Part shown: positions 1-64,000 of the stretch, piece after piece | How the letters are laid out: each line of letters opens with the position of its first letter | How positions within the stretch are numbered: the first letter of the stretch is position 1 | Source: Kudoa neothunni | Taxonomy: Eukaryota; Animalia; Cnidaria | Assembly (NCBI GenBank): GCA_964304625.1 | Contig: OZ199839.1 | Coordinates: forward strand, 9,531,979-9,595,978 | Length of the DNA: 64,000 nucleotides | Direction: 5' to 3' | The notes under the pieces: generated by a model | Seen by the model: only the letters and a program-made list of their open reading frames with translations | The model's database searches: none | What the model was told of the DNA's origin: nothing | Position numbers and translations under genes: made by a program

Positions 1-73
1 GAGTGATGGTTGCTCCGAAACGAGGATGTTTAGTGGGTTAAAATCCTACACTACTGCACAAACGTAAGTCGCC

Positions 74-2160
74 TTAACCTTCCGAGCATCTTTTGGATCA
101 AATTGGCCCCAATCTATTTTCTTAGGAACGTGAGAATATATGCACAAGGCTTTAAAGAAAAATATTTTGTTTAAACTAAATCAAATTATAAGAGGATTTT
201 GTCCTAGAATATTAAGAATAAACACAAAACAGATACTCGGCGAACGATGGCGAGAAAATACATTTTGAAAATGAGTGATTTCGAGTACAAGTTCTGTTCA
301 TAAAATGATTCCGAAGCAAGTGAAATAGACGACTGTCTACAATTATTTGATTCAACATCAGAATCCGACAACTTTGACAATGAAATAATGCAAAACGGAC
401 AACTTATTCCTCGACAAAAATGGAATTGATTGGCCCTGCGCTGTACCAAAGATCACAAAAACACAGTAGGAATACATACTTCATCCGATCTCAGTTTTAA
501 CTGCCTAATCGACAACAAGAATCAAAGAATTATCGGAAACATTCTTGATATTTTTTGACACTATTTTCTTCTATTGTGAGTTCTAACACGAACAAAATTG
601 GATTTTTTCATTACAATAATGAGTTTAAATCTATAACAGGGGAAGAATTTAAAGCTTATCTTGGATAACTAATTTATATGTCCATATTTAAATCAAAACG
701 AGAATCCTCAAAATTATTTGGAATGTTGACAAATGGAGAAGTATATTCAGAAAAATGATCCCATTCAAAAGATTTGTTCGGCTATCAAAGTCTCTTCATT
801 TCGATGACTTGAGAACTCGGGAAACAAGACATGAGTCGGATAAATTTTGCCCATTGCGAGAGATTTTTGATCACTGGAAAGACCTAACTTCGAAACTAGT
901 TATTCCCTGAGAAAATTTGACCATCGACGAACAACTTGTTGCAGATAAAGGTAAATGTCCCTTTAAGCAATACATGCCGCCAAAACTTTCTGTTTTCGGT
1001 ATAAAATTTTTCCTGCTTATCGACCCTGATACAAAATATACCCATAATATATCGGTATAGTTGGGAAGAAATAATAGCGAGAGAGCCAAGAATGTTGATG
1101 AAAGTGTGTGGTTTTGGAACTTGTAGCTATTTTAAAAGACAATGGCGAAAACATTGTATTTGATAATTTTTTCAGCTTTATTTCTGTTGCAGAAAAGCTC
1201 TTGAATTGGGGATGACTATGGTTGGTACGATCCGAAATAAGGAGGTAAACAGTTCCAGATCTTTGTTTTACAGAACATTTTTGTTGCTATCGTATGTTCA
1301 AAAAAAATCAGTTTTACTTCTAACAACGTCTTCTTGCAATACAAATGTTGATAACACTGCTACTAAAAAACCTGAGGTCATACATCATTATAATAAGTGC
1401 AAAGGAGGAGTCGACACAGTTGACCGTATAATTGTCATTAATGTTTAACGATATACGAAACGTTGGCCCATTGCAGTTTTTATATGGTTGACGTCAGTTT
1501 GATTAACTCATTCCACATTTATAAGGAAATATTCGTTGACTCTAATTACTCTAGGTTGAAGTATTTAGAAATTCTAGCGGACAGTCTTGTAACAAATTTT
1601 TTGAGCATTAACAATGGGATGATAAAACAAAATATGTCTATGGAGTGTTCAAGCTGAAGTCGAAAGCGGTGTTGCCTTTGTGAAAGAAACTACGACATAT
1701 AAACAAAATCTGTTTGTTCAGTTTGTAAGACAATATGTTGTGAAGAGCACTCAAACGTTATTTGTGTTAAATGTTTTGCTTAATTAGATAAATTACTTAG
1801 AAACATATATTTACATTTGTCTTGTCCGATAGTTTAATGTGTTTTTATTCGCAACATGCTCTACGTTAGACGATTTTTTATAAATATAGGAAAGAATAAA
1901 ATAATAAAACATGCAAATTTCCTAATTAACGAATAATTTCCATTAGTTTCTAACTAGTGTACATCATATATATTGATTTCTCGTATAGTCATATTAAGCC
2001 GTTCCATATATTTTAGTTTCTTCTTATTTCTCATAAAAAAGATCTATAATTAATAAATTATTAAAACAATAGCGTAAATTTAGTGCGTAACACGCCTGGG
2101 GTCAACCTGAACCCAAAGAAGGAATGTGTAAAGTCGTTTTTGGGGCGCTCGAAGGGTTAA
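74..2160 (+). mobile_element. Decayed full-length piggyBac DNA transposon (PGBD4-like transposase pseudogene)
   Basis: TTAA at both ends (74-77, 2157-2160). Imperfect TIRs CCTTCCGAGC / GCTCGAAGGG plus a subterminal inverted repeat. Broken transposase motifs TIDEQLV, KCPFKQYMP, FDNFFS, HYNKCKGGVDTVD and a C-terminal Cys-rich tail; many stops and frameshifts. Confidence 0.9.
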
Positions 2161-2266
2161 TATAACGCTGCAGTGCCAAAAGCGTAAATGGAGAAGGCTT
2201 AACCAGCCCCATCTTCATGACCTAACAAGTTACGCCAGGGGTTTTACCTTGTAAACAAAAAAAAAA
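2161..2266 (+). mobile_element. Possible 3' end of a non-LTR retroelement, split by the piggyBac (other half at 1-73)
   Basis: Removing the piggyBac joins gtttagtgggttaaaatcctacactac (a hairpin-like motif resembling R1-clade 3'UTRs) to a GC-richer tail ending in an A10 run at 2257-2266. Confidence 0.3.
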
Positions 2267-2269
2267 TCA

Positions 2270-2502
2270 AAACCTTTAATCTCATTGCTGATGAGAAATG
2301 TTCTTCATTGATTGGTTATAGCGTAAAAATGTTACCACAAAGACTTCAATGACTTGCTTTACTTTAATATGTTGGAATTATACAAAACAAGCAAATACAC
2401 TTTTATTTTTAGTTTTAAAACATGTTGTATGGCTCTCCTGGAATTAGGTTTAAAAAATGTGACCTCTATGGCTCTCTCACCAAAAGAGATTCCCGACCCT
2501 TG
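2270..2502 (+). mobile_element. 3' terminal fragment of a Buster/Charlie-type hAT element
   Basis: Ends ...atggctctc...gattcccgacccttg, the reverse complement of a CAGGGGTCGGGAACC-type TIR. The same ATGGCTC subterminal motif occurs in the element ending at 23472. Confidence 0.55.
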
Positions 2503-2794
2503 GATTAAATGGATCCGTTGCAATAGTCCGTGTCTTAAATAAAATTTCGAATTGGAACATTCTTAATAGTAACTATAAATAAATTTAGTGTTTTATGAAT
2601 GTTAATGTTTTTATGTTGGACTAATGAAAATATTTATTGTTTCCTTTTTGTTTGTATTACCGAAAGTGTTACACGATTCATTGTTATTCATACTGTAAAT
2701 TCCATTGAAATTAAATAATGAATAATCTTATTCATTATTTATATACCATAACATTAATCTACCTTTTATATAAAAAATATTAGTGAAACTGAAT

Positions 2795-4307
2795 ATGAAA
2801 ATTTCCTTACTAACCTTGATCTATATCACTTCAATCTGCATCCCTTATTGTTATCTCGAAGGTAATTCAACTTTATATACACTCATTCTTATTAATTATA
2901 GCGGATAAAAAATATGATTTTCACGCTAATAAAAACAAGAGAATTTACTTAAAATCATATCCTAAAAGATATTACGTCCACAAAGAAACAGCTACGTGCA
3001 AAGAGTTTGCGTACAAAGGAGCTGGCGGAACTAACTTCAATAATTTTGAGTCTCTAGAAGAATGCGAAAAAGAATGTAATCAGAACTTTATGATAGATCT
3101 TTAAACGGGTGATTTTAGTTGAGTTCGACTACGCGAGTCGAGTGGGCGTTTGCATAGCTGAAGGTATTCCTACCTCATCAAATCCTCTTCAAAGCAATGG
3201 TGATAACTCATTCAACGTTTGTAGTAAAAAAGTAGTTGAAAGATATTACTTCCAAAAAAACAGTGGTGCTAATCCTCCAGGTGAATGCAAAACGTATAAT
3301 TATAAGGGTTGTAACGAACCTAAGTACTCATTTCCGACTGAAAAAGCTTGCAAGGACATGTGCTTAAGTAAATTATTATTCATTTTTACAGTAATTGAAT
3401 TGGAAATAGCAAATGATGAAAATCACAAAATACCTAACAAAGTTGATTGCGCAGTGGGTGCAATTTTAACCTCAAATGCAGCAAGTGAAACAGAAATTAA
3501 GATTGTTCGTGACAGTGACAAATCCACATGTGTTCATGCCATCGTAAACAATAATGCACCGCGTGGTGTCTTCACTTCATTTACACAATGCCAAAAAGTA
3601 TGTCACGGTAATTACAAAAATAATCGGATAAGTCAAATAAGTTAAATTAGCTGAGGGCGAAATAACCAAAAGATGCGAGTCTGCTGCATACCAACCAACA
3701 AATGATGGACATATAACAACAAAATATTATTACAACTCTAAAAACAAAATGTGTATGCAAATGTTAGCTGTTGATGTCGAAGTAGACTCAACAAAAAATT
3801 ATTTTGATACAGCTGCAGAATGTATTAGTGCTTGTCCCGCTAGTACGCTTCTTTTATTATTTAAAATAATATAATTTTATGTTTAAAGTTAACGAAGATA
3901 AAACAGACGAGAAATTGCCTGATATTCCATCTGTCTGTAGCGAACCAAAAGAGCCTGGTAATGGAAACGAGGCAAGTACATTGCCAAGATGGTACTATGA
4001 TGAAAAAGAAAAAGTATGCAAACGATTTGCATATACTGGAATTGGTGGGAACGCGAACAACTTTGAAAATGAAGCTCTTTGCAATTACATTTGCATCGAA
4101 GGAATAAATGAAGTTCAATTACTTGAACCAACAACTACTCCAGAAACTACTACGACTACTACGCCTGCTACGGATGATTCAGGAGATTCCCAAACCCCTT
4201 CCGAATCTGGTCCAGAACCTGATCTAGAACCTACCTCAGGACCTAACGTAGAAGCTGAAGAAGAAGCTGAGCCAAAACCCTCTCATGTTAAAGAGGAGGG
4301 ATCATAA
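2795..4307 (+). CDS. Secreted five-Kunitz-domain protein, copy A (about 432 aa, 6 exons)
   Basis: Exons 2795-2861, 2902-3075, 3119-3367, 3410-3607, 3651-3842, 3889-4307 give 1299 nt in frame; all five GT-AG introns are phase 1 and 40-46 nt. Signal peptide MKISLLTLIYITSICIPYCYL. Kunitz motifs RWYYD..C..F.Y.G.GGNANNF....C...C. Acidic T/P/E-rich tail. Confidence 0.9.
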
Positions 4308-4560
4308 TCATTAGCTAATATCAACTATTCGGAACATTATAATAAAGTTACCAATGCTGAATGAAAATTTAAAAGGAGTTACTTTGTTATTTTTATAATC
4401 TATTAGTTAATCCCTATTATTTATTGATTTTATTATAATATTTATTTATGGATAAATTTCTTCATCGTATTAATTGATCTATTAACGTTTATAGTATAAA
4501 ATAAGTAATATTTTGATAATTTCACTCTAAAATATCCACAAAATATAATCTTATTACATA

Positions 4561-7289
4561 CTAGCGCTATTGCCCAGCTTTGCCTTGTATTGTGTGGTGG
4601 GAAATTTTAACTTTTAGTTCTATTTCTTCATGGAGAAATTCTACGGAAGATTTAATCTAATTCGCACGTTGAATTCTGTAAGATTTATTTTTCTATTTTA
4701 ATTGATGCAATTTAAAGTTTGTCATTATTTTTGCAATGTGACGATTGAGAAAAACAAAATTATGCACGCACTTTCTATTTAAATATAAATAGAGGTACTG
4801 AGGGAAATTACTGAGTATTTTTAAGCTTATTTTACAAATTATTGACCAAAAATATAATGACCTTAATTTTATGAGCAATGTAATTAACGAATGAAGTTCA
4901 TTTATTTATTAAACAAAATCATTAAGTAACTTAAATAGGTCTTTCAGTTCTATTCAAAATTTTGTAATAAAAATTAATCTTCCTAATTATATAATTTATT
5001 ATTAGTCTACAAACGATAAACAAAATAAAATCAACCTGAGATACGTCAGAAATAAAAATATAAATTTTTACTACTCTTTTCAATTTTATAAAGGATGTTA
5101 ATGATGTTTTAAAAAGCTGTTAGTGATAACTTCCGTATTCACTATTTTAACCCTTAAACGATAACCCAGGGCTCCAAGAGTTCACTTGGAGAATAAAATG
5201 GACAAAACTCCACTAAAAATCGATTTTCTGGACCAATATTTTAAGTAAATTCCTAAAATTAATTCTTCTATATCTCTGTAAAATTTCATAAAAAAATTTT
5301 TTAAATATGTTACGCCGATTTTAAATAACGAGTTACTAAAATTTAATACGTTAATCTAGTTTTGAACTCAAGTTAATCACATAATAGTATCATCTTTGAA
5401 AACGCAGGAATCCAGTTTATCATATGTCTTTCTCTTCTGAATCTGAAAATGTATCTTCGACTGAGTTAAATACACATTTATGTGATAATTATGATTCAAA
5501 AGAAGACGAAGTAAACAAGTTTGCAACGTATGTTCAAACACCGTGTGCAATGAACATTCTAAAAAGAATATAATACGCAACAATTGTGACGAACATTAAA
5601 ATACATTAAGTCGAAAATATATATGTTTATTTCATGGCATACTTTTCTTTTCTATATGTACGCGTATACGCGCATTTTTAAATAGAATCCTCCCATTGAT
5701 CTGATTAATCTACATAAAGGGTTTTTTGAGTGGATGGGTTCCCGGAGCCCACGTTTATCGGATATGCAATCTACACGAGGGTGTCGTTTAAAGGTTAATA
5801 TAATTTCCCGATTTTTAAATAAATGTGTTATGTACGCTGACACAGACATGTTTTTTGCAATAATAATAATAATAATAATACAGATTAACAACTAACTACG
5901 TAAATATAATGGTGCAAATTATCGTGGATGGAGTATAGATTATTCCTCAACAAAATGAAACCCTTCTCCTTAACGAAAATACTTGTTGCTTCAAAAATAT
6001 ACAAATTCAATTAACAAAATACGATTAAATCTAAAATGTAAAGGTGTTTTTGGTTTGAAAAATTACTTTAATGAATAAATATCAACTGGTTTTCTCTAAC
6101 GAGTGCACCCTTTAAAGATAAACGTACTGTTGGATTGCCCTAACAAATTACTTTGTATTGGACTATGCTTAGATTAACGAAAACTTTGTGAAAATATCGG
6201 TTAGATCGAATTAACCAATAATTTCTTATTAACTTACATGGCACGTATTGGGAGTGGACTGTATTTTGTGCAAAAGTAATCATGAATATAAATTCTTAAA
6301 CTACGTATGAAATGGGTTGTCACATATTTTCATGCAACCTTTATATCATAATGAATTAGTTTTAGTGAAAAGAAAATTATACATTGATTTGAATATTAAC
6401 CTTAAGTTTTGGGGTAAGGAATAATTAGGTTTCTAAGAACTTAAACATTATTTAAAAAATTATCTCATCAAATATATAAACTTATCGAATTAGTGATGCC
6501 AGTTATTTTTGAAGAAAGTTTAGGAAATCCAAAAAATGAGTAAAAAATTATCGAAAAGACGAATGTAGTTTTAATCTCAATTGGTATATTTGATAAAAAG
6601 AAATTTTCACGTCTCAGGAATTCCAATGGAGCATAATTTTCATTTGAGAAGTTATCACAAAAATTTAATTATTTGAAAACTCTACACACATCTTAAGTCG
6701 TTTTTAGAATGCGTATAGAGACCCAAATTATTCCAATATGGCAACAACTTAGATCTCGAATTATGTATTTTATTTAAAATGATCATAATCTTTTTTCCTT
6801 AACTATATCCATAACGCTTGAAAAGTGAAAATACATCCTAAATAATTTGGTAATGGTTCAAATTTTAAGGGCAATGCAAAAACTCTTGTAAATGCAACGT
6901 TAATAGTTTTATTTGTCTTAAAATTATTCCAAACAGGCATATGTAGCATCTTTCAAACATTCTATATCAAAATTAACAGATTCTTTTTGTATATAGTGAG
7001 TAAAAGTTCATTCTAATTGATTATCACTCTGAAGTAAACCAACATCAATATTATTCAGGTACTTTTTAATCTGCTATTTGTTGAAAACGACCAGAAGATT
7101 CCTTACATCTGATAATGATATTTATTATGTAAGCAATTAAAAGTGAATAACGATTTTTTGTAACAGTATCATCCTTCCAAATGTATACTAAAAGATGTAT
7201 TTAAAATAAATTTCTCTGTGGCACATGTGTACTGTTGCAAACACACCCACACACACCGGCAGACATAAGAGCTTTTTATATATAGTAGA
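4561..7289 (-). mobile_element. Non-autonomous Helitron, copy A
   Basis: Minus strand starts A|TCTACTATATATAAAA and ends with an imperfect hairpin (aaggcaaagctggg) followed by GCTAG|T, an AT target without TSD. Body is homologous to 53035-54673 and 11182-11597. Confidence 0.8.
5147..5798 (+). mobile_element. Internally deleted piggyBac nested in Helitron A
   Basis: TTAA-CCCTTAAACGA ... TCGTTTAAAGG-TTAA. Retains the Cys-rich C-terminal remnant KQVCNVCSNTVCNEHS. Confidence 0.8.
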
Positions 7290-8731
7290 TATCAGTGTTT
7301 ACCAACGTGGGGCGTGCGTCCCACTGGTGGGTCATGGGAAAATTTTGGTGGGCGCAATAAATTTTGAAAGTATAATGAACTCCACTAGGGGGATACAAGT
7401 ATCAATAGGGAACAAATATTTGTAGAATATTTATAATTTGGCCTTCTGTGCATTTCTTTTGAAATTTGAATAGAGAGTTATTCGAATGATCGTTAGCACT
7501 TAGAATTTTTCAATTTATAATTCGAATAAAATAATGTTTCTGTTCTCAATTAGAATATTATGACCAAAACTTTCGCCAAATATTTAATCTGAAAGAATTT
7601 CATATTACGACTGTTTATAGTCCCTCTTTGACCAAAAATAAATATAATTTGATAATTTTTGACTTAAAGACTTCGAGTCGATTGAAGCTGCACTTTCTCA
7701 GATACAATCATGTGTCTACCGCTTTAACACCGGTACATTATCGAATCGTGAACACTTGTTTATTCCTTATTCGCGAAGTTCAAATCTTTTTTTTACAATG
7801 AATGTCGATAGAAAGAGAAAAATCCGCCATTATTCTTCAGAATTTCTGAGTTTTGGTTTTATACCATATAGCCTTGATGAAAGCAGACCTTTTTGTTTGG
7901 TATGCCTTTAGGTGTTGAGTAATGAGTCCATGAAGGCTGGAAGATTAGAAACGCATTTAAAAGCAAAACATCCGAATAATGTTTGCTCAGAGTTGAAATA
8001 TTTTATGTCACTTAAAGAGCAGCTTGAAAATCGACAAAAAGTTTCACCCATGTTTGATTCCAAATTTGGATTAAATTAGCGTACTTTGGAAACGAGCTAC
8101 GAAATCTCTTTGCTTATTGAAAAAAACGGAAAGAAACATACAACTGATGAGAACTTGATAAAACTAGCTATTTCAATTTTCTTAAAGACCGTTTAACAAA
8201 AAATCGATGCTGAAGTTGAGGCTATGCCTCTTAGTAATAATACAGCTCTGACCGAATTGATGAGATGTCTAAAGATGTTGAAGTTCAACTTATTGAAAAA
8301 TTACAAACAAAGAAATGTTCATTACAGTTGGATGAATCCACAATTCGAGACAGCGAAGCTCTTCCACTGTCTTATGTAAGATATACTGACAAAGGACAAT
8401 TTCGTGAAGAGATGTTATTTTTTAAATCATTGGATTCAACTACAACATCAAAAGATATCTACATTGTGGTAAAAAATTATTTCGTGTCAAGTAAAATACC
8501 AATTGCCAATTTGTTGGCATGTGCTGCTGACGGTGCTCCTACTATGATGGGAACAAAAAATATCTTCTCCTCTTAATGAAACGCTACAGAATGTGATCAA
8601 ATGTGTTATCTCTATTAAAACTAAACCCAACGTTGAAAGATTATTCAAGGAATTTCACGAAAATCAAAATGTCAATCACATTTGTTTATTGCTCTATACT
8701 TAATTTAAGTGGTTGTCGAATGGAAATTGCC

Positions 8732-10382
8732 CTAACCCTTGAACCCCCAATTTAATTCAGTGACTGAAAATTTTTTTCGCTCATTTTGTTTAATTATAAA
8801 TAATTTTATAAAAAATATCCAAAAATTAGATCAGTCATTTTAAAAACTAAAAAGATACACATCTAATGCCAAATGGCAACATTGGGACGCGGCTTATTTT
8901 AATATGAGGGAGTGCGCATATGCTTGTTTATATGTTAGTTTGTTTTTAACCAAAAAGTTACTCATCCGCCATTAGAAATGCAATTTTAAATTACTTATTA
9001 TAATTTTGATAATCCAAAAAAAACGGTTTTTATTTTTATCGGGGTACAAATGGAAATGATACCTAATGCAAATATGTTCAAATAATTTCTCATCGGAGAA
9101 TTGGTTAAAATAGGCGAAACATTCAAATACAATATCTTCAACTTGCTCTAAAATATCTGTTGTTTCGATAACATTATTTATTTAATTTTTCGCGCTCATT
9201 GTCTAATTTAAACGGTAGTCATCTTCCTCTTTATCACTAGAACTGAATTCGGTTACAATATCGTCATATTGATTATACGATATGGAATCCAATTCCAGTC
9301 CAACGTCTGATTTGTATCCACCTGGTAATAATATGATTTTTTTCAAAGTCTTTTTTGCTTATTCCTTTCTCCAATTTAGTCAGAATCCATTCTAAAGAAT
9401 ATAAACACACTTAAATCGAGGGCCGAACTTTGTCGTGTGACAACACTCGCTATACCCGCTGGCCCAATGTTGCTAAATGGCAGCATGGATTAATCTGTCC
9501 CTATAGTATACACATCAAAACATATTTTCTTCTTAGATTCATTTTTAGAATAAACTTATTTAATAGTATATGTGTATGTAATGGTCGATTATATAAAGTA
9601 TGCGACCAAATCAAGCAGGTGCGCGATCAGCATCGGGCGGTACGGCACCGCCGCCGTTTAAGCTATGGCTCGCGGGTTCGAACCCCGCCCGCGACCATTC
9701 ATTACATTGATGACAGGGGTATCTAAGAACCTACGCAACTTCCAACAGGGGAAGAAGTAGTGTTGGACTGCCAGTATATTACATTATCGTACGGTGTGAA
9801 CAGCAGCGGTTTGGACATCAAGAGAGCCTAAAGGTAGTATTGTGGTAGTATTACTACGGCTGAAATTCGTTGCGCGTGAGGTCGGCGCGGATGTGCTCGT
9901 GAGGGAGAGTAGCAGTTAGAGATGTCAGGCACCAAGAGGCAGGATTTCGTCGCATATCTGGCGACATGAAAACATTAGGGCTTTCAAATGCGCCCAGGGG
10001 GATGTGTAATGGTTGGTTTATATAAGGGATGTGTGACCAAAGCAGCAGATGCGCGATCGAGAGCATGCGGTATGGCTCCGCCGCCTTTTAATGCAAAGAA
10101 CCCAGATTCGAATCCCTGTTCGGACCTTGTGTTTACAGTGTGTGTATATTTCTTAGTTTTACTAAAACCTCAAAATCCTAGGTTCGATTGCAGGATACTT
10201 ATAGCCATTTTTATATTTGCCGTAGAGTTTGATAAAAACGTACAAATTTTTATAACTAATTTTTAAAATCAAATAAACATCAACTATATTATAAAGATAT
10301 ATTTAAGAAATGTAATTAAATGGTTAAACACTCACAAAATTAAAATTTTGCCATTTGGCATTATTGGGGTCCAAAGGATTAA
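8732..10382. mobile_element. Non-autonomous piggyBac-like element inserted in the Buster transposase
   Basis: Left (c)TAA-CCCTTGAACCCCCAAT, right ATTGGGGTCCAAAGGA-TTAA. The subterminal motif TAATGCCAAATGGCAA occurs inverted at both ends. Confidence 0.65.
9577..10137 (+). mobile_element. Miniature LTR retroelement (TRIM) with tRNA-like LTRs
   Basis: LTR1 9577-9706 and LTR2 10005-10137 both run TGTAATGG...TTACA and align with each other. PBS-like TTGATGACAG follows LTR1 and a polypurine tract AGGGGGA precedes LTR2. The internal region is 298 bp. Both LTRs carry a B-box/T-loop (GGTTCGAACCC; GATTCGAATCC). Confidence 0.75.
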
Positions 10383-10549
10383 AATGGATTACACATAATG
10401 ATTAATTAAAAATGCAGTTATAGACATATTTTACGAAATTTTCGATCTTCAAAATTAAACATTTAACTGTACAAGCTAATAATGTCTTCTCTGTTTCTAT
10501 TTAAGTCAACCTAACCTTTGTCAAAAAACAAGACTCATGGATATTATTG

Positions 10550-10997
10550 ATACTTGTTGCTATCGTCGAACATCACGTATAGGGAAGAAATACGAAATTA
10601 TTCAAATGAATCTGTTTCAAAAATATATGATGATCCTCCAAGTTATTTGGCTCATTCTAGCCTCAAACATCTTGCAAAGTCAATTTATTCTATCTCAGCG
10701 ACTTCTGGGGAATGTGTAAGACATGTCTCAAGGGCTGAATTAACGTTGCGAACGATCCGTAATCGTTTAAAACCATGTCATTTTAAGAAATTGGTTTTTC
10801 TCAGAGATTATAACTCCTCCAGACCACTATAATTTATAATAGTTGGTGAATCCTATAAATGTACGAAGGTTTTTTAAAGACTGAGCGAACACTCAGCTGT
10901 TTCTATATGGATTATCTAGGTTGGGACGGGAACAAATTGTTTAAATAATATGTAGGACATGGACAAATTTTATTGAACGCTGTGTCACCCTGCACTA
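10550..10997 (+). mobile_element. 3' fragment of an Ac-type hAT element (dimerisation domain)
   Basis: ORF 10554-10832 reads LKHLAKSIYSISATSGECVRHVSRAELTLRTIRNRLKP...LVFL, a hAT C-terminal dimerisation motif. Candidate terminus GTCACCCTGCACTA. Confidence 0.65.
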
Positions 10998-11181
10998 CAT
11001 TAGGGTTTTTTGACATGCGGACTAACTCTCTCAGTAGGTTCAACGTTCACTGTAATTTCTTATGTAAGCTACACTAATTACAATCAGTATTATTTAAAAA
11101 CAAATAAATATACAAATTCTTTAAGAAAATTACGACTTAATTCATGAATAATTGACCAATTTAGAGGAGTAAATGGTTAAC

Positions 11182-11597
11182 TGATTAATTTTTTTCTCAA
11201 AATTTTGAAAAGAACTTGAAGTCCTATTTAAAGTTACTTATTGATGTTGTTCAATATATAATTTTAAATCGTTTATTATATTTGTCATAAAATTAAAGCC
11301 ATTGTACTTATGGTCAGTTAATTGTAAAACAAACTTTAAAATATTCATTAATTTTCTCTAAATTCCTCAATTTATATTTGAATGGAAAGTGTGTGCATAA
11401 CTTAGTTGATCTAAATCACCGCATTGCAAAAATAATGCCAAGCTATAAAATGCATAAATAAACATGGAGAAATAAAATTTACTCAGTTTAACATGCTAAT
11501 TAAATTATCCTTACGGTAGGATTCCCCCATTCAAAAATAAAATTTAGGGTTTAAATTCTCTATCACAATACCAGAAAAATCTGGACATTAATTCTAG
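11182..11597 (+). mobile_element. Helitron 3' fragment (same family as copies A and B)
   Basis: Aligns with about 54375-54673. Ends ccagaaaaatctgg (hairpin) ...CTAG|T. Confidence 0.7.
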
Positions 11598-11899
11598 TGG
11601 GGTTAGAACGGATCCGTTGTAATAGCCTGTGCCTAAAGAAAACGTGGAGTCGGAACATTCTTGATTTTAAAATATAAACGAACTTAATGTTGTAAGAGTA
11701 TAAAATTTTTCCAGAAACGATTATTGACAAAATATAAAGATTTTTATTTCTGTTGGTATTAACGGGAATTTTTCACGATTCATTGTTATTATTAATACTG
11801 TCAACCCGATTAAAACTAAATGATGAATAATCTTATTCATTATTTATATACTATCATATTAATCCATCTCTCATATTAAGAATTATGATGAACATAAAT

Positions 11900-13343
11900 A
11901 TGAACATTTCCTTATTAGCTTTGATCTATATCGTTTCAAACTGCATTCCACTTTGTTTTCTTGCTGGTAATTCAACTTTATATACACGCATTCTTATTAT
12001 TTTTAGCAGAAACAAAATATGATTTTGAAGCTAATCAAAATCATAGAATTCGATTAAAATCCTATCCTAAAAGATATTACGTCCATAAAGAAACAGCTAC
12101 GTGCAAAGAGTTTGGGTACAGAGGAGCTGGCGGAACTAACTTCAATAATTTTGAGTCTCTCGAAGAATGCGAAAAAGAATGTAATCAGAACTTTATGATA
12201 GATCTTTAAACGGGTGATTCTAGTTGAATTTGATTATGCGAGTCGAGTAGGTGTTTGCACTCAGAGCACCACAACTGATGTTGATGAATCGAGCGATTTC
12301 AATGTTTGTAATAAAGAAAGAGTCACAAGATATTATTTTAAAAGACATGATGGTACCAATGCTGCGAGTTGCAAGACATATAGTTATAAGGGTTGTAACG
12401 AGCCTAAGTACTCATTTCCGAGTGATGCTGCTTGCAAGAACATGTGCTTGAGTATTTTATAATCAATTTTTACAATAATTTTAATTTAAAATAGCAAACC
12501 AAACTGGTCACGCAATACCCAACAAAGTTGATTGCGAAGTGGGAGCAATTTTAACAACAAATGTAGAAAATGAAACCGATATCAAGATTGTACGTGATAA
12601 TGAAAAATCCACCTGTGTTCATGCCATCGTAAATAAAAATGCACCGCGTGGTGTCTTTACTTCATTTACAGAGTGTCAGCAAAAATGTCATGGTATGTCA
12701 AAAAAATTAATTAAATAAGTTAAGTAGAATTAGCTGACGGCGAAATAACTAAAAGATGTGAGTCTGCTGCATACCAACCAACAAATGATGGACATATAAC
12801 AACAAAATATTATTACAACTCTAAAAACAAAATGTGTATGCAAATGTTAGCTGTTGATGTCGAAGTAGACTCAACAAAAAATTATTTTGATACAGCTGCA
12901 GAATGTATTAGTGCTTGTCCCGCTAGTATGTTTCTTTTATTATTTAAAATAATATAATTTTTTGTTTAAAGTTAACGAAAACAAATCAGAAGATAAATTG
13001 CCTGATATTCCATCTGTCTGTAGCGAACCAAAAGAGCCTGGTAATGGAAACGAGGCAAGCACGTTGCCAAAGTGGTACTATGATGAAAATGAAAAAAATA
13101 TGTAAACGATTTGCATATACTGGAATTGGTGGAAACGCAAACAACTTTGAAACTGAAGCTCTTTGCAATTACATTTGCATTGAAGGAATAAATGAAGTTC
13201 AATTACCTGAACCAACAACTACTCCAGAACCCACTACAGAAACTACTACTACTACTACTATTACGGATGACTCAGATGATTCCCTAACCCCCTCAGAACC
13301 TTCCGTAGAACTTGAAGAAGAATCTGAGTCCGGAACGCCGTGA
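11900..13343 (+). CDS. Secreted five-Kunitz-domain protein, copy B (one +1 indel in exon 6)
   Basis: Exons 11900-11966, 12007-12180, 12224-12451, 12495-12692, 12734-12925, 12972-13343, with the same intron positions and phases as copy A. An extra A in the A7 run at 13092-13098 shifts the frame within domain 5. Confidence 0.85.
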
Positions 13344-14487
13344 TGTTGAAGAGGAGGAATAGTAATCATTGACTAATATTACCTATATGGACTGGTATAA
13401 TACATTTTTTAATACTGACTGAAAATATAAAATGACTTAATTTATTATCTTTATAAAATCTTATTATTTCTTGATATTATTAGTCTATTCCTTTCTGGAT
13501 ATATTTTTTCTTGGTGTTAATAGATCTGTAAACGTTTTTGGTATAAAAATATGTAATATTTTTATATGTTTACCAGAAAATATTCAAAAAGTTATTTTTA
13601 CTACATATAACAATTTTTTAACATGTATTAAATCGAACTCAACTCAATGTTGATTGCATATACTTTGAATATTTTAATTTGATAATGGCTATATCTCAGA
13701 CAATGTGTTTTTCAAAAAATTACCCTATAAATTATATTTAACTTTATAATTTTATTTAAAACAATATTTATCATGATTACTTAAACCTGGAAATATATGG
13801 ATTTTTATCAATTACGTTATAACAATAATCCGTGTAAAACTAAAATATAATTTAATTTAATTATACTTTAACATAATACATAAAAAATATTAACTAATAA
13901 TAAAAATTATTCATTATAAGCGAAAATTTTAATTCTTTTCATGAAGAATACAGTAGTCAGTTTCACCAAATCCCAATTTGGTCTATACCTATAATTGAAG
14001 AAGTTTTTAATGTGTGGAGAAAATAAAAATTTTTCACCATATTATTCTGTAATAAGTGAACTTATAGTTTTCAAAAAATTACTTAAATTATTATATTCAC
14101 GAGAGGCACATTTTACTTTTTAAATTTTACACTTCCATAAAATTTTTCGAATCGTTAACATGGACTTTACATCATTAAAAGAAAACATTGTATCAACTTA
14201 ACGATTTTAAAATAATCAATTAATTATTGTGAATATTTTAACAATCCTATTAATCAAAATTAGTTAATTATATGAACTAAGTGAGTGGTATCTATCTGTA
14301 AAATATTTCAATTCCATAGCGTTTACAATATTAAAAAAATTAATCAGAAACTTAAGCGGTGAAATCATCATAGTGTTTTTCTACTATGCGGCTAACATGT
14401 TTATATCTCGTCAAAAATTGTTATGATTTCAGTCTACCTATCGCAAAACCATTGAATCTAATCTCTCGCATTTTCAAAAAGTATACA

Positions 14488-15524
14488 CAGTCGAACCACG
14501 TTTATCTTAAAACGTTGTGCCCTGGTATTTTCCTTTCGGATATTGAAATTCCGGCCAAACTGTTAGTGTGCGCATGTGCGACGAAAAAATTGTATGTTGG
14601 TTACACATTTTAGTTTTCATTATTCAATTTTTTTTATATTTTTAAAGACAGTTATTCCTATATATACACTTTATACTAGTGAATAGAATGTGAAAACATT
14701 ACTTTAAGGTTCAATATTTCCAGATTCAGCGTAGTCGGCGCACGCATACTATCAACATTTGCAACCGTAACACTACTACGCCATATTAGAAAGATACATT
14801 CTAGATTATTATTATTATTATTTATTATTATTAATTCCTTATACTTTATTCTCTATTCGGATATTGTGAGTTTTATTAATAATGATGTTAAAAATAGTTA
14901 AAGTAACATTGAGGAGTATTTTCTCAGCGTATTCCATCAAGATATTTAGAATTTCCTCTTTTATTGAGATTTATCTTATTTCAACAATTTAATAATGATT
15001 AATAATTGTTATGACTCAATAAGAATTAAAAGTGGTAGCGTTGTGGGAAAAACAAACGTGTGAACATTTGTTGAGTTACGTCAACTCCGTGGATATATTA
15101 TATATCGATCGTATGAAATTACTGCTAATTTCGTGATTAAACAATCCTAAAAATTCCGTTGTTTATATTATATTACTTATGAAAAGATTAAGGGAGTTTG
15201 TATTTACTCAACATTATCTGTTCATTATCAACATGATTGCATTTTGAACATAAAACACTAATTATCCACGTTACGTTGTTTCTATTAATCAACCATAAAC
15301 TTAAATTGGATAAATAACGAACATACGTATCATAAAAATAAAAGTAGATACCATTTAAATCAGCCAAAGATCCAGATTTCAAGACATTTTTATTGAAAAA
15401 TTCCGGCAAAAAGTTGTTTCGGTTAAACGGAGTTTTTTATTTAATTTAGAAGCTACTTCTTTTTCGAATAAATTTTAAAAAATCGTTCGGATAGCGCGAT
15501 TTTCGGATAAACGGGGTTTGACTG
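14488..15524. mobile_element. pogo/Tigger-like non-autonomous element (MITE)
   Basis: TIRs CAGTCGAACCACGTTTATC ... GATAAACGGGGTTTGACTG followed by TA. No recognisable ORF. Confidence 0.7.
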
Positions 15525-16986
15525 TAAATAAAAAGTTTCGCATGAATAATCCTTTTTATTATTGGTCAATTATGATAATCAATTAATATATATAATTCTT
15601 TATAAAATATCTAAGAAAATTATATTACGTAAAAATAAAACGATAGAAAAAATTTATAAAAAATAATACAAGAAGTGATGTTCTTTGAATTTTAGAGATA
15701 TTTAGTAATTACTGGTTTGTTACAATTAAATAAGGTTTCTAGTTGATTTTATTTTCCCAATCAACCATAATTCATACTGTGATCATATGGAGTTTTCTTC
15801 TAGATAACAGAATTTTTCTGACGTTCACATATTCTTCCACATAAACTGAGTTCATAATATGTTTGATCTAGAATGTTCCTATATATGTAAAATTTCGACG
15901 CATAATAATAGTTAATTAATTTGAAGAATATGGGCTTTGTTAGTAACATTCGAGTTTTAGGGTCTAAGAATATTCACTGTAAAATTAAAAGATTAATTTA
16001 AGCAAAACAAATCAAAACAAATTAATAGAAAATGAATATATTCTTGATAACTTTTTCAAATACGTTGGTGTAAATTATAACCTCCATTTTGAATTAATGT
16101 TAAAATAAAAAAACAATAATTAAATTTGAATCCTCAAGAAGACACATTTACAACGCATAAAATTGATTCATTTGGGAAAAGGCTTTAAATTTTGTAACCA
16201 GAAAAACAAATCCTAAATTTTTGTTGCGCTTGCTTCAGTTATTATTTTTCTTTCTAACTATTCTTATTCGAGAGTTATACAAAAGAAAATGACTATTTTT
16301 GTTGTAAATAATATTCACGTGTCGTTAATTTTGACTAATTTAATTTGTTTTAAACTCTAAGATCGAAGCTGTGTGTCAGAAATAATTAAATTGAGCAGAA
16401 TTTAAAAAACTAAATCTGTATACAGTTTGTGAGTAAGAGTTTCTATACTTAAAAATTGTAATTGTGTCAATGTACATGTCGCTTAAGATTAAAATTTATC
16501 TTTTAATAATCTGCTATATTTGATTATTTCTGGCCTCATGCTACACTTATAAGAGTCGGAAATCATTATAATCGCGATTAGTCCAAATTATATAATATGG
16601 TTGGTAACGAAAACCACGAAAACACGAACGAATCTTGATCTTGCATCGACGTGAGAATTACATTCAGAGGTTGTGTTAGGGCGACATGATTTATCTTAAA
16701 TGAATATCACACCTTGGCCGGAATATCTTGTGTTGCTCAATAAATGTTGATGTGAATTAATCTCTTCGCCGATTTAAGCTAGAAAAGAAAATGATGTGAA
16801 AAAAAGTAGACGAAATTGACAATGTGAGGGAGACGCTTTAGGGTGTTTTTAAATAAATAAACATGCGCAATAAATTGGCTTATTATATCAACTACGAGCT
16901 ACTATTCTACATCAAAATAGTGGAGTTGTTGCATAAATGTGATAAAGCCTAATGTTAAAAATTTTAGTTCAACCAAATAATGAGTT

Positions 16987-17924
16987 TCATTCTTGAGAAT
17001 CGTCCAGATTAGGCATCGTCCTAAAGAAACGTTGTCTGTATGTTCTAAGAATATTGATGCTGTTTATAATATCACCATGAGCACTAAATAATTTTAAAGG
17101 TTATTTGCGCGTAGGTAATAAATGTTTTAATTGGGAGAGAGTTACCGATGGTTTCCATCGGGAAGTTGTACAAATGTGCCTGCGCCATACCAACGTCTAT
17201 AGTAAGAGTGAATAGACAATACAAACACCAAATCCGATCATACGAAACCAACTCTTTAATACTGGAAACATCAACAATTCGATAATGAAGATGTTCGGAT
17301 ATTTTTGGCATGTGTCTATCGATAAATTTTTTGTCACAATGAATAGAAGACCCTGCAATAGGGCACACACCCTTCGGGGTGTATTTTTGAAGAAACTGTA
17401 AAACCAACTCTTCGGCTTCATCGAGAGATAATTCTGGATTGTTTGCATGCTTCCACAAGACCTGACTTGGTGTGTTGATCTGTGCACCATTCCCCCATAC
17501 CATTCAACACCTCATCCGGCCAATGAATCACATAAGTAGGAGCCTTATTATCAACAATCACATAATCAGATATAAGCAGCACAGTTGGAATAATCACCTC
17601 GGCAATTATTTTCAAATCGCCATCTGTTATTACAGTGGCAATCTCCAGAATCTTATCATTTTCAAAATCTAGGCCTGCACAAACAGATTAATCAAAAATG
17701 TTTATACAAACAAGTTCCAACAAATAACACACCTGTCATCTAAACCAACAACAACAATATTTATTAGATCCAACTCAATACAACAATACTTCCATGTCTA
17801 TCCATATCATATTCCTTGATCTGTCTTCACTCATTTTTTTCAAGAAATATAACTGATTGCGATACAGACGAGAGTAACTCCTTACAAAAAGGTGCACAAA
17901 TCCGACAAAGCGCATCGCACGCAT
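16987..17924 (-). CDS. REXO2: Oligoribonuclease (DEDDh 3'-5' exonuclease), 6 exons
   Basis: Exons 17924 (or 17834)-17790, 17739-17733, 17674-17598, 17543-17244, 17196-17146, 17083-16987. Motifs IWIDME-MTGLD, ILEIATVITDGDL, WCTDQHTKSGL, IHCDKKFI..HMP..HLHYRIVDVSSIKEL, NHRAHGDI. One +1 indel near 17432-17436. Confidence 0.9.
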
Positions 17925-18041
17925 CTGTGCACACCTGTAGTCTGTTATTGTGAAAAAATTGCGCATGGCTTTGATTGTGATGCAGTATTTTATTGATTTT
18001 ATGACAGTGGCTATTCTTAAGGATCCATTTAATCGTCTCTT

Positions 18042-19374
18042 GGGACCGACTATTCTCACGGAAACGAATAACTCCTCCGTTATAGGCGATATTTTAAATA
18101 TGACTTCATATTTGAATAGAGCTATTTTTTAATCTAATTTTTTACGTAAAAATTGTTTGAAATTTAAAGAATAGAAACTCAACATTTTGTCTGCCCTATT
18201 TACATTGTTTAATAAGTACACTCGCATTTTTGAGCCTAATATTGTGTAATATAAACATTGTAATTTGAATGGAAAGTAAAAAAATTTGCTAATACGTAGA
18301 AACTGTTCTGTTCATGCATTCTTGTGTCACCCCACCCATCATGTCTAAATATGAATATGCGCGTGAATCCTATTTGATTATGGGGCGTTCTATTTCTTAA
18401 TTTTAAAGAACTTTGAAATAACTGAAATCTGTAGGACAAATTTATAGATTACATTACGTTGTAGAAGAGAAACTTAAGCTTTTGTAAGATATAAAATACC
18501 ATTTTTTAAAAAATAATCTCGTACTGTTAAAATTTCGAATATGGTTATTTTGGAGAAATTTTGTCGAGCGAACAGCTAAGCTAAACAACCATAGATAGCT
18601 AGTGGATAAGTTGATCAATTCTTCATTGGAGTGAAAATTGATTTTTCTGAACAATTCAAAATGCTCAAGGACAAATTAACAGTTGTTTTAACTCCAACAT
18701 TGTTTATTATAATACTTACTATATTTCTTCGTTGGCTCGCTTTACAAAAGCCAAACAAACGTACCCAAAAAATCACCATTCAAAAATTTTCATTTTATAA
18801 ATTTGCTCATTGAGATTGAGACATTATCAGAGGAATTAGTGCAGACAATTTAGAATCATCTTGCTTGTTAAAATTGATAAATGAGTTTAAATTAAGAAGT
18901 ATAGGTTCTGTATTCACGAATAGGCACCATGAACACCTTTCTCATACTTCTGATTAAAGTAAATACATTTGTAGGGATTAAACAATAAAAACTCCCCGAA
19001 ATTATGGTACAATCTTATAGATACATATGAAAAGTGGTTTACATCGTTGAAAAATAGTTCAAATCCAATTAATATCCATTAATTAACAACAATTTTGTTA
19101 AATTTATATTAAAAAATGTTTAGATACAAACGCACATGTTTCATAAATGATTGGAGATGATTTATTCTAAGTTAAACTGTGTGAGTTGAGACGTATTAAA
19201 CTAAAGGTTTCTAACCACCATTAGATCATAAATGTGTTTACGTTTCGTTCCAATTATAATGTTTATATTATATAAAAAATTAGATTAAAAATAGCTCAAT
19301 TCAAATATGAAGTCAGATTTGAAATATCGCCTGTAACGGAGGGGTTATTCGTTTCCATGAGAATAGCCTCTGCC
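18042..19374. mobile_element. Degenerate DNA transposon with TIRs of about 100 bp, superfamily uncertain
   Basis: 18042-18142 is the near-perfect reverse complement of 19275-19374 (ctattctca.ggaaacgaataac.cctccgtta.aggcgatattt...). No clear TSD. Confidence 0.7.
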
Positions 19375-20799
19375 TAATTTTATATTTGTGATTAATTTAT
19401 TTAAACGATATTATTATTAATTGAATTTTTATCGTTGTTACCACCCGATCATCCACCATAATGTATAGTGATAAATTAGATGTTTCTGTTATAGCTAACA
19501 ACTATACATAAATTATCTCTACACTTCCTTGATTCGTAGCTTTTATACAAAAAAAGAAATTCTGACGCGAAAACAAGCATCTGTAAGTTAAGGATCCCGC
19601 GTCCGTAATACTATTCTCCGTAATATTTTTGAGATCTGAAAGAGATTCCAACGTACATATTATTCGTTAAGTTTTCTAATATTTTAATATATATTTTTAT
19701 TCGAATTTCACATTCACATAAAAATATATCGACTTATTGGTAATTATAATGTCTGTGACTCCAGGAAATCTCCCATTTCCGCGCTTTTTTCACGATTATA
19801 TTTATCAATGAAAAAATAATATCGATGGCAAAGATTCAGCTCTTGAAATTAATTTCTAAATTTTGACCAATTTTGGATTCGGGATAAATCGTCGTCCCGT
19901 GTAATCTCCTTCTTGTTTACAAAAACTTGCCAGTTTCATTATTTGTCACATATTTTAATATATTTGTTATATCAAATCACTTAAATTATTTTTTAAGACA
20001 ATTATTTGAACAACAAGATAATTTAAGTGCTCATTATAATGGTGTTACATTTTACAAACTGATCAAATCAATTTTCTCATGTCCAACCGATGAAATGTAA
20101 CTTTCATTGCGAGTTATTATGTTAAAACATGATATTTAGTTTTTTAATTTTTTCCCGTCAATTTATATTCACTGGATAATATTATATGATTGAATTTGTT
20201 TGAAAATGGGAGCATGAAAGATTTAAATACTATAAAACTTTGAAAGTTGACATTTTAATGTGTCCATTATCTTCAAAAAAAATTAGTAACTGTTATGTTT
20301 GTCATAAAATAATAAAGTATCACACAAATTTCTGGACTACTCTGCTTGAGTAACGTAAAAAATCTGAAACGTTGAAAAAAACATTTTTTAATAGCATTTA
20401 ATAATTGATTTTATGGAAATACAATATTTTGTTAAGAATGCGAATGTAGAATTATTCAAGTGCCATAAATAAACGATAAATTTTTTGAATTTCTTGTCAA
20501 ATAATCCCTATCAGATTTCAAATTCTCCATGTTAATGAATTGAAAAGAAAAATTCTTCCACTATAAAAAATTTTCTTTAACTAAATTCAGAAAATGTTGT
20601 GCGGTAAATACTAGTTTTATCTAATGAATTCTTAAATAACTAACTTATCGTTATTGGAATAGTTTATTTGTCCATTTATGTTAACATCGACTTTTTGAAC
20701 ATAGAAAAAAAAAGACTAAAATATGAATATTTTCAAAAACAAATTTACAATAATACAATTAAAACAAAGATAAATTGTTCTTAAAATGTTGTTGAGAAG

Positions 20800-20975
20800 A
20801 TGTATTCCTTCGCCCATGATAAATCGGTATCATTCTTCAATATGATATTCCTCAAGATATGAGGATGATACTCCCCGTTTTATTCGAAGAAATTTTATTT
20901 TTAAGCTCCCCCAGCATCATTCTATAGTATTTGTGTGGGAACCGTCCTGCATGTATTCTTTCGAGTGACTGACCC
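20800..20975 (-). mobile_element. Merlin (IS1595/ISXO2-like) transposase C-terminal remnant
   Basis: Minus-strand translation VSHSKEYMQDGSHTNTIE*CWGA*K...KRGVSSSYLEEY matches the VNHS..G.HTNTIEG.W motif. Confidence 0.65.
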
Positions 20976-21547
20976 TTTTTGGATTTCTCTTTTTATGATA
21001 GGAGAAATTTTTTTAATTTTCAATGGGTGATTAGCAGAGTATCGCAGTTTTTTCAACCATGTTGAAACTGTTGACAACCGTATCATTTTGATTGGTAATT
21101 AAAATGGTTTCATTCATGCGCCAAATGTATAAATTTTTAAAAAATTTTTATTTTAAGTTTTGAGACGAACCGTCTACAACTGCGTTCGAAAAGAAGGTTT
21201 CATATTTGGAGCTTTGTTCATTAACTTTTAGATACAAATGTATGAACAAATATTTCATAATTAATGACAAACAGCTAATGGTAAACAAAAACGAAGAAAT
21301 GGTTAATCTATTTACTTTTTTATGTAAAAAAATAATTTAAGTGATTTTATATAGTCAATGAGTTGAAATATATGAGGAATAATGAAATTGGGAAGTCATT
21401 TTTGAAGCTGAATTTTTGCTTTCCATATTTTATTAAATAGAATTGTAAAATAACTGGCGCTAAAAAAGATGCAGAAAAAAGGTTCTTTTCAGGTTTCACA
21501 GGCTTTATGATTAACGAAATCAATTTCCCGTAAAAAAAGAATGATCT

Positions 21548-23472
21548 TCATGCAGGCGTTGAGACTTTCATCTGTTAAACGTGATCGTAGGTTGGTTTTT
21601 ATGCTGTTTAGATGTTAGGAGGATTTTTCACATTAATAAGTAGAACCAAACATTGTTAATACAGAAGTACTCACACGATGTAGTGTGGAATTTGTGACAG
21701 GAAGCGCGTTCCAAGTTTTGGCAATCAGTTGATGATCTGCAGGTTGAAGCCTTCTGATTTCTGCCCACTTGCGTTGAATCCCCAACTCTGCTCGCTGCCG
21801 TTCAAGTCTTTCTAAATCGTCATTCATTGAGTTGAACTTATTTATCCCCCATGTCTGAGGCCTTCAGGTCAACAACTTGTAATTCGAAATCTCTGATGGA
21901 AACACCAGGGATATAACTAAAATCAGCGCCATCTACTTCACCCTCATGTGGATGGGTTATAAACTTAAACAGCCGGCGGCGTTCATCAAATTCTCCAAAT
22001 CGCTCTTTGAATGTTTACAGAAGATTAGATGTAAAGCCTGCTAGCTGCTCAAGATCAAAATGCTGAGCGGAGCCACTTAGTGCTAATTAACTCTGGATGC
22101 TCGACATTTTGTATTTTAAGATAAGTCTCACTTTCGCTCAGACAAGCCGCGAAACGGCTGAGTGCCTTCTCCCTTGACAGCCAACGCACGTCGTTGTACA
22201 AAAGCAGGCCGAAATAATTATTCCTAACTTCATCCAGCAGATTCTTAAATAGGCGATCATTTACGCTCGAGAAACAATAAAGTTGACCAGCGACGTCACC
22301 TAACTGTTCGCCTACCATCTGAACACAAAGCTCCTCATGATGTATGATATAATGAAAATTTAAAAATATTTTTCTTTTCATGCCCACAAAGAGGCGATAC
22401 GAATCCCCTGTTTTTACCTACCATATACGGAGCACCATCAGTACACACTGAAATAAGTTTATCCATTGGTAAATTTTTTTTGACGAAATCGGTAAAACGA
22501 CCTTAATAAATTCTCCCCTCTGGTAGTCCCTTTCATGAAAAAAACTGCAAGGCTCTATTCTTGAAATGTGTCGCCAACACTATACACTATAGCTTGCAAT
22601 TACGCTAAATTGTGACGAACTACTCATGTCTGTTGATTCATCCAAAACCAGAGGAAGATGTTACGGTCGTGAACAGTTCTAGCCGACAGAGACATGTTTT
22701 CTATTCTTTGGATTATTTGTTGCTTATCCAAAAAGTCGACAAAAAGTTCATTGGTAACATCAAACATGAATGATTTAACTTTTCCCCGTCTGTGAACGGT
22801 TTTTCCGTTTCTCACAATGGCTAAGGTACTAGCAAAGCTAGCCGAATTCCAATCACCATTTTGGATCCAAACAGGGAGTTGCTGTTGACTAGTTTTCACT
22901 TTTAAAAATAGCTCTCAACGTGCTTTCTCTAGGCTGTCGCCAGCAGGGTATTTTGACGCAAATGTAATATGGCGTGTGTAAAAAGCCCCTGTATATTTTA
23001 CCGTTTCATGGATGAAATTTTATCGTTGCAAATTAGGCACATTGCCAAATTTCCTCTTTCCACAAAGGCAAATTTCATATGTCCACTTCTGCTGAAATGT
23101 ACGATAATCTTCGCCTCTTTTTGGATTATCCATTTTCTACAAGGATTTAACTAAAAAGCGAACGAAACGGAGGAGTTTACTCCTTAATTCTACGACACGA
23201 CTTTGTACAAGCCCTTTTGTATATGCACACAACTACCGCTATTTTAAGAGACAAAATGTGGCAAGCATAATGGAGTAATGTCTGCTACATTTATATAGCA
23301 TGAATTTTAGGGATACATGAATCTATGATACAACGACATACACGTTTGTCTCATTCTAAAATTACTGCGAATCGGATTTCTAATGACCTACCACACATAT
23401 GCGCAAACGAATATAAAAAAAATGTTCTTCTAGCTTATAAGTTTTCGGAGAGCCATAGGTTCCTGATCCGTG
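21548..23472 (-). mobile_element. Decayed hAT (GTF2IRD2/SPIN-like Buster) transposon, 3'-truncated
   Basis: 5' TIR CACGGATCAGGAACCTATGGCTC at 23472. Transposase fragments ICLIC, MSLSARTV, TDGAP, HYIIHHEELC, LYNDVRWLSREKAL, LTMFGSTY, DESLNACMK. Confidence 0.85.
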
Positions 23473-23496
23473 CTCTAGCAGATGAAAAAACAACCA

Positions 23497-24781
23497 CCCT
23501 CCAACGGGCTTTGGGGTAAAAAAGACCCCTAGACTTTTATTCTTTTGATGTATTTATAAAATCATTATAAAGTTATGGGGAAAATATGAGGAGATTCTGC
23601 CCACGGAATATTGAGAAAACAATCAATTACTGCATAATTAATCCTCAGTGATCTGTTCCGGTATGATTAAGTATTATTTCGTAGTAACTCGTGATTAGAA
23701 TGTTAAGTATGTTTAACCCCGTTTGAAATAACGACAAACAAAAAATCATAATGAAAAATAAAATATAAATTCTATTAAAGGCACTCTATGCAGTAAAAAT
23801 GCAGAATACTGACCGTAATCAAAAACAGCCACAACTAACCCAAATCAACCATGATGAATAATTTATTTTTAGTTTTGATCCAACATGAATTTTCATTTAA
23901 TGATTTCTTTTAGATATAAAGATAGTTGTTGTAATCTATTATATATCTCCTAATCCCTCGTAACCATTTTTACAGGTCATAACAGTCAATTGAGAAAAGC
24001 ATCCTTTGTGTATTCTACAACTTAAGTGTGGCAACTGAATTCTATGTGTTGTCACAATTTCTCCATAGCGGTTACCTATTATTAAATGCAGGAATTTATA
24101 AAAAGGAGATTTTTATATTTAGTACAAAAATCAGATATTCAGTTGTAGCAACTGTTTAACTTTAAAACCAAAAATAAATTATTTGAAGAAATTCGGGCAT
24201 TTCTACCATAAATTGTTTAATAAATAGCACACAAGTCAAACGCATAATTGTAGGAATAATTATCAAGCTAACTATAATCTCTCATTGGTGAATGCTGTCA
24301 CGATTCTACAAATATACCTTTAAATTGTTAAAAACCTTATTTATTAGGAGATATTTATCGTTTGCGGGGCTAGTAACATGGATAATTTTGTTTGTTTGGG
24401 GTAATAAACACTGGCGACACATTATTCGTTAAAACAATGGTTAACGACATATATGACGCCACGTAATTAAGCGGATTATCTCGAATAATAATTATTCAAT
24501 TTCTCAATATTTCTCGGGCAGAAATTTTCAAAATCTTCCATATCATTTAGTGATGAATTTCTGCATCCATTGAACTAAAAAAATCTTGGGGTTTATTTTA
24601 CCCCAAAGCCCTTTGGAGGAAAAAAATGTTGTGTGAAAAGATATAATCAATATTTCACATAAATTTGTTACGAATCTATGTATTAAAATAATTTAGAGGA
24701 ATAGATGAAATTTTAAGTATTCTAGCTAATTCTTAAATATTCTATGAACAAAGTAAGACCCTAAACCCGTCAGAGGATTAA
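23497..24781 (-). mobile_element. Internally deleted piggyBac, same family as 43401-45494
   Basis: 23497-23650 is the reverse complement of 45350-45490 (CCCTCCAACGGGCTTTGGGGTAAAAAAGACCCC). 24460-24620 matches 43550-43640. Far end CCCGTCAGAGGA-TTAA. Confidence 0.75.
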
Positions 24782-25600
24782 AAATTTATTTGACGATAAC
24801 AAAAAATTTAATATCCTACAAAACATTAAAATATAAAAGAAAAAAGTAATAGCACATGTCCCGTTTGTGCAATGAGAATTTTTTATCACAGCAACTACAA
24901 CTTACAAGCTGGTTACAGATTAATTAAATATAGTCAAAACAGGTACCATCCGAATATTACTTACCATGCTAATAGCCATTTTTTTGTTTGTTTCATAAAT
25001 ATAATGGTTCTATATTAGGAGTAAGTCAGAACATTTATTTTTGTTATCTTCATCCTTAATCACTGTTGTTTTAAAAATTCTATTGGGTTTCTTTAAAATT
25101 GTTCCCAAACAACACCAGAGCCTATTATAAAAAGAATCCATAAATATAAAAAAACACATCCAAGGCTACAAATCTCAATGTATGCGCAATAAGTATCAAT
25201 TAACCTAGTTAAAAATAGGGCCTAAATAATTTATTTTTTGGAAAAATAGACTTCAGCAAAAGCACTAATCACTTAAGGCAGATCCATCAGTAATGGCCAA
25301 ATTTAACTTAAATTAAATGCCTATAAGACACACGCGAAAGCCATCGCTAATTCCCCTAACTCCTCCAATACAGACTAAGACTAAGTAAACAGCCAACTCT
25401 CTACAACACGATCTATTGACCTTAATCATCCTCCAAGACTACAAGCGACTGACTAACATTCAAAAGTACACAAACGCAGCAGAAAAAGCAAAAAAAGACA
25501 AACACAACAACATCCTAATTTAGTGTTATAAACCAATGTGACTATGTATATATATATCGCGGTGATCAAATTCTAGCGAAAACAAGAACGCCTAGGAGTC

Positions 25601-27706
25601 TTAATCGACAGTTTCCATATCTTCATCTTCAAGGGCTTCAGCACCAGTAGCATTTTGACTTTGGGTGGTGTTATCATCCAATGTTTCAATTCCAAGACCC
25701 ATTTGGATCATCTTATTGAGACGAGCGGAAAGTTGGCTGGGATCGGGTATGACGAACCCAGAGCTCACCAATGAAACATCGAACAACAACTGGGTGACAT
25801 CCTTAGCAATTTTGTCGTTGGTATCGGCGGTGACACGAGCCAAAAGACTCTTAATGATGTTGTTGTCAGGGTTGATTTCCAAGTGTTTTTTGGCAGACAT
25901 GTAGCTCATAGTAGAGGAATCCTTGAGAGCTTGAGCACGCATGATTCTTTCCATATTAGCAGACCAACCATATTGGCCAGAAACCACACAACAAGGAGAA
26001 TCAACCATACGTTTGGACACTTTGACATCCTCGACGTTGGTTCCAAGAACCTCTTTCATGAATTTGCACAAAGGTTCAAAGGTTGTTTTCTTCTCTTCGA
26101 ATTGTTTTTTCTCTTCTTCGGTTTCGGGAAGTTCGAGACCATCCTTGGTGACTGAGACAAAGTTCTTTCCGTCGTATTCCTTCAACTGGGACATCATGTA
26201 TTCATCCATAGGCTCGTCCATGAAAATAACTTCACAGCCGGAGGCGACAACTCTCTCAACGAATGCACTCTTAGAAATTTGAGCGATGCTTTCACCAGCC
26301 ATGTAGTAGATATCTTTTTGGTTCTCCTTCATTCTGGAGACGTAATCTTTGAGGAAAATTTTTTCGCCACCAGTAGTAGTGCTGGTTTCGAACATAATTA
26401 GTTCAGCCAATCGAGCCTTGTTTTGGTGATCTTCGTGGATACCCAATTTGATATTTTTTCCAAATTGAGTGTAGAACACTTTGTAGTCTTCGGCGTTTTG
26501 TTTGATTTCCTCAAAGAGCTCAATGCACTTTTGGTGAGATTCTTTTTGATGATCTTGAGAATTTTGCTTTGTTGAAGAGTTTCACGTGAAATATTCAATG
26601 GTAGATCCTCAGAGTCGACAATACCACGGATGAATTTCAAGTAATCCGGCATCAAATCCATGCAGTTGTCCATAATGAACACACGTCTCACATACAGTTT
26701 CACTTGACTGACTGTCTTCTTGCTTTCAAACATGTCGAATGGGGCACGTCTGGGAACAAAGAGAATAGCTTTGAATTCGAGTTGACCTTCCACACTGAAA
26801 TGTTTCACAGCAAGTTGATCTTCCCAATCGTTGCTGATGCTTTTGTAGAATTCACTATACTCCTCTTTGGTGACATCGGAGGGAGCACGAGTCCAAATAG
26901 GCTTGACTTTGTTGACCTGCTCGATATCGATGTAATGTTCGGTGACAGTCTTCTTTTTCTTTTCCTCTTTGTTCCCTTCATCATCCTCTACCTCTTCGAC
27001 TTTTTGGTCTTCAGTGGCAGCGGTAGTTTCAGGCTCCTCTTCTTCAATCTCCTTTTCACGGGTCTTCTCACAATGAAGTCTAATGGGTAGTTGATGAATT
27101 GGGAGTACTTCTTGATAATGTCTTTCAAACGGTTGGCTTCCAAGTATTGAAGATCGTCCTCTTTCATGTGAAGAATAATCTTGGTTCCACGACCGAGAGG
27201 CTCAGAATGATCCGGAGCCACAGTGAAGGTACCAGATGCGGATGATACCCATCTGTATTGTTCATCATCATTGTGTTTGGACACAACCTCAACGGTGTCA
27301 GCGACGAGGAAGGACGAGTAGAAACCAACACCAAATTGACCAATCATAGCAATATCTGCTCCAGCTTGAAGAGCCTCAACAAAAGCCCTAGTTCCAGATT
27401 GAGCAATAGTACCCAAATTTTTGATAAGGTCAGCATTGGTCATACCGATACCGGTATCCAAAATGGTAAGAGTTTTGGCGTTTTTATCAGGAATGATATC
27501 AATGGTGAGGTCCTTCTTCTCGCCCAAAATGTCGTGATCAGTCATACTCAGCATACGAATCTTATCCAATGCATCTGAAGCATTGGAAATCAATTCACGG
27601 ATAACAACATCCTTATTGAGTAGAATGTGTTAACAATCAAACTCATAAGCTGAGCAATCTCAGCCTGAAAGTGATATGTGCTAGTATCAGCCGACTTAGT
27701 TGCCAT
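25601..27706 (-). CDS. HSP90: Cytosolic heat shock protein 90, intronless, with three single-base deletions in this sequence
   Basis: Start [30 protein letters not shown]. Signatures [79 protein letters not shown]. Ends METVD. Frame breaks at about 27616, 27085 and 26530. Confidence 0.95.
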
Positions 27707-27759
27707 TTTCCTCTCAAACCTAATCGTAGCTCACGAGGCAAGCAGCTAATACATACTAT

Positions 27760-27774
27760 GGAATGTTCTAGAAC
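27760..27774. promoter_or_regulatory. Heat shock element
   Basis: gGAAtgTTCtaGAAc, a perfect three-unit nGAAn array 54 nt upstream of the HSP90 ATG. Confidence 0.85.
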
Positions 27775-29339
27775 GTATGAGATAATTCTTCAATATTCAA
27801 GTTAACTCAATTTATGTAATTTGCACAAATTCACTTCAAAGAACGCTCCAAAATGTTTGTTTTATTCTTTAACAATTACACAACTCATTATTGAACAATT
27901 GACCCAAACGATCATCGTGCCAATACAACCACAATTAATACTAAGATTATCCTCATGTTTAATGCGCCGTCATGATAACATATCCCTAGCGGAGCTATTC
28001 GCATAAATGAGCTGTTTAGCGGTTGACTCCGGCTAATGAGAATTTGACACTTGAGTTAAAGTTTGGTTTTATTTGAAAAGATGTCAATCTAAATAAACGC
28101 AGGGAGCACGTAGTAAAAAATTGGTTTGTTATTTCCATGGATAAATTTAAATAGTTAATGCATGAATTGTTCGATTAATTCCTGGTAAAATATTGATTTA
28201 AGATGAGTAGATACCTTTGATTCATTCGAAGATGGTTTGATTATTGCCTGATTAAACGCTAATCTGGTGGTTGTGTGAATAATTGATGTTCGGTCGATAT
28301 CTTGGATAAATATATATTTATAGGAAAAAATGGATCTCAATAGAATTGTATCCATATCTCGTAGTGTTTATAGCAGAATGATAAACAAGTTTTGTTATAT
28401 AGTCTAAAATTGTAAATGTTCGGAGTCAGTCGGTGTCCTCCTTTGACTTAATATTGTTTATTAAACAGGGTTGTTGTTTTTCATAATTTTTTAATATTTA
28501 AATATGTTTTTTTTGGCGTTAAGAACGAAGAAAATTGAAGTTTGGGTTTTTCTTATGTGTATGAGTGATATGCGTGTACAGGGGCATTTCTAAGAAGTTG
28601 ACGTGTTCCCAATTGTAATCGAAGTGCTTATACTTTGTTCGTTCTCATAAAAGCTTTAGCGCGAAACTCTAGACTTAATTTTATTATTATTATCTATAAA
28701 ATGGATATTTCAATTTTTATTTACTTTTTATCGTTATTTTTTTGAATTATTATGTTTGGGATTGGATATTGTGTAATATTCTATGTTTGATTTTTTTATT
28801 CTCATGTATAGATAAAAAAATTTCTTTTGAATAATTTAAAATAATTTTTTTGGCAGGTGAATACAGTGGGTGACCAGTTTTTCGTACTATCGACTCGTTT
28901 GTACATTTAATAAAAAGATTTATGCTTCATTAATTATTTTATAAAAATATCTAATATTAATTTATAATAGAATGCAACAAATAAATGAAAAAATCATATA
29001 ATTACAGAAATATATAAGAAAAATATTAAATAATCCAGACGATACACTGTCGTTCATTCATGTCCGGTGCCACCATGGCAGTTTGAAATTAGTCGTTTGA
29101 GTAATCGAATATCAAGATACTTCTTACTTAAAAGGAGACTTTTTGATTACAATATTGGGGATATTAGTATGAACTCACAGGGTCGAACGAACACTCGGAA
29201 TTTCATTGACTATAACTGTACCTTGTTTATAGTGAATCTTTTAATTAAATTTCCTAAAAATATATGATAATCTTTTAAGTTAGTGAATTTAGGTTAATAG
29301 GTGTTTATTAAAATTGAAGTAATTGAACTTTAGATCAAG

Positions 29340-30130
29340 TAATAAGGTAGGATTAAGAATCTAAAAACAACCTTTTGAGCGTCATTTTTTACCTGTTCTT
29401 AAGTGATCATTCATAATTAAACAAATGAATCTCTAAAGCAAGGATTCAGTAAATTTTTATACCTTCTAATTTTGCTACCAAATCCCTAATTCAACATACA
29501 ACATCATCGGCATTTGCAAAATCTTCGTTAAGTTTCCAAAAACCAATGAAAACTCACTCTATTATTCCTATATTGAACTCTAAATTAATTAAATGTCTTA
29601 AAGACATTTTTATTAATGTTTCTTTTTCAAAATTAATGATTCAGCCATTCAAGTAATTTTCACACATTAATTTAATTTAATAATAATAAACTACCTTCTA
29701 TATCATTATTTATATATCTATTATAAATTTTTTATAAAATTATTTCGATTAATTAATATATTTTTTAGGTTACAATTTATTTTCATCAAAAGGAGTTAAA
29801 ATCATTTTATCATTAAATTTGTATAGTAACAAAATGATAAGCTTTTTAATTTTACTACAGTAAAAATGTGTAAAAAAAATTTATTATCAATTAATTTGTT
29901 TATATTTATTTTTTAATAATCTAAATTAAAGAAATAAAATACGAGATAAAAATAACATTTAATTATGATAGTGCGTAATAAACCTAATATAGTGGTCCTC
30001 ATATTTTTGAATACATATGGGTTATAAAAATATATATATTTAACCTGATTTAATATTTTCATAACTAACTATTATATTTTATTACGTATGTAAAAAATAC
30101 TTATATAACCTTATATAGGTCAATTGAATG
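29340..30130. repeat. Dispersed repeat, probably an old DNA transposon remnant; second copy at about 51270-52060
   Basis: Collinear shared blocks such as gaatctaaaaac and aaatcttcgttaa.tttccaaaaaccaatga in the same orientation. Confidence 0.6.
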
Positions 30131-31203
30131 GATTAGCGTATTTTTGGAGTTGTTTTTATACATTTTTCAATGTAATTATTTTCGATACCAAGTTACGCTG
30201 CGCTATTGATTCTAGTTTGCTTATATAGTAGATGTAAATGCACGCTGTTTTAGCTAATCCAACGAAATTTGAATGACTCCTTCAATATTGAAATTTCGAA
30301 TATTCAATAGTCTCGACACTCCCATTTTTAAACCTCTAATTGAACGAAATATTTTCCTGGAATATTGACGATGTGGAAAAATTTTAGATAATGGTGCTCT
30401 CCACTCATGGAAGATGTTCAGCATTAAGACCAAAGATGGAGACGAAATCTTCCAACTCAACTTTATTATTCGCATGAAATGCAATAGATCGTTTAGATAT
30501 AAATCTATGGTTGGCAATCGTCAACCCATCAACAAGAATATATTTCAACCAAAGTTCAAATTTATATCAATATTAAAATTTACTCTCATCAAGCTATATT
30601 TTCGAGGTTTTTAATAAAATAAAAACATAATTCAAACAATTTTTGAAACATAAACTCATAATAATTAAGTTCCTATCAAACAGTAACATTCGTTATGTAA
30701 TAACAAGCACTAGAAATTTCTATTCATAAGATATCACATTATTTTTTCGTTTAAATCTATCGGCAACACATTACATTTTTCATCACGTTCACCTACTTTT
30801 AGAAATTGTGATAATAAATTTATATGTTCTAGAATCAACTAGATCGATTTGAATATAATATATAATTTGAATTGAGTAAAATTATTAAGAATACAATTTC
30901 GTAATGTAGATGGCATAAAATATTTGTTATTGTTTTCTTAAGGATTGATTTATTACTAGTATAAACTTTGCGGAGTCATAATTTCGATATATCTCAAAAA
31001 TTAAACCTCCCCATACAAAACCCATGAATATGGTTTCGTTCGTGTTTCGTTCCAAAATTTAGGCATGGTATTTAATTCGTGAAAAAACCAACACGAAAGT
31101 GCATTGTCTGCTGTATTTCGTTATTGTAGCTGTTATTAAGTAGAAAAGGTTTGCAATTGCCTAGTTTATCGATGATCTTGAAATAATGCAACATTCAATA
31201 TTA

Positions 31204-32250
31204 CAGGGTATTTCAGAGTAAATTGGACATATTTCAGATTTAATCAAAAACGCGGTAGACATAATTTGAACTAAAACAGAAATACTGGTTATATGTATAC
31301 ACTCGAAATTAAGGAAAATAGCTAATATTGTTTTATTTATTTAATTCATCCATGGATTTAAGATATAATCAATCAAAACATCTCTACTTTGGGCTCTTGG
31401 GCGGTAACTTGAGACTTTTGCCTTTAATACAGAAAATATGTTCTCAATAGGATTAAGATGAAGAGAATACGACGGCAGATATAGGCATTCAATTGAGTTA
31501 GTACTCATCAGACTTTTTACCTGTTGTACATGATGGAACCTAACGTTATCCACGACAGGACAACTTAATAAGAGATTTTTTGTTCCAAAATCATTTCATT
31601 TGTTCGAGAAATTCAAGAATTTGGATCATATCAAATGGATCATCCAGAATTTTATGGCCAATTATTCCTTGAGTTAAAAAAATAACGCTTAACGATATAT
31701 TTCGTCCTTTAGAAGGACGTACCATGGCGATAGCGTCTTTGTCGGATTCCGAGTAACCATAATTATGCGATACGTGGAGATTGAATCCGCATTCGTCCAA
31801 AAAAAAACAACGATCTTTCTCCTCACGCCTATAATCTTGGAAGCATATTCTGCTACCGTTCTTTTGTGAGAATCCGTCAAAATAACAGAGACCTTTAGTT
31901 TAAGCCGTTTTCTCGTTAGTCCAGCAGATTTTATCAGTAGGCATACAGTTCCGTTGGATAGGTTCGATTCTTTCTTCTCGAGTAATTTTTTATGCCTACT
32001 TATGTTAGGCTGTTATCTCGGCCAATGATTTCTCTCACTTTGTTTTCGAGAATCGTGTTAATTTTCGGGTGACGTCTCTTTTTTTGTGCAAATGTATCGT
32101 AGCTGTTGGTTTTTGGGTTGGTCTCAATAAAAGGTTTTATTTAATGATATTTGGGACCTTCCCAAATCAGTAATTCCGGGTATTTTTTTGATGGACTCTT
32201 AATTTGATCATATAATATTTGATCAATCGCTTTTTAATTTTTTCTTTCAT
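31204..32250 (-). mobile_element. Tc1/IS630-type DD34E transposase pseudogene
   Basis: Motifs DECGFN, DNVRFH, YLPSYSLHLNPIENIFSVLK, with 34 residues between the second D and the E. TA-CAGGGTATTTCAG terminus at 31202-31216. Second TIR not found. Confidence 0.8.
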
Positions 32251-33592
32251 CCATAATGCCATGATAATATATTAACAAAACTATACCATAATTTCGTAAA
32301 ACTACTTAATCATAAAAAAATAATAAATAAATTACTTTAACTTGATTTAAAAAAATCCTTCTGTTTACGTCGCGTGTCCGATTTATTCTTAAATAACCTG
32401 TTAGAGATTGGTTTCTTATTTTTGATGACAACGATTTTAGCTCGAGGCTGGTGACACATAATTTTAAAGAAATTCATGATGTTTATAAGGAAATTCTTCT
32501 TCGAATATCCAAAGATCAAGAATGGATCTCCCCAAGTTATTTCTTGGATGGTTATATGAAAATTATTTCTCTGATGCCTACCTTTAAAAATTATTTTTTT
32601 AAATTATTCTTACTAATGATTATCTATATAGATAATCCAATTTTGGATTATTTTACGGAGTTTGATACGTAATAACTAGTTTATTTACATAATGAATTCT
32701 CCAATTAGACGTTGAACATCTTTTCTGGATATCCATAGGTCAAATCACAATATTTATGCAGTTCGAACGTCTCAGAGCTAAAACGAACCGGTGTTCGATC
32801 AAAACTTTTGCGTCAGAAACACTTTTGAGTTCGAAAACGTATAAAAAGGGTATTCAGTACAAATCCGGTTGTACTGAAAAAACAGAGAAGAAAATATATT
32901 CTAGAAGATTCACTAAGTCAAATTGTGCGAACGTCATCAAAATAGAGAATCCTTCATAATCTATCGTATGATAACCAAAAAATATTTACCCTATATTTCA
33001 TTTCATTTCATTTTATTATTATATTTAATATTTTTGTTATATTTTATAAACACAGGGCATGCTTATTTTCTAACAAATAAGAATAAAAATAATCATTTAT
33101 TTGATGTGCGATAACGGATTATGGTCGAAGTCCGAGGTTGCATTGTACCAATACAACAAATCCATGTTTCTATAAATTTTTAATCAAAATTAAAGCATTC
33201 AAAGTAAACTTTTTATAAACCTCAATCCTAGCCATCAAGACGTTTGAACCTATGGGTCATATAAAATAAAATAGGGCGGATTAAAGAGGCACATATTGCT
33301 GGAGTATTTATTTCATAATATAGCTCAAATCGAATGTTACTAATTTTTAGCAACTGTGCAATATTTTATCGCTCTAAAGAAGGATAAATTAATCTTTGGG
33401 AAAGTTTGAAGAAAATTTTTCAATCCTTCTGCATAAATTGTTTTAATCAATTCATCCACGTAATTTAACATTAATAGAATGACAAATTTTAATGTTTTGA
33501 TCTGAAAAAATTTTATGCTATTAATTAAATCAGGGAATAAACGAATCGCGAAACACAGTGTAAGACTGACTAGATAGGTAGCAGATAATTTG

Positions 33593-36500
33593 TTAGAAGC
33601 GAAAGAAATTATTCTTCATCTCTACATGAATTTGGTTAAAAATTTATAGAAACTAATTCAATGTTACTTGAAGATATTAATCAAGGCTTTTGACCTGAAT
33701 TGTCGTAGGGTTCTGATAGGAACACATCATCATTGTCACTATTGATAGAGTTGATAGGGCCGCCCAGCTTTAAATTTTGTTGACCGTCCAAAGTGACTCC
33801 CCCTACAGACTGGCTGTTTGTATTGATGAAAAGCGTGTCAATGTAACTGAGACAGTCTATCAGAAAATAAATCTTTAACCAATAGTTGACCTATGTGTTA
33901 ACCTAGTGAAAACGTCGATTGACATTGACTGTCTGTTTGTTGAGAAAAAGGAAATTCAACGTATCCAGGTTCGTTGGCTGATACACTACTTGCTAAATAT
34001 GATAAATGCATTACTTAATTGTTAGCGATTTTAAAACCCATCCGAATACCGGAACAATGTGACAAAAGTTGTTGATTGTTGTTTAAGATTGGTATCTGAT
34101 GTAGTGATTGAGGTTCTTCGATTGACGAGCTGAGCATCCCAGCGAAATTAGCAGTTGAAACCGACGACACTGTGGAGGGACAACCAGTTGGAACCATATG
34201 ATCACTTTGAATCACAGGGAAATTCTCATTTACTCTATTCGTCACATCAGAATTGCACTCAGTGTTGTTTTCGTATTCAGTGAAATGATTCACATCCGTT
34301 GAAATTGTGGCGAGTGTTTGAACTATAATTCACTGTCATCAACAACCGAAAAAATGAAATATAATAGAACCAATGTTAAAGATATTGGGGGAACTGCTGA
34401 CATTTTCTCTCCAAAGGGAATTTAGTTGAGTTTTATTTATGACCAACTCATTTATAATAGACGTCAGTTTACTCAAACAAGCTCCTAGTTGAATGCTTTC
34501 GTAAGGAATATTTTGAAGTTCGGAGTAGATTTGAGGGCTGCAATATGACTTCGATTTTGTTCGAAATTGGGTGTCAACAAAAGCGAACTTTAAATCACTT
34601 GTAATCACCAATGATTTTGTGGATTTGTCGCTAAAATATTCAAATTTTACAGTAGCTATCCGCCATTTATGTACAATTGCTTGTTCATAAAAAGCTGAAG
34701 TAAGCTTTTATCGATGAGTAGCTCATTGTTTGCACATAAATCTATCGGCATGTAACATATAGGACAAGAGAATGCTTCTTTTCCTTCACTCAACAGAAGC
34801 ATAGATAACATATCGAAACACTATCCATTCAATTTAGAATTAAGCGAAATACATAAACAATGTAATAATTCATGTTAAACTTACTTGCAAGTGGTTGCAG
34901 TTGACTCCTCGTGCAGGAATAGCTATTCGAGTGGCTCTTATAGGACAATACAATCCAACAAGCAGTGCTTCCACATGCATCTTTGATTTGGCCAAAGGGT
35001 TTATATAGGTGTCATATTTGTTTCTGATGCTTCTCAACAGAGCGAATGACTGTCTTACTGTGCAAATTAATAAATAATATTAGAGAGGAATTTTTGTTGA
35101 CAATCTACTTTGTGCCACGGTACTTTCTTCGGTACACATCAAGCGGGGTCCTATCTTTGCTAGCGCGGCGCCCCATGTGGTCACTTTTAGCTTTTCTACT
35201 TTTATGTGATAATCCTGTTTATCGTGTAAAAAATTATATTTAAACTGCAAAATTAGCGTTAATTATACCTCGCTCAATGATCCCACCTCAAAGGCGAAAA
35301 CCATTACATTTTCGCCGTTCAAGATAAAGGATTTCAGTGAAACTGGCAAATCACCATAGCCGTAATTGTGATAAACATTCAACAACTGACCATTTATCAT
35401 CATGCACACATTTTTTGGCCAGTTTAAATGATGGAATCCAATATTTTTCTTACAGCACGACATATTCAAATCGACTTCATTATTTTGCGTAATTTTTTCA
35501 AACATAGATTGTTCGATTTGGAACTTCTTCACAATAATCACTAGGTCCTTCAGATAAAAACTTTCTTCGTCATTCTCTGCACGAACTCTTATAATGAAAT
35601 CGATGATTACGCCCTCTTCAGAGCGCGCCAGCTTCATCACAGGATTTAGAATCTCAGCTGATTTTCGCATTACATATGCGACAACGTCCGCATTGGCTAA
35701 TCGAAAATAATTGTGAACATTAATTTTTTAATAAATAAGTGATGTGTATCAAAATCAAATATTTATTGATTACTACTTTTTTCGAGTTGAAGTTTAATTG
35801 GCTCAAGATTACGAACATAAGAACCTATCAAAAAGCTATCAAAACAAGGACCATGTGTTTCTTCTATTCCTTGGATCCCGGTCTGGTTGTAAGACTGACA
35901 CTCATAATTTGACGAATTGATATCCTGGCATTGTGCGCCATTGACAAAACCTTCCCTGTTGGTGACTTCAATTACAGGGGCAGTTTTATCGGTGTTATCA
36001 AAAATTGAACTAATCAAGCATTGATATTGTTCTGCCATACTGGTAAGTGCTGCAGCAAAATCTTCCTTCTTAATACCATCTGGAACTGTATTATTATTAA
36101 AATAACTATCTACGTGGCTATACGATTACATCGAGTAATAGTAGAAGCTATTTCAGCTGCGGAGTTCCATGCCGCTATATTCAAAGCATCGGTATTATTA
36201 TTTGTATTCGCGATGAAGTTATTATTATAATAATTAGGTTGATTTTCCACATTAAGTTGAATATTGTCTAACGAATTTCGCATGAGAGCGTTAATTTTAC
36301 ATATGTGATATACTGTTTTGGTTGTTTCCCCCCCATAAGCCCTTGGAACTGTTCTGCTGTGACTGTGGGTCTAGTCTCTTGTGCAATAAAGGATCCTGAA
36401 ACTGTTTAGGTGAAATATTATGACAAATGTTAAGAACCATTTAAGTAGTTTTGATTATATTGTTGAACAGGAAGAGAAATTTGGGGGTTAGGATGCATAA

Positions 36501-37415
36501 TTTTTCTTGGTACATCGTAGTTGTTGCCATTGCTCAGCAACGACTGAATTGGGGGTATGTAAATATCATTATTGCTTGAATTTATTTGAGAATTATTAAA
36601 CTTATTGCCTGGTTTCGACTGGGGTAAGGAAAAATTTTGAGTTGACCTGTTTGCATTTTCCAAACAGAAAAGCTTCAGTAGGACTTTGTATTCTTCAGGG
36701 CTGAAGGACTGGGATGGTCGTTTTCGAGGTAGGAATTGTGGAATGTTATTACTGGAGCTTCCCACCGAGTTACCTATATACATCAAGAGACTAATCAAAT
36801 CAATAAACTAAACAACTTTACTCAACTGTCTGGCAGTTATTGCTCCTGTTGAGGGGAACCAACCACCTCTGGGCTCAGAAAAATTTGAAGCAGGTAAATT
36901 ACCTCGAAAAGAATTATTGTTGTTATTACGATTGGGAACCACTAAAGAAAGTAAAAAATGGAGCTTATTTCTCGATAAATCTGCGATATGTTCTAAACTT
37001 CCCCTTAGGATGGGTGATTATTTCCAAATAAAAAGTAATTATTTGATTAATTGCAGAAAGAATTATTTTACATTATTTTCGATAAAAATATTTGTTTATA
37101 TAGGTGCAGTAAAAATTGCACCAACAGACACACTGGAAATATCTTTCTATCAGAGTAGTAGAATGGCAGAAAATCGATTAGGAAATATTTAGTAGTTAGA
37201 AAATAAATATATAATTTGGGCAATTTTTCAATTAAAAACACCGTAAAAGTCAAATAAACAAATATACTTATTAACCTATCAAGATTCTGTCAAACCTTCT
37301 CAACTTTAGTTTACCGTAAGCTTATTGGTGGACGAAACACCAAATTCCCCTGCATATCATAAAATTAATCCGCAATTAAAAATTAATAACTTTTAAATTT
37401 TTTTAAAAACTCCAT
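33593..37415 (-). CDS. ZMIZ/PIAS-family SP-RING (MIZ) zinc-finger protein, multi-exon; both ends approximate
   Basis: LYCPIRATRIAIPARGVNCNHLQ|CFDMLSMLLL...FSCPIC at about 34960-34750. Upstream LEPIKL and NWPKNVCMMING resemble ZMIZ1/2. Long N/Q/S/P-rich flanks. Confidence 0.8.
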
Positions 37416-38089
37416 TTAATTTAAATAAATAATTTCAAATACTGATATAAATTTGTCTGTATTTTTAGGATTTTTTTAAACATCGTCAGAGTAAATCTTT
37501 GTCAATCATGTAAGAACTTACGTAAACATCCCAACCTAAGTCAAAACAATTCTTATCATTTAATAATATTATTTCTTGAATTGATTTTTTATTATTTTTG
37601 AATGTTTTGAGGTTATAAAATTAAATTTGGGATTACAACAATTTTTTATTAGCAAGCATAGTAATAAATATATCATAATATTAAATAACTAATTAATGCT
37701 ATGAATTATTAAAATATTTTTTCGTTATAGTTATGGTGGGATGGGGTAAAATCAAACATTAGAATAACAATTTTAAGTTCTATTATATTAAAATGGTGCA
37801 TAATTTTAGACTTAATCTATGGTGTTCCTGTGAATTGTCAACTTTTACACCCGTCCGACAAAAATGAAAATATTAAAAAGTTTATTGTCGGAATATTTTA
37901 AGAGGGAGTGAATGATCCAACATGTTTTAAAAAACTTTAAAACAACTTTAGAGGGACTTAAGTTATTGAATTTAGTTTATTATAAGCTGGATCTGTTTAC
38001 AAATATTTAGTATTTATCACAATTATTTTCGTCTTTTTTATAGAGTCTATTAAATTTTAAACCAAAATAAATCTTATTATTACAGATAA

Positions 38090-39766
38090 TTATTCGACAG
38101 AATACACCCGATGGATAGATTACCTCAGAAATGTTAATGTCGGTAGGTTTTCGTATACACATAAGCTCTTATCGAATATCCAATGACGTGACCAACAGCA
38201 TAAATGATTTCGTTAATTTATTTAGATTACCTTATTAAAATAAGATCATCAATGTTTTTTCGTAGTTCAATTCTGGACTGGAATCAAGATGTATAAAAGA
38301 CACTAAAGTCTGCTTCTTTTATAGTTTTTTAGGAGAAAATTCAAAAAAATCTATAAATAAAAATTCCTTTATTTAATCGAAAGAGTTCAATTCAAACAAT
38401 ATTTATCACAGCTATTTCTATTGTAAATACTAATGAAAGCATTGTTAATCCTATATTTCAAATGATATATTTTCGCTTCCCTATTTGTTGAAGGATGAAG
38501 ATTTTGCGATTAAAAATTCTCCTAGTCACTTTTTCGTCATTAGAAACTTGATTATTATCGCTTCTAAATGTTCTTTGTTTAGTATTCTGGCTTAATGAGT
38601 ATTGGGAGAAATTCGGAGTTAATTTGAGGATGATCCCTTTCTACTGACTAGAAGAAGGACCAACTAAATTTCAACCTTTATTGTATCAAAATAACTGAAT
38701 GAAAAAACTAAAAAAGAATACTTTATAATTCTAGGTGTAATCATAAATATTTGTTATAATTCCTCAGTCAACGTTTGGATAGTGATTTTTTGAGTAATCT
38801 GCTTCTTAAAGGATTGCACTAATAAGCTGAATAAATTTTTTTACTCATCGTTTCCAAACTAAATAAATTTAATAAATACTTAATAAATATCTACTATTTT
38901 TCTGTAATAGAATGAAAAAGTTCAATTAAATATTGTCAAGCAATGTCAAAGTTGAAGGGATATTTCTGCTCTAGTAATGTCGTTAATATTCTGTTTATAC
39001 ACCATTTTGAGTTTGTCATATTATTGGATGATTATTATGGGAAAGCTTGAAATAAATATGAATAAAAGTAAAACACAGTCAGTCATGTAAAATACTTTAA
39101 AGCGAAATAGCAGATAAAATCTTTTTTTTATTTATTAGGTAGGAAAATTTTTTATAACTTGAAACAAATGTCGAATTGTGAGTCCATGTACGTTAGATTA
39201 CGTGCTAAGGAAAGATAGAAAATTAGGAGACCTCTTCGCTTGTTGTGTGAGCCACGGTTGATTGTAAACATAAAAATCATTCTGAAAAGGTAAAATAATA
39301 AACTTGTCTATGTTTAATACTCTATTAAACAAACAAATTTATGTAATAATCAAAAATTTCATTAAGCTAAATACACCATAGTGTACATTATTAATACCTC
39401 AGTTTAAATATAAGACCATTAAAAAATTATTTATTTCATTTTTAATGGATAAAAAAGAACAAGAATTTTAATACCCTATTGTAGAATTGTATTTTAATGC
39501 TTTTTCAGGGTAATATTAATCTCCAAAAAAGTAAGTTTTCGAACCTTACTAAATTATATATCACAGATAATTCTCAAAATCAAAATTCTTGGTTCAATAA
39601 TAAAAAAATCTGTTGAAATACATTAAAACATAAGTTATAAGTTGACAGAGAAAAATTTTTAGTTGGGGATATCCTTGCATTCTATACTTTTAAATAACCA
39701 ATAAGCAAGCACTGTTGCAAAAACAATGAATACAAGCTTAGTTGATCGCTGAAAAAGACGCGCCAT
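38090..39766 (-). CDS. Putative multi-exon gene of unknown function with an N-terminal hydrophobic segment
   Basis: ATG at 39766 gives MARLFQRSTKLVFIVFATVLAYW. Exon-like open segments near 39200-39281 and 38460-38650. CpG-rich region upstream. No complete model obtained. Confidence 0.3.
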
Positions 39767-40627
39767 TTTAGCTGTTTATTTCCACAGTCTCAGATTTTAT
39801 GTCTAAAACACTTTGAACACGCAATATCATTTGAAACGAATATTGTCCGGCATTTTTGGAATCGTTAAAAACGTTTGCGCGAGAAATTTTACCTTACAAT
39901 TGTTAACACAATGATAAAAACACCAAAATAAAATTTGATTCGACATGGCGACCATTCGCGGGAAATACTTTTCGCGGTTCTGTGTGCTTACGCACGCGTG
40001 TTGATTTAAAATGGGTCGAGTGATTCCACTATTTTGGACAATAAAACGCTAAAAACTAAAAGAAATAATGATAAAATATTATTTAAGGGTTCTTCATATG
40101 TAAAAGATTAAACCAATAAAATAAAACAACATTGGAGATGTGAGAATGTGAGACATGGACATGTAAAGGCCGTACTACAACTTCTCCGTTAGACGACATT
40201 ACTGATATCAATTTTATTATATCACCATTTCTCATAAAGATTCAGCCAATTTCATTCTGGAATTGATATTGATACTTTCATATCTAAACTTAAGGAAACC
40301 CAAAGTTTAATGGAACAGGAAATAAACCATGTTTTTTGCCACCCTAATATTAAGAATTCAAATTAAAAATCAAAAATGGAAAAAATACTAAATATTCTCT
40401 CCCAATATGGTAAATGCTATGGAAAAATATATATATCGACAGTCTATTACATTTGTTTTATTGCGAACAGTCGCCTCGCGACAACTATCTTTCCTGATGC
40501 ATTTAAAATACTTAAAGCTAACAACATACATGCTTTTGTCACTGCATTTTCATTTCTAAGACACAATCTTATATGTTTTGGCCGCAATAAAAGATAAAAG
40601 CAAGAACCGAAGCGTATAATGGTATAA

Positions 40628-41019
40628 TGTTACAACAGGATAGGGATAGGTGCCACGTAAACCTGTAGCCACCATCAAAACTCCCTTAGAAATAAGCGCC
40701 CCTTACCTTAAGAGGTAACAAGAACTCGCTCATTCACTCCAAATAAGGCGACTTCCGACAAACCTGGCGAGCGCATAATAACTAAGAATAACTGAGAATA
40801 AGAGCATAGCAGGACCGCCGCTCTAGTAGAGTAGCTCTATAGCTAGGCTGATTTCTCTTCGTTATTAGGAGGGCGAGCTAACGCCTACAAAAATTGCTCA
40901 AAGGGGTTAGCCAGTGAGCGGGGCATTGGTATTAGTTTTCAATTAGCAATAACCGCGCCTCAGATGACCTTCACAGACTGCGGTAATACCACTGCGCAAG
41001 AATAGATAGCCTAACGTCA
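40628..41019. other. GC-rich non-coding island, possible solo LTR
   Basis: Abruptly higher GC than its flanks, begins TGTTAC, no ORF. A matching terminus and TSD are not convincing. Confidence 0.25.
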
Positions 41020-43400
41020 TAGGTGTTTTAATGCTTAATGAATGGATTGTTTGCGTTTTAGAATGACGTCACACATACTCTAAATGTTGAAAAAGAGAAA
41101 TTTGAGCAGCTTTTTTAGTTAAAATTCCAAATTAAAATTTTTTCCATCACATAACGGATGGTCATAAGCTTTTTTGGTTGAATCAAAGCTGTGTAAAATT
41201 AATGTGCGCATCTATTTTGCGCATGTGATGTTTATGTTCAACCGACCGTGATTAAGTAGTTCTCGTATTTATGCAACTGTTTATTTAGAATTGTTACAAT
41301 AATTAAAAATTTTACCCAGATTGAATTAACAAATAATTTAAGGTGCGTAATTAAGAAGTTCCTGATGATAACTGACTACATAAGAACTTTATCGATATTT
41401 AAGAACACTAAATAAAAATATAAATCGTCAATAAATAGTTGTGTTCGTAATACCTAATTGATAGAGTTCAAAATAACGCATTTTCGCGGATGTGATTTGT
41501 TGTTAATATAGGACACACGTGATCGTTCATTTTCGTGAGTAAATTCTGATGCAAATATTTTTTATTTTCTACATGCACTTGAATCTTTTTTTGTTGTTTA
41601 TTTTAATTTTTGGTTCGTTTTCATACTCCACTTTAACCTCACAATACGTTTTTGCAATGCCAAAAACATTCAAAAAATCGGTATTATAGAAAAGTTACTT
41701 TACCGATTACGTTAGACCTATCTTTAAACATTAAAACAGTTTTTGAACCACTCTCTTCAAATCCTATAATAGGACCAACAACAATATACTTTCTAATTTG
41801 CATTAAATGTAATAGAACTTTTAAACTTTGACCCGCTCAATATTTAAGATATAAGCATATACGCCATTATTTCATCAATCTTCCAAAACACAAAGGATAA
41901 AAATCGATAAATTATATTAATCGGAATTTTTCTAGTAATATTTTGACCGGCTCTTTAAATGTAATCAATTGTAATGACGTGAGGGAAGCTTCATAACGCC
42001 AATTTTCGATGAATTAAAATTTTGGTTTTTGAATGGTCATCAACGTGGTATACACTCTTTTTATACTTTTCTGTTAAAATTTTGAATATCTTTATCATTG
42101 AAACTCGTTCCATCATTAGATAATCTTAATCTGAGTTTTTAAAAAATATATCATCAATAATTTATGTGGTCATTTTAATGGCCTAAGTTTTCTAATTATA
42201 AAATAATAATTCTGATTATTTATTTGGTTGTCGTATTCCTTTGTTTCTGAAATATAAATTATCTTTGCATCCTTATATGTACAGAAAATAAAAATAATGC
42301 TCTTTAATAGACATTTCTATTAATTAATTAATTAATATATTTATTGAGATTTATTGAGATTTATTTGTGGATCGCACCACCTGTAATGCTATAATGATAA
42401 GCGATTGACACAGAATTCTTAAGTGATGAAACACCTACGTAAGATATGGGATAAATTAAGTTTAAGTAGTTCGTACGTCGATTCTAATTTACTCATACAT
42501 GAAAATTAACCAAAATTTATTACATATTGCAAGTTTGAATAGTTGGTTTGATTTTATTTTACCCATAAAAATATAGAAATGCTCTAGCCATTTGTGAATC
42601 CTATATGTGCGGTAAATATCTCAAAAACCATCGTTCAATAACATATTAACTTCAATTTTCCATGAGCGCCTGTAATCGATTGATGATTAATTAAATTCTT
42701 CTAAATTATTAGATCACTTCATTTCGAACAAATTTCGTATAATTTAAGATTTTTAATATCGAAACTATAATTGCATTTTGGCAACAGGTAACCTAGCAGT
42801 AAATTCTCGTGATTTTTAAAAATGAATTATTTTTTGCTGCATTTATAATTTAATTACATGTACATAAATTGTAAATATTTATATAAGTATTTTATACAAT
42901 AAAACATTAATAAGAATCAAAAATTGTAGTAAACCACCATTAAAAAAATAATGCCTATAATAATAAAAAAATCATGAAAATTATATTTTTTGGAATGTTA
43001 TATACACTCAATTCTTTAAATACCATTTATTTCTTAAACAGATTTTTGAGAATAATAATTTATAATTCAAAATAAAAAATTACAAAAAAAAAATATTCAT
43101 AAAATACAAACCTTAAACTTAAATTTTTACCGCCTTATTGTTAGTTTTAATAAAATTGAAAGATTCATTTTGCATACATAATCCACAAAATGTCCTGTGC
43201 TTAATTGTTGGAGTTGTCTAGTTGGATGTAATAATTGAATCACCGACTGCATTTTTGTTAAAATAATTACTTGTTTTATATTATATATTCACATTTAACT
43301 ACTGGTTTTTTCAATTGTATAAAGAAGTACGTCTTCTTTTTAATGTTCCATTATTCATATTATATATACGCAGGACTTAATTTTCTTGGTTGTTTTCATA

Positions 43401-45494
43401 TTAACCCTCAAACAATTTTAATTTGTCCACTGAATATTTAATAATTATCTGGGATACTTCAAATTTCGTCTACTCACCTAAATTATTTTAATAAATAGAT
43501 TTATATAAATTTTTATGTGGAATATTGATTATTTCTTATCAATCAAAACTTTTTCCTCCATGGGCTTTGGGGGGAAAATCTGCCCAATAAATACTAAGAA
43601 ATTCAGCAATTATTAATCAAGATAATCCGCAATAATTCGATTAAGCATGTAAATCTCAATTTTAGATATCGTTTAAATGAATACTGTAAGGTCAGTGTTT
43701 ATTAGCTAAGAACAAACAAAATAATCTATAGATAATTTAAGCCTCAGGATCGTATATAAGAGTTAGCGCAAAATATACATCAATTTTATCGTTTGCCGCG
43801 CATATTGAGATAATCATGACATCATTTGAGGATTTTGGCAATGAGCAACAACCTTTAAATAGCGACATTAATGAAACCGTTCTTGAAATTCTGAAGAATC
43901 CGACGATACATCAGATTGCTTACATTCTGTGGATTCTACGACAAACAAAAGCGGAATACTTTGGACATTTAATTAGCCACCTCCATCAAAAATGCTGAAG
44001 GAGAATATTATGAATCCTGGGCCAACAGCTTATTGTATATAAATAGTTAAAAACGTGTTGGATTGTTTTTTTACATTCTTCATTGATGAAATTTGTCAGC
44101 AAATAATAAAACAAACAAACATGCATGAGAAATTACACTTTGCTGATTTATAGAATGATTTAGACGATGTTGAATTTAGTAGATTTTTCGGAACACTAAT
44201 TTTGAAGGCCGTCTACAAAGACAGAGAGCAATCTATTTAGAAATATTTAGTTTGAACGAAGAGAATTGGATAAATTTTTTCCAATTCGCAACATATGGAA
44301 CAAGTGGATCCAGACTCTACCTATATATTTTTTTCTCGGTGAAGATGTCACCGTTGACGAGCAGTTAGTCTCGTTTAAGAGAAGTTGCTCATTTACGGAA
44401 TATATGCCGTTGAAGCCGGAAAAATATGTTGTAAACATTTATCCCTATCTACGAAAGAACGGAACCCAACCTAACTAAAACTATGGTGTTGGTGAAAATA
44501 TTGTGCTTTCCCTTACAGCTCCCTTGTATAACTCAAGAAGAACTATAATTGTAGATATTTTCTTCTCTTCCCTTAGATTAGCCGAGAAGCTGTTAGGCAA
44601 ACGTCTGACGTACCTTGGAACAATTCGACACAATAAGAGAGATTTACCACCGTGTGTTCTTCCGTCTAGAAATCGATCCTTATTCAGCACTGTGTTTACA
44701 TCTTTTGATAAATATATGATCACTTCATATGTCACAAAAAAAGGAGAGCAATGATTCTCCTATCCTCAGGAACAACCAACGATACACATAAACTAAAGCC
44801 TGAAACAATAATGAATTATAATGGTTCCAAGGGAGAAATAGATACCGTGGATCAGATGTTGGCTTCCTTTACGGACCGCAGATTTAATCGACGATAGCCC
44901 CCGGTGGACTTTTACAATATGTTGAATTTGACTTTAATAAATCCATTTTGTCTGTATTAACACACATTTAACGATTTCACAAAATTGAGACGTGATTTTC
45001 TGAAAGAAATTCCCAAATGAAAAAATGTTTAAAAAGATCTCATACAACTTTACAACTTGAAATACTTCTAAACGAATATGCAAACATTTTCCTCGTGAAA
45101 ACGATAAGAAAACCTCATCCAAATGCTCCAAATGCTCCAAGTGTGGAAGTTTCTATTGTCGCGCCTATTCGTCAAATAAATGTCTAAATTGCTAGCTATT
45201 AACAGCCAAATTAATTAGTAACCCTTGAAAATATTTTATCCTTTATTTTTTACTAATATATTATTTTTCATTATTTCAAATAAGGCTAAACTTATTATAC
45301 GTTATAAAAACGATTTATCTCGCTATGTGCTTATCTTGCCGAAGAGGATTACTGAGGATTAATTATGAAGTAACTGATTGTTTTCTCAACGTTCTTTAGG
45401 CAGAATTTTCTCATAAGTTTATAATAATTTTCAGCGTACATTAAATCCAAAAAATCTGGGGTCTTTTTTACCCCAAAGCCCGTTGGAGGGTTAA
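43401..45494 (+). mobile_element. Decayed piggyBac transposon
   Basis: TTAA-CCCTCAAAC ... GTTGGAGGG-TTAA. Motifs VTVDEQLVSFKRSCSFTEYMPLKPEKY, IIVDIFFSS, YLGTIRHNKRDLP, YNGSKGEIDTVDQM, and a Cys-rich tail. Confidence 0.9.
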
Positions 45495-46694
45495 ATATGT
45501 TAATCTAGGAAACCATAAATCCCGCCAATTAAATTCTTAGGGTTAATTTAAAAAACTATATTCGAAATTCTTATATAATTCCTCATTAGTTTTTAAAATT
45601 TACGACATTTGTTAATTTATAATATGCGAGTTGCAGTATAGTTTTAATTTTCGTCCCACACTATTGGAAAATATTGATTATATTATTATTTTATATTAAT
45701 TGATAATATCCCTATTTTTATTTAATTTTCTCAGGCAAAGAGAATAAAAAGCGTCAATCCAAAAACTATCCGAAAATAGTTAACTGTTAACCGCGTGACT
45801 TTCGTTTCAGCTATTATCTGTCTTATTTTCATTCTGACAGCCTCAAATCCACAAAATATTTTAAAACTAAGATAACACTATCTCTTATTTAATATTTATA
45901 AATTATGTAATATTATGGAGAAGTGTGTTAGAGCGGTTTCTTTCACACTGTACAATAAGCATGATTGAGCATGCGTGGACCAAAATCTAATGTAGCAACA
46001 GGACTTGACTGTGCAGTATTGCCATAACACCTCTATAATCCAATGAAAATAATGCCCCAAATCCACCTGGCTGATTTAACGTGGTGATAGGCGCAATGAA
46101 TCGGAACGATTACTCTTTCATTTGAACATGTGATGAGTGGACGCACTGCCCATACATATATACACTCAGTTAATTCGATCGTAAACATTTCAAAGTCTGA
46201 CATAGATACGGTTAAATCAGCACGATTTTATCGCAAATTTGTTAATTAAATCCACATAACATCTATGTTTGAGACTTGTTACTACTGGTTTAATCCTATA
46301 AATAAGGATCTTAAGAAGATAGAGACGCCGGAGAACACCCACTCTCACCTAATTAACAATATTCGAATAGCACGTTTTGACAGTGGTTAAGTGTGGTTAT
46401 TAAGATATGCCTGTTACAATGGTGGACTATTTGGAAGGATAATACACGCTTTAACTAAAATAAGATTAGCAGATCGTGATTCCAAACACACTTGAGATTT
46501 TTTAATGATTTGATTGATTGTTTGGAATAAGATGCTGTATATTTCGCAGCAATAGTTTTCGTATAAATAAAAATGTGACAGTAAACTATGGCAACTGGTA
46601 TGTAATGGTGGGTGGGATAAAAACCAAAATTAAATCTCATTTACATATGGGTTCTTAATATGGCCGATCATTGACGATCAAAATAGTCTTGGAA

Positions 46695-49600
46695 ATGGCA
46701 AAAGCTAAGGTATACGCCACTTCGTGGAATTATTTTTTGAATCGAATCTTCCAACTCTATATAATTAACGATTTTCTAATATCTAATCTATGTGATTGAG
46801 ATGATGAATTTAGTTGCCTGTGCTAAATGTATAAGATTAATTTTTTAGAATGTGAAACAAGCCCCCAAGGATATCAATGAGTTGAAAAAAGAATTGGATA
46901 CTGATGTTCATACAATAGAGTTGAATGAATTTTACAAACGTTACGAAACAGATCCAATAAAAGGTCTTAGTAGTGAGGAAGCTGAAAGAAGATTAGCTCG
47001 TGATGGTCCAAACCAGTTGACACCTCCAAAACAAACTCCACTTATTATTCGATATTTGAAATCATTTATCGATGGATTTTCATTGATGCTTTTAATTGGA
47101 GGAGTGTTGTGTTTGGTAGCATACGGAATAGATTATTCTGGAAATCCAGACACTCCAAAAGATTATGTCTATTTGGGAGTGGTGTTGATAAGTGTGGTGT
47201 TTATCACCGCCAATTTCACTTTTTATCAAAACAACAAAAGTTCCAAAATTATGGACAGTTTCAAAAAACTAATACCACAAGAAACAGTGGTGATACGCGA
47301 TGGACAAAAGCTGGCTGTGCCAGCTAGGAATATCGTGGTTGGTGATGTGGTTATACTGACGTTTGGTGATTTTATACCGGCAGATATTCGCGTGATCGAA
47401 TCGAAAGATTTCAAAGTGGATAACTCTTCGTTGACCGGTGAAAGTGAACCACAGAAACGTTTGAAAGATTGTACTCATGAGAATCTACTGGAAACAGCCA
47501 ACTGTGCTATTGCCTACACATACGCCGTTGAAGGTACCGCCACAGGCGTTGCGTTTGCTACCGGCGACAACACTATTATGGGCAGAATTGCATTCCTCAC
47601 TTCGTCTCTCTCTCAAACCATCACACCAATAGCTAGGGAGATCAGCAAATTTGTACATCTTATCACAGCGATTGCGATCTTTTTGGGAATATTGTTTTTC
47701 GGTCTTGGTATGGGTGTGTCAAAAATGAAATTTGTTAATGCCGTTGTCTTTTTGATTGGTATTATTGTGGCTAATGTGCCAGAAGGTTTGTTGGTCACAG
47801 TGACACTTTCGCTCACACTAACAGCTCAACGCATGGCCACCAAAGAATGTCTTGTAAAAAATTTGGAATCAGTCGAAACACTTGGTAGCACTGGAGTTAT
47901 CTGTTCGGACAAAACTGGCACACTTACCCAAAACAAAATGTTGGTCAATCATGTATGGTGTAACAAAGAGGAAATACTTGTACCCCAGAAAGAGGGTCAA
48001 AAACGTATTCAGTCCGGCTATAGAGATGATGTCCACAAAGCTATTTGTGTTTGTGCTGCTGTGTGTAATCGTGCTGAGTTTCGTGGAAACCAAGATCCCG
48101 AACTGCATGTCAATCACCTGTTGACCACTGGTGATGCTTCCGAATCTGCACTTGTCAAATACATTGAACAATTTGTGGAACCATTGACCGAATGTCGTGG
48201 TCGATACCCCAAATTATTCGAAATACCTTTCAACTCCACCAACAAATATCAAGTTTCCATTCATGAAGTTCCAAATGAAAGCAGATATTTATTGTTGATG
48301 AAAGGTGCCCCCGAACGTATTGTTGAACGTTGTTCCACTATGTTGGTGGATTCTGGTGAGGTTCCCAACGATGATGCCAATAAACAACTCATTTTCCAAG
48401 CCAACGAAAATCTTGCCAACAAAGGTGAACGTGTTCTGGGGTTCGCTCATTACTGGCTACCTGAAGACCAATTTCCTCGTGGCTGTGATTTTGTGGTTGA
48501 TGACATACCCAAATTCCCTCTCGAAGGCTTATGCTTTTTGGGTTTGATTGCTTTGATGGATCCTCCAAGAGATGCCGTTCCTGAGGCGGTTCATGAATGC
48601 AGAAGTGCCGGCATTCGTGTTGTTATGGTCACTGGAGACCACCCTCTTACTGCTAAAGCTATTGCAAGAACTGTGGGAATAATCGCGCCCGATTCAATCA
48701 CTGTGGATGAGGTGATGAAACGAGATAATCTCACATTCGATCAAGTAGACCCTTCGATGGCCAACGCAATAGTTGTCACTGGCTCACAACTCAAAGATAT
48801 GAATTCCGAACAGTTGGACAGTGTGATCACTATGTATCAAGATATTGTGTTCGCTAGAACCTCACCCCAACAGAAATTGCTCATTGTCGAAGGCTTCCAA
48901 CGACAAGGTTATGTGGTGGCTGTCACTGGTGACGGAGTGAACGATTCGCCAGCACTTCGAAAAGCTGATATTGGAGTTGCTATGGGAATTGCAGGATCCG
49001 ATGTGGCAAAACAAGCGGCCGATATGATCTTGCTGAACGATGATTTTGCCAATATAGTATTGGGAGTGGAAGAAGGTCGACTGATTTTCGACAACTTGAA
49101 AAAATCCATAGCCTACACACTCACCAGTAACATTCCTGAGATATTTCCGTTTCTCATCTATGTGTTGGCCGAAATACCACTACCTTTGGGAACTGTGACT
49201 ATTCTACTGATCGATTTGGGTACTGATATGCTTCCCGCTATTTCGCTTGCCTATGAAACCGCCGAGTCAGATATTATGCGCCGGAAACCTCGAAATCCAA
49301 AAAAAGATCGGCTTGTCAATGGACGTCTCATGGTATTCAGCTATGGCATGGTTGGTGTGTTGCAGGTGGCCAACGGAATGATCACCTACATATTGATAAT
49401 GATGTTCAATGGGTGGACTCTACCGCTACTGAGTGGAATCGCGAAAGATTGGGACAACCCCAAGGTGGCATATGTCACCGATTCCTACGGACAAGAGTGG
49501 TCTTACGCCGCCAGAAAAGATCTCGAATACACCTGCCACAGCGCCTACTTCTTCGCCACCGTTATCATCCAAATTGCCGATCTGCTCATCAGCAAAACCA

Positions 49601-49857
49601 GACTTCAAAGTATCTTCACTCAAGGAATTTTCAACAATCTTTTCATGTTGATTGCCATTCACTTTGAAGTGGCACTTGGAATATTTCTTATCTATTTCCC
49701 ACCTATCAATACCGGCTTGATGACTCGTCCCGTGCATCCCAGATACTTTTTGTTGGCTGTGATCAACTCGATCATTCTTTGGGGTCTCGACGAGTTGAGG
49801 CGTCTTTTCATGCGCCGCAATCCTGGAGGATTTATCGAGAGAGAAACCTATTACTGA
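46695..49857 (+). CDS. ATP1A: Na+/K+-transporting ATPase alpha subunit (P2C), about 1007 aa, 2 exons
   Basis: Exon 1 46695-46709 (MAKAK), a 139-nt intron, exon 2 46849-49857. Motifs TGES, PEGL, DKTGT, KGAPE, DPPR, TGDGVNDSPAL, YTLTSNIPE (Ser, i.e. Na/K rather than H/K type), DLGTD, C-terminal RETYY. Confidence 0.97.
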
Positions 49858-50489
49858 GCTCACTCTCACATATAAATCGATCATGTTTTGTTAACTGTTG
49901 TTTCACATTCCTGCATAAAGTGTATTTACTTTCCACTAGCTATTTGTTTTACTTAGATTTCAACTTTTTCCATCAAAAAATTGTTTCACTTCATTCTCTT
50001 TATGTGTTTTTCTTGTATGCGCGCTTGTTTTTTTTTGAAACAATTAGTCGTTTTTATTGCTACTATATAAACTTAAATTTCATTCGATATTTAAGCAATT
50101 ACAATTGCGCATGTTTAATTTTTTTTTTTTCGAAGTTATAATGCAGGCACACCCCTTCCTGTTCTGTATAATAGTGCTTCATAAGAAGGGCTTATTTGTT
50201 AATAATAAATATTGATTTTTTACGATATCAAATGATAAATTTATTCTTAAAACGATCTTAGTAACATCAAGAACGTTAAAATGATTGAGAGAAAGCAGTT
50301 TTTTAATCTTAAGTTTGAGTTCGGTAGATTGCGTTCAATTAATATGGAAAACCTTAAATTTCCCCTAAGTTATCCCTGATTTTGATATTTACATATTGAT
50401 ATCGTTAAAAATTCTATCCACCGTGAGACAAATGAACCGCTAATTTCTAATTTTTTCTGCACGATACAATTCAAATCAGAGCTTCCCAA

Positions 50490-51000
50490 TAAGCCGGAGT
50501 GCTGATAATCCATTCCCGTTCAGTGCAGGAGAAATATGTAAAACTAACACCAACTTCTGTTATTTTTAAAGCGTTGAAATAACTCTGAGAATAAAATTAT
50601 TTTTGCAACACATGTAGAGAGTAATTTGAGACAAATAACGTAATTGTACAGATCGATGAATCTCAAATTTGCGAACGAACATGGTACCGTGGTAAAGTTT
50701 TCACCGACCACATGTGGATCGTGGGAGTAATGGATTTTAATAATAATATTGATCAAGTAATGACCGAAATTTGATTTAAAAATAATATCAAAAACATCAT
50801 TTCGGAATACGTTGAGTGTGGATCGAGATTATATGGTCGGGTTATAACAATTTAGAATAATTGGATTACAAATGTGATTAACAAAATCACATCATTAGAT
50901 TTGAAAATAGTGATGGCGAACACATAATTAGAATTAAAATCATCTAAGAGTGCAATAAAACGAAAGCTCTGCTATATTACAAAATAAAAATTCCGAGGCG
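50490..51000 (+). mobile_element. Merlin (IS1595/ISXO2-like) transposase remnant
   Basis: VQIDESQICERTWYRG...WIVG, IISEYVECGS, WSGYNNL and NH..RFENSDGEH are decayed Merlin DDE motifs. Confidence 0.7.
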
Positions 51001-51269
51001 ATGAGATTACATCTAATCCAATATTACTTATATAAATATTCTCTTAAAATAAATTATTCAGTTATATAAGGAAAACAAATGAAATTATACTCGATAGTGT
51101 AGTTTTTTCAAATATAAACGAAGATAGACGAGTTTCTCATCTGAACCATAGTGTAACTATTTAAAATAAATATTTTAATAAAACTGGGACAAAACATATG
51201 CTAATTTCAAAGTTAGGAAAATTGAGGACAGTTAATATTTTTTAAGGTTTGAATAAATGAGTCCTGATA

Positions 51270-52060
51270 TGGTAATAGGCTGGGATTAGGAATCTAAAAA
51301 CCATCCTTCTGGGCGTAGTTTTCCATCTTTTCTTAGGCGATTGTTTATAATAAAATAAAATAATTTCGCTCATTATGATAACTTCTAATCATGATAATAA
51401 ATGCTTATTACAACGCCGCCGGCACACGTGAAATCTTCGTTAAATTTCCAAAAACCAATGAGAACCCGCTTTATTGTTTATGTATTAACTTTAAAGTTAA
51501 GTATACTTGTTAACAAATTTTTTATTTATTTTTTGTTGTCAAAGTTATACGACTGAATCAATTTAATTAGCTTTACATATTTTATGGTAAATTATCCTCT
51601 GTATCATTTTTTATATATCGACTATAAATTTTTAAATAATATTTTGCAATCTACTAATATTTTTTTTAGTTTATAATTTTTTTTTGTCAATTTATTATAA
51701 TTATAAAAAAAGTTATAATTATTTTATCTTTAAAATTTTCTTGTTAAATTTTTATAATGAGAATATGATTGATATTTAAGATTTGTAGTAAGTAACATTT
51801 GTAGAAAAAAATGATAACCAAATTATTCTTCCATACTCCTTTTTTAATAAGTCTAATTTTACAAATTAAAATAGTACAATAAAAATACATTTTATCAATA
51901 TAGTGTCTTATAAAACATAATATGATGTACCTAATTTATTATAGATTTTGTTTATCAAATTTTTATCGGAAACTATCTTAATATTTTTATAATTTTCTAC
52001 TGTATTTTAAGTTTTGAAATTTATAATATGTGTATATATATGTATTCCTATAGGTTAATT
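51270..52060. repeat. Dispersed repeat, second copy of 29340-30130
   Basis: Same collinear shared blocks as the first copy. Confidence 0.6.
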
Positions 52061-53034
52061 AAAAGTATTAGTGTCAGCAAATACGCATGTGCGTCAAAAT
52101 TAGTTTAAAAATCGCAATGTTTCAAAAATATTTAAATCGTTTTTAAACTTCCAAATGTCTTCAAAATTTGTTTATCGAATTATTCGAGTTCAACAATAGG
52201 ATTAACACCTGTTTATGTCATGGTAATGATCGATTGAAGTTAAGTTTACTCCTTATATGCTTTATCAAATTTAAATTAAGCAACAGCAACCGACTTTGTA
52301 TATCAATTTAGGTGTTTATTCAGATACTCTCTCTTTGTCGTGAGTTTTAACGTATTTGACTTGATAAGCACACTTTGAAATTTCTATTACTGGTTTTGGA
52401 TGCAATAAAAAGTCTATATTTGTTTCATTAATGACGAATTAGTTGTGTATGCAATTATCAGATAGATTGAAGCTTTAGAATATACACATTGTATTTGTAG
52501 ATTTAGTTGAAATCGTTCGCAAAGTTGGACTTTCAGTGATTAAATTAAATGCAGATAGTTGTATTTTTACTTAATCCGATTATTCAAATATTTTACTTGA
52601 TACTTAAGCAATTTGTATGTGTTTTTAAAAAAGCGCGCATCAAAGTTTACGCCGGGCCAAGAGATATTAATTTGAGTAATAAAAATCAATTATCGAATAT
52701 TTTCTTCTATCTCTATGTCTTTTTTTATCATACCCAAAAGCATGGCTAAAACTTTCTAATCCGGGCCAAAAATAACGATTTAGATAACACTTTAGGGGAA
52801 TTTACATAATTCGGGAATGCCAAAAATACAGCACTGAACATAAATTATTTAGCGTTGGTGCCAGGCCACGAAATTTTTGAATGAACGTCGAAATTGGTAC
52901 ACTTCTTCACAGAAATGATCATAATTTAAATTTCATATTCAAGGTCTTAAAATATAATGCTTAAAAATTTTGTTTGAGTGTTATTAAGAAATTTTTCAGT
53001 GCTTAATACCCCTAAAAAACGCTAGACACTTCCT

Positions 53035-54673
53035 GCTAGAATATATAAAATCCTTTGCCCCTCAGTGTGTCCACAAGCGCGCGTGTGCCACGGAGAAACT
53101 TTTTTAAATACAGCTTTTAGTTTGCATTTGAATAGATGATACCATTAATAAAAATCGTTTATTTACTAAGCAGTATAAATATAATCAATTAAATGAACTT
53201 TCATTCATTATATACGAAGAGATCCTGCTGATCATATAATAGAATTTTTTCGAAATGTTACATATACCTGTTTGGAGTAATTTTAAGATAGATAATGCCA
53301 TTAGGGCCATATTTACAAGAGTTTTTGTGTTTCCCTTAAAATTTGAAGCATAACCAAATTATTTAGGATGTATTTTCACTTTTCAAGTGTTCTGAATATA
53401 ATTAAGCGAAAAAGATTTTGATCATACTAATTAACACACACGATCCGAGATTTAAGTTGTTGCCATGTTGGATTAATCTGGGTCTCTATACGCATTCTAA
53501 AAACGATGTAAGATGTGTGTAGAGTTTTAAAACAACTAAATTTTGGTGATAACTTCATAATTGTAAATGTCTTTTTATCAAATATATCGATTGAGGTTGA
53601 AACTATATTCGTCTTTCGATGAGTATTTATTTATTTGTTGGTTTTCCTAAACTTTCTTACAAAGTAGCTGGCATCATTAATTCGATAAGTTTCTATATTT
53701 GATGAGATAATTTTTTAAATAATGTTTAAGTTCTTAGTAACCTAATTATTCCTTACCTCAGACCTTAAAGTTGATATTCAAATCAATTTATAATTTTCTT
53801 TTCGCTAAAAATAATTCCTTATGATATGAGAGCTGCATGAAAATATGCGGTACCGCATTCTATACGTAGTTTAAGAATTTATATTCACGATTACTTTTGC
53901 ACAAAATACATCCCCTCTTAATCTCAATACGTGTTATGTAAGTTAATAAGAAATTATTGGTCTATTAAATCTAACCGATATTTTCACAAAGTTTTCGTTA
54001 ACCTAAGAATAATTCAATACATGGGAATTTTTTTAGGACAATCAAACACTACGTTTATTTTTAAAAGGGTGCACTCCTTCGAGAAAACAAGTTGATATTT
54101 AAGTATTACTGTAATTTTTCAAACCAAAAACACCTTTACATTTTTGATTTAACTGTATTTTGTTAATTAATGTGTATATTTTTGAACCAGTATGTATTTT
54201 TGTTACAATAATGAATACGTAAGTTAACGCTCACAACTTTTTAAAACATCATTGGCATCATTATATATTTGCGAAGAAAGGAGTAACAATTAATATTTAT
54301 ATTTCGGAGTCATCTTAGGTTGATTTTATTTTTTGTATCGTTTGTAAACTAATAATAAATTTTATAACTAGAAGGATTAATTTTTATCGCAAAATTTTGA
54401 AAAGAACTGAAAGTCCTATTTAGGTTACTTAATGATTTTGATAGTTAATTAAATTTCTCATAAAATTAAGGTCATTACACTTTTGACCAATAATTTGTAA
54501 AATAAACTTCAAAATATTCATTAATTTCCCTCAACACCTCTATTTATATCTAAATCATCACATTGCAAAAATAATGAAAAGCTTCAAAATGCATAAATTT
54601 TAATAGAAAAATAATACTAAAAGTTAAAATTTACCATCACACAGTACCAAACAAATCTGGGCATTAGCACTAA
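53035..54673 (+). mobile_element. Non-autonomous Helitron, copy B
   Basis: Starts (g)CTAGAATATATAAAA and ends ccaaacaaatctggg...CTAA|T. Reverse-complement homologue of 4561-7289, lacking the nested piggyBac. Confidence 0.75.
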
Positions 54674-56662
54674 TATATTAATAATTGGTCACTACCAGCT
54701 TTATTAAAGGATACAATTTTTAAACTCAACGTTAGAACTAATATTTTTCTTGAGTAAGCAAAGGACCGTAAAATATTTGATGAAATTAGTTAATGAGTTT
54801 TTATATGAATTTAAATAGATTTTTATTCTTTGATTTATAAACATCCTAATATGATTAAGTATATTCAATTATAGATAAAATAAGAAAAATACGACTTTTT
54901 AGACAACGATTATTTGCGAAGTAATCACGACATTTACCGAACCATATTTTGAGGATTATATAATGAAATATTCAGAATTTATTTCAAAATTTGATGATCT
55001 AAAGCATAAAAATATATTTTTATTATTTTTAATAATTCTAAAAATAAGTTGGGTATAACTCTTATATTATTGACATACTTTACGTATTATTGTGTCTAAT
55101 TTACATCCCGGGGTTTTAAATTTTAATAAAATTTAAAAATCGTTAGTTAATGATTGTGGAATAAGAGTAGTAGTATTTTGCCCTTTTAAAATATTAATTG
55201 AATACTACGATCAGCTCAAGATTTAATATAATCTAATAACATTAAGGAATTATAGGATATAATTGAATGTAAAAATTAACTAAATATATGAATCGTAAGT
55301 TGTAATATTACTAGATTCGTTAATATTCTGTTTGGAAAAAGATGTAGAAACTGTTATAACTTGTTAAAGCTTAATTAAAAATCCTATTAACTGATAATCC
55401 CGTTATACTACCAAAAATTCAATTATTTCATCCCATTATCTTGTTAATTAATTAATTTTATTGTTTGAACCTTTATCTATTTATATATGATATTCTTATT
55501 AAAATTGGAAAAAACTATTGTTCAATTCTTGTTCATAAACATTTTTTACTTGCGCTAAATACATACTATAGTCTGATTTAATAAATGCGTAGTTAGAGGG
55601 GGCCAAAGGAAAATCACCCAATAGAAAGATACTACAAATTTCCTGGAAAAATATGGATATATTTTTTATTATTAAAATAATAATAAAAAAAGCTTTTCAA
55701 ATCAATGAGCTACATCTGAAATTTGAAATTATTATTACTTTACATCAAAGTTTTTAATAGACATCTCATAATTAAACTGAGATGATATGCTATATAACAG
55801 AGAGGCAATTAGGCTGATGTAAAACATCCGCATAGAATCTGTTAGGGTGCTATTATAATTTAATTCAAAAACAAATCTTTGCTTTAATTTTTTAAATGAA
55901 TAATGTTGAATTCTTCTATTAAATCTATAAATATCGTTTGTATTTATATTCCTTCGAATGTAAAAAATATTTCAATTAATAATTATAAATAAATATTTAC
56001 TTGATAACACCCAAAAACAATTAAAATATTATTTTTCGTTATTCATTATATAATATTAAATTTGTATTTGCTTTCATCATCGTCAAATATTAATTCGAAT
56101 TTTTTTTGGGAAAAGTTACATTAAGGTTGAGAAATTAATAAAAAATATCATTTTTCACATAGATATTTATATAAAATAAATGATTTTTCATCTATTGGAC
56201 AATTTTAGATAAGATATTATTTGCGCAGGAAGGATGGGAATAACTCTTTAGACAATTTTCTACCACCAAGTTTAAAATTAAAGAGTGATCAATGGGATAA
56301 AAACAAACTTATATAAATCAAATAAACGAAACAGCCAACATAAATTCTGCAGTTATACGGTGTATTGGGAGTATAATCATCTCAGTCCGAATAATACGCT
56401 TATTACCCTCTGAAACACCGTCAACTCTAAATAAACTACCTAACTGTTTCAGTGTTCAAATATCAAAGAATTGTTTTACCAAGAGTTCAAGTTAATCAGA
56501 CTTGATGTTAATTACGACATTATTGATTTTTTTTCTTGGGGAAATTTCCAGTAAATGTTTTTTATGTTACATAATGCCTGAATGGGTTTGGGAAACCCTT
56601 TCATTTCTCAAACTATCTACGATCATAAATTTTTATTGATTAAAAAACAAACCATTATTTAG

Positions 56663-59600
56663 ATACACCACGAAATAAGTGCAAAGTTAATTACGCCTAC
56701 AGATATGGTTCGGACATTCTTGACGTGTGGTTGGAAGCGGAAACTAGACTGTTGGAGATCTCATGGAAATTACAAGACAGTATTACCTATAAAACAGTAA
56801 AGGAATCAACTAGGAGTGTTGTGACATGCGATAATGAAAAAAAATGTTTAATTACTATTCATGAGATCAGTCGACTGGAAGGTTACTGGTTCTCTGGTAG
56901 AGTGGAACATTGTTCGCTCACCAATCCCATACCCATACATCAAAGTAACAATTATTTCTATTACGAAAAAATGTCACTTCATTGGAAGTTACATTAAAAT
57001 GATACTGTAATACATGGTCGGATAATTACTCATATTTTTCCATTAAATTTTAACAAATCTATTTATACTTATGTTTAAGGTGAAATTCGAAAATATATAT
57101 TTATTTGAACATATAATGTATATTTGTTACCTCTTTGTGGAATATAAAGAAAAATTAAAAGGCATTAAATATAATTATTTATTCTAGATTTAAGCAATTA
57201 ATCAAAAATAAAAATGATATTACAATATAATACTCATTTATTATATTACTTTCTAATAGAAGGCTTAAAAATTTAGATTCATCACTTTAAATTCAAATAA
57301 ACTATGAATATTATTTAATTATTACATTAGACAAGGAATGACATAATACATTCATCGCTTAAAAGCGTATAAATAATTACTATTGAACCTTATAATTGAT
57401 AAAAAATAGCATTTAACGTGAAAAGTTACAACAAACTAATTAAGTATATTTTTCGATATGAAATCACTGACTTAATTTAAAGAAAAATCTTTAATGTTTT
57501 GACTGTAAATGTTAAATTGACTTCGATAATAAATAATAAATATGCTCGACGAATAAACTTAAAATTAAATCTCTTGGGAAGTATGTTTGAAATAAATATA
57601 ATATAGGTCGATTAAATATCAAAGTGGAAACTCGTTTAAACTCCAGAAATAAAATAGTGTTATACAGCAAGATATTCTCTTATAAACGACAATTGTGCTC
57701 GATTGAAGTCATTTATAAACAACAGCAACAAAGATGCCAATCCAAGAATATGACCTCGAAGAAAATGTATTGTGATGAATTCAGTTTAACACCATCTACA
57801 ACCTGCACGCCCACTATAAAATTAGATATCGAAAATATCGCGAATTCGGTGATTGTGGAAAATAATGGTACGAAAATCTATTCCATTTAAATTTACTTTT
57901 TTTAGAATTTTTGGAAGCGTTACCTTCTAATACTGAAAGTGAAATAGGATTCGACATAGGTCCAATAAGGTCTATTAATGAAAATTGTCTCTACAGTCTG
58001 GTAGAAAGTAAATACTCTCAAAGAAACGAATTGCTTCTTTTGGAGCAACAACTACCATGCAACACACAAAATCCCGTTTACAAATACTCGTACTCTCCCG
58101 AATCGGTTTACATCTTCTATCACCAAAATGATCTGCCCCAATTTAATAACAAGGAATTTCGAATAATAAATCCATGTAGCTTATAAGTTGAAATCATCTC
58201 ATTTATCCATTTTAGACCGTAAAGATAACGATATCAAATTGAGGGAAGAACTGAGTTATGTAACTATTGAATTTGATAGCGAAATCAATCAGGAAGTTAT
58301 CTCATATAAATTCTACAAAATATACAATGGACAAACATTGAATATATTTGAATGTGATGGTTCCAATAAAAGTAACTGCGTTGGGATGATCAATGGAAAG
58401 CAGATAGTGTTTGAAAAGAAATGGTCGCTCGATTACAGCATTATTTTGTGGAAGGGTTCCGAGATTGTGCTAAAGAAAACTTTTTATTGGGGTTATTATC
58501 CGACAATAAATATTTTTCTAATCTTGAAATAGATTTGAATAAAATAAAATTTTATTTCCGAAAAATTAAAAACGAAAAATTAGAAATTTGGTCAAATATA
58601 CCAGAAAATAATAACTATATGTGCCAGTATTATCCTATACGAATAGATTCTTTTGAGTACGGTTTCGCCACTGCTGGTAGCTATAATTCTGTACTCGACC
58701 CCCAAAGCAACAGCACGTATCATTCATGTTCCAGATTTACTTTGGACATACGGGCTGACACTGTGAACACAGTTCACATATGGATACCTCAACTTGGTTT
58801 CACATACAAACTAACAAACAGTACTTTTCTAATTGATTAATTATTAAAATGCTCTTTGCTAGTTTATCAAGTGAATAATATAATTTTCAAGAGAATGGGA
58901 TCCAAATTAAATTTGGTATCAAAGGATGGTTTGTTAAAGGGTAAATATTGCGAAATAATTACAAAAGATGGTGACGTAGTGCAAGCACTTACAAAGTCTG
59001 GCACTTATAATGAATGCGAAAAAATTGACTTCACTAATTCTTACACGTTTGACGAAAAACATTTTATTAGAATACTGGGATATGACATGACTTTCGAGAC
59101 ACCTAATGTGATAGGTATTTGATGCACAAATTTAATAAATTGTGTTTTCTTATATTTTATGTATCTACATATAGAGGATCTACCTGATTCCATTCAATTT
59201 GAAGTTGTTGACGAAAGACTAAAATTAACAGTCTCAGAAAAAGTGTTAGCAGAGTTAGGATCAATATGGGTTTACTCATTACGTGATAATGTCCCTCGAC
59301 GAAAAAACATATGTTACGATATAGAAAACCCATGCCAGACTAGTATAGAGTTGAACCAACGAGAAAGAAGCTTTCACTTGCCTCATTTAATAGAAAAAAT
59401 TGTTTACGTTATGTTTATTCTAAAAAATGAGGACAAATTTTCAACAATTCAACATCTACGTATGTATATTTATTGAAATAATAATTTAATATTAGACAAA
59501 TCGATATTAATTTTATATTACAAAGATTAAAATTATACAATACCATATGCGGGTTTATTCAATTTAAATTTTTGTAGCCGAATTTAAGCCGGAATTTTTT

Positions 59601-62600
59601 TTCCTATTCAAAAAGTCTATGTTGGTTTTGAAACCAAAAAAACCAATTATTTCCGGGGAAGTGTGCCAATATTTTTTGTTCTCTTATGAGCTGGGTCCGA
59701 AAAAAGATTCAAGAGAACAAACGAAACTTGGTGATTGCTCTCAAAACCTTATTTTGCAAGATTTATTGACATTTAATGATCTCACGGTTTACCACAGGGG
59801 TAAAATAATTTACAGGGAGGCTATCACACTAGGTAGATTTATATCGATGTATTTGTTATTTGTAATAAGTCCCATATTTATATAAATAGGTTCCTCTCAT
59901 ATTCAAAGAGTTGACTTTTTAGAAAATAAATTCCATTTTCGAACCATGAATGATGCCGAAAATGCTTGCAAATATAAAGCGGCTCCATCATCTACCGGAA
60001 TTCGAAATCCATCACCAATCTTATGCCAAAATCAGCTACAAGAATGTGAAATTGATTGCAATAATCTCTTTGTTGCTTTGCCGTCAGCTCATCCCTATGA
60101 CATTGAAATTAGTAACTATTTCGGTACCAGTGTTATCCACATTCCAAAAAGTATCACTAAGCCCATTGAAGAATGAAATAATGTATTGTATTAGTTCCTA
60201 GGAAGATATTGTGGTCTCATCGCTGGAACAACGATGCAACATTACTTATCAAAAACAACCTAAAAGAGAATATTGATGGAATCTATAGTTTGCACGCAGT
60301 TGATGAAAATTCCAATCAGATACTGATAAAAGGTTGTCCAGACTTTAATAATTGCTCTCGAATCACTTCAATTGGAAATCAATTTGTCGTCTCATTTGAC
60401 CTCAACATGTTTTCATTGGATAAATACATAAAACTTATATATAGAATAAAACTTCATGACAACGGTGAAGAAAGTGAATATGTTATAGGTGGAGAATTGA
60501 TAATAATAAAATTATTTGTCTAATAAACGCAATATTATAGGCTTCAGTGAAAAAGATTTACATTTTGAGTATAGAGACGATGCTGAAGCTGAAGTAGGGA
60601 GCGAAATATGTGCTGGAATAGTTTTAGGGAAAAATACAAACAAAATAAAAAAATTGGAATTATACATCGTTGATATGATACAAAACCGAAATATTTTGGT
60701 GAAACAGAAAGAATATTGCTTTGATAGAGATGAATGTGCTTTCTGTTTCCATCATGATCCTCAGAAACATTACAGGTTGCTGGTGTCATTCAATCCAACG
60801 CTGATTTCACAAGCCTTAGATCAAAAAATTTTTGTAGATTACTACACAGAATCAAAAACTATGCAGGTATATTTATATTTTAAATTAACATAAAAGTTTC
60901 ATCGTAGGACGCGGCGGAGTCTGATTCCACATCGAACTCACTCCATGTGGAAATAACTATACGTCAGAAAGTGTTTGATACCTATCCGATAACTCCAACG
61001 CTTTATATTTATTATAACAAAAATTTCCACCAAAAAAAAGCTCCAATTGAGCCATTTAAGTGTGAAACAGATCAATGTAATATTGGGGATTTTCACAACT
61101 TTCAGTTCGCTCTGAAACCCAATGAAGTTATTCGAATATGCTTTCCTTCGGAGATAGGGTCGATGAATTGCAGAAATTTTGAGTCAAGTATATAATTTTC
61201 ACATTTATTACGGGAAAATTGCTATAGAATATCACAATAATTAATATCTAAAATAAAAAGTATCAATAAATAATGATGATTAATAATTAGTGAAACTGAG
61301 CTTATTGGCAGAGGTTTTTAAACTTTTTTATCTCGTTTCCCAATTTATTGGATGGGAAATCTGGATCCCCGTCTTATTTACACGTAGATATTGGCTAGAA
61401 TTACGAAGAGTTAAAAATCAAATCTTATACACTGTAATATTAAAAATACCTAATTTTATTGATATAAATATTTTTAAAAACAATTTACTATGTAATAATA
61501 ACTAGCGCAAACTTATCACCTTCAAGCGAAGAAAACATTCTGTGATAAACGATCATTAAAGCCACAGAAATATTACACGAATTCTTTCAATTAACCCTTC
61601 CGTTTCAAGATAAAAATCTTCTGCGTATGTTCGTATGTCTCACGGTATCTGAGAGACTCAATGAATAGTCAGCACAAAATATTTTTGTACTCTAATAAAT
61701 AATTTAAACCACTTTTAAAAATATCTTTAAGATATTTTAATTCGTCGAGAAATAATGTAGCAGCTTTGATAACTGACCGTTAAACCTGATTAATTTATTG
61801 ATAAATTATAATTTAAATATTAAATCAAACTACAAGAAACCTCTGGTATAAATTTATTCCATTATTGTATATTTAAGTTCGAATAAAACTTATAAATTCA
61901 CAGAGGTAACTTCTCTTAACCAATCTCCATTACATTCCGTAATATCGTAATGTTCAAGTAATAGCTCGACCGGTTCTGTAGAAGGATGTAACATATTGAA
62001 TCATTACTCTTTGACCATGATTAATTTTCTGTGTTCCATTTATTTTTCAAACATTAGGCTGAATATTCAGCATATGGGGGATTACAGAATCAGCAGCAGT
62101 CCACAATTTTATCTTGTAACGACTAGGTTTGCTTTTCATGTGTACTCGAAGAGGGTATCTATCTTAAAGCGAACAAGACGGTTTTTAAGTAATATTATTA
62201 CCCGAGAATAATATTATATGTACTCTCAGTTAAAAATATAAAAAATTTAGTGACATGACAAAAATTTTAATTTTGTCTTTCCAAAACGTCAAAACCTCAT
62301 GAATTTATTATCAAAATGAATTTTTGTACATATAGAACGGAATCTATTTCAATTTTATGTGGAGGGAAGAAGCGTTATTTAAAAAGTGAATTTGTATCCT
62401 ATAAACGTCTGAGAGACAATATCCGACCATTATGTTAAATATTGTAATATTTATTGTTTATATACTATATAGTTTTGAATTCTTTGTTTAATTATATAAA
62501 TTATTGATAAATAATTAATACTGGTTAGATAGATATAATTATAGTTTAAATAAAAGTCTATTTTTACGTCAATATGTCTTAAAGGTATTTTGATGAATCA

Positions 62601-64000
62601 TTATTTGGAGACTAAAATATTATACATTTATAACTTATAAAAGTATTATATTGGATTTTTTCAGGTAAAAAAGAAAAATAAAAATGAAATTAGTTTAAAT
62701 TAATTTAAAAAAAATATATAAAAATTGTAATCTGTTATTAGAAAAAGTTAGAAAATTTATCCACGGAAAGAAGACCGTAGGAAATACAGCTATTGAACCA
62801 CGAAAAAATGAGAATAAAATTATTCAGATTATATTTCAATGAATAATAAATAAAGCGAACGGGATAAATAATCGAGAAAAAAATGAGTTAATTTTCTCAA
62901 GATCGTGCTAAATCGTTACTTATGTCCCACCAGTATTATTTATTTTATTATCAGAAATATAAAATATAAAGTAGCGCTGGCAGTTGAATATTAATAATTT
63001 TTCTGTTCTCAATTATTAGAAAAGATGTTTTAAAAATCGCGAGGTTAAAATCACCTGATGCTCCTTTAAATCTTAAGATTTTATCTAGCTTTTAAATATA
63101 TGCGATATATTAAATTTACATTTTATAGAGTATCAACTGAGAGAGTTCAAAGTCGTATCAATTATCGGTAATGAGATTTTATTCGAGGTTGGTTTCAACA
63201 CACCAAAACTCCAAAATTATTGTCGTTACCGTTATAAGCTTCCCTCACCAAGTAACATTAAAAACTTTAATCTAATGGAGTGCACGTGTGCTGAAGATAT
63301 CCCTGAAATTGTTATCAACTGTTATGGGGATGATCTCAAGGTGTATGATGATGGGGACGAGTTTTACTACTACGTTGAGTATGAAAGCAAGTATTGTATT
63401 GATTGTATCAGTAGGGTTGCTATCCCTAAAATGTCACGTATATTAACAAATTCGAATTTTCAACTATCGATTCAAATATAAATAAACTTTTATAGGCATA
63501 ACATCAAACGTTCCGTCCAAATATTTGTTACTGAATCATACCACCCAACACACATTATACGAATATGACACCATCTACAGAGTGTACAATTTTCAAAATC
63601 TTTTTACGAAGGAAAAAATAATAGATACCGTTGCAATAAGTGAGATTAGCATTGATGGTGATGGAAATGTTCTCTTAGCCACTCCAACAAGACGAATTAT
63701 CCAGTTGAGATCATCCTACGACTCATCATTGAGCATAACCCATGACCACACGGCTGTTTCACCTCATCTATATATATTAAGTATTCGAAAACACTTAATA
63801 TATAAAAAATTCAATGTGTTTTAGGGAATCATAAATTGAGGATTATTAGTTATCGAGCAAACTTGGTTGGAAAAGAAATATTATTTGAAGCTTTATTGAA
63901 TATGAAAATTGGAGGTAGATTTGATGAAATGTTTCCACTTGTGACCAAATGCGATACTGTGGAATCGCAAGTAAACCCAAACCAATCAGAATATAAAATA
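56663..64000 (+). CDS. Large orphan modular protein (>1300 aa, at least 15 exons), both ends incomplete
   Basis: Exons 56663-56944, 57607-57867, 57906-58175, 58216-58491, 58533-58820, 58863-59114, 59175-59459, 59578-59832, 59890-60150, 60195-60488, 60541-60866, 60908-61187, 63129-63437, 63496-63780, 63825-end join in one reading frame through GT-AG introns. Confidence 0.75.

Follow-up and report, generated by a model that had tools for sequence, protein, structure and literature searches.

What is encoded by the long chain of domain-sized exons that begins at position 56663 of a 64-kb window of the Kudoa neothunni genome and is cut off by the window end? The window (i.e., the whole 64-kb stretch of DNA that was analyzed) lies on contig 2 (G000:C2:9531979-9595978) of the assembly used here (40.26 Mb; 4 contigs); the genome has been described as 40.2 Mb in size, with an N50 of 12.0 Mb and a G+C content of 30.4% (PMC12239612). 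Positions are given in window numbering, which is carried on past the window end for numbers above 64000; for the downstream segment (L006), window numbering equals the L006 position plus 63021. An earlier note on this DNA had regarded the chain as a giant orphan gene. This part of its reading did not hold, as the chain very probably continues beyond the window end and leads to the GAIN/GPS and 7TM parts of an adhesion GPCR with about 14 paralogues. The exon chain is most likely the extracellular arm of a large adhesion-type GPCR.

Within the window, the chain consists of 14 complete module exons on the + strand (56663 to 63780; 252 to 326 nt each; AG/GT ends throughout) and part of a 15th (63825 to 64118, i.e., L006:1097), in which the window ends at 64000. 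When rebuilt from the sequence, the model exactly matched the 14 exons of 252 to 326 nt described earlier, of which 12 are multiples of three (exceptions, 60541 to 60866 [326 nt] and 60908 to 61187 [280 nt]). The recomputed phases also agreed: 13 of the 14 introns were in phase 1, including that at 61188 to 63128 (1,941 nt), two parts of which correspond to dispersed repeats found at other genomic sites. The sole phase-0 intron joins exons 11 and 12 (60541 to 61187), so these are symmetric only as a pair. All of the other complete exons were in phase 1/1, namely, exon 1 (56663 to 56944; 282 nt), exons 2 to 10 (57607 to 60488; 252 to 294 nt; intervening introns, 38 to 118 nt), exon 13 (63129 to 63437), and exon 14 (63496 to 63780), the last of which lacks cysteine. 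The coding length inside the window was 4,100 nt (approximately 1,367 codons), in line with the claim of a single frame of >1,300 aa across the 1.94-kb intron, as read from the DNA alone. The reads of runs X3 and X4 extended over introns and contained no splice junctions, so these runs behaved as DNA. Furthermore, exon 1 resembles module exon 19 (E value, 2e-4), which ties together both sides of this intron. From 56663 to the last module exon, 22 open frames of at least 80 codons were found on the + strand and 2 on the - strand; the same threshold gave a mean of 0.87 and a maximum of 3 in shuffled sequence (300 shuffles).

Several candidates for a first exon with an ATG and a hydrophobic stretch lie upstream of exon 1. 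One among them (56505 to 56550, +; 15 codons with a hydrophobic core) ends at a phase-1 GTAAAT donor (56551), 112 nt ahead of module exon 1, and may encode a signal peptide. The broken segment noticed earlier near 56345 was also present (56210 to 56500, +). It contains stops and frame changes, scored weakly against module profile A6 (E value, 0.016), and is probably a decayed module exon; with the first exon at 56505 taken as the start, it falls upstream of the gene.

Past exon 15, six more module exons extend to 66059, and all of their ends are in phase 1. Exon 16 (L006:1144-1412, i.e., 64165 to 64433; 269 nt) contains a frame change near 64290 to 64300, beside a short run of A. Exons 17 to 21 end at L006:3038 (i.e., 66059) and are followed by a gap of 1,218 nt (L006:3039-4256). 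Within it lies a dispersed repeat that occurs at least 39 more times in the genome. After the gap, eight exons with compatible phases lead to a stop codon at 69266. They comprise the GAIN/GPS/TM1 exons (L006:4257-5322, +), the first of which starts with a phase-1 acceptor, and the exons for TM2 to TM7 and the tail (L006:5376-6245, +). Phase compatibility was unbroken from exon 1 to the stop codon apart from inside exon 16. Together with the candidate signal exon, the whole model has 7,586 coding nt (approximately 2,530 codons). An open frame at L006:3109-3340, the end of which is hydrophobic, was considered as a membrane anchor after exon 21 and rejected because it overlaps this high-copy repeat.

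The identification as an adhesion GPCR draws on several matches, with the exons searched individually. Directly ahead of TM1, a GPS motif was detected (PF01825; E value, 2.3e-4; 22.1 bits, just under the curated cutoff of 22.5), and the 7TM part matched 7tm_2 (E value, 1.7e-3, just under the curated cutoff). The structures matched by a profile built from ten copies of the last 7TM exon were all adhesion GPCRs (best E value, 7.6e-7), and a match to ADGRD1 (E value, 0.0045) also supported the GPS. A hydrophobicity scan gave seven peaks in the 7TM part and no membrane-like stretch in any module. The GPS motif (CxCxH-x-T) is invariant in 11 copies and retains the consensus His and Thr (PMC13197933). 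It reads H-T-T in the present receptor, with T-S-Y as the agonist core, whereas the consensus sequences are H-L-T and T-x-F (PMC13197933). The large GAIN exon had no Pfam match and showed approximately 30% identity among paralogues. Word searches of protein databases with the last 7TM exon and the module alignment yielded no match, with only proteins of similar length visible.

The modules themselves are highly diverged, with 9 to 26% identity to exon 19 and a central cysteine or cysteine pair. A Pfam scan of the module exons, including FN3 (PF00041), gave no significant match for any exon scanned. Structures were modeled for 2 of the 21 modules (exons 8 and 21). The exon 21 model has eight strands (pLDDT, 80), and its best structural match was an FN3 domain of the LIF receptor (Z score, 7.3; root mean square deviation [RMSD], 2.7; 86 residues aligned); further FN3 domains and Ig-like domains scored equally. 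The model of exon 8 (59578 to 59832) has seven strands (pLDDT, 67) and best matched a cytokine-receptor chain (Z score, 6.7; RMSD, 2.5; 72 residues aligned); Z scores below 8 indicate a common fold only. A Foldseek search with the exon 21 model found nothing at an E value of 0.001, and searches of the ESM Atlas gave no match by features and generic Ig-like/FN3 domains by shape. In both models, the domain borders coincided with the exon borders, as the earlier note had anticipated, and each of these two exons is predicted to form one seven- to eight-strand beta-sandwich that fits FN3 or other Ig-like folds. These models are consistent with the extracellular beta-sandwich array, with one domain per phase-1 exon, that had been proposed. 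Modules 8 and 21 share their fold with the FN3 domains of cytokine receptors, tenascin, and CD45, but sequence identity to these is mostly <15%, and Ig-like bacterial domains score equally well.

A genome search for paralogues, which the earlier note had suggested, returned 14 further 7TM loci and 31 module look-alikes. The former were found with the last 7TM exon (36 to 44% identity; one with stops), and the genome thus appears to hold about 15 such adhesion GPCR genes, including the present one. The queries that recovered the look-alikes were exons 19 and 21 and a profile built from seven modules. Thirty of the 31 located outside the gene lie on the same strand as, and no more than 40 kb upstream of, a paralogous 7TM region, although such upstream zones make up <0.8% of the genome; given that the paralogues are clustered, these 30 are not independent. 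Five look-alikes are positioned 1.66 to 1.69 kb before the last 7TM exon. Because the GAIN exons fill about 1.5 kb, an exon-21-like module abuts the GAIN exons in these five paralogues. The same distance is 2.76 kb in the present gene because its gap contains the dispersed repeat. A search with an N-terminal module-type profile found the present gene alone, so the support from paralogues is strongest for the C-terminal modules; a search with exon 13 gave two weak matches (E values, 0.06 to 0.1).

Two further observations concern these families. The paralogous GAIN regions of L012, L014, L023, and L025, and also those of L016 and L017, have almost the same DNA sequence, even in their introns, which suggests that they were duplicated or converted recently. 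A second array, likewise made up of exon-sized modules, lies some 22 kb beyond the window end (L008:3181-9508, +); in it, some modules have a clearer FN3 signature (PF00041; E value, 0.044) and one matches the module profile of the present gene (E value, 5e-4).

Taken together, the exons very probably belong to one gene of approximately 12.8 kb with 30 exons, predicted to encode an adhesion GPCR of approximately 2,530 residues. The protein would begin with a short signal peptide and an arm of 21 FN3/Ig-like modules, each encoded by its own exon and most containing one or two pairs of cysteines, followed by a GPS-bearing GAIN domain, seven helices, and a tail. All exons are presumably spliced into a single transcript. 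The module array probably grew as phase-1 exons were duplicated and then diverged fast. It is improbable that the locus instead contains a pair of genes, one for a module array that stops at exon 21 and is secreted or anchored and a neighboring one for a short adhesion GPCR. Unspliced read-through after exon 21 does meet a stop within a few codons, the gaps of 1.2 and 1.9 kb are long against the typical K. neothunni intron of 49 nt (PMC12239612), and the genome has other module arrays not tied to a 7TM region (L008). However, the phase-1 donor and acceptor agree across the 1.2-kb gap, the length of which is accounted for by the repeat; the module array on its own would have no membrane anchor; and the arrangement in the five paralogues, in which an exon-21-like module adjoins the GAIN exons, argues for a continuous gene.

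A different question is whether this copy of the receptor gene is intact. The break in exon 16 reflects either an assembly error, a skippable dead exon, or early pseudogenization. If the break is real and inactivating, the copy would be a young pseudogene, which is compatible with the adhesion GPCR architecture; we consider this unlikely, although the chance is appreciable. Besides the break, the decayed segment near 56345, the absence of cysteine from exon 14, and the dispersed repeats inside the two long introns favor this explanation, whereas 20 of the 21 module exons and every GAIN/7TM exon are open with intact splice sites. Moreover, the break lies beside the short A run in an assembly built from about 7-fold long-read coverage (PMC12239612), and skipping exon 16 would keep the frame.

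The latter property extends to most of the array: of the 20 intact module exons, 18 have phase 1 at both ends and can be skipped with the frame preserved. This raises the idea of a Dscam-like or antigenically variable receptor with module exons skipped or chosen combinatorially, in keeping with the high divergence of the modules and with the alternative splicing described for adhesion GPCRs (PMC13197933). We regard this as very improbable. The modules do not form a set of near-identical alternatives for a single position, all of them can be joined in series, mostly across ordinary introns of 38 to 60 nt, and the two long introns are without notable repeat pairing. The array shares domain-sized symmetric exons with the Dscam exon cassettes but, at the DNA level, shows no sign of the mutually exclusive exons of Dscam. 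Symmetric phase-1 exons are also the normal outcome of exon duplication in such arrays. Exon duplication is thus the best explanation of the phase-1 symmetry, which permits skipping without demonstrating it.

The genes surrounding the array have features of their own. An intronless gene at 46852 to 49857 (+) encodes a 1,001-aa P-type cation ATPase, which we take to be Na/K-like; the lack of introns is unusual where short introns abound. A nearly intronless HSP90 gene (25601 to 27630, -) changes frame near 26500 and 27100, and its product ends in ETVD rather than EEVD. Kunitz/BPTI domain exons with Thr/Glu-rich linkers are present at 3097 to 4304 and 12948 to 13340 (+), the latter being a partial duplicate of the former. 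Smaller features on the - strand are an oligoribonuclease-like exon (RNase_T; 17087 to 17503), a DDE_3 transposase fragment (31594 to 31899), and a ZMIZ-like exon (35266 to 35727). Downstream of the window, two RSK/S6K-like kinase genes lie in tandem and contain many short introns (L006:8890-10000, L007:700-1650, and L007:9540-L008:2240). The only small subunit rRNA match found (L009; G000:C2:5424779-5428248) corresponds to a partial 18S gene (3' third), interrupted by AT-rich sequence, with ITS1 and 5.8S; the 18S fragment appears Kudoa-like.

Giant adhesion GPCRs are exemplified by ADGRV1/VLGR1 and CELSR, which share with the predicted Kudoa receptor a very long repeated beta-sandwich arm on a GAIN-7TM unit and differ from it in domain type (Calx-beta and cadherin, respectively). 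Sponge adhesion GPCRs with fn3 and Ig domains (PMC4302439) likewise carry a beta-sandwich arm on this unit. More generally, the Kudoa receptor has in common with the adhesion GPCRs (class B2) a GPS before TM1, seven helices, and, very probably, a long modular extracellular arm, and its best PDB matches were ADGRF1, ADGRE5, ADGRL2/3, and ADGRD1; the arm is distinguished by its modules, about 21 in number, which are FN3/Ig-like but strongly diverged and have no Pfam match. Both the receptor class and its design of one domain per exon are already well established, as are long repeated arms on adhesion GPCRs, so the present copy adds a member rather than a mechanism.

By analogy with other adhesion GPCRs (PMC13197933), the receptor would be secreted and then self-cleaved at the GPS. 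Its long arm may attach to the surface or matrix of either host or parasite, and mechanical pull or ligand binding would free the tethered agonist, leading to signaling through a G protein. In a word search, GPCRs were not mentioned in the genome paper on Sphaerospora molnari or in that on Myxobolus honghuensis, and our literature search found no description of these receptors. That the giant receptors form an expanded Kudoa family whose fast-diverging FN3-like arms are varied by skipping, as a repertoire for host recognition or immune evasion, is a speculative and rather improbable extension of these results. Myxozoans have lost most ancestral genes. Despite this loss, about 15 adhesion GPCR genes, many with long module arrays, appear to have been retained in a parasite genome of only 40 Mb and about 5,300 predicted proteins, which makes the Kudoa adhesion GPCRs natural candidates for sensing or attaching to fish or worm tissue.
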